35,737 nucleotides of DNA from a virus (taxonomy: Duplodnaviria; Caudoviricetes), in the IMG/VR virus record IMGVR_UViG_3300037465_000254, positions 1 to 35,737 of that record. One strand, written 5' to 3'. The position numbers and the translations under genes are program-made. Below the pieces are notes generated by a model. The model saw only the letters and a list, made by a program, of their open reading frames with translations, was not told where the DNA came from and searched no databases. Shown here piece after piece: positions 1 to 35,737 of this stretch (its first letter is position 1; every line of letters starts with the position of its first letter).

Positions 1-115
1 CCAGCAGGCTCTCGGCGTCCTGACCGGACACCTGCGCCAGCAGCTGGTCCAGCAGCTCAGGGGGAAACGGCCCTGGCGCCTTGCGCTTGCGCACCTTCTT
101 CGTCGTATCGGTCAT
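1..115 (-). CDS. IS256-family transposase, N-terminal fragment (partial)
   Basis: My translation is MTDTTKKVRKRKAPGPFPPELLDQLLAQVSGQDAESLL. The 'ELLDQLLA...AESLL' pattern is typical of IS256 transposase N-termini. RBS at 121-129. Not in the ORF track. Confidence 0.8.
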   Translation of the reverse strand, partial: MTDTTKKVRKRKAPGPFPPELLDQLLAQVSGQDAESLL

Positions 116-173
116 TCCTGCCTCCTTCTCTCAGCATGGTATGACCTCTACACACAAAAATCCGGACAGGATC
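1..173 (-). mobile_element. Left end of an IS256-family insertion sequence (continues beyond the window)
   Basis: The minus strand from 173 reads GATCCTGTCCGGATTTTTGTGTGTAGAGGTC, which resembles IS256-family terminal repeats. It is followed by an AGAAGGAGG RBS and a transposase-like start, and it interrupts a methyltransferase ORF. Confidence 0.8.
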
Positions 174-1047
174 GTCTTCGTATACGCAAGGCGGCCCTGT
201 TCAGCGAATTGTCGCATGTTCTCTTTTGAATACGCCCAAATCCGACCTCTGTAGGGCTTCACGCCTTGATACCCCCAATCCTCTTTCGGAGTTTTCCATT
301 CATCATCTAAATCGGCCTGCCACGGCCCGGCCAAGTAGCGCTTCACCCGCCACTCGTATGTCGTGTCGCCACCAGGTTTAGCGGCAGTGAGGTTATCCAT
401 TTGATACCGACGACCGCTTTCTGGCTCTATATGTTTGTAAAATGCGTCCACATATCCTTGATCATAAGGCAGGTAAATCCAGTTCCATTTCCATTCATCC
501 GTCTTTGTGTAGAACAATATGACATCCCGGATGTTTCCGTACTGTTTCCGGCCTTGTTTTGCATCACTGTGAGCGATGCTTCGCCGCCAGCTAATCTCCG
601 AGCGAAAACACCGCGCACCGAAGATCGCATCGAGCAGTAGCTTCAGGTAGTGACTCGCTGTCGGATCGCAGTGAAGGTAAATCGAACCCGTGGGTTTTAG
701 AACGCGGTGCAACTCTATCAAGCGGATGGCCATCATCGCGAGATAAGCCATCATGTCGTTCTCTCCTAAGAACGACCGCATGGCCCGGAGCATTTCCGCG
801 GCGTTCGTATTGCCGCTGCGCATGACTTCATCAAAGGACTGCTCGGCAGAGGCGTTCCAATGCCAAGGTCCTCGAACGCTTCGATTTGAGCCTTTGACTG
901 CTCCCCTGTTGGGCTCCGGAAAAGGACGTTATATGTCGCCTGCGAGTTGAACGGCGGATCCAGATAAATCAGATCCACGCATTCGTCCGGGAATCGCTCG
1001 CGGTCACGGAGAACTTCAAGATTGTCGCCGTAGTAAAGGGCGCTCAT
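174..1047 (-). pseudogene. Site-specific DNA amino-methyltransferase (N6-A/N4-C, DPPF motif), frameshifted and IS-truncated
   Basis: 'LYYGDNLEVL...VDLIYLDPPFNS' is in one frame and 'HRVLKPTGSIYLHCDPTASHYLK' in another. Adding one base at 867/868 restores EAFED-TWHW. After 'LAYTKT' the ORF runs into the IS end, and no FxGxG SAM motif remains in the window. Confidence 0.88.
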
Positions 1048-1158
1048 CAGATAGCCGCCGTTCTTCTTGGATTCATTGTTCCGGCTGCGGTCGCCGGCCG
1101 CACGCCCCGACCAGGCCCAGAGGCGTGTTTTTGAATACTCTACAGCGCCGCCCCGAAA

Positions 1159-1171
1159 GATCAATAAGTTG
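1159..1171 (+). promoter_or_regulatory. IHF-like site
   Basis: GATCAATAAGTTG has one mismatch to WATCAANNNNTTR and lies in an intergenic region. Confidence 0.4.
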
Positions 1172-1221
1172 CGAGCGGCGGCAGCACGAGCCGCCGCAAG
1201 GGACGGCACCGCCCTCGGAGT

Positions 1222-1425
1222 TTATCGGACGGAGACCCTAGTTGCCTTCAGCCCCTTCGGGCCGGGTTGCGCCTCGAACTGGACCGTCTGGCCGTCCTTC
1301 AAAGTCCGCCGGCCGGTTCCCTCGATGACCTTGTAGTGCACGAACACGTCCGGCCCGCCGGCAGCCGGCGTGATGAAGCCCCACCCCTTCTCATCGTTGA
1401 ACCACTTCACCGTTCCCCTCTGCAT
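1222..1425 (-). CDS. Cold-shock domain protein (CspA family), 67 aa
   Basis: '[15 protein letters not shown]' (RNP1) and 'DVFVHY' (RNP2). A GGAGG RBS precedes ATG 1425, so the ORF-track start at 1521 is too long. Confidence 0.95.
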
Positions 1426-1452
1426 TGCTGCGTTTCCTCCGTCTGCTAGACT
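1425..1452 (+). promoter_or_regulatory. Putative sigma70 promoter for the lipoprotein gene
   Basis: TTGCTG (1425-1430), 16-nt spacer, extended -10 TGcTAGACT (1444-1452). Confidence 0.45.
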
Positions 1453-1460
1453 TTTCAGCG

Positions 1461-1823
1461 ATGCTCGTTCCCCGCGTCCTGGTGTTCCCCGTCTGCGTGG
1501 CCCTGAGCGCCTGCGCGACACCTGAGACGCGCCGCGCCCAGGAACCCGATGTCATCTTCGAAACTTCTCGCCCAGCCTCCGAGGTCGCCGACTGCATTGC
1601 CGCTCAGTGGGACGAGACCGCATGGGCTCCCGTGACGCGCCGACATTCAGAGGGACGCGAGACCGTCTTTCGTCATGACGAATGGACGTACGGCGTCATA
1701 TTCTTGGCTGACGTTGATCCGACTGACACTGGCTCCCGCGTTCAATACTTCGATCAGGTGTTTTTTGGCCGCGAGAAGGTCCGCGCAGGACTCATGGCCT
1801 GTGCCGATCAATCGTCTGGCTGA
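1461..1823 (+). CDS. Small lipoprotein, antisense to the late operon
   Basis: Signal peptide with lipobox '[13 protein letters not shown]' followed by a globular-looking domain of about 100 aa. Confidence 0.75.
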
Positions 1824-2194
1824 ATAGTAGGCGGCGGCGGTAGGTTGAGCGCAGCGAGGGCGGCGAGTTGCTTCCGCGCGCGATGCGCTCGCAGCGCCTC
1901 GACCTCCAGGTTCTTGCCGAGGACGACTGCCGGGTCGCCATCCGATAGGCCGAGCTGGAAAACGTGCTCCCCTGGCTCGAGTCCGTAGTCCTCCTCCGTG
2001 CCATCCTCGTTGACGCCGCACGGCTTGCATCTGTGCACGATACGATCTCCGACGACCTCGGTAGTCACGCAGACCTTGACGCGAGTCCGCGCCGCGCCGT
2101 CCTCCACCTCCAGCACGAAGTCGCCCGGCTTGAGGCCTTTCTCTTGGCCGGTTTTGTCGGTGATCTTGCCGCCGCGCTCCAAGAACTCTTTCAT
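1808..2194 (-). CDS. Hypothetical protein at the end of the tail operon
   Basis: 128-aa ORF with a GAGGG RBS, 10 nt after the previous stop. Confidence 0.7.
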   Translation of the reverse strand: MKEFLERGGKITDKTGQEKGLKPGDFVLEVEDGAARTRVKVCVTTEVVGDRIVHRCKPCGVNEDGTEEDYGLEPGEHVFQLGLSDGDPAVVLGKNLEVEALRAHRARKQLAALAALNLPPPPTIQPDD

Positions 2195-2204
2195 TGGCCC
2201 GCCC

Positions 2205-2771
2205 TCACTGGAATACGACCGGGGCGTCGGCACTCATCCGGACGACGAACCCGGTCGACGTCCAGACGTCCAGCTCCGCGGCACCGTAGACGCCGCCGCC
2301 GCCGCCGACGGTCGGCGTGGAACCGATCGACGAGCCCTCAAGGAAGCCACCGTCCGGGACACCGGTGATCGTCTCGTACTCCTCGGCGCCGATATCTGAG
2401 GCCTGCACGATCTCGATGGCGCTGATCGTAGTTTCTGCCGTCTCGAGCTGGCCCGCTGCCGTCAGCACGCTGCCGACGTCGATCTCCACGATCTCTGGAT
2501 TCGCTGCGATATAACCGTACGTTCCCTGATGCGCCTGGCCAGCGCCGACGAAGCGCACGGCGAGACCATGCCGAAGAGCGAACGGCTGGAAGCGGTGCGA
2601 TGCGACGTACGCCGGACCGCTGCCATCCGGTGTCGTGAAGTAGACGGGATAGGTCTCCGCGATCTGTACCGGATTCGGCTTCGCGGCACGCAGCGACCGC
2701 AGGCCGAGATTCTCCAGGTCCTTCAACGTCGCGAGCCCGAAGAAGTGAGCGATGCGCTGGACTATGTTCAT
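2205..2771 (-). CDS. Hypothetical tail-associated protein
   Basis: 188-aa ORF with an AGGAGG RBS overlapping the tail-tip stop; beta-rich with a Gly linker. Confidence 0.75.
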   Translation of the reverse strand: MNIVQRIAHFFGLATLKDLENLGLRSLRAAKPNPVQIAETYPVYFTTPDGSGPAYVASHRFQPFALRHGLAVRFVGAGQAHQGTYGYIAANPEIVEIDVGSVLTAAGQLETAETTISAIEIVQASDIGAEEYETITGVPDGGFLEGSSIGSTPTVGGGGGVYGAAELDVWTSTGFVVRMSADAPVVFQ

Positions 2772-2779
2772 GATGCCTC

Positions 2780-5700
2780 CTACGGCTTGCTCGGGTTGTG
2801 GGTGAAGATGAAGCGATCAGGCACCGCGCCGGCAGCGTAGGTCCGTCCGCCGACGTGAATATGCGCGACCTCCCGGGGACCGACGATGTCGTTGACCGAC
2901 ACGATCTGCTCCCAGCGGAACTCTCCTCTATCGAGGACCGCGACCTCGGCGTTTCTGCCCTCGCCGACTTCGATCGTGCTGCCGTCGCGCAGCGTGAGTG
3001 GCGTCGACCGCGAGCAGACCAGCCGGATCCCGGAGACAGTCACGAGCTCCACGCAGGGCTGCGGGCTGTGCCCGGCGGCCTCGACCGCCGCGAGCTCATA
3101 ACCGTCGGGGCAAAGGCACGTCACCAGGTCGCCGGCCGTGACGTCGGCCGCCCGCTTCGTCTGCGAGATCCACTGGTCGACAGCGACACAGGATCCGGGC
3201 GAGCCTCCGCCACCACCGCTGCCTCCATCTGACCCGGTCGTGAACGTGCCGAAGAAGATACGGTTGGGGTCGTTGACCGCAGTCTGCACGCTCGTCGTCG
3301 CCGCGTAGCTACCGCCGCCGTCCAGTTGCGGGTCGTCGCGATAGATGTGGTATTTGGTATTGAACGCCAGGCCGGACACGGAACCTGACGGGTAGCTGAT
3401 GACCCGGTTGCCGATGCGAAGCGTGGATGCCTGAAGGTTGATCGTTGCGGTCGAGCCCGCGTCGGTCCACCCGGTAATGGGGGTGACGTTGAATGCTGAG
3501 ACGAGCCCGCCGGAGAACAATCCCTGCGCAATGTCCACGCCCACGACACGGCGCATATAGCAGTCGTCGTAGAACGTGAGGGCGCTGCCTGCGGCGGTAG
3601 TCGCGCGCAGGCTTGGGATCACGTACACCGCGCCGGCTGGCGCAATAGCGGTCACGCTGCACCGCTGGTACGAGGTTGTGATCGTGTGGTCGGGGCCGAT
3701 GATGTTGGCCAGCTGCGTCTGCGTCTCGTCGTAGAACAGCAGCCGCACCGGAGCAAGGGTAAAGTTCGACCCACCGCTGCGGCGCGCCCACGCCTCGAAG
3801 TAGAACTGGTCCCCCTCCTGGCAGTTGAAATGCCGGAGCGGTCCTAGTCCGGACGAGCCGTTCAGCGACACGGTCGCCGCCGCCGTCTGTCCGGCAGGGT
3901 CGTACTTCAGGTGGTAGTTGCCACTTCGCGGGGCCGTCGTCACTACCGACCACGTGCCGCCAGACGGGTTGTCTGCGGCTGGGTACAGCTTCCCTGACTC
4001 GAAGCCGGGGTTCTTGATCAGGTTGTCGAATGAAAGAAACTCCTCAACTGCGAGCCAGCTCTGATTCATGATGGCGGAGGCGATCCACTCCAAGCCCATC
4101 GGCTCGCCGAAGAGCCCGCCGTCGAGGCAGTTGTCGCCGGACATTTCGACCCAACCTAGCGCCACGTCTCGATCCTGGATTGGCGTGAACGCCGACACAC
4201 TGGTGTTCGTGTCGTAGTACCACTGGCCCGTCGAATCCTTGTATGCGAGGACCGTGTGACGGGCCTGACCGCTGGCGGTAAACCGAGGTGTGCCGGGCTT
4301 CTGCGTGTCGAAGATCATGAACTTCTTAGGCTGACCGGCGCCGCTGCCGAGTATCGTGAAGCCGTCGCCGGCATCACGCGGAACGGTGATCTTGCTGCCG
4401 TTCCACATGATGAAACCGTCCTTCGTGAAGTCGGCGACGCCGTTCGTGAATCCGTGGAGGCAAATCTCGCCGGCGTTGGCGCCGCCGTTGGCGGCGGCGT
4501 TGAGCTTCATGCCGAGCCCTTTCGTCGCCACACTGGCGCCCGTCTCACCGGGGTTGGGAGTGACAGACGCGGACGTGGACCAGCCGGAATACTTGGCGCC
4601 CTTCTTCGCGCGGCAGCGGTAGTAGCGGAGCGTGCTCGTCGTGACGCGGTCGATGAACTGCGGATCCGGGGTGATCCGCGTCTTCTCGATCGATGAGAAA
4701 TTGGAAACCGTTGACCGCTGGAACTCGAAGGTGTCATACGCGTGCCGTCCGAGCGGATCGACTTCGACGAGGACGCCTTCGACCGTCGCGGTCAGCGTCA
4801 GATTTTCCGGTGTTGGCGGAACCTCGTTCGTCCGCCCAGGCGCAGCGGGAAACGTCCGGCTCGTGTAGTCGCCGGAAACGGTGTTGTATGTAGTCGCTAT
4901 CGCCTCAAGAAGCGTGAGGTCGGGGAACCCGTCCTCAGCCCATTTGTATTCGATGACGCGATAGGTCCCATTGAGCGTGGTATCGGGCAGGCTGATCGTC
5001 ACCACGTCCCAGAAATCCACGGCCAGGGCCTTCATGTTGCACTTCAGCTGTAGGATGCGCTGCTCGCGTGAACGGTTGACCTCGATGATGGCGCGCCGCT
5101 GGGCGCGAAATTCGTGGTCAATACCTGGTATGTGGAGCTCTCGGACCAACTGCTGCCCATCGTCCTCCGTCTCGTAGGTGCTGTTGGTCCGCAGCAGGCA
5201 CGTGGCCGGCTCGTAGTCGAGAGACGGCTGGACGTAGTTCACCTTGGAGGCATTCCAGAGCTGCCCGATCTCCGACTTGCTGTTGTAGACGATGTCGCCG
5301 CGGAGCCAGGCCTCGTCGATGGTATGCGAGGGAGCGTCGTAAGCCCCGGCAAACATGATCCACTTGCCGCGGATCCCGTCGTAGGTCACGACGCCAGCCA
5401 TTGCGTCGGCGATGTGTGACAAGTTCTCGTCGGGGTTCGGACTGTCTAGCACGCCGTTGAATCTGTACCGCGCCAAGCTGCCGGAAGGCGTACTGAAGGT
5501 CAGATCGCACTCGTTCGCTGCTCCTGCGACCGTGGTCCAGTCGATGAGGTCTGGATCGATACCTACGCCGAAATCCTTCTCGCGCATGAGCAGATACGTG
5601 GCTGCGATCAGGGCGGGATTGTCGGACCATGTCCATGTCGTCGGGTCGTCGGCGCGCTGGGTGCCGCTGCCGCCCCGAGTCGTGTCCTGGCGTACGTCGT

Positions 5701-6394
5701 AGCACATACACCCCGACACAACTCTGGAAATCTCCGGGACGCGGCCGCCGAAGACCTCCTGGAAGCGCGCCTCGCTCTTCTCCCCAGTGGGCCTAACGAA
5801 ACGAGCCACCGTGTAGGCGATGCCGCGCAGGCGATGGTCGGTGGTCCAGTCGGTTACGTTCGCGTCGAGGTCCGCGCTGGCTGCCTGACTATGGCTACCG
5901 AGGAAGGACTTGATCTGCACCATCGGGTGCCCCTCGTCGTCGAGCCAGTCCGCGTGCGTAACCCAGCCGTTTCCGTCTATGTTCCCCGCTGTGATGAGGC
6001 GCCCGTCGAGGTAGACGTCCCCCAAGGATTGAACGCCGTTTGCCGAACATAGGCAGTGCGCGATCGCGACCCAGTAGGACTCGCTGACCCCGTCCGTGCC
6101 CGGGTCGGCGGAGTGCTTTTTGTAGTTGTCGGAGACAGTGGCCGGGACCACATGCTTCCCGCCCATTCGGATCGTCCCGAAGACCAGGGGGATCGTGTCG
6201 AGGCCTCCGGCAGTGTTGCCGGCAATCGGTGGCGGCCTGAACTTCGGTGTGGGTGCCAGGAACTCGGCGACGCCGGAGAGAGTCATGCTGACGCCGGCGC
6301 TGATGAGGAAGGTCTTCAGCGGCGGCGGCAGCGGGAGGAACACGCCCGCGGCAATCAATACAACACCGAGGACGGCCTTAACTACCTTCGACAT
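2780..6394 (-). CDS. Tail tip / host-specificity protein (gpJ-like) with FN3-like, carbohydrate-binding and C-terminal Hint domains
   Basis: 'IPLVFGTIRMGG', 'HRLRGIAY' and 'WTWSDNPAL' tail-tip motifs; FN3-like 'YYRCRA...YSGWS'; CBM-like 'NLIKNPGFESG'; Hint-like 'CVAVDQWI...FIFTHN'. Confidence 0.9.
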   Translation of the reverse strand: MSKVVKAVLGVVLIAAGVFLPLPPPLKTFLISAGVSMTLSGVAEFLAPTPKFRPPPIAGNTAGGLDTIPLVFGTIRMGGKHVVPATVSDNYKKHSADPGTDGVSESYWVAIAHCLCSANGVQSLGDVYLDGRLITAGNIDGNGWVTHADWLDDEGHPMVQIKSFLGSHSQAASADLDANVTDWTTDHRLRGIAYTVARFVRPTGEKSEARFQEVFGGRVPEISRVVSGCMCYDVRQDTTRGGSGTQRADDPTTWTWSDNPALIAATYLLMREKDFGVGIDPDLIDWTTVAGAANECDLTFSTPSGSLARYRFNGVLDSPNPDENLSHIADAMAGVVTYDGIRGKWIMFAGAYDAPSHTIDEAWLRGDIVYNSKSEIGQLWNASKVNYVQPSLDYEPATCLLRTNSTYETEDDGQQLVRELHIPGIDHEFRAQRRAIIEVNRSREQRILQLKCNMKALAVDFWDVVTISLPDTTLNGTYRVIEYKWAEDGFPDLTLLEAIATTYNTVSGDYTSRTFPAAPGRTNEVPPTPENLTLTATVEGVLVEVDPLGRHAYDTFEFQRSTVSNFSSIEKTRITPDPQFIDRVTTSTLRYYRCRAKKGAKYSGWSTSASVTPNPGETGASVATKGLGMKLNAAANGGANAGEICLHGFTNGVADFTKDGFIMWNGSKITVPRDAGDGFTILGSGAGQPKKFMIFDTQKPGTPRFTASGQARHTVLAYKDSTGQWYYDTNTSVSAFTPIQDRDVALGWVEMSGDNCLDGGLFGEPMGLEWIASAIMNQSWLAVEEFLSFDNLIKNPGFESGKLYPAADNPSGGTWSVVTTAPRSGNYHLKYDPAGQTAAATVSLNGSSGLGPLRHFNCQEGDQFYFEAWARRSGGSNFTLAPVRLLFYDETQTQLANIIGPDHTITTSYQRCSVTAIAPAGAVYVIPSLRATTAAGSALTFYDDCYMRRVVGVDIAQGLFSGGLVSAFNVTPITGWTDAGSTATINLQASTLRIGNRVISYPSGSVSGLAFNTKYHIYRDDPQLDGGGSYAATTSVQTAVNDPNRIFFGTFTTGSDGGSGGGGGSPGSCVAVDQWISQTKRAADVTAGDLVTCLCPDGYELAAVEAAGHSPQPCVELVTVSGIRLVCSRSTPLTLRDGSTIEVGEGRNAEVAVLDRGEFRWEQIVSVNDIVGPREVAHIHVGGRTYAAGAVPDRFIFTHNPSKP

Positions 6395-6815
6395 GCCACG
6401 CCTTTCGCGCCACGGTCAGCGGAAACCGAATTAGTCCGTCCTCTGCTACCGCGACGATGCGGTGCCCTTCGCAAATACCGAGGCTCGTGCCCTCACCCCA
6501 GTCACCGAGTACCACGTCGTAGCGGCGAGCCTGCAGCGGCGCACAAGGCTCGCCGAAGAAATGCCGGCAGGCCGTCTCCAATGGGTGCTCCCCTGGCGCC
6601 CTGCTGCAGCCGTCAGCGCGGAGCGCGGCGTCGAGCGCGGCCATACCGCTGTCGTGGTCCTTGTACGTGCCAATCAGCCGGTCGAGGAGCCGACGGATGT
6701 CGTGCCTGCCGCTCTTCGCCCACGCAACCTCGCCGGCAAAGAGCGCGCAGTCCGTAACGCCGTATCGGTACGGCCGCGACTGCCACGCCGCTAGGACGTC
6801 GAGAACCTCTCGCAT
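6378..6815 (-). CDS. Tail assembly protein, NlpC/P60-like (gpK position)
   Basis: 'PYRYGVTDCALFA' motif and position directly upstream of the tail tip. Confidence 0.75.
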   Translation of the reverse strand: MREVLDVLAAWQSRPYRYGVTDCALFAGEVAWAKSGRHDIRRLLDRLIGTYKDHDSGMAALDAALRADGCSRAPGEHPLETACRHFFGEPCAPLQARRYDVVLGDWGEGTSLGICEGHRIVAVAEDGLIRFPLTVARKAWHVEGS

Positions 6816-7435
6816 CAGTGCAGGTTGACGTTAAAGTGTTGGCCGGCGCCGCCACCTCTACCGCCACCGCCGCCTGGACTCTGGATTTGCCCGCCCCACT
6901 CTGCCTGTGAGCGCGGTACCCGCGGCACGAGCTCGAGGCCGCGATCGCCACTGAAACGCCACTGCTGGTCGGCGTCCTGCGCGATCACGCGCCGCGGCCG
7001 CATGAAGCGCGCCTGCTCGGTCTCACAATTCAGTTCCAGGATCGCCCCCTTGTCGCTGATGGTGAGGCGCGGGGAGCTCGCCAATGCCCTGCCGATCGGG
7101 ATCAGCCCCGTGATGATCACGCCGTCCTCGTCCAGCACAGCGATTGAGAAAGTCATGGGTGCGAAGTGAATATCGCCCTCGATTGCGGAGCGGATGGAGG
7201 ACTCACCCGCCAGAAGGTGCAGCGCAATCCGGCCGGCCTTGCGGTCGGGTGCCACGCGGATCCCGGATATGCCCTGCAGCACGCCGGCTGCGTATGTGAC
7301 GCCGCCGGTCGATATGTCGTGATCGTGCGTCGTGTAGGCGAGCTCGCCGGCCGGGAACTGGATACGGACGAAATCCGCGCGCCGATAGCCTCTCGCGCTG
7401 ATCTCAGACTGTTGAGCCGAGTCGAGGACGGTCAT
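6815..7435 (-). CDS. Minor tail / baseplate hub-like protein (DUF2163-like)
   Basis: 'YTTHDHDI', 'DADQQWRFSGDRGLE' and 'WG' near the C-terminus; synteny. Confidence 0.7.
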   Translation of the reverse strand: MTVLDSAQQSEISARGYRRADFVRIQFPAGELAYTTHDHDISTGGVTYAAGVLQGISGIRVAPDRKAGRIALHLLAGESSIRSAIEGDIHFAPMTFSIAVLDEDGVIITGLIPIGRALASSPRLTISDKGAILELNCETEQARFMRPRRVIAQDADQQWRFSGDRGLELVPRVPRSQAEWGGQIQSPGGGGGRGGGAGQHFNVNLH

Positions 7436-8460
7436 GGCGCGAGGATGTCCTCCTCCAGCGTGACACTGAGATCCGCGAAGACGGCCTTGCTGTAGTTCAT
7501 CGCCAGGGGACTTTCCGGGAAGAAGGCGTAGAACTTCGGCCGATGGAAAATGACCACAGCGTTGTCGAGCATGGCTGTGCTCCGCATTGGCGGCTCAAAG
7601 TGGAGCCAGCCGAGGCCGGTTCCATCGCTGTTCAGGTCGGCGGTCAGGCGCTTCAGCTCCATCTTGGGATTCGCCTTGCCGTTGCCGATGGCGAGGTCCG
7701 TCAGGAAACTTACGAATTCTCCGGCCTTCAGGACGCCGTTCACCGATGCGTCCAGTCCCTTGATCTTGACCGCGCGTCCGATCTGATTGGCACCGTCCAC
7801 GGCAGCGCAGCGCGAGAGGGATGCCCCTGAATAGAAGAGGTGGTTGCCAGCTGCAGCCACGCGGCTGATGAGGCGCACCGTGTGGTTGCCGGTGTTCGCA
7901 GTCAGGGCGGCCACGACAAGAAGGCCTTCGGTCGCCGAGTTGAAGGTCACGAGGTTCGACCCAGCGACATCGTCGCGAAAGTCCATCCTGAAGAGGGCGT
8001 GCGAGCCGGCCATGCTGTGCGCCAGGAACGCATACCTACGGCCGGTGACGAGCGATACCGTCTCCTCCGCTCTCGCGACGTTTACGCCGTCGGCGTTGTT
8101 GATCCGCAGCCGACGTACTCCAGCAGAGATCGTCGCGTCGACCGCGCTCCAGCCAGTCGTGCCGTCGACAAAGTCGGGGTTGGGAAGGAGCTCCCGGAAG
8201 CCGACCGCGGAAGCGTCGTGCCGGTGCAGCACCTCAGCAGTCGTGTAGACGTCGGCCGGTTCGGCCTCGGCGAGCCACCTTTCCACCTCCCGGCGGTCGT
8301 CGTCGTGAAGGAGCGTCCAGCCGATATCGACGCGCCACCTGTCCCCAGGCAGTCGCTCGTGTTGGACCTGCCCATATGGGGACTTCTGGCGCCGGTCATT
8401 GCGCAGCAGCGCAGGCGTGATCTGAGCCGCGTACTTCGATGGCATTGGAACAACTCTCAC
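7432..8460 (-). CDS. Distal tail protein with an inserted carbohydrate-binding-like module
   Basis: Follows the tape measure gene (GTGA overlap). 'SPYG...PGDRW' and 'FEPPMR' flank an 'LLPNPDF..GTTGW' insert. Confidence 0.7.
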   Translation of the reverse strand: MRVVPMPSKYAAQITPALLRNDRRQKSPYGQVQHERLPGDRWRVDIGWTLLHDDDRREVERWLAEAEPADVYTTAEVLHRHDASAVGFRELLPNPDFVDGTTGWSAVDATISAGVRRLRINNADGVNVARAEETVSLVTGRRYAFLAHSMAGSHALFRMDFRDDVAGSNLVTFNSATEGLLVVAALTANTGNHTVRLISRVAAAGNHLFYSGASLSRCAAVDGANQIGRAVKIKGLDASVNGVLKAGEFVSFLTDLAIGNGKANPKMELKRLTADLNSDGTGLGWLHFEPPMRSTAMLDNAVVIFHRPKFYAFFPESPLAMNYSKAVFADLSVTLEEDILAP

Positions 8461-10760
8461 AGGACTCCCCGCGTGAAGAGCTGTTCGATACGTCCCATGA
8501 TCCGCCGCTCAAACTCGGGTGCGAGCCTGAAGAACACCGCGGCCGCCTCAGCCGTCGCGCCACGTGCGTCGATTGGCGCAATAGGCGAATTGACGTTGAT
8601 CTGCACGCCTCTGGGCCTGCCCATGTTTGCCCGGTGCCGTGGGTCGCCTCTGGTCAGCACCTCCTCGCCACGCCGGAGGATTGCTGGCACCTCGTCGCCG
8701 GCAAGGCCCCCGGAGTGCAGCCGTGGAGCCCGGCCGAAAAGCTGGGCGGGAACGCTCCGTAGCGCCAGCACCTCGCCGGCGATGCCTCCGCTGTGCATTG
8801 CTGGAGCAGTCGCAAAGAACTGGGTGACGCCGCCGGTCTGACTCGTCACGGCGGTCGTCGCGCTGGAGAACGCGCCGCCGGTTGCCCCGGCACCGAAGAA
8901 GGAAGAAGCGAACGGGATCAAGAAGTCCCCGACGAACCCGCCCAACTTCCCGGTCTTTCCGAAGTCGCCGGTCAGGAACTCCAACAGCTTCGATGCCGCG
9001 AGATCCGCGGCCATGCGGCGCAGGGCATTCAGGAAGTCGAGGACCATGCCCTTGAGTCCCTCTCGGAACGGGTCGAAGAAGAAATCTGCGAAGGCGTCCT
9101 GCATGTTGCGCGCGGCCTCGCGGGCGAATTCGGACATCTCCTCTGCACGCCGTTTCGCCTCCCGCTCCTCCTCGCGCCGCTGTTTCTCGGCCTCTCGCTC
9201 GCGCTCGCGCTGTTCCTTCTCCGACTCCCGCTCTTCGAGTTGAGCTTTTTCTTTGTGGAACGTCTCCTCGATCGCGAGCCGTGCCCTGGCGAATTCCTCC
9301 TCACTTATGATCTTTTCGGCGAGCAGCTGCTTGTACCGTTCGAGCTCCACGTCTCTGGCGGCCGCTAGGGCCTCCACGCCATCGAGCCCCGCCTTCGTCG
9401 CCTGCTCCTCCAGGCGTACGATGTCGTCGAGCGCGCTCTTGTGCCGCCGCTCCCGGTCCTTCGCCGCCTGCTCCGCCTTCTCTTCGGCTTCGGCGCGCTC
9501 TTCGGCGAGACGGCGCTCCTCCTCGGCACGCTTTACCGCAGCCTCGTGCGCTTCGAGCTCTGCCTTCCGCTGCGCTTCCGTGACTTCCCGGCGCTCGAGC
9601 GCCAGTCGGATTTCCTCTTCGAGTTCCTTCTTCCGCTGCTGGTAGATTTTCAGGACCTCGTGCGGATCCCGTGCGAGCCCCGCGTCCTGAAGGATGAGGT
9701 CCCCCAGGGACGGGCCCTCCTGGATGTCGCGCTGTATGTCGACGATCGCCTTATTGACGGAGACGAGTTCCCCGGAGAGCTCGGAAACCTCATCGAGCCC
9801 GAAAGACTGTCTCAGGAAGACCGCGATGCCTGGTCCAAGCGACGCCAGTTTCTCGGCGAGATCAGCAACAGTCGGCGCCAGCTCGAGGACGACGCGCTTC
9901 ACATTGCGGTCGAGGACGAGGCCGAGTTCGCGCATCCGCCGCTTTGCTTCGTCGGCGTTCTCCAGTAGATCGCTTTCGAGGATGATGCCGAGCTCGCGCG
10001 CCCGGTGGCGCTGCTCATCCAGGGCATCGGTGCCCTCCCGTAGCGCCGCGGCGATCTCTGCTCCTCCGGCGCGGCCGAAGGCCTTGCTGGCCAGCGCCGC
10101 GCGGTCCATTTCAATGACAGTGCCGCCGATCGCGGCGGTGACGATATCGAACGCCTGCTCGGCCGTCGTTGCTGCACGAATTTGCGCGAGCAGTTCTTTG
10201 TTCGTGTCCTTCAGGGACTCGTGCAGTTCGCCCTGACCGTGACGCGCCATGCCCACGGTGCGAACGAGGTGCTCGAGGGCGGAGTCCGTCTGCTGTTCCT
10301 GAACGCCCAACTGCCCGAAGGCAAACCGAAGTTCCTGCAGCGTCTCTGCCTGTACGCCGACCGCGCGTGCCGTGTCGTGGATGGCTGCGGCCGCGTCAAT
10401 GTTCCGCTGGATGAGATAGGCGAGCGCGCCGGCGCCGCCGATCAGCGGGATCAGGGCCGTGGCAACGCCCTTGAACGAGATGCTCAGTTTTTCGTGCTCG
10501 ACCGTGGTCTTCTGCGTGACCCGGCCGGCCTGCGACATGCCCTCGATCAGCTTCCGGTTGGCGGTAATGGCGCCGGACATTCCGCGGGCGATGTACTCGC
10601 CAACACTGCCGGCGCGCCGGCCGGCCTCGTTGAACCGCTCGGCGGCGGCCTGGATGCGGTTGAATGCTTCCTCGCCAGCCTGTCCTACCTGGATGAAGTC
10701 GCCGCGGACCTGATCCTTGCCGTCGACCTTGAGCTCAATACGAATGGGTTGCTGAGCCAT
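8457..10760 (-). CDS. Tail tape measure protein
   Basis: 767 aa, Ala/Glu/Arg-rich coiled coil, C-terminal 'PRLHSGGLAGDEVPAILRRGEEVLT'. Confidence 0.92.
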   Translation of the reverse strand: MAQQPIRIELKVDGKDQVRGDFIQVGQAGEEAFNRIQAAAERFNEAGRRAGSVGEYIARGMSGAITANRKLIEGMSQAGRVTQKTTVEHEKLSISFKGVATALIPLIGGAGALAYLIQRNIDAAAAIHDTARAVGVQAETLQELRFAFGQLGVQEQQTDSALEHLVRTVGMARHGQGELHESLKDTNKELLAQIRAATTAEQAFDIVTAAIGGTVIEMDRAALASKAFGRAGGAEIAAALREGTDALDEQRHRARELGIILESDLLENADEAKRRMRELGLVLDRNVKRVVLELAPTVADLAEKLASLGPGIAVFLRQSFGLDEVSELSGELVSVNKAIVDIQRDIQEGPSLGDLILQDAGLARDPHEVLKIYQQRKKELEEEIRLALERREVTEAQRKAELEAHEAAVKRAEEERRLAEERAEAEEKAEQAAKDRERRHKSALDDIVRLEEQATKAGLDGVEALAAARDVELERYKQLLAEKIISEEEFARARLAIEETFHKEKAQLEERESEKEQREREREAEKQRREEEREAKRRAEEMSEFAREAARNMQDAFADFFFDPFREGLKGMVLDFLNALRRMAADLAASKLLEFLTGDFGKTGKLGGFVGDFLIPFASSFFGAGATGGAFSSATTAVTSQTGGVTQFFATAPAMHSGGIAGEVLALRSVPAQLFGRAPRLHSGGLAGDEVPAILRRGEEVLTRGDPRHRANMGRPRGVQINVNSPIAPIDARGATAEAAAVFFRLAPEFERRIMGRIEQLFTRGVL

Positions 10761-10763
10761 GTC

Positions 10764-11408
10764 CTAGGCGCTCGCCTCGATGCGGGAGAGTCGCCGCTCC
10801 CAGTCCCTCACGATCAGCTCGTCGAGCCCGTCCACGGCCTTCGCGATGTCCCTCTGGAAGTCCAGACGTGGTCTGATCCGGGCATTGGGAACGAGGACGA
10901 ACGCCGTAACATCGGGCCGATCGGCGAAGACCAGCCGCGCGGTCCTGCCGTTCTTGCCAGGCACGAACAGGAGTTTCCCCTTCGGATAGTCGGACGGCTG
11001 CTTGCGGACGTCCCCACCGCGCAGGCCTCGACCCGTGAACCCTACAGCGTCGGTCGGAATTGCCAGAAATCGCTTGCCGTGGGGCCGGATCGTCGCGCCT
11101 TCCATGAACACGCGGATCAGGTCAACGAACCTGCCGGTGTTGCGCTTCTTCCCGACAGCGGACACGTCGAAGACCACGCCTTTCGCGCCCATGCTCTCGC
11201 CACGCGGCGGGTAGACCACCCCGCGGATCGTGTTCGCCAGCCGCGGCCCCAGGCCCGCGGCGCGCACGCGACGGCGCATGTTGTCCTTAAGGGCGTTCGT
11301 CCGCCGGCGGATGCCGGACGTGACTGCCTGAGCCCCCGCCTTCTCCCCGCGTTCGTAGATGCGCTTGGCGGATCCGCGCTGCCGGACGAATAGCTGCAGA
11401 CCGCTCAT
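10764..11408 (-). CDS. Basic phage morphogenesis protein (DUF6441-like)
   Basis: 'AAGLGPRLANTIR', 'EGATIRP..KRFLAIPT', 'FVLVP...RPRLD'. Confidence 0.7.
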   Translation of the reverse strand: MSGLQLFVRQRGSAKRIYERGEKAGAQAVTSGIRRRTNALKDNMRRRVRAAGLGPRLANTIRGVVYPPRGESMGAKGVVFDVSAVGKKRNTGRFVDLIRVFMEGATIRPHGKRFLAIPTDAVGFTGRGLRGGDVRKQPSDYPKGKLLFVPGKNGRTARLVFADRPDVTAFVLVPNARIRPRLDFQRDIAKAVDGLDELIVRDWERRLSRIEASA

Positions 11409-12261
11409 GACTGGGAATCGAGCTCCGCCTTCGCTCTGTCCATCACGTCGAACGCCTCCACCATGATTGCCGGCTGGTCCAACAGGCCGCCGCCCTCGAG
11501 CATGGCCCCTTGGCGCTCAATGGAGCCGCGCCACTGGTCCCAGAGGCGCACCATGTCCCGCTCCTCGGGGCCGATCAGGTACCTGGGGTTGGTGCTGTAT
11601 CGATCGCCGAAGAGCTTCCACTCTGATCCGTCTGGCGGGTCGCGGCCGAAGGCGAAGGCTGCGGGGCAGCTGGCGATCGCGACGGCGAGCTGTAGCTTTT
11701 TTTTTGCTCCTCGCTGATGGACATGAGGCGCACAGCCTCAATGCCGATCTCGTCGAGGTGCCGCTCGTCGAGCCGGTTCAGACATTCATCCGTGACGAGT
11801 CCGCCCCGCGTCTCGAAGGGCACATCGACGTTGACCCAGCCGCGGAGCATGTAGCGTGCCGCCATGTACTTCATGCTGGGCCACCATGCGCCGTCGAGGG
11901 CAACGAGGTTCGCATAGGGCGGAAAATGCTGGTGGGCGATGGACGTAAGTTCCAGGAGCCGCCGTTGATCATCCTCGTCCAGCCGCTCTCCCTTCAGGAC
12001 ATCGACGCCCCGCGCGCGCTCCAGCAGATCGAGGAGCTCGGGTCGCTGATCGGCCGCAACCACGAAGCGTACGGCGTCTCCGAGGCACTCGAGTAGTTCG
12101 CTTCTGTCCACGAAGCGCGCGCCGGAGGCAATCACGGCGCGGCGGACTTCCTTCTTTCCCCAGACTGAGGCGACGCCGACGAGATACGTCGGCGGCTTTT
12201 CCATTTCGGAGCACCCGGAAGGAACGAAGTGCACTACATCGCGGGTCGAGGCGGGTAACAT
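11405..12261 (-). CDS. Tail assembly chaperone, -1 frameshifted long form (gpGT-like), about 285 aa
   Basis: A9 run at 11697-11705. The -1 frame reads KLQLAVAIASCPAAF...GGLLDQPAIMVEAFDVMDRAKAELDSQS and stops in an ATGA overlap with the next gene. Confidence 0.85.
11575..12261 (-). CDS. Tail assembly chaperone (gpG-like)
   Basis: Lies between tail tube and tape measure genes; ends in a Ser/Pro-rich tail after the 'EEQKK' slippery site. Confidence 0.85.
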   Translation of the reverse strand: MLPASTRDVVHFVPSGCSEMEKPPTYLVGVASVWGKKEVRRAVIASGARFVDRSELLECLGDAVRFVVAADQRPELLDLLERARGVDVLKGERLDEDDQRRLLELTSIAHQHFPPYANLVALDGAWWPSMKYMAARYMLRGWVNVDVPFETRGGLVTDECLNRLDERHLDEIGIEAVRLMSISEEQKKSYSSPSRSPAAPQPSPSAATRQTDQSGSSSAIDTAPTPGT

Positions 12262-12274
12262 CGGGAACGGCGGA

Positions 12275-13207
12275 TCAGTCGTAGGTGAAGTTCAGGACGT
12301 TCGCATCCTTCCCCGTCGCCGAAAACGGCACGTTGACGATCAGTTTGCCCGCGGCGTCCGCCTGCTGCTCGCCGCGATACTGGGCAGCGAGTATGTTCAA
12401 CGTGACCTTGTTCTGCGCCACTGAGCCCACTCGGGCGACGATTGCCCGCTTCGTGCCATCACGGAAGTCCTGGAAGATGTTCCGTGTGGCGACCAGGGTT
12501 TCGAGCGGATTGATCGAGCCCTGCACGTTGCGCCCCGTAATCACCGGCGGGTCGTACCCTTCTGCAGCATTCGGATTGTCGGGGTACGAAATCTGGTTGT
12601 TCATCGCCAGAGTCAGCTGCTGGACTGCCGCTGCAGCGCCGCCGATCGTCATGACGCCGCCCTTCCAGACAGGCGGCTTCGTAGCGTCGTAGGTAAAGGA
12701 CGGCAGCGCGGCATCGGCCTTGCTTCCCAGAAGTCCCGTCAGCCGGAACTCGGCCACGCATATGCCGCCGGCGGTCCACGTGACCGACAAATCACCGCGG
12801 CATCCCAGCACCTTCCAGAGCAGGCCGTCGCGATACACGTATGCCGTGCCAGTCTTGATCTGCGTCGAGGCGGGCTCGTACTTCACGGGGCCGGTGGTCG
12901 GCGTGATGGTCTCTGCGAACCCGGAGCAGCGGAAGAGCGGCCCGATCTCCGGCGGCACGTCCGCGGCTCCGCCGGCACCCTTCAGCGGAACCTGCACGCG
13001 GACCTGCATCGGGATCCGGCCGACAATCGGATCGTGCGCGTCGAGCGACTGCATTATCAGGTCCGGGTCGAACACCTCCGGCGCTGGCGAGATTTCCGGC
13101 GGCCCGAGCGTCAGGATGGCGTCGTTCGCGCCCGTTGGCGTCGCGTCGACGCCCTCTGTCGTCTCGACCTTGAACAGAAACCCGTGGATGCGAGTCAGTA
13201 GAGGCAT
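12275..13207 (-). CDS. Major tail tube protein
   Basis: 310 aa, beta-rich, 'KVETTEGVDATP' and 'GCRGDLSV' patterns; position before the chaperone. Confidence 0.82.
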   Translation of the reverse strand: MPLLTRIHGFLFKVETTEGVDATPTGANDAILTLGPPEISPAPEVFDPDLIMQSLDAHDPIVGRIPMQVRVQVPLKGAGGAADVPPEIGPLFRCSGFAETITPTTGPVKYEPASTQIKTGTAYVYRDGLLWKVLGCRGDLSVTWTAGGICVAEFRLTGLLGSKADAALPSFTYDATKPPVWKGGVMTIGGAAAAVQQLTLAMNNQISYPDNPNAAEGYDPPVITGRNVQGSINPLETLVATRNIFQDFRDGTKRAIVARVGSVAQNKVTLNILAAQYRGEQQADAAGKLIVNVPFSATGKDANVLNFTYD

Positions 13208-13210
13208 GGC

Positions 13211-13408
13211 CTATTTCTCCCCGCCGCGCTTTCGGCTCCGCAAGGCCCGGCCCGCGAGCTCAGCCTCGGCATCGTTGACGCCATCCGACAGATCGATGCT
13301 GCCTGAATCGGGCTCCTCCACCGCGCGATCCTGGCCAACGACAATCCGGTCCGCCGGCGTAGGCGGATTCGACACGATGACGTCGTCACGTTCGGATTTC
13401 GTCTTCAT
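13211..13408 (-). CDS. Small hypothetical protein
   Basis: 65 aa, ATGA-coupled, fills the gap in the operon. Confidence 0.6.
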   Translation of the reverse strand: MKTKSERDDVIVSNPPTPADRIVVGQDRAVEEPDSGSIDLSDGVNDAEAELAGRALRSRKRGGEK

Positions 13409-13860
13409 GGGGCCTGTATCGTCGGGTCGTTGGTCCGGGTCCAGAACTCGATCTCGAAACTCAGGACGAAGCCAGCCGTAGCGCCCTGGCCCTCCACGCG
13501 CTCAATGACGGGGTCTGACATCTCGGTTTCGCGCGTGTCCACAGCGAGCCCGCCGCGTTTCGGATCGGCCAGAACAGCGGCCAGGACGGTCGTGTAAAGT
13601 CCATCGATCTGAGCAGCCAGTCCGTCATGCGTCGCAGCGATGACGTAACACTCGACGTCCAGGCGCAGAGGATCGTGACGATCAACGCCGCTGACGTCCG
13701 GCAACTTGACATGACCACCGTCGAACAACACGACGGCAGGAAACTCTTGGACCTCGACATCGTAGTTCCGCAGGACCTTCGTTCCAGGAAGCTGAACAGG
13801 TACCTGCTGGAGTGCGGTGAAGAAGTTGGCCAGAACATTTTCGCGAACGCTCGTCGGCAC
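13405..13860 (-). CDS. Tail terminator / completion protein (gpU-like)
   Basis: 'TSVRENVLA' and 'VLADPKRGGLAVD'. Probable GTG start at 13860, just after the preceding stop. Confidence 0.75.
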   Translation of the reverse strand: MPTSVRENVLANFFTALQQVPVQLPGTKVLRNYDVEVQEFPAVVLFDGGHVKLPDVSGVDRHDPLRLDVECYVIAATHDGLAAQIDGLYTTVLAAVLADPKRGGLAVDTRETEMSDPVIERVEGQGATAGFVLSFEIEFWTRTNDPTIQAP

Positions 13861-13864
13861 GCTG

Positions 13865-14179
13865 TCACTGCTTGTCGATGTCCAGCGTCCAGACCGTGCC
13901 GGCGCGATCCGAGCGCGCACTCCGGATGCGGAACGGCTCCGCTCCGACGACCAGCGTGGCGCCGTCCAGCGGCTTCGTCGGAACCTCAGACTTCAGGATC
14001 GCGGCGGTGCGCGCCGCACGATTCGTCCCGGCCCTCAAGATGTCGGCCTCTTCTGCTGCGTGGGTTTGAATGACGCGGACGGCAACGGCAGCCCCGCCGC
14101 CCTGCGGCGTGTAGGTGCCGGAGACGGAAAGGTCGTCCAGGTTGAAAATGTCGGCCATCGCATCATCGAAGACCCCCAC
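13865..14179 (-). CDS. Head-tail joining / head closure protein (gpFII-like)
   Basis: 104 aa, 'TYTPQGG', 'SEVPTKP..G.TL', 'WTLD'; synteny. Confidence 0.75.
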   Translation of the reverse strand: MGVFDDAMADIFNLDDLSVSGTYTPQGGGAAVAVRVIQTHAAEEADILRAGTNRAARTAAILKSEVPTKPLDGATLVVGAEPFRIRSARSDRAGTVWTLDIDKQ

Positions 14180-14185
14180 ATTCGT

Positions 14186-14467
14186 TCACCATTTCCAGCC
14201 GCAGAGTTCGAGCGCTCGGCACACCGCGCGCCCCTTCGTCGATAGTTGCGGCTCACGGGGATCGTCAGTCAGGAGGCCGAGGCGCTGGAGCTTCTCGATC
14301 ACCGGCCGCGCATCCTTAAGGTCCCCTTCGACCGGCATCACCGTGTAGGCGATGTGTCCGTACGTGTCCCGCAGCAGCTTGAGGTCAGCCGCCGTGTACT
14401 GGGCGGTCGGTGCTGGCGTCTCGTCCTGAGCCGCCGGTATCGAAGCCCGCCCCCGACCCCGCGCCAC
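14186..14467 (-). CDS. Hypothetical protein downstream of the capsid gene
   Basis: 93-aa ORF filling the gap between capsid and head closure genes. Confidence 0.55.
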   Translation of the reverse strand: MARGRGRASIPAAQDETPAPTAQYTAADLKLLRDTYGHIAYTVMPVEGDLKDARPVIEKLQRLGLLTDDPREPQLSTKGRAVCRALELCGWKW

Positions 14468-14479
14468 GGCCTACGACTG

Positions 14480-15514
14480 TTACGCGCCGCGCTTCGCGCG
14501 CTGCAGCATCGCCGGCCGGGTGCACAGGAACAGCGGGTAGCTGTAGACCTCGATATCTGCCCAGGCCTGGCGCTCGTCGTCGACGATGACCTTCGGGTAC
14601 ACCGGCTGCCCCGGCATCGCGATGGTGTCGAAGAACTCGCCCGGCGCCCATGCGACCTTGAAGGCACCCGGCGCATTGACGGGGAAGAACTTCGCCCTGT
14701 CGGTGTTGACGGCAACCGTGCTGGTATCGTCGGTGCCGCGGTAGTTGATCCAGTCGACGCCCCCGTAGGGGAACGGCGTGTTCCACTCCGCGCCCTTGCG
14801 GAGATCCGCGGCGGCCGTCCAGTTCTTGTAGGTGTTGCGAACCTCGGCGTGGTTCGTGAACTCGTCGTAGAAGGCGTCCCCGCAGAGGCCAACGATGCGT
14901 GTCTGCGGCGTCCAGACACCCTTCGCGGCGCGCTGCATCGCGCGCACGATCGCCGTGATCTTCTGCTTCAGGGCACCGTCTGCCGTGTTCGCCAGATCCA
15001 AGGCGACTTCCGCCGGCTGGGCGACACCGAACTCCGTGAAGAAGTTGACGATGGTGCTGCCATCGGCATCTGTCACGATGCCCTGCACGGCACCCAGCCG
15101 CATGTTCTCCCAGGTGAGCTCAACATCGCGCATCAGGCCCGCCGGTCCGGCGAGACGGCGCGCAACCTCGCGCTGCACCTGCATCAACTCTGTCTCCGAA
15201 CCGAAGGCCCGGATCCGGAACAGCTCGCTGGCCATCAGCCTGTCTTTCTTCGCGATGCGGCTGGTCATGAAGCTGCGGACCTTCCGCTTCTCGGTCGTGC
15301 GCTGGGCCAGCGGCGCGCCGCGCTCCGAGGTCTGGATCAGGGACAGCGTGCTGTCGCGCTCCTCGATCATGATCTGATCGGTACCGATGAGCGGCTCCGG
15401 CTCGAACAGGTTCAGCGTGCCGAGGAACTGCGGCTGGTAGTCCACCTTCTCGATCGCCGAGAGCATCTGGATCGTGGAGAAGGCGTCCTGCTTGAAGATG
15501 TCGAGTGAGGCCAT
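14480..15514 (-). CDS. Major capsid protein (lambda gpE family)
   Basis: 'ELTWENMRLGAVQG', 'FFTEFGV', 'SYPLFLCTRP'; GAGGA RBS. Confidence 0.93.
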   Translation of the reverse strand: MASLDIFKQDAFSTIQMLSAIEKVDYQPQFLGTLNLFEPEPLIGTDQIMIEERDSTLSLIQTSERGAPLAQRTTEKRKVRSFMTSRIAKKDRLMASELFRIRAFGSETELMQVQREVARRLAGPAGLMRDVELTWENMRLGAVQGIVTDADGSTIVNFFTEFGVAQPAEVALDLANTADGALKQKITAIVRAMQRAAKGVWTPQTRIVGLCGDAFYDEFTNHAEVRNTYKNWTAAADLRKGAEWNTPFPYGGVDWINYRGTDDTSTVAVNTDRAKFFPVNAPGAFKVAWAPGEFFDTIAMPGQPVYPKVIVDDERQAWADIEVYSYPLFLCTRPAMLQRAKRGA

Positions 15515-15574
15515 ATCGGGTTCCTCGTGGAAGTCCTGGCTTTGGTCAGTTACCTAAGCGAAATTCGCTCCCGG

Positions 15575-16219
15575 TCAGCGTGTGATGATCCCGAGCGCCT
15601 TCAGATCGTCCCTCGCCTTGGTCTTGTCGCCAGCGCTCATGCCGGTCTTGTAGACGAGCTCTGAGTCGTTCACCTCGGCGTCGCGGACGATGGCGACGCC
15701 GGACTTGTCCGCAGCGGAGGCGTCGACGTTGTCGAACAGGATGCCCGCGGCGACCTCGCGGCCATCGGTGCCTGCCGGATCGTGCTCAACCACCTTGCCG
15801 CTGCCTGCGGCGACCGTGATCGTGAACTGGTCGCCGGCCACGAAGTCCGTGCCGCCGTCTGCGAGCGTAAACGCCAGACCGCCGGCGTTGAACGCGACGC
15901 CGACTGTGCCGCGACCGATGTTGACGCCGTCCGGGTCCTCGACGATGAAGGCGCCGGCATTCGCCGCCGGCTCCACGATCGTGAGTTTGTAGGCGCCCGG
16001 CTTCGAGTCCTGGCCGACCGTGATCGCGCCCATCGCACCATTGCCGGTGTTCGCGGCGTCGGCCTGCGCTGTCGCAGAGCCCTTCGTGACCTTGCCGACC
16101 ACATGCCCCGCCTTGAGGTTCTGGCCGCTGAGGACCGTAACCTTCTCGCGCGAGCGAGAGCCATTGGCTTCGGAAACGATGAACTCGCCGGCGTGCTGGC
16201 CTTCGGTGAGCAGTGCCAT
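15575..16219 (-). CDS. Head decoration protein (gpD-like) with an internal insertion
   Basis: 'GEFIVSEANGSRSRE', 'LKAGHVVG', 'DGREVAAGIL', 'LKALGII'. Confidence 0.88.
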   Translation of the reverse strand: MALLTEGQHAGEFIVSEANGSRSREKVTVLSGQNLKAGHVVGKVTKGSATAQADAANTGNGAMGAITVGQDSKPGAYKLTIVEPAANAGAFIVEDPDGVNIGRGTVGVAFNAGGLAFTLADGGTDFVAGDQFTITVAAGSGKVVEHDPAGTDGREVAAGILFDNVDASAADKSGVAIVRDAEVNDSELVYKTGMSAGDKTKARDDLKALGIITR

Positions 16220-16245
16220 ATCGGTAGTCCTCTGAGGTCCTCAGT

Positions 16246-16782
16246 TCAGGTCTTCAGCTTGACGCCGGCCTTCTGCATGGCGGCGTCCCAGCCGTGATCT
16301 TTGCGGTCCTGCGGCGCGTGCTGCGTGGAGATGTCCGGCCCGCCGCTCGCGGCACGGATCTCGACCAGCTTGCCGCGAACCTGCGCGACGGTGAGCCCGG
16401 CCTTCAGGTACTCCGCCGCGAGCTCCGGGCGGCCGGCTATCGCACAGAGCTCGGTGATCTCGGTCGCAACCGCCATCGCATCCCGGCGGGCCTTGTCGAT
16501 CTGCGCGACGTTGTCCGCCGCCGGCGTCGGTGCCGGGGTCGTCGCGGCCGCCGGCTTGGTGATGTGCTCGACACTGACCTTGAGCGCGCCAGCGATCGCC
16601 TTTAGGCATTCGCTGCCGCCTTCGACTGCCGCCTGACCCGAGAGAACCTGATCCAGCGTCGGCCCCTGGACTCCGGCGGCTTCCATCGCCGCCGTGATGT
16701 CCGCGAGAATCGCATCGCGCGACCGTTCAGCAGTTACCTGACCGGCGATCACTGCGTTCAGTCTTTCGGCCAGCGTCGACAT
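16246..16782 (-). CDS. Nested in-frame scaffolding protein (Nu3-like), 178 aa
   Basis: In-frame ATG at 16782 preceded by AGAGGA and an AT-richer stretch; lambda Nu3 is nested in gene C in the same way. Confidence 0.65.
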   Translation of the reverse strand: MSTLAERLNAVIAGQVTAERSRDAILADITAAMEAAGVQGPTLDQVLSGQAAVEGGSECLKAIAGALKVSVEHITKPAAATTPAPTPAADNVAQIDKARRDAMAVATEITELCAIAGRPELAAEYLKAGLTVAQVRGKLVEIRAASGGPDISTQHAPQDRKDHGWDAAMQKAGVKLKT

Positions 16783-17739
16783 TGTTCCGGTTCCTCTAAG
16801 TTTCGCGGCTAAGTTAGCTGCCAGATTGCTGTCACCCATACGCTGAGCAGATTTTCCGGGGCGTGTCAAAGCGGCCGGGTCCGAGGCCATGGCCTCCAGG
16901 GTGTCCGGGATGCTCGCGATTTCGTCGATGAGCCCGGCGGCGAGCGCCGCTTCACCGAAGACGACAGCGCCCTGCAGCTGCTCGAGCTGGCGCGCTGTGA
17001 CCCGGCCCCGGCGGTTCCTTGCGACGGTTTCGAAGAAGAGACCGGCGGCACGATCGACCATTGCCTGCATCGCGGTGCGCGCGGTGTCCGACAAGGGCTC
17101 GTGCGAGTTGCCTTCGGCCTTGCGCTCCCCGGAGCGGATCAGCGTGTAGCTGACCCCCGCCATTTCGTCGCGCTTCGTCACATCGACGTGCACGGCGATG
17201 ACACCGACGGACCCTGTCGCGCCGGTCCTCGCCATGACAATCCGGTCTGCGGCAGAGGCAATTGCATAGGCCGCCGAGCACGCGGTCTCGTTGATCAGTG
17301 CGTAGATGGGTTTCTTGCCACGAGCTGCGTAAACCTGATCGACAAAGTCGAAGCAGCCGCTCACCTCGCCGCCCCCCGAGTCCAGGTCGAATGCAACCGC
17401 CTTCACCGCGGGGTCCGCCATCGCGCGTGCGAATGCCTGCGCGAGTGTCTCGTACGACACCAACCCGGAGAGTGCGTCGAGATCGCCGGCGCGGTGCACC
17501 GTCGTCCCGATGACGGGGATCACGGCGACGCCGTTGCTGGCTCCGAGCGGATCGCGGGCCGGTTCGGCGTCGTAGCCGTAGGACACGGCCTGGATGCCGA
17601 TCCGGTCGCCGAGAACCGAGAGGATCACTTCCAGTTTCCGCTGCTCGATAAGCAGCGGCACGCCGAGCACGCGGTTTGCGACATGCACCAGCTGGTGCGC
17701 GCGGCCGGACGTCACGATGTTCGGGCGGTCGGTCTTCAT
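16246..17739 (-). CDS. Prohead protease, S49 family (gpC-like)
   Basis: 'DSGGGEV', 'ACSAAYAIASAAD', 'GSVGVI'; long scaffold-like C-terminus. Confidence 0.93.
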   Translation of the reverse strand: MKTDRPNIVTSGRAHQLVHVANRVLGVPLLIEQRKLEVILSVLGDRIGIQAVSYGYDAEPARDPLGASNGVAVIPVIGTTVHRAGDLDALSGLVSYETLAQAFARAMADPAVKAVAFDLDSGGGEVSGCFDFVDQVYAARGKKPIYALINETACSAAYAIASAADRIVMARTGATGSVGVIAVHVDVTKRDEMAGVSYTLIRSGERKAEGNSHEPLSDTARTAMQAMVDRAAGLFFETVARNRRGRVTARQLEQLQGAVVFGEAALAAGLIDEIASIPDTLEAMASDPAALTRPGKSAQRMGDSNLAANLAAKLRGTGTMSTLAERLNAVIAGQVTAERSRDAILADITAAMEAAGVQGPTLDQVLSGQAAVEGGSECLKAIAGALKVSVEHITKPAAATTPAPTPAADNVAQIDKARRDAMAVATEITELCAIAGRPELAAEYLKAGLTVAQVRGKLVEIRAASGGPDISTQHAPQDRKDHGWDAAMQKAGVKLKT

Positions 17740-19301
17740 GCGGTCTGTCGCTCCTCTTCCTGCTCTTCCTGCTCCTGGCCGGGTTCGTTGCCTCGCTGCT
17801 CCCTACTGCCGGCGCCGCCGGAGGCCTTCTGCACCTTCCGCGGATCGCTGTCGAAAATGAGCCCGAGCTTGTCAGCCCTGGCGTTGTCCTCCGCGATTTC
17901 TTCGTCGAGGTCCTCCGGGTCTGCGCCCATCTCGGTGACGACCTGCGTGCGAGACTTGAAGCCACTACGGACAAGGCCCTGGTTCGCCTTCTGCTCGTCG
18001 ACCGGCTGCACCCATTCGAAGCCCTGGCCGATCCACTTCGTTCGGAGAATGACATCGCGGAACTCCGAGGAGCTCATCGAGGGAAGTGCGCCGCTCAGGA
18101 TCGCCTGGCGCAGCCATTCCGTGAGCACCGGCCGGTTGAACTTGTGGTTCACGATCTGCCGCTGCACCTGCAGGCACTTGCGACGGAACATGATCACGCC
18201 GGCCCGGATGCTGCTGAAATTCACGCGGCTGAGGTCACCGGTGAGCGCCTCGAAGGGGATCCCGAGCGACATCGCGATCGCGCGGAGCTGCATGTTGATG
18301 AATGGCTCGTAGCTGTCGCCGACATCTGCGGGCTCCGCCATCTGCAGGTTGCCGGGGTCCTCCATGACGTGCAGCTGCCCGGACTCGAGCCGTATCTCGC
18401 GGTCGGCGCCCTCGTCGTCCTCGTCCTCCTCGTCGTCGCGCTCGTTGACCAGCGGCGTCCCGTTCTCGTCGACGCCGGGGAAGATGAATCCAGTAAGTAG
18501 AGCCGCCGTCTTCTTCCGTATCAGCTCGGCGTCCTCGTACTGATCGAGGTCGAAGAGCTTGAGGAGCGCTGTCGCAAACCACGTCGCGCCGCGGACATCG
18601 CCGATCCGCCAAGGGCGGAAGACATGGATCACAGACTCCGCCGGGACCCGGACGGTCTCCACGCCATTGATGCCGGCGAGAGGATCGCCGGGATGCGCCC
18701 GCAGCATGTGATAGGCGACACGCTTCCCGATCGCATTGAACTCGACGCCGGCGATCACGCGGTTGTTGTTGAGGCCTCCGTAGTCGCGATCAAGCGGGAC
18801 CTGATCGGCCTCGACGAGTTGTAGCTGGAGGGGCACGACGAGGCCGTCGGCGGCGCGGCGTGGCCGCGGCCGGACGAAGATTTCGCCATCGCCAACGACG
18901 CATCGGAGAGTCGCCGCCTGCAGGCCGTAAAAGTCCAGAACCTCGTCCGCGTCGGCCTGGACAGTCCAGGCGTCCCACAATTCCTGCATCCTCTCCCGCA
19001 GGCCGGTGTCCTTGACCTTGAAGCGCGGGCGCACGCCGGTGCCGATGCACTCTGATTCCCAGGACCACACACCGGACCGTGCCCAGGCGTTGTTGCGGAT
19101 TAGATGGCGCGCCCGATCTCGAATCAGCTTGCCGTCGCCGATGATTGCGTGGGTGCCGCTGATCCCCGTCGGGAACCAGGTGCGCCCGCGACGACCGCGG
19201 GTCGCGCCCTCGTAGGCAGAGGTGAAGTCGCCGGCGCGGAGCAGTGCGCCTGCAGCGGAGCGGAGCGCGGCGGCGATCCCGTTGCGTATCCCGTCGAACA
19301 T
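17736..19301 (-). CDS. Portal protein, lambda family
   Basis: 'RARHLIRNN', 'FYGLQ', 'GVEFNAIGKRVAY', 'LTGDLSRVNFSSIRAG'. Confidence 0.95.
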   Translation of the reverse strand: MFDGIRNGIAAALRSAAGALLRAGDFTSAYEGATRGRRGRTWFPTGISGTHAIIGDGKLIRDRARHLIRNNAWARSGVWSWESECIGTGVRPRFKVKDTGLRERMQELWDAWTVQADADEVLDFYGLQAATLRCVVGDGEIFVRPRPRRAADGLVVPLQLQLVEADQVPLDRDYGGLNNNRVIAGVEFNAIGKRVAYHMLRAHPGDPLAGINGVETVRVPAESVIHVFRPWRIGDVRGATWFATALLKLFDLDQYEDAELIRKKTAALLTGFIFPGVDENGTPLVNERDDEEDEDDEGADREIRLESGQLHVMEDPGNLQMAEPADVGDSYEPFINMQLRAIAMSLGIPFEALTGDLSRVNFSSIRAGVIMFRRKCLQVQRQIVNHKFNRPVLTEWLRQAILSGALPSMSSSEFRDVILRTKWIGQGFEWVQPVDEQKANQGLVRSGFKSRTQVVTEMGADPEDLDEEIAEDNARADKLGLIFDSDPRKVQKASGGAGSREQRGNEPGQEQEEQEEERQTA

Positions 19302-19516
19302 CAGAGTCCCTTCCCGCCGCTGATCAACACCGTGCGGATCGGCGTCTTCCCCTCCGCGCTTTCGAGCTCGCGATCCAGGGCAGCGAGCGCTTGATCGATT
19401 TCCGCCTGCGAGCGGTATTCGATCGTCCGACCATCCACGGTGACACGGGCGATCCCGGAGTGCCGTCTCTTCAGGAGTTCTTCCCGCGCCGCCTGCAGTT
19501 CGCTAAGGGTTGCCAC
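19301..19516 (-). CDS. Head-tail adaptor (gpW-like)
   Basis: 'SGIARVTVDGRTIEYRSQAEI...KGL'; TGATG overlap with the portal gene. Confidence 0.9.
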   Translation of the reverse strand: MATLSELQAAREELLKRRHSGIARVTVDGRTIEYRSQAEIDQALAALDRELESAEGKTPIRTVLISGGKGL

Positions 19517-19711
19517 GTCACGCCGCTAAGTTAAGCGGCCATAAAGCCGCCCCTACAGATACGCACGCGGTCGCCCCTGCCGCAACACCGCCCCTGCAAG
19601 CCGGGCCAGGTTCTACGCCGCTACGGGCGGCCTCATGGCCCGTCTTCTGCCTGTCGCGCCCCCGCCCCACTGCCCTACGGCGCCGCCTGCTGCGCCGCAC
19701 AAGTTCCTTGC

Positions 19712-19749
19712 AAAAAAGCGTTGCACTAGCTCAGGAAATGAGCTACTAT
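19712..19749 (+). promoter_or_regulatory. Sigma70 promoter with a palindromic operator, driving the ArdC cassette
   Basis: A-tract at 19712-19717, TTGCAC (19721-19726), 17 nt, TACTAT (19744-19749). Perfect inverted repeat TAGCTCA-ggaaa-TGAGCTA at 19727-19745. Confidence 0.8.
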
Positions 19750-19816
19750 TGTTCCCAGAACCTCGGCGTATCGCCGAGGGAAAAACAGACCGCAGCGAAT
19801 CGCTGAGGAGGCAACA

Positions 19817-20716
19817 ATGAAGCGCGATGTCTACCAGGATGTTACCGATCGGATCGTCAAGTCCCTCGAGAACGGAGTCGCCCCCTGGGTCAAGCCCTGG
19901 AAGAGCGACGGCCGCAGCGCCGGCGTTCACCGGAACGCCCTGACCCGCCGTCCCTACCACGGGATCAACGTCTGCCTGTTGACGCTCGAGCAGATGTGCA
20001 AGGGCTACGAATCGGGCGAGTGGGTCACCTATCGACAAGCGAAGGAACTCGGCGGACACGTTCGCAAGGGCGAGAAGGCGACCCCGATCGTGCTCTGGAA
20101 GAAGTACGAGAAAAACGCGACGGACGAACAGGGCCGACCGCTCTTCAATGAGGACGGCGAGCGCGTAAAGAAGACGCTCCTCTTCGCGCGCATGTTCTCG
20201 GTATTCAACGTCGAGCAGTGCGACGGCTTGACAGCGGAACAGCCGACCGAGCGGCCGAAGGGGTTCGTCGGGTACGAGGGGATCGACGCGGCGATCGCCA
20301 ACATCGGCGCCACAATCGACCACGGCGGGGACCGTGCGTACTACTCTCCATCGGCGGACCGCATCCGCCTGCCGCGACCGGCGCAGTTCGCCGACGCCGC
20401 CAGCTATTACGCGACCGCGGCGCACGAGCTCACGCATTGGACCGGGCACGCGTCCCGGCTCGCGCGTGATCTGTCCGGTCGATTCGGTGACGAGTCCTAT
20501 GCGGCGGAGGAACTGATCGCGGAAATGGGCGCCGCCTTCACGTGCGCCACGCTCGGGATCGCGGGGCACCTCCAGCACGCCGAGTATATCGGCAGCTGGA
20601 TCAAGGTTCTGAAGAACGACAAGCGCGCGATATTCACGGCCGCGAGCAAGGCACAGGAAGCTGCGGACTTCCTCCTGGCTAGAGCGCTGCGCGAGGAGGT
20701 TCGGGAAGCCGCCTGA
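19817..20716 (+). CDS. ardC: ArdC-family antirestriction protein (ssDNA-binding domain plus zincin-like domain)
   Basis: 'YQDVTDRIV..LENGVAPWVKPW', 'PYHGIN', 'WVTYRQA..LGG.VRKGEK', 'HELTHWTGH..RL.R', 'YAAEELIAEMGAAF'; GAGGAGG RBS. Confidence 0.92.
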   Translation: MKRDVYQDVTDRIVKSLENGVAPWVKPWKSDGRSAGVHRNALTRRPYHGINVCLLTLEQMCKGYESGEWVTYRQAKELGGHVRKGEKATPIVLWKKYEKNATDEQGRPLFNEDGERVKKTLLFARMFSVFNVEQCDGLTAEQPTERPKGFVGYEGIDAAIANIGATIDHGGDRAYYSPSADRIRLPRPAQFADAASYYATAAHELTHWTGHASRLARDLSGRFGDESYAAEELIAEMGAAFTCATLGIAGHLQHAEYIGSWIKVLKNDKRAIFTAASKAQEAADFLLARALREEVREAA

Positions 20717-20764
20717 ATCCCCACCACAGACCGCCCCTGCGGGGGCGGTCGATGGTGGGGATTC
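20715..20764. repeat. Intergenic hairpin, copy 1
   Basis: GAATCCCCACCA/TGGTGGGGATTC outer stem, GACCGCCCC/GGGGCGGTC inner stem, TGCG loop. Confidence 0.9.
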
Positions 20765-20791
20765 CACCGAGCAACCACGAGGAGATTCAAT

Positions 20792-21259
20792 ATGAACGCA
20801 GCCATCAATGCAGAGACGCCGCCCCAGGAATACTCCGCGCTGCAGGTCGCGCATGCCATCGGCGTCCTGGCCCCTTTTATCGGTAGTTCACAACTCGCAG
20901 CAGTGCGCGTGTTCCTCCGGGGCGAAGAGCGGGGTTTCTTCGCCGGCAAACTGATCGAGCTCGCGGAGACGATCGCGAAGATGCCGAAGACGTACGATCA
21001 GGACGGAAAAGGCGATCAGGCTGTCGCCTACCTCCATTACTTCTACCGCGGGGCGGACTGGTACATCATGGAGAAGGACTCCGACCCGGACGGCGAAGGA
21101 CAACTACAGGCGTTCGGGCTCGCCGATCTCGGCCTCGGATTTCCCGAACTCGGGTACATTTCGATCCCGGAAGTCCTGAGCGTCGGCGCGAAGATTGATT
21201 TCCATTTCACGCCGAAGACGATCGGCGAGGTCAGGCGAGAAAAGTACGGCGCCGCCTGA
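20792..21259 (+). CDS. DUF2958-like protein
   Basis: 'MPKTYDQDGKG', 'LHYF..GADWYIMEKD', 'QAFGLADLG...ELGYISI.E'; GAGGAG RBS. Confidence 0.75.
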   Translation: MNAAINAETPPQEYSALQVAHAIGVLAPFIGSSQLAAVRVFLRGEERGFFAGKLIELAETIAKMPKTYDQDGKGDQAVAYLHYFYRGADWYIMEKDSDPDGEGQLQAFGLADLGLGFPELGYISIPEVLSVGAKIDFHFTPKTIGEVRREKYGAA

Positions 21260-21304
21260 GTCTCCAGCTACGCCGGCCTGCGGGCCGGCGATTGGTGGAG
21301 ATTC
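21258..21304. repeat. Intergenic hairpin, copy 2
   Basis: GAGTCTCCA/TGGAGATTC outer stem, CGCCGGCC/GGCCGGCG inner stem, TGCG loop. Confidence 0.85.
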
Positions 21305-21347
21305 CTTCACCCGGTTCCTCAGCCGGTCGCTGAGGTGGAGAGCAAAT

Positions 21348-21626
21348 ATGAAGCGTATCCCGGATGTTGTGATGTCGGACAAGAAGGGGATCGAGGAGTG
21401 GCGCGGCTCCCTCCACGAGTTCTTGAAGACCAATGCCGGCGAGGACCACGGCGGCCAGGGGCGCGAGACCGTCCGCGATTTCGTCCAGGCAATGCGTGCG
21501 TCCTTCGCGTCCTTCTCGGGCGAGACAATCGCCGATGGCGCCGAGTATTATCCCGAACGTCCCGGCGTGGTCTCCTGCGGTGGCGGTGCTGCGCCGGTTT
21601 TCCTGCTGTCCCTGGTGGAGCGCTAA
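21348..21626 (+). CDS. Hypothetical protein (92 aa)
   Basis: GGAG RBS before ATG 21348. Confidence 0.7.
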   Translation: MKRIPDVVMSDKKGIEEWRGSLHEFLKTNAGEDHGGQGRETVRDFVQAMRASFASFSGETIADGAEYYPERPGVVSCGGGAAPVFLLSLVER

Positions 21627-21627
21627 C

Positions 21628-21942
21628 GTGGACAAGTCCCACTCGATGTTCCAGCTGCGCCCGCCCCGCGCGGGCGAGACCGGGCATCGGCTAATCTACC
21701 GATATCCCTTCAGGTCGCCGGAGGTCTGCCGGGCCGTGCCGGTGATCCCTGACCCCGTGCCGAACACGGTTCAAATCGGCCTATTCACGCGCGACGGATT
21801 CCGCCCGTCGCGTCGCTGGCTGCCGCTGCTACGCATCCCGTCCGTCCGGGACCGGATCTGCGAAGACATGGAAACGCTCTACGGTCCGGGTGGGCCGTAC
21901 GCTTCCGACACCGTGCAGCGCGAGGAGTCTTCCGATGGCTGA
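21628..21942 (+). CDS. Hypothetical protein
   Basis: GTG start 1 nt after the previous stop, with a GGAG RBS. Confidence 0.55.
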   Translation: MDKSHSMFQLRPPRAGETGHRLIYRYPFRSPEVCRAVPVIPDPVPNTVQIGLFTRDGFRPSRRWLPLLRIPSVRDRICEDMETLYGPGGPYASDTVQREESSDG

Positions 21943-22198
21943 CATCTACCGTAACGTCCCGTTGGCATCCACGCTACGGTTGATCCGACGCATCGATCGC
22001 AAGGCAGCAACGATGGCGGAGCTTACCGACGAGCTCGATGTTTCCGCGGCAACGGTGAAGCGCACCATCCGCGCCGCCCGCGAGCTCCTCGGCGTCTGCA
22101 TCGAATGGGATGGGGCGCCCGGCGTCGCTGGCGGGAAGTACGTGATCCGAAACTGGGGCGCTTTGGACCGCGGCCGCCTTCGCCGCCTCAGTCCATAA
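21935..22198 (+). CDS. Small winged helix-turn-helix regulator
   Basis: 'TMAELTDELDVSAATVKRTI' HTH and 'GKYVIRNWGALD' wing (resembles HTH_43); GAGGAG RBS. Confidence 0.75.
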   Translation: MADIYRNVPLASTLRLIRRIDRKAATMAELTDELDVSAATVKRTIRAARELLGVCIEWDGAPGVAGGKYVIRNWGALDRGRLRRLSP

Positions 22199-24218
22199 TC
22201 CGAGCCCGGCCTCCACGGAGGCGCCTTCGCTTTCGCAACGGTACCGCCGGCCCTGCGGCCTTCTCTTCCTGCGAGCGGCCCTCCCCTGCTGGCGTCGCCG
22301 CGGCCGCTTGAAGCCCCTCACGCACAGTCTCGATCGCGACGTGCCGCTGCTTTGCCAGCTGCTCCCATTGCCGCGGCGTCAGGCGGTCCATTCCCAGGTG
22401 CACGGCGAGCGCGAGGGCGCCGACGACGATATCGAGCTGCTCATTCGGCTGCCCTGTCTTCTTGCGCCAGACGCGCATGGTGCAGCCGCGGGTCTCGACA
22501 TCTTCGACGTATTCCGCGGTGATCTGTTTGAAGAACTCGCGATCGCAGATGTGCGGGAAATGCAGTGCGCCGACTTTCCAGCGGCCGTCATCGTTCGGCC
22601 CTTCTATGGTCTTCCGCAGCATTTCGTAGACCCATGCCTTCAGCATCCAGGTCCCGACCGGCCAGAGCTGGCATCCTTTCCTGATCTTCTTCCCCTTCCA
22701 GTTGATATCGACTGGGCGCGGCGTCCCCATCGCCGGGTGCGTGTGTCCTGCGCGTCCGTCCATTGCGAAGACGCGGGGTTGTCGTCCACGGCAGAAGAGG
22801 TAGACGCGATGCGACTCGTATCCGGCGTCCACCCCGAAGGCGTCCACGTTCCAGATGTTGCCGGCCTCGTCCTCGAGCGGTCGCTCGATGATAGCCTCGA
22901 GCTGATCCCACACCCCGTCGCTGCCGGGATCGCCCTCGATAACGCCCTTCTCGATGAGCCAGCCGGATAACTTCACGCCCCAGCCGTAAAGCGCCCACTC
23001 GATCCGGTTCTTCTGGACGTCGGCCATGCCCGTGATCGCGAGTACCCCGCGCGGGACGATAGCGGCGGGGAAAGCCTCCCGGCGCAGGTAGAGCTTCTCG
23101 TCATCGGGCGCGTCGCCGCTCTCCTTCCATGCAACCCCGAGGACCTGCTGATAGAAAACCTTCTCCTTGAACGGGTTCCCCTCCGCGTCCTTCCATTCAG
23201 TTACGCAGTCATCCCATGCCACGAATGGCGAATAGAGCTGATTGATATAGAAACCCGGCTCGCGCCCTGGCGCCTGCCGCCTGCGGAGCTTCTCGATTCC
23301 TTCTGCCGGAATGATGTGCGCGGCGTCCTCGAAGCAGCTTTTGATCCAGACACCGCCCGCGACCATCGCGTGCTTCTGTGCATGCTCTATGGCAGAGCCG
23401 CAGGACTGACATCCATAATACGCCCGCCAGGGGTGCTGCTCGTTGCGCCACTTCAGCTGCTCCCATTCGAGCGTGATGTAATCGCCGCAGTGCGGGCAGG
23501 GAACATAGAACTGGCGCATGTCTGAGGCCTCGTACTTTTTCGTGATGCGGCACTCGCCCTCGACGCCGGGCGTGGAAATGTAAACGCGCTTGTAGCCGAC
23601 GCTGGTCCATGCGGTCGTGCGCTTCTCGGCGAGCGTCACCGGATCGCCGCGCGTACCGACCTCAGCCGGATACTCGGAGACTTCTTCGAGGATGAGCACG
23701 CGGATGGAAACCATCTGCAGGCCGGCGGATGAGTTCGCGCCGGTCAATACCAGGTGCCCGCCGGGGAATCGTTTGAAGGCCGCCGTGGAGCCGGAGGCGT
23801 CCCGACTCTTCTGTTCCTTCACCCTGCCCTGCAGCACGGGTGTCGCGTCGATCGTCGGCTGCAGCTTGATCCGGTTGTACTTCGCGGCCTCGTCCAGCGT
23901 CGGCAGAACGATCATCATCGGGCAGGGATCATGATGTACGACATAGCCGAACAGGTTCAGTCCGGCCTCTGTGCCAGCGATCTGCACGCTTTTCTTCACG
24001 GTGATCTCGGAACACGGATCCGCGAAGGACATGCAATCCATGATCTCAGTCAGGTAAGGCGTTCGCGTGTTCGACCACGGTCCAGGGTGTGGCGAGCCGG
24101 ATTCAGGAGAGACGACGCGGTGCTGCTGTGCCCACTCCGAGACGCGGAGTGGCGGAGGAGGCGTCAGCGCTCGGAGCCACGCCTCGACGACATCAGGAAG
24201 ACTGACGTACGGCTCTAC
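22188..24218 (-). CDS. terL: Terminase large subunit (gpA family); reading frame lacks a canonical start for its N-terminus
   Basis: Walker A-like 'KSVQIAGTE', Walker B-like 'VLILEE', 'ISTP', 'YVPCPHCG' and 'ADVQKNR'. gpA-like 'PPPPLRVSEWA...GPWSNTRTPYLTEIMD' lies upstream of the first ATG at 24041. Confidence 0.93.
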   Translation of the reverse strand, partial: VEPYVSLPDVVEAWLRALTPPPPLRVSEWAQQHRVVSPESGSPHPGPWSNTRTPYLTEIMDCMSFADPCSEITVKKSVQIAGTEAGLNLFGYVVHHDPCPMMIVLPTLDEAAKYNRIKLQPTIDATPVLQGRVKEQKSRDASGSTAAFKRFPGGHLVLTGANSSAGLQMVSIRVLILEEVSEYPAEVGTRGDPVTLAEKRTTAWTSVGYKRVYISTPGVEGECRITKKYEASDMRQFYVPCPHCGDYITLEWEQLKWRNEQHPWRAYYGCQSCGSAIEHAQKHAMVAGGVWIKSCFEDAAHIIPAEGIEKLRRRQAPGREPGFYINQLYSPFVAWDDCVTEWKDAEGNPFKEKVFYQQVLGVAWKESGDAPDDEKLYLRREAFPAAIVPRGVLAITGMADVQKNRIEWALYGWGVKLSGWLIEKGVIEGDPGSDGVWDQLEAIIERPLEDEAGNIWNVDAFGVDAGYESHRVYLFCRGRQPRVFAMDGRAGHTHPAMGTPRPVDINWKGKKIRKGCQLWPVGTWMLKAWVYEMLRKTIEGPNDDGRWKVGALHFPHICDREFFKQITAEYVEDVETRGCTMRVWRKKTGQPNEQLDIVVGALALAVHLGMDRLTPRQWEQLAKQRHVAIETVREGLQAAAATPAGEGRSQEEKAAGPAVPLRKRRRLRGGRARIMD

Positions 24219-24227
24219 TTTTTTTTT
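24188..24227 (-). promoter_or_regulatory. Putative -1 frameshift signal (A_AAA_AAG plus downstream stem-loop)
   Basis: CTA AAA AAA AAG TAG at the end of terS; stem ACGTCAG (24208-24202) / CTGATGT (24196-24190). Confidence 0.7.
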
Positions 24228-24691
24228 AGGAGCTCGTCGAACTCGGCGCCGGCGCGGCCGAACGCGGTCGCGATCCAGTCGTCGAGAAGCCGGCTGATCT
24301 CTCGCACGTCCTTTACGCCGGCCAGCCGGCGGGCGTAATCGCGGTTGTTCATGCGGAGTCGATGCAGGTGCCGGCGCAAGATGTCCTCGCCTACGGCGAT
24401 CGCCTTGCTCCGATCGATCAGATCGCCCTGGCGCTCGCGCAGCCGGAGTGCGGCGAGCTGCGCCTCAGCTACGGCGAGGGCGGTCTTCGCTTTGCCGTAG
24501 TTCTCAGGCATTCCGGCGGCCGCGCCGACCCGCGGCCGCACATTCTCAGCCCGGAACCGCTCCGCTTCCTCTGGATCGACGCCGTCCGGGTGCTTCAGGT
24601 CCTGCGGCAGCTGCCGCGAGAGCGTGGACGGATTTACGCCCAACTGCGCCGCAGCTTTCCGCAGGGATATTCGGCGTGCTCTCCGTGCCAT
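24215..24691 (-). CDS. terS: Terminase small subunit (Nu1-like)
   Basis: N-terminal HTH 'SLRKAAAQLGVNPSTLSR' and coiled coil 'AQLAALRLRERQGDLIDR'; directly upstream of terL. Confidence 0.85.
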   Translation of the reverse strand: MARRARRISLRKAAAQLGVNPSTLSRQLPQDLKHPDGVDPEEAERFRAENVRPRVGAAAGMPENYGKAKTALAVAEAQLAALRLRERQGDLIDRSKAIAVGEDILRRHLHRLRMNNRDYARRLAGVKDVREISRLLDDWIATAFGRAGAEFDELLKKK

Positions 24692-24730
24692 CGGCCGGGT
24701 TTTTCCTTCGATTCGAATAACTTAAAAGTG

Positions 24731-24760
24731 TAGAAAAATCAGTAAGTTGAATGCTAAAAT
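24731..24760 (+). promoter_or_regulatory. AT-rich divergent control region: IHF-like site and extended -10 for DUF5131
   Basis: AATCAGTAAGTTG (24737-24749) fits WATCARNNNNTTR; TGcTAAAAT at 24752-24760. Confidence 0.55.
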
Positions 24761-24789
24761 GCGGTCTCTCACGTGCGGAGGGGCCGACA

Positions 24790-25587
24790 ATGGACAAGAC
24801 ACTGATCGCCTGGACGGATCACACGCTGAACACGTGGATGGGGTGCATGAAAGTCTCCGACGGCTGTAAGCACTGCTATGCGGAGACGCTCGCTAAGAAT
24901 CGGATGGGGCTTCGCGTATGGGGGCCTGCGGCGACGACGCGGCGTCAACGCACGAAAGCGCCGTGGCAGAACGCTCGCAAGTGGAACAGAGAGGCGGCGC
25001 AGAGCCCTGGTCTGCTCGGCGCCGGTAAGCCGCACGTTGTCTTCCTCGGCAGCATGATGGATTGGGCCGAGGACCACCCAGACGCCGAAGCGATCCGCCC
25101 CGACATGTGGCAACTGATTCGAGAGTGCCGCAACCTCGATTTCCAGATGTTGACCAAGCGGCCGGAGAGGATCCCCGACCTCCTGCCAGATGACTGGGGC
25201 GACGGCTGGCCGAACGTCTGGCTTGGAACATCGATCGAGGACATGCAAGTTGCCGCGCGCGCCGATGCTCTCCGTGAGGTGCCTGCGCGGATCCGGTTCA
25301 TCAGCTACGAGCCCGCCCTCGGCCCGCTGGACGATCTCGATCTCTCGGGCATCCACTGGGTGATCTACGGGGGAGAGAGCGGCCCAGGTCACAGACCGGA
25401 GGGCGAGCCCGGCGATCCGAAAGCATGGGCGCGCGCCATGAGTAATAAGTGCCGCATCGCGGGGCTCGCGTTCTTCCACAAGCAGTCCGCTGCGTCCAGG
25501 ACTGAAATGGGGATCGAGCTCGACGGCCGGATTATCCGGGAGTTCCCGCTCGCGCTCATTCGGTCTCTGCATCGCGCTGCTGCCTAG
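24790..25587 (+). CDS. DUF5131 (phage Gp37/Gp68) three-Cys, radical-SAM-like protein
   Basis: 'IAWTDHT.N.WMGCMKVSDGCKHCYA', 'QMLTKRPER', 'PNVWLGTSIE', 'WVIYGGESGP', 'FFHKQ'; GGAGG RBS before 24790. Confidence 0.92.
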   Translation: MDKTLIAWTDHTLNTWMGCMKVSDGCKHCYAETLAKNRMGLRVWGPAATTRRQRTKAPWQNARKWNREAAQSPGLLGAGKPHVVFLGSMMDWAEDHPDAEAIRPDMWQLIRECRNLDFQMLTKRPERIPDLLPDDWGDGWPNVWLGTSIEDMQVAARADALREVPARIRFISYEPALGPLDDLDLSGIHWVIYGGESGPGHRPEGEPGDPKAWARAMSNKCRIAGLAFFHKQSAASRTEMGIELDGRIIREFPLALIRSLHRAAA

Positions 25588-26204
25588 CCGCTCACGATCA
25601 GGCCGATGTAATCGACGACGGCGCCGGAGCTCCCGCTCTCCCAAGCGACCGCCTCGACCTTCCAGCCGGCGCAAGCCCGGCGGATCATCAGTTCGATGAT
25701 CTTCTTCCGCTCCCTGAAGATCAGCATCCCGGAACTAACTTGGAACGTGAGTCCCAGGGTCTTCAGCAAGCTGCGCGGGAGCTCACTTATCCGCATGTTC
25801 ACCCCGAAGGCGATCGTCAGCGCGAACCCCTTGCGGCACGGCCGCGAGAGCCGCCGCAGCACGATCATCAGCTGATGGAAGGGATGGTTGTAGGCGTCCA
25901 GGTCGTAAATGTCGAAGTCATCGACCGCGAATGCGCGATGTCGAAGCAATCGAACGTTGTCAGCAACGACGAGACGTCGACGATCCCTCAGAGAGACGGG
26001 CTTCTTCTCGCAGCCGAGATAGTGCTCGGTCTTCTCCCACGCGCGCGCCCACATGAGACCGTCGCCGGCGTAGCCGTCGAAGATGATCGGCTTCTTGATC
26101 GCCATCGCCTCGGCGAGTGCGCGGCGAACGGCGATCTTCTTCCCGACGTGCGAATTGTCGTGAAGCGTGCGCCCGCTACGGCGCCGGAATGTTGCTGATC
26201 GCAA
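25584..26204 (-). CDS. Putative SAM-dependent methyltransferase-like protein
   Basis: 'IFDGYAGDG' resembles SAM motif I and 'FDIYDLDAYNHP' resembles motif IV; TTG start with GGAGG RBS. Confidence 0.65.
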   Translation of the reverse strand: MRSATFRRRSGRTLHDNSHVGKKIAVRRALAEAMAIKKPIIFDGYAGDGLMWARAWEKTEHYLGCEKKPVSLRDRRRLVVADNVRLLRHRAFAVDDFDIYDLDAYNHPFHQLMIVLRRLSRPCRKGFALTIAFGVNMRISELPRSLLKTLGLTFQVSSGMLIFRERKKIIELMIRRACAGWKVEAVAWESGSSGAVVDYIGLIVSG

Positions 26205-26751
26205 TCTCGATACCCTCCAGGCCCTTCAGCCGCTCGCGAATCTCCGCCTGGAGAGGCAGAGGACAGCGGATTTGCACCACGGAGACGTCCTCTGTCTCCC
26301 CGAATTCGAAGGGTTGTGCTTCTTTGTCCGGCCCCTCCAGGACTTCCAAGTCCAGGTCCTTCAGGAGCCGCTGCATTTCGTCGCCTAGAGCGTCTACCTC
26401 TTCCAGCAGCAACGACTGATCCCAGTCCGCATACTCGGCCGTGCGGTTGTCGACGATGCGGTATGCACGCGCACGCTCCGGCGACAGGTCGGCCCGCATT
26501 ACCGGCACGCGCTCAAGGCCGAGACTCTGCGCCGCCTCGTAGCGCGTATGCCCCACGATGATGATGCCCTCGGCATCCACAACGATCGGCTGCTGAAAGC
26601 CGAACTCCTGGATGCTGCGCGCGACCGCGCCGACGGCGTCCGCGTTCCGCCGCGGGTTATTCGGATAGGGCTTTACCTCAGCCAGCGGCAGCCATTCGAT
26701 CTGCGCCGGCGAGGCCTTCTGCCGTCTTCCCTTTGCGTTGCGTGTTGTCAA
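26176..26751 (-). CDS. ParB/Srx N-terminal domain protein
   Basis: 'KPYPNNPR', 'SIQEFGFQQPIVVD', 'IIVGHTRYEAA', 'AYRIVDNRTAE'. Confidence 0.9.
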   Translation of the reverse strand: MTTRNAKGRRQKASPAQIEWLPLAEVKPYPNNPRRNADAVGAVARSIQEFGFQQPIVVDAEGIIIVGHTRYEAAQSLGLERVPVMRADLSPERARAYRIVDNRTAEYADWDQSLLLEEVDALGDEMQRLLKDLDLEVLEGPDKEAQPFEFGETEDVSVVQIRCPLPLQAEIRERLKGLEGIEIAISNIPAP

Positions 26752-26784
26752 AACTTCGCCTCCAGTGACTACTTTTTCGGCGCA

Positions 26785-26838
26785 CGCGCGTCACCCATGT
26801 CTTGCGGCGACGAAAAAAGGACCCGTGATGAATGACTT
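26785..26838 (-). other. Putative cos packaging site (cosQ-like and cosN-like elements)
   Basis: Minus-strand ACGGGTCCTTT contains the lambda cosQ heptamer GGGTCCT (26818-26824). A GC-rich 12-mer GGGTGACGCGCG follows 21 nt later. It sits in the intergenic gap after the lysis genes. Confidence 0.65.
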
Positions 26839-26915
26839 ACGCGAGTGCCGCCCGGCTGTACGTCGCCAAGGCGCGGGCCATGCCCCCGCCTGCACTTTCT
26901 GACGCTTGTCGCTGC

Positions 26916-27245
26916 TCACTCCACGGCCTCGAGCGCCCATGCTCGCCAAGCATCAAGGCGCGTCTTCATATCGTGCAGCAGCAGCTTGAGCCGCTGCTCG
27001 CCCTCGCGTGACAGCGCGCTCGTTGCTTCCGGGTCAGCTGGCGATATCCACGTTGGCAGTGCCTCGGGAACGTATGGCGCCATGAGCTCTCCAGGAGGCT
27101 CGGCCCGCACCGGTACCGGGACCTTGACCTCGACCGTTTCGACGACGCGAGCCGGTCTCGTTTCAGCAGAGCCGCAGCCGGCGAGCAACAGAATCAGCAG
27201 CAGTACCGCCAGATTCACCAGGACATAGAGCGTCCCAGGTCTCAC
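26916..27245 (-). CDS. Outer-membrane spanin (Rz1-like lipoprotein)
   Basis: Lipobox 'LLLILLLAG-C', Pro-rich 'VETVEVKVPVPVRAEPP'; GTGA overlap with the Rz-like gene. Confidence 0.78.
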   Translation of the reverse strand: MRPGTLYVLVNLAVLLLILLLAGCGSAETRPARVVETVEVKVPVPVRAEPPGELMAPYVPEALPTWISPADPEATSALSREGEQRLKLLLHDMKTRLDAWRAWALEAVE

Positions 27246-27664
27246 CGCTCCTCTCCCCATGCGGTCTCGAACCACCGGTTCATCGCTTCCGGCCCCGTCT
27301 CGCCATCGGCCAGGATTGCGCGCCGCTCGTGCTCTCCAGTCCGGAGTGTCGCTACTGCACGGCCGGCAGCCCGTGCTTCCCACGCCCGCGCCGACGCTTC
27401 GAGCAGGGCAATATGGTCGTTCTGCCGGCGCACTGTCCCCGCGAGCGCGTCCCGGTTCGCCTCGACCACGGCCCGCGCCTCGCGCTCCTCCGCCAACAAT
27501 CGCCGGGCATCCGCCTCCGACTTCTCCGCCAAGGCGACATTCCGCTCGAGCCCGCGCACGGTCCACGCGTGCCAGCCCCACGTACCAGCCAGCGCGAGCC
27601 CGAGCACGACGCCGACGCCCACCGTCGCCGCCCTCCAGGGATTCGCGAGCAGCCAAGGAATCAC
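27242..27664 (-). CDS. Inner-membrane spanin (Rz-like)
   Basis: N-terminal transmembrane helix plus coiled coil; GTGA overlap with the endolysin stop. Confidence 0.78.
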   Translation of the reverse strand: MIPWLLANPWRAATVGVGVVLGLALAGTWGWHAWTVRGLERNVALAEKSEADARRLLAEEREARAVVEANRDALAGTVRRQNDHIALLEASARAWEARAAGRAVATLRTGEHERRAILADGETGPEAMNRWFETAWGEER

Positions 27665-28287
27665 GTGCACACCCCGGGTCCCCAGCCGGCGGCCACGTAT
27701 AGCGGCTGATGCCGGTAGAGAATGCGTCGCGGATACTCCCGATTCTCCCGACAGGCCCAGTCCGCCCGGACACATTGTGTCTCGACGTGCTCCCACCAGC
27801 GCGCGGCGTCCAGGTTCATCGCCGCGGTGACGCGCCGCTCTCGATTGATCCAGCCGGCGCCCCCGTTATATCCGGCCAGCGCGAAGGCCCAACGGTCGCA
27901 GTCGGTCGCCGCGTAGCCGGCGCGCTCCCAGAGGTGCCGGTCGTAGCGGACCAGGGCGCGCAGCGCCCAGCCTGGATTGAACGGGTCTGGATCCGCGAGC
28001 TCGCCGCGATAGACGCCGCTGATCCACTCCGCGGTCGCCGGCGTGAACTGCGCGAGGCCGGCCGCATACGAAGACTGGGCCCGTTCCCTCCAGGCCGACT
28101 CCTGGTGGACCTGGGCCGCCATCGTCGCAGTCGGCGCCTCGAGTCCCCAGACGAACCGCGCCGCGCGGATCAGGTCATCGCGATATTGGAAGGCGGCGCG
28201 TGGAATGTCAGCCGCACACGCAGATATCGGGACCAATACGATGATGAGACCGAGCGAGAAAGCGCGTGACACGGCGGACACGCTCAC
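27661..28287 (-). CDS. Endolysin, SLT-type lytic transglycosylase with N-terminal signal/anchor
   Basis: 'QVHQESAW', 'AAGLAQFTPATA', 'GYNGGAGW', 'ENREYPRRI'; GTGA overlap with the holin stop. Confidence 0.9.
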   Translation of the reverse strand: MSVSAVSRAFSLGLIIVLVPISACAADIPRAAFQYRDDLIRAARFVWGLEAPTATMAAQVHQESAWRERAQSSYAAGLAQFTPATAEWISGVYRGELADPDPFNPGWALRALVRYDRHLWERAGYAATDCDRWAFALAGYNGGAGWINRERRVTAAMNLDAARWWEHVETQCVRADWACRENREYPRRILYRHQPLYVAAGWGPGVCT

Positions 28288-28595
28288 AGGCCGAGAGTGA
28301 CGCCGATCATGGCGGCCGCGACGATGATCGCGCGGCGCAGCATGCAGCCAACGCCGATGATGTGATGCCCTGGATGCATCCACTCGTGCGGACGCCCGTA
28401 CGGGAACAGCGCCCGGTCCAGGCGATAGCCCACAACGCCGGCGAGCGTAACGAGTGCCAACTTGTAGAGGAGCACCGGAAGGTTCTGAGGCGCAAGCCAC
28501 CACACCACGCCCATGAGCAGCGCCGCGACGAGCAGCCAGTCATACAGCCGCGGCGGTCGCCAGCGCGTCGTGCACTCGGACCATTTCAGGCTCAT
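28284..28595 (-). CDS. Putative holin (2-3 transmembrane helices)
   Basis: 'APQNLPVLLYKLALVTLAGVVGYRLDRALFPYGRP' and 'RRAIIVAAAMIGVTLGL'. Confidence 0.88.
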   Translation of the reverse strand: MSLKWSECTTRWRPPRLYDWLLVAALLMGVVWWLAPQNLPVLLYKLALVTLAGVVGYRLDRALFPYGRPHEWMHPGHHIIGVGCMLRRAIIVAAAMIGVTLGL

Positions 28596-29581
28596 GGCTG
28601 CACCGTTACGGCGAGCTCGGTCACGCCGCGGCGGAGCAGCCGAACCGTGGACTGCCGCCCCAAGGTCGCTGCGATCCGCTGCCCAACCTGGAGTTTCGAG
28701 ACAGCCGGGACGTCGTTGATGCTCAGGATTACGTCGCCCGGCTCGATGCCGGCGCGCATGGCGGCGCCGCCCGGTTGGACCAGCGTGACCAAGACGCCGA
28801 AGCGATACTCGATGCCCAGGCGTCGGCGCTGATCTCCAGCGATCACGTCCTCCACCTCGACGCCGATGCGTCCGTAGCTGATGTCCCAGGTCCGGTCACC
28901 ACGAACCAGCCGCTCCGCTACGTAGTAAGCGAGATCGGCCGAGATCGCGAACCCGACGCCGCTCCCTGCTCCGATGCCGGCGGCATTGATGCCCACGAGT
29001 TCCCCGCGCATGTTGACCAGCGCACCGCCAGAGTTGCCGGGGTTAATCGGCGCATCGGTCTGTATGAAATCCTCGTACGGATTGAGCTCCACGTACTGAT
29101 GGAGGGCGCTGACCACGCCGGCTGTAACCGTATGTCCGAGCCCGAACGGGTTGCCCACCGCGACCACGGGATCCCCGACGTGGAGCCCCGCGAGGTTGGC
29201 CCGCCGAATCGCGACGAGTTCCACGACTCCGGTCGGCACGCGAAGCACGCCAATGTCCGCGCCCTCGTCGCTACCGACGATCTCCGCGGGGAGGAAGTAG
29301 CCGTTCGAGAATGCGACCTTGACATCGGATGGCGTGAGCGCGCCGAGGCCATCGAGGACGTGATGGTTCGTGAGAACCAGGCCGCGCTCTGCGTCGATGA
29401 TGACGCCAGAGCCCAGCGACCGCGGCCGGTATGCGAAGCGGAACGCGTCCGCGTTGATCTCGACGGTAATGGCGACGACGGACGGCAGGACTTCCGCAGA
29501 AACGTCGGAGACCGATCGGGCGCGCGTCTCCCCGCACGTGCAGAGGAGCGCAACAGCGAGCAGCAGCGTGGACAGCTTCAC
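28592..29581 (-). CDS. HtrA/DegS-like trypsin serine protease with one PDZ domain and a signal peptide
   Basis: 'SLGSGVII', 'TNHHV' (His), 'DIGVL' (Asp), 'IQTDAPINPGNSGGAL' (Ser), PDZ 'AMRAGIEPGDVILSIN'; probable GTG start at 29581. Confidence 0.92.
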   Translation of the reverse strand: MKLSTLLLAVALLCTCGETRARSVSDVSAEVLPSVVAITVEINADAFRFAYRPRSLGSGVIIDAERGLVLTNHHVLDGLGALTPSDVKVAFSNGYFLPAEIVGSDEGADIGVLRVPTGVVELVAIRRANLAGLHVGDPVVAVGNPFGLGHTVTAGVVSALHQYVELNPYEDFIQTDAPINPGNSGGALVNMRGELVGINAAGIGAGSGVGFAISADLAYYVAERLVRGDRTWDISYGRIGVEVEDVIAGDQRRRLGIEYRFGVLVTLVQPGGAAMRAGIEPGDVILSINDVPAVSKLQVGQRIAATLGRQSTVRLLRRGVTELAVTVQP

Positions 29582-29582
29582 G

Positions 29583-29936
29583 TCAGTATTTCGGCTCGAG
29601 TTTCCGTTTCGTTTCCTCGTTGATAAGCGTCGCAGCGAGGAGCCTCTCGCAATGGCTGAGGTAGTCGAATGCGTGGTTGACCTCCTGCGAGACTTGCGGA
29701 CGATCCCCGCTCTTCCATCTTGGGAGCGTGAGATACCGCGACACCGCATCATTGAGCATGAGCAGCGCCCGGTCACGGCACGTGTAGTACACGTCGGCTG
29801 TGGACAGCGCGCTGTCGCTTTCGGGAGAGATCACGGGCTGGATGTTCGCCGTGCCCGGCGCGCACCCCGCGAGCATTGTCAAGGCGCAGAGCAGCGCCAC
29901 GACGAGTCGATTACTGCCTCTTGTTTTCATCCCCAT
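29583..29936 (-). CDS. Lipoprotein of unknown function
   Basis: Lipobox 'LCALTMLAG-C'. Confidence 0.72.
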   Translation of the reverse strand: MGMKTRGSNRLVVALLCALTMLAGCAPGTANIQPVISPESDSALSTADVYYTCRDRALLMLNDAVSRYLTLPRWKSGDRPQVSQEVNHAFDYLSHCERLLAATLINEETKRKLEPKY

Positions 29937-30120
29937 GACCCACCTCCTGCCGTTGCCCGGCGATTCTGTAGAGCTCGCTCTTCAGCCTGTCGGCCTCAGC
30001 GTCTCCGTACTCGGTTCGGATGAACTGCAGCGCCACCTTTCTTGCGTGTTTCGTCGGCTGATCCAGCAGCAGCCTGAGTCGTTCTTCTGGCTTGCTGAGG
30101 TCGTAAACACCCTCACCCAT
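29911..30120 (-). CDS. Hypothetical protein (69 aa)
   Basis: Overlaps both neighbours and has a GGGAG RBS. Confidence 0.6.
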   Translation of the reverse strand: MGEGVYDLSKPEERLRLLLDQPTKHARKVALQFIRTEYGDAEADRLKSELYRIAGQRQEVGHGDENKRQ

Positions 30121-30433
30121 CTTCTCGGGCCGTGCGGTGACGGGCGCTGATCTGGAATGAGACGATCTGTTGTAGCGCGCTCTCTATTCGCACGATGTCC
30201 GCGCGTAAGCCGCGAATTTCCGATACCAACACTGGCACCTGTTCCACGAGCGCCCGCTGGCGCTCCAGCTCTCTTTCATGGACCAGCACGTCGCGCCCCA
30301 TCGCGGCGTAGCCGGCGATGCCGCTGGCGCCCGCGAGCATGACCGTGACCCACACCGCGACCCACGGCGCCAGATGCCGACCGTTGCGCCTATCTGGTCC
30401 GGAGTAGGCCTCAGTGCGAACATCTCGCCCCAT
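30113..30433 (-). CDS. Single-pass membrane protein with coiled coil; probable first late gene
   Basis: Transmembrane segment 'WVAVWVTVMLAGASGIAGYAAM' followed by a heptad pattern. Confidence 0.65.
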   Translation of the reverse strand: MGRDVRTEAYSGPDRRNGRHLAPWVAVWVTVMLAGASGIAGYAAMGRDVLVHERELERQRALVEQVPVLVSEIRGLRADIVRIESALQQIVSFQISARHRTAREDG

Positions 30434-30514
30434 GTGCTCAACCCTAAGAAAGTTCGCTAAGTTTCTGATGCATCGGCCCGCCACCTAAACGGGAGCACAT
30501 TGCGCGCTGTGCGG

Positions 30515-31288
30515 TCAACGCTGGGTCTGCTGCAGCTCGAGAAATCTGCTGAAGTGGCGGGCGACCGTCTCAGCGTCGCCCTCGATTTCGAGTTTCGCGC
30601 CGACGGTCATCGTCAGGCGGATACGGGTCCGGCCGTCGGCGCTGTGCTGCTGGGCGCTAACGACGCCAGCTGCCGCGGTCTGAGCGACCGCTTCCGTAAG
30701 CGTCCTCGGCGGCGCCTGGCGAAGCCGCTGAACCTCTTCCTGCGCCTGTCGCGCTGATTTGTTCAGAGCAACCTTCCCCCCGCCGACGCTCCTGATCAGT
30801 TTGCGCTCCTCCAGGCTGCCGACGGCCTCTGCGGCCAGTTCATCACCCCAAGTCTCTCCGAGCGCCGCCACGAGCGTCGCCCTGATCATGAGCCTGTGAT
30901 GCCCCAAAAGGATCACTGCCCGATACATTGCGTCCCTGAGCTTTGGCGCGACGGCTTCCGGCTCCTCCGGTTGCTCAGCGCCGCCGCGGGTACGTACTGG
31001 GCGCGGGCGGTCCGGGTAACCGAACGTGATCCCATGATCGCGAATGCAGTCGATGAGCTCGTGGGCCTGCTCCATCGGTACCGTGAGCGATACCACTCCG
31101 CCCTTCAACATCAGGATCCCGCGCTTCGCGAGCATCCTCTGTGCTGCTGCCGCTGTACGGGGCGAAAACCTGTCGGCCGTCCGGCCCTCCGCTTCTCGTA
31201 TAGGGAGCTTCGTCTCCGCGAGGGCGTCGATGAGAAAGTGCATGGCATGCAGGGTATCCTGCTTGCACGTATGCGCTGGATGCGGCAT
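30515..31288 (-). CDS. Hypothetical protein with two winged-helix-like segments, in the late-regulator position
   Basis: 'AQRMLAKRGILMLKGGVVSLT' and 'AVGSLEERKLIRSVGGGKVALN'. Confidence 0.6.
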   Translation of the reverse strand: MPHPAHTCKQDTLHAMHFLIDALAETKLPIREAEGRTADRFSPRTAAAAQRMLAKRGILMLKGGVVSLTVPMEQAHELIDCIRDHGITFGYPDRPRPVRTRGGAEQPEEPEAVAPKLRDAMYRAVILLGHHRLMIRATLVAALGETWGDELAAEAVGSLEERKLIRSVGGGKVALNKSARQAQEEVQRLRQAPPRTLTEAVAQTAAAGVVSAQQHSADGRTRIRLTMTVGAKLEIEGDAETVARHFSRFLELQQTQR

Positions 31289-31291
31289 TTG

Positions 31292-31642
31292 CTATCCCCT
31301 CCTCGGCTTGTGGCCGACGATCACGACGAGCCCGAGTTCGATCCAGCGCCGCAGCGTCCTCGTCTGGGCGCGTCGCATGTACCATTCGCGTTCTTCTGTG
31401 GACAGCCCGGGCTGCGTCGCCCGCCTGTCGATGACAGCGTGGCAACCGGAGCAGCCGAACGCTGCGGAGATATCGTCGCTCTTCAGGCCCTCGCCACGGC
31501 TTTCGTCCGGCAGGTGACAGAGCACAGTCGTCGAGCGGTCGCTATTGCAGGCACCGGGAATCTGGAACGTGCAGACCTCGCCAGCGGCGGCGTCCCGGAG
31601 GCGCCGCACGTGAATCATTCCGATTCGGTTCGGGCGCAGCAT
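31292..31642 (-). CDS. DUF1364-family zinc-binding putative nuclease
   Basis: 'LRDAAAGEVCTFQIPGACN...TTVLCHL', 'GLKSDD..AAFGCSGCHAVID'; TGATG overlap at 31642. Confidence 0.85.
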   Translation of the reverse strand: MLRPNRIGMIHVRRLRDAAAGEVCTFQIPGACNSDRSTTVLCHLPDESRGEGLKSDDISAAFGCSGCHAVIDRRATQPGLSTEEREWYMRRAQTRTLRRWIELGLVVIVGHKPRRG

Positions 31643-32181
31643 CAGGGCAGAGGGATCGGTTTCAGCGCCGACGAGAGATACAGCGGGTGGGTCGGCTGGG
31701 GGCCGGCGCCGTTGCTGTTCAGCTGCAGGCAGTGCAGCGGGATGCCGGCGAGGAGCTCGCGGACCGCTTTGTCCCGACCAAAGTGCGCCCCGTGGTTGCC
31801 CCAACCGCAGACAATGATCCCGCCTTCCACGTCGGCATAGCAGGCGGCTTCCATGATCGCCTCGTCGTTCAGTGGCCCGACCGGGTCCCGCGCCGCGTAG
31901 AGCTCGCTCGGGTTCGTTGCTCGCAGCGCGAAGAGGTTGACGACGATCAGCGGCGAATACTGCCAGGCCTCGGCGTAGCCGATGCAGCGCCGCACGGTGT
32001 TATCGTCGGTCGAGGCGTCAGCGGTACTCGGGTTCAGCAGGATGAATACCAGCGGCCGGGTTTCCGCTCCATGCTGATCCGGTATTAGGCTCCGCTGAAT
32101 CTCGCGGCGCAGCGAGTAGCGGTACTGACTGCAGCGCGAGATCACGGCCGGCATCTGGAGCATGAGCGGCGGGAGCGACAT
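31642..32181 (-). CDS. DUF1643-family protein
   Basis: 'YRYSLRR', 'LNPSTADASTDDNTVRRC', 'NLFALRATNP', 'GWG', 'HPLY'. Confidence 0.88.
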   Translation of the reverse strand: MSLPPLMLQMPAVISRCSQYRYSLRREIQRSLIPDQHGAETRPLVFILLNPSTADASTDDNTVRRCIGYAEAWQYSPLIVVNLFALRATNPSELYAARDPVGPLNDEAIMEAACYADVEGGIIVCGWGNHGAHFGRDKAVRELLAGIPLHCLQLNSNGAGPQPTHPLYLSSALKPIPLP

Positions 32182-32702
32182 CAGCCCTGCTCCTCTGCGG
32201 CCGTCGACGGGCGCCTGGACTCCAGGGCCTCCGCCAGCGCGCCGATCAGATCCTCGCTCGGCGCGATCTCAGGGGTCCCGCTCCAGGCGTTGAACGCGTC
32301 CAGGATCCGATTCAGCTGCGCGACAGGTCCGATGAGTTGCTCACGAGCCGCGGCGCGGTGCCAGTTCAGCAGCAGCGCCGCGGACGTCACGATGTGGTGC
32401 AGATACTTCTCCCGGTCTCCGTAGCGCGCGGCCTGCACAGCCTTCGTCGCGAGGTAGCCGAGCGTCCAGAACCAGTCCTCCGCCGTCTTTCCCTGATCGT
32501 GCGCCTCGCCCCAGCGTTCCACCTGATGCACGGCCTCGAGCCGGATCGCAGCGATGAAGTCGTCAATCTCTGGGGTGTTGACGCGCCGCTGCAGCGCGCG
32601 GAGCTCTTCGACCTCGCACTCCAGCGCCGCGAGGTATTCGTAGGTCCCGACGACTGGCTGCTTCGCCGTTGGCGGGACCGAATATGCTGCTGCTGCTTCC
32701 AC
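32181..32702 (-). CDS. Hypothetical phage protein
   Basis: 'NTPEIDDF...EAVHQVERWG..HD.GK..EDWFW', possibly a MazG-like helical fold. Confidence 0.7.
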   Translation of the reverse strand: MEAAAAYSVPPTAKQPVVGTYEYLAALECEVEELRALQRRVNTPEIDDFIAAIRLEAVHQVERWGEAHDQGKTAEDWFWTLGYLATKAVQAARYGDREKYLHHIVTSAALLLNWHRAAAREQLIGPVAQLNRILDAFNAWSGTPEIAPSEDLIGALAEALESRRPSTAAEEQG

Positions 32703-32705
32703 GGT

Positions 32706-33110
32706 TCAATCCTCCGTCACTGTGATCTCGATCTCGTGCTCGAAGCACCATGCCTCATAGGCCTGCATCGCCTCGGCCGTGATCGCCTTGTTGTTGTCCA
32801 GGTCCGACGTGCGGAGGGGGCGGATCACGGTCTCCCCAGGCGCGATCACGATCTCCTCCTTCGGCATGAACTTCGGCAGGAAGATGAACTCGTGAACGTC
32901 GTCGCCAGTCCAGTGGTAGCCGGTCCGCGCGCAGAGCTCCGCGGCGACCTTCGTGTGCCACATCCGCAGGCGCCGCCGCTGCCCGGACGTCATCGGCGGC
33001 TGAAATTCCTTCAGGATGCACTCGTGGAGCGGAGAAAGAGGGAGACGCTCGAGCTTCCTCAGACACACCGCCCGAGCGTCTTCCCCGTTGACCACGAGCC
33101 TGAAGCGCAC
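32706..33110 (-). CDS. NinB/YbcN-like protein
   Basis: 'TSGQRRRLRMWH..VA', 'WTGDDVHE', 'RTSDL'; nin-region context. Confidence 0.6.
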   Translation of the reverse strand: MRFRLVVNGEDARAVCLRKLERLPLSPLHECILKEFQPPMTSGQRRRLRMWHTKVAAELCARTGYHWTGDDVHEFIFLPKFMPKEEIVIAPGETVIRPLRTSDLDNNKAITAEAMQAYEAWCFEHEIEITVTED

Positions 33111-33116
33111 GCGTGC

Positions 33117-33455
33117 CTACTTGGGCAGCAGCTCTTCCTGGATGCCGATATCCACCGCCTTGCAGCAAAGCGCGTAACTGAAGTCGATGGATTCTCGGTC
33201 CTCGTCGTCCTTTGACTTGAACCGTGAGTAGGCAGCCTTCGCGCCTTTGCGCCGAACTCCCAGAGCCTCCAGCTTGTCGAACTCCGCCGCCTTCTCCTCG
33301 TTCAACGCCTTGCGCTCGGCGTCGATCTTCTCCATGCGCTTGAACGCGGCCGCGATCTTCTTCCGAATGTCCGGAGTATCTTTCGGATCTGGCAAATCGT
33401 TGCGGTCATCGCTGTCCGACTGGTCTTGGGTATGTTGTGACGTGTCTCCTCTCAT
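33117..33455 (-). CDS. GapR/DUF2312-like DNA-binding protein (start may extend to 33617)
   Basis: 'FKRMEKIDAERKALNEEKAAEFDKLEALGV' resembles the GapR core; GAGGTG RBS before 33455. Confidence 0.6.
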   Translation of the reverse strand: MRGDTSQHTQDQSDSDDRNDLPDPKDTPDIRKKIAAAFKRMEKIDAERKALNEEKAAEFDKLEALGVRRKGAKAAYSRFKSKDDEDRESIDFSYALCCKAVDIGIQEELLPK

Positions 33456-33585
33456 GCTGCTCACCTCGCTGGTGTGTTGATGTTCATCCAGCCGCGCCGA
33501 TTGCTCGCGGATGACTCGTTGCTCATCATTCGATGTGCGCTGCAGGTAATCTGCAAAACTTTCGTCCGGCCGCTGCCTCGCGCTG

Positions 33586-34026
33586 TCAGCGACCGACGAT
33601 CGTGATCGGGAACCCATAGGCCGCCTCGAATAGACGCCGCTTCAGCCGGAACACGTCACTTTGCGCGCGCTCATCTCGTGGCTTGACGTCCTCCACGACC
33701 TGTTTGCCAGCGTCGTCGATGTACGTGAAGTCAGCTACGTACGTGCAGCCGTGAACGGGCTTCGCCTGCTGATTCATGACCGCGATTGCGTATCGACGCT
33801 GACGCTGGAGATTGGAGATTTTCCCGGCGCGCTCCATGAGCCGGAGCTCAGCGAACCGCAGAAACTCCACGCGAGAGTCGAAGTGCTCGAGGGCCTCGCT
33901 TCTGCACTCCGGGCACTGCCGCTGCTTCCCCTCATGGGTGTGCCATCCGCATGCGCAGGCCTGCACAGGGAGCCGCCGGTTATACCCCTCCGTCCGCGTA
34001 CGGAATTTCCGGCCGCACGTCTTCAC
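33586..34026 (-). CDS. DUF1064-family PD-(D/E)xK nuclease with an N-terminal Zn ribbon
   Basis: 'FDSRVE..RF.EL', 'YVADFTY', 'VVEDVK', 'FRLKRRLF'; CxC and CxxC motifs upstream. Confidence 0.85.
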   Translation of the reverse strand: MKTCGRKFRTRTEGYNRRLPVQACACGWHTHEGKQRQCPECRSEALEHFDSRVEFLRFAELRLMERAGKISNLQRQRRYAIAVMNQQAKPVHGCTYVADFTYIDDAGKQVVEDVKPRDERAQSDVFRLKRRLFEAAYGFPITIVGR

Positions 34027-35045
34027 GCCGCGTGGTCCCGTTCCATACGTTCCATCGCGCCGCGCAACTTGTCGCGAGCCTGGAACCTGTCGAGCCCGCG
34101 GATATCAATGCCGAGGTCCCGGCTGAGGTCGCTAAGGCCACGGTCGTCGCCGGGCGCCGGCAGGCGGTAGACCTTCCCGTTGATGCGGTAGCCGCCGTTC
34201 TGCAGCGGTGGTGATGCTGGCTTCGTGATTTCGTCGTCCCAGCGTTCCTGGCGGAGATACGTCGGAGGGTCCGGAACGAAGCCGCGTTTCCAGCGGTCGT
34301 CGTGTGCGATGCGGCGCTGGATGTCGGCGATGATCATCTCGACCTTCGAGTCGAGCTTCTTCCGCGTCCAGACCTCGTGCGCGGTTTTCTTTTTCACCTT
34401 GTTCGGGACGACGGACCAGTACCGGGCAAACGCAGTTTGCCCAGAGGATGGATCATGTTTTTCTCTGATCAGATCCCTCTCAGTTCCCTTAAGAGGGCTT
34501 TCCGTCCGTTTTCCAGCGGAAGCGGCGGACGTTCCGCCGGAAAATAGGTCAGGTTCCGGCGGAATGACCCCGCCGGCGCCCTGCGCACGCCACTGTTCGA
34601 ACGTCGGTATCGGGAGCGCCGGCTCCTTCGCCTCAAAGCGCCGCTTGTTCTCTTTCCGGAGGCGGTCACACTCCAGGCGGTACCGACGCTGCAGCTTCTG
34701 TTCCCATGCCTCGAGCGCCTTCTCGCAGACCACGGTGTGATAGAGGCGGCCGTCGCTGCATTTCACGAAGCCGTGCAGCGCACCTTCCCTGAACCGCAGC
34801 CACTCCTTGACGACGCGTCCGTAGCCGGCGAGCACCGCGAGCACGCGGTTGTCGTCTGGCAATGAGCCCGCGGGGACTTGGTGCCACGCCGCGCCCCAGA
34901 GGAGCACGGCGGCACGGAAAGCCTCCGGCTCCGTCAGCGCAGCGAGATCGCTGTCGCGGAGGCGGCGGACGTCGAGCGGCATGAACCGGAAGTCGGTGAG
35001 GTCGACCTCTGGCGGGACTAGCGGCGCCGGGAGCTCGGCCGTCAT
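34023..35045 (-). CDS. Replication initiator-like protein (DUF1376/YdaU family)
   Basis: 'FMPLDVRRLRDS', 'WHQVPAGSLPDD', 'CSDGRLYH', C-terminal 'PDPPTYLRQERWDDE'; start at the ATGA overlap at 35045. Confidence 0.85.
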   Translation of the reverse strand: MTAELPAPLVPPEVDLTDFRFMPLDVRRLRDSDLAALTEPEAFRAAVLLWGAAWHQVPAGSLPDDNRVLAVLAGYGRVVKEWLRFREGALHGFVKCSDGRLYHTVVCEKALEAWEQKLQRRYRLECDRLRKENKRRFEAKEPALPIPTFEQWRAQGAGGVIPPEPDLFSGGTSAASAGKRTESPLKGTERDLIREKHDPSSGQTAFARYWSVVPNKVKKKTAHEVWTRKKLDSKVEMIIADIQRRIAHDDRWKRGFVPDPPTYLRQERWDDEITKPASPPLQNGGYRINGKVYRLPAPGDDRGLSDLSRDLGIDIRGLDRFQARDKLRGAMERMERDHAA

Positions 35046-35458
35046 CGGTTGATCTCCGGGCCAGGGAGCCCGCGCACCTTTCGGCCGCGGACGCGGCGCC
35101 GGAAAAAGTCTCGATGCGGCGGGTTCATGAGCCCGAACAGCCGCGAGAGGTCCGGGGCCTTGTTGTTGTTGATCTTGAAATCCGGCTCCTGGCCGGTGGT
35201 CCGCGCCTCGCGCAGTGCCGTGCCCCATCGGATCGCGCCGACGATGTCCATCGGCCCGAAGTGCGGCGCGCCGGCGCGGATCAGGCGCAGCGCCATGCGC
35301 TCGAACCGGAGGTAGATGTGCCAGTTCGCGCGCAGCCACGGCGCGAAGTCGCGGCGGAAGTCGTCGCCGCCGGCGAAGACAAGCGCGTCGTCGAAACGCG
35401 TCCGATCCCACAGCCCGGGCTGCAACGTCGGCATCATCGTCGTGGTCGCCGCGAGCAT
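35042..35458 (-). CDS. Conserved-looking phage hypothetical protein
   Basis: 'WLRANWHIYLRFE', 'FKINNN..PDLSRLF'; coupled to neighbours at both ends. Confidence 0.72.
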   Translation of the reverse strand: MLAATTTMMPTLQPGLWDRTRFDDALVFAGGDDFRRDFAPWLRANWHIYLRFERMALRLIRAGAPHFGPMDIVGAIRWGTALREARTTGQEPDFKINNNKAPDLSRLFGLMNPPHRDFFRRRVRGRKVRGLPGPEINR

Positions 35459-35737
35459 CAGAGCACGGTAAGCCACGACGACGATGAGCGAATCCGGCCG
35501 CCGCGATCCCAGCAATACCAGGCGTATTCGGAGTTGTCGGCGCCATTGCCGGCCTTTGCCCCGTCCCTTTCCGGCTTCACGGCCGCGGCCCGGCTCTTCG
35601 TCGGCACCTGCCTCGGCTTCGCCGCCGCGGGCGCCGGCGGCGCGGCGCCGTTCGCCTTGCTGTAGACGACGCCACGGCCCCAGCCCTTACTGCTGACCTC
35701 GCCGTCGTCCTTCAGCTGTTTCAAGGTCGCGCAGACG
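35458..35737 (-). CDS. C-terminal part of a hypothetical protein with a winged-helix-like segment (partial)
   Basis: 'LKQLKDDGEVSSKGWGRGVVY'; the gene appears to begin beyond the window edge. Confidence 0.5.
   Translation of the reverse strand, partial: VCATLKQLKDDGEVSSKGWGRGVVYSKANGAAPPAPAAAKPRQVPTKSRAAAVKPERDGAKAGNGADNSEYAWYCWDRGGRIRSSSSWLTVL

Follow-up and report, generated by a model that had tools for sequence, protein, structure and literature searches.

We analysed a 35,737-nt window, positions 1 to 35,737 of the Caudoviricetes virus record IMGVR_UViG_3300037465_000254, in which the genes of the small (TerS) and large (TerL) terminase subunits overlap on the minus strand (Table 1). 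The 3' end of terS reads CTA AAA AAA AAG TAG. The TerL frame lies at −1 relative to terS and is open from TGA 24467 to 22188. An earlier note on this DNA had given coordinates for the terS end, the nine-A (A9) run and the TerL frame, and all of these hold. It had also reported no ATG, GTG or TTG from the upstream stop to ATG 24041, and our search of the 141 −1-frame codons upstream of that ATG found none. The 59 extra TerL codons that it described were located between the run and the ATG (24218-24042). The 158-aa TerS and the 676 TerL codons add up to 834 aa with a computed mass of 93.6 kDa, in agreement with the fusion of about 834 aa and 93 kDa that it had proposed.

Table 1. Features of the terS-terL junction and of the second nine-A run in the window
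Feature	Position	Strand	Description
terS	24215..24691	-	lambda Nu1-type small terminase subunit, 158 aa, complete through last helix
Nine-A run	24219..24227	-	final terS codons; likely slippage site, judged from the sequence; gapless in X1 contig
A_AAA_AAG heptamer	24218..24224	-	terS frame; possible ribosomal −1 site, judged from sequence and phase
terS stop TAG	24215..24217	-	directly after heptamer
TGA stop closing TerL frame upstream	24465..24467	-	read from the sequence
terL	22188..24218	-	lambda gpA-type large terminase, 676 codons past run, intact
Start-less TerL N-terminus, −1 frame	24042..24218	-	59 codons between run and first ATG
Predicted hairpin	24188..24211	-	6 nt after heptamer; not stronger than shuffles
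Second predicted hairpin	24158..24185	-	pairs CTG 24167 with upstream GAGG (60-nt fold)
CTG in TerL frame, inside terS	24276..24278	-	best rival start; 696-aa TerL; no Shine-Dalgarno match
CTG in TerL frame, past first helix	24165..24167	-	rival start
First in-frame ATG	24039..24041	-	gene-caller start, 617 aa; downstream of conserved N-terminal motifs
Second nine-A run	11697..11705	-	in likely tail assembly chaperone gene 12261-11575; −1 frame open to 11408

The terS product matches PHROG family phrog_57 (E = 5e-11) and aligns with the TerS of relatives from end to end. It has the N-terminal helix-turn-helix (HTH), the C-terminal helices and the position directly 5' of the gpA gene that mark Nu1-type subunits, and its last helix is predicted at residues 129-157 of the model. 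Pfam returned no match for TerS, fold comparison of the TerS model gave no significant match, and profile and model searches gave weak HTH and coiled-coil matches only. The TerL matches Pfam GpA_ATPase (E = 5e-81, 272 bits, cut-off 25.6) and GpA_nuclease (E = 6e-75, 253 bits, cut-off 22.5), and also phrog_15. A search of solved structures by sequence with the TerL profile matched no gpA-type chain. The lambda terminase Nu1 and gpA (J02459) belong to the same two families (phrog_57, GpA_ATPase and GpA_nuclease) with the same gene order, and lambda-like portal, S49 protease, decoration and capsid genes lie downstream in the window. The window TerL is 27% identical to its lambda counterpart over 200 aa.

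The TerL-frame coding sequence that is reached by one added base is conserved. A profile of the relatives' N-terminus aligns with TerL from residue 10 after the run (94 bits). In an AlphaFold2 model, residues 1-8 are a predicted linker and residues 9-18 the predicted first helix. This helix is followed by W-A and P-G-x-W motifs, which are near-invariant columns among the relatives, and in 117 of the 119 relatives listed where the conserved W was found, a median of 36 residues (range 19-50) separates it from the start. The window TerL has no start of its own upstream of the conserved N-terminal motifs, and all 117 scorable gpA junctions of an unbiased viral sample have one. Gene callers remove 59-62 residues from the window TerL.

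TerL is likely fusion-only because it lacks a start and follows the A9 run in a frame shifted by one base. Production as a TerS-TerL fusion, by polymerase slippage or a ribosomal route, is thus the probable reading of the junction. We tentatively favor one form of it, in which the 834-aa fusion would be the sole TerL product and would be made mainly by RNA polymerase slippage. Nine As or Ts are a known threshold for slippage by bacterial polymerase (PMC5009743, PMC1088944). RNA polymerase would slip on the A9 run and add one A. Unslipped transcripts would give free TerS, whereas those with an extra A would read three lysine codons and then the TerL frame. The fusion would join the TerS C-terminal helix to the TerL first helix via the 8-residue predicted linker. 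In lambda, there are two TerS per TerL, and the TerS C-terminal bundle sits on the TerL N-terminal helix (PMC10810279, PMC9026076). Free TerS may provide the second small subunit of the 2:1 unit, and TerL output would be limited by the slip rate.

Long runs are rare in the window. Its A/T runs number 14 of length 5, three of length 6 and two of length 9; lengths 7 and 8 are absent, and both A9 runs are at −1 gene junctions. Markov shuffles predicted 0.03-0.05 runs of at least nine (orders 1-3) or 0.37 (order 4). The junction A9 is the sole A9/T9 run in each of the contigs G001, G003 and G006 (35-43 kb), and the start-bearing relatives G007 and G008 have zero; G004 has four such runs and G005 a single one, inside an ATG-started TerL. 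An Rfam search of 23900-25000 gave no match.

Two gpA lineages unrelated to that of the window, L205 and L230, also have A9 at the terS end and a start-less TerL in the −1 frame. The window, L205 and L230/L177 lineages are separate branches with 30-42% identity. In the L205 lineage (35% GC), a stop closes the TerL frame directly before the A9, and the junction is identical in three assemblies (L205, L206 and L228). In the eight loci that are 90-91% identical to L205, TerL has an in-frame start, the overlap is +1 and A9 is absent. From the run to the following ATG, L205 preserves the TerL-frame pattern via conservative changes. The L205 phage appears whole: of 58 ORFs in a relative, 50 match G006, with no break on the coding strand. 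The L205 TerL frame also contains an ATG 12 codons upstream of the W, and an ATA with a Shine-Dalgarno (SD) match of −7.3 kcal/mol lying 13 nt 5' of it. L230 and L177 (52-53% GC) are 83% identical over 200 aa and retain both the A9 at the terS end and the −1 relation, with differing flanks and codon phase. L177 is ambiguous, with an in-frame ATG 26 codons upstream of the W. The run is exactly nine As at each of five sites, in three codon phases. No junction with 6-8 As combines the −1 relation and a missing start. A search of viral contigs found no other member of the L230/L177 clade, and annotated phages included no isolate close to L230 (best 37%) or L205.

The A9 at a junction is often incidental, because five of seven A9 junctions have a canonical start. 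L132, L146, L227 and L232, which have A9 and a normal start, were counted as misses. The metagenomes gave six A9 loci, four of which are TerL; two of them are start-less (L228, which is the same as L205, and L230). In GTDB genomes, all six A8 loci have a canonical start. The −1 relation by itself is common (13/61). With the window excluded, the start was missing in the pooled sets at 2 of 7 A9 junctions and at 3 of 322 junctions whose run is shorter (Fisher p = 0.004), a comparison between sets chosen by A-run pattern, of related sequences, with an 18-codon cut-off set post hoc. The A-run scans covered runs located 55-90 nt upstream of the conserved motif in TerL genes matching that motif, and therefore further cases can be missed. 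One candidate for a start-less case, L096/L200, was rejected, as its TTG overlaps the terS stop.

A programmed ribosomal −1 shift at A_AAA_AAG, aided by the stop and the hairpin, could instead be the main source of the same fusion. This was the lead mechanism of the earlier note, and we consider it unlikely. In the window, the heptamer is in phase and is followed by TAG and then by the hairpin, and it is the heptamer of the dnaX site, the most shift-prone in E. coli (PMC5009743). A stop and a hairpin also lie immediately 3' of the run in L177, and the other lineages are compatible with such a shift because any A9 contains A_AAA_AAA. The window hairpin folds as the earlier note described, 6 nt past the heptamer, but its stability is within the range of shuffled sequences (24211-24188, z = −0.94, −1.47 and −0.96; −0.10 in a separate test), and hairpins at the run are nothing notable in L205 (z = −0.25) or L230 (z = −0.37). 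The element that recurs is the A9 alone: A_AAA_AAG is absent from the other A9 lineages, where the nine As stand in different codon phases. The dnaX/IS3-type signal is not conserved among the window's own relatives either, with a longest A run of at most five in 57 scorable sub-clade junctions. Six As and a G would suffice for ribosomal shifting, yet of 82 distinct junctions selected on this pattern, the sole start-less −1 case is the A9 of the L205 lineage. Slippage is favored over a dnaX-type shift because the length stays nine across phases and the hairpin is unexceptional. A ribosomal shift at A_AAA_AAG would yield the identical protein and may contribute in the window's copy.

TerL could also be made separately from a weak start, with the A9 being incidental or just a pause site. 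The candidates are CTG 24278, GTA by re-initiation over the terS stop, CTG 24167 and ATG 24041. CTG 24278 was missed in the earlier note; its 696-aa product is within the range of full-length relatives. Lambda gpA begins at GTG, non-canonical TerL starts (CTG or ATC) look real in L008, L259 and L289, and the three start-less junctions with shorter runs are +1 overlaps with CTG or ATC behind an SD-like stretch. A poor SD is also shared by 4 of 16 apparent gene starts in the window (−3.7 or weaker). Even so, we judge a separate start to be quite unlikely. There is no SD at 24278 (anti-SD duplex −1.7 kcal/mol) or 24041 (−1.5), and the GAGG preceding CTG 24167 is 14 nt off and paired with that CTG in a predicted stem. 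The extension from 24278 has the codon bias of the terS frame only. A start at 24167 would leave 11 residues before the conserved W, and TerL from 24167 or 24041 would lose the first helix or conserved motifs. A separate start would also leave unexplained why one of the two long window runs is here and why the arrangement recurs elsewhere.

An accident or switch at the DNA level is improbable in our view. The start may have been lost in a decaying phage, or the run may flip between nine and ten As in replication, in which case the fusion would come from a minority of genomes only. Long A runs are mutable in replication (PMC1088944), minority variants would be hidden in contigs, and the record is a linear fragment of 51% completeness. 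The protein of a sister branch (P0004, 70% identical) has its called start at an M near the run position, as known from the protein call only. However, the TerL, portal, protease, capsid, tube and tape measure genes of the window are all whole, the L205 lineage is intact with nine As in three assemblies, and a ten-A genome would yield no free TerS. An assembly error, with a true run of ten As and one in-frame ORF, is very improbable. Homopolymers are error-prone, and the sequence is known from contigs. The earlier note had called for a check of the A-run length, and at the contig level a second, separately built assembly (Logan, run X1, depth 17), possibly from the same sample as the window, covers the junction gapless with the same A9. 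Run X2 contained short identical pieces of terS and terL, none across the junction. The TerL call is cut short in two JGI contigs and in the Logan contig, and no in-frame fusion relative was found.

The N-termini of close homologs are ordinary, and hence the junction is lineage-specific rather than conserved. Of the 57 scorable junctions in the sub-clade of the window, 56 have an ATG, GTG or TTG start for TerL; their A runs reach five at most, and P0004 is called normally. Ordinary starts in close homologs, named in the earlier note as an argument against its idea, are therefore formally what was found, and neither the heptamer nor the missing start that it proposed to look for in homologs is conserved in the sub-clade. 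The unbiased viral sample had neither start-less nor A9 junctions (0/117 each); the viral set alone contains about 7,700 gpA-junction stretches. Judged by these comparisons, the terS-terL arrangement is not inherited. The fusion idea itself gains support from the conserved N-terminus upstream of every usable start and from the two other start-less lineages. A TerL search of viral contigs gave six loci at 31-36% identity, none a close relative of the junction; a TerS search there gave nothing, and a TerS protein search returned the window's own only. A search of 1.84 billion sequences gave 12 hits (best other 37%), and a lysine-run ending occurred in none of the 11 read. A weak search of longer proteins for an in-frame TerS-TerL fusion found none. 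Two long proteins from the 1.84-billion search were rejected as fusions, being unrelated repeat proteins.

The accepted view of a terminase is of two proteins, each with a start of its own. The lambda A gene begins at a GTG within a +1 overlap, whereas the window TerL is start-less in a −1 overlap and its product would be covalently joined to TerS. Lambda G/GT gives a short product and a fusion, as proposed for the window, and the slippery site that sets their ratio is close to the 3' end of the first gene; that case is ribosomal, widely conserved and in other genes, unlike the sporadic window junction (PMC5009743). Thermus thermophilus dnaX and IS elements have coding A9/T9 runs, mRNAs with extra As and two products (PMC5009743, PMC1088944). 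Slippage shortens the product in T. thermophilus dnaX, whereas in the window it would be the sole route to an essential enzyme. The IS transposase fusions are made by slippage as proposed for the window, where it is predicted only. E. coli dnaX and the IS3 family have the same in-phase heptamer as the window copy, which also has a predicted 3' hairpin (PMC5009743, PMC4066793), but the window hairpin is not beyond chance, and heptamer and hairpin are not kept in the other lineages. Our literature search returned no TerS-TerL recoding fusion and one published proposal of terminase recoding, in Streptomyces phage Hau3. There, bypassing at UUA was proposed in a TerL of another terminase family over 10-nt inserts (PMC10732093). 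The Hau3 case has no TerS fusion, and the window TerL runs continuously for 676 codons after the run, without the interruption of UUA bypassing. A_AAA_AAG stands in the right phase in the window; it is the best-known ribosomal signal and would be superfluous for slippage.

If made, the fusion would demonstrate that TerS is able to remain tied to the motor during cutting and packaging. It bears on the assembly of the 2:1 unit and on whether TerS must leave, and it would offer structural work a pre-tethered lambda-type holoenzyme. L205 and its start-bearing relatives L207-L214 are a natural before-and-after pair, which makes the fusion idea directly testable. The terS-terL pair would be a second phage assembly gene pair with a recoding-set ratio, and perhaps an instance of polymerase slippage put to use by a phage.

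The second A9 run lies in gene 12261-11575, likely a tail assembly chaperone gene from its position and an ESM Atlas lead (0.87) only; Pfam, PHROG, NCBIfam and annotated phages gave no match for it. A broader reading, which we hold to be doubtful, is that lambda-like phages lost the TerL start at least three times in favor of a slippage-made fusion, and that the nine-A device also serves the tail chaperone. With the same A9 device at terminase and tail chaperone, slippage might therefore set two assembly ratios. Past the second A9, the −1 frame scores as coding (0.37, GC3 0.86) and the 0 frame does not (−0.36).

The large terminase gene of the window, terL, lies in the −1 frame relative to the small terminase gene, terS, and is open between TGA 24467 and 22188. 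As the earlier note had held, terS closes with a run of nine As (A9; 24219-24227, minus strand), and no ATG, GTG or TTG is present in the terL frame over the 141 codons scanned upstream of ATG 24041, where near-cognate codons do occur. The 676 codons past A9 encode a complete gpA-type terminase, and both genes are typical representatives of their families, Nu1 and gpA. Among the A/T runs of the window, 14 have length five and three have length six; lengths seven and eight are absent, and two runs reach nine. The junction A9 is an outlier. An assembly error in the run is very improbable, given that nine As also stand in the junction-spanning Logan contig of a sequencing run (X1; depth 17), possibly from the same sample and with minority variants hidden, as in any contig. 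The X1 contig differs from the window by a single base at 23070, inside terL. We regard the junction as real and non-random, and from its sequence features it is best read as recoding that fuses both terminase subunits.

The start-less N-terminus is conserved among related large terminases. A profile of the N-termini of relatives, with the window left out, matches TerL from residue 10 past A9 (94 bits), and AlphaFold2 leaves residues 1-8 after A9 unstructured and places 9-18 in a helix, with modest local pLDDT (50-66). Among the best 120 of 2,135 matches, minus the window's own record, a conserved Trp is found 19-50 residues past the called start in 117 of 119, these starts being gene-caller choices. 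The pattern is unmatched in two of the 119, P0028 and one other. P0028 (52% identical, 608 aa, on a 2,463-base contig) has its called start at the residue matching ATG 24041, and is either truncated by the contig end or a further start-less TerL. Both rival starts named in the earlier note do exist: CTG 24167 would leave 11 residues before the Trp and lose the helix, and ATG 24041 would lose the helix and conserved motifs as well. That list overlooked the in-frame CTG 24278, the best rival, which would yield a TerL of normal size. However, this codon has no Shine-Dalgarno (SD) match, and the upstream extension carries the codon bias of the terS frame only. Production of TerL from a weak separate start is unlikely.

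A motif scan of viral contigs for the window's sub-clade, its own branch of gpA-type TerL, gave 77 loci (58 distinct, 57 scorable). Homologs had been proposed as a check for a conserved missing start, and this was not found: 56 of the 57 scorable junctions have a canonical start, and the longest A run is at most five in all of them. Judged from these sequences, the window's relatives do not share its junction. The exception, L008 (219-260), is a sub-clade TerL that seems to start at a CTG behind a weak SD. For the sister protein, P0004 (70% identical), the protein call begins with a Met at about the position of A9. Of about 7,700 gpA stretches, 120 were drawn without bias; neither a start-less nor an A9 junction occurred among the 117 scorable (0/117 each). 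A terS was confirmed in 61 of 80 loci of this draw: terL was +1 to it in 46, 13 loci were −1, and two had both genes in one frame. At L259 and L289 (with L301, L310 and L318), TerL without ATG, GTG or TTG is in +1 overlap, and the SD match ahead of its ATC is very strong (−12 kcal/mol); these large terminases are likely ATC-started.

A runs located 55-90 nt upstream of the TerL motif were also scanned. Viral contigs gave at least 120 loci for A7 (about 130 estimated, 84 distinct) and at least 120 for A6G (82 distinct); A9 in metagenomes and A8 in GTDB genomes gave six each. A start at least 18 codons before the Trp was missing in 2/7 distinct A9 junctions versus 3/322 shorter-run ones (p 0.004; all sets pooled, window excluded), where the pooled sets were pattern-picked and the cut-off was chosen post hoc (20 codons at first, then 18). 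Of the three short-run cases, two belong to a single lineage. In the L205 lineage, with agreement across three assemblies, a stop immediately 5' of A9 closes the terL frame and the relation is −1, whereas eight loci 90-91% identical to L205 have no A9, a +1 overlap and GTG, ATG and TTG in frame. The two states differ by two bases in junction length. Between A9 and the next ATG of L205 the TerL-frame protein is preserved, with conservative changes in several codons, and the phage is otherwise intact. Gene decay or DNA-level switching is a distinctly unlikely account of the window's junction. Against L205 as a start-less case, an ATA could act as the start; its SD match, 13 nt upstream, is fair. 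L230 and L177, of another lineage, both have A9 at the terS end and TerL in −1, and their flanks and codon phase differ. L230 lacks a start; L177, with an SD-less ATG inside a hairpin, is an ambiguous case. No A9/T9 other than the junction run occurs in the sequences G001, G003 and G006; the start-bearing relatives G007 and G008 have none, and the control G004 has four such runs and a normal start. The window, L205 and L230/L177 lineages fall on separate branches (FastTree, 49 sequences, without a formal monophyly test). The arrangement is rare in the gpA family and perhaps arose separately in three lineages. The unrelated window (24218-24229) and L205 junctions agree in a few bases next to the run (CT before it, GTAG after), in different codon phases, a likeness that may be chance. 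In L146 and L232 the run is found a few codons into an ATG-started TerL, where slippage would reduce TerL output rather than create it.

The other A9 of the window is in a gene (11405-12261, minus strand) ahead of the tape measure region, between it and the tail tube gene. Behind it the −1 frame is coding-like and the 0 frame is not, and this is likely a G/GT-type chaperone pair with A9 in place of lambda's site. At the terminase junction, one extra base at A9 would carry translation over from terS to the TerL frame and give an 834-aa, 93.6-kDa product, and messages without the shift would give free TerS. Polymerase slippage and a ribosomal −1 shift would make the identical protein. If half of the products were fused, the proportion seen in lambda, two TerS per TerL, would result directly; a lower rate would leave surplus TerS. 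The five A-run sites (window terS, window chaperone-like gene, L205, L230 and L177) have exactly nine As each in three codon phases, with no common heptamer and no notable hairpin across them, and no six-to-eight-A junction in the scanned sets is both −1 and start-less. Nine As or Ts is described as the length for efficient slippage by bacterial RNA polymerase, and such runs are avoided in coding sequence (PMC5009743, PMC1088944). On these grounds, RNA polymerase slippage at A9 is tentatively ranked first as the main route to the fusion. A ribosomal −1 shift at A_AAA_AAG as the main route is a possible but rather unlikely alternative: the window copy suits it well, with the heptamer in phase, a stop next and a hairpin at 6 nt, but heptamer and notable hairpin are not what recurs among the five sites. 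The earlier note's fusion by recoding thus gains support from start-less −1 A9 junctions in other lineages, and its lead mechanism of heptamer plus hairpin does not; the stem-loop does fold as predicted, yet it does not exceed shuffled sequences in strength.

The junction would work in the manner of lambda G/GT or of the slippage described for T. thermophilus dnaX and IS elements; we claim membership in neither class, as the signal at this junction is not conserved. Full-text literature searches, whose coverage of subscription papers is thin, found no TerS-TerL recoding. They turned up recoding in a terminase only once, in Streptomyces phage Hau3, where UUA bypassing takes place within TerL (PMC10732093; also PMC5009743). 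The main texts of PRFect (PMC10885494), the GeneTack survey (PMC3711429) and PMC4066793 do not mention terminase; supplements of PRFect and PMC4066793 could list a recoded terS-terL pair. Slippage in other phage genes is mentioned in PMC6095929 and PMC2853527. What would be new is the proposed joining of TerS and TerL by recoding; G/GT-like and slippage devices were known before.

As a linear virus record, the window has 35,737 bases, 64.5% GC and an estimated completeness of 51%. Its lambda-like head module on the minus strand comprises terS, terL, head-tail adaptor, portal, S49 protease, decoration protein and capsid, with tail genes after. The named TerL relatives are from Alphaproteobacteria (e.g. 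Inquilinus, Parvibaculum and Azospirillum), so the host probably belongs to this class too. A 2.7-kb block in opposite orientation (19817-22198) lies between terL and the head-tail adaptor.

Genes at and around the packaging module of the window
Feature	Position	Strand	Remark
terS	24691-24215	-	3' end reads CTA AAA AAA AAG TAG
ArdC anti-restriction protein	within 19817-22198	+	ArdcN E 2e-40, MPTase-PolyVal E 2e-52
DUF2958-like ORF, ORF without assigned function and small HTH protein	within 19817-22198	+	same block as ArdC
SLT transglycosylase gene and trypsin-PDZ (HtrA-like) protease gene	27661-29776	-	upstream of packaging module
DUF5131 gene	24751-25587	+	divergent from terS
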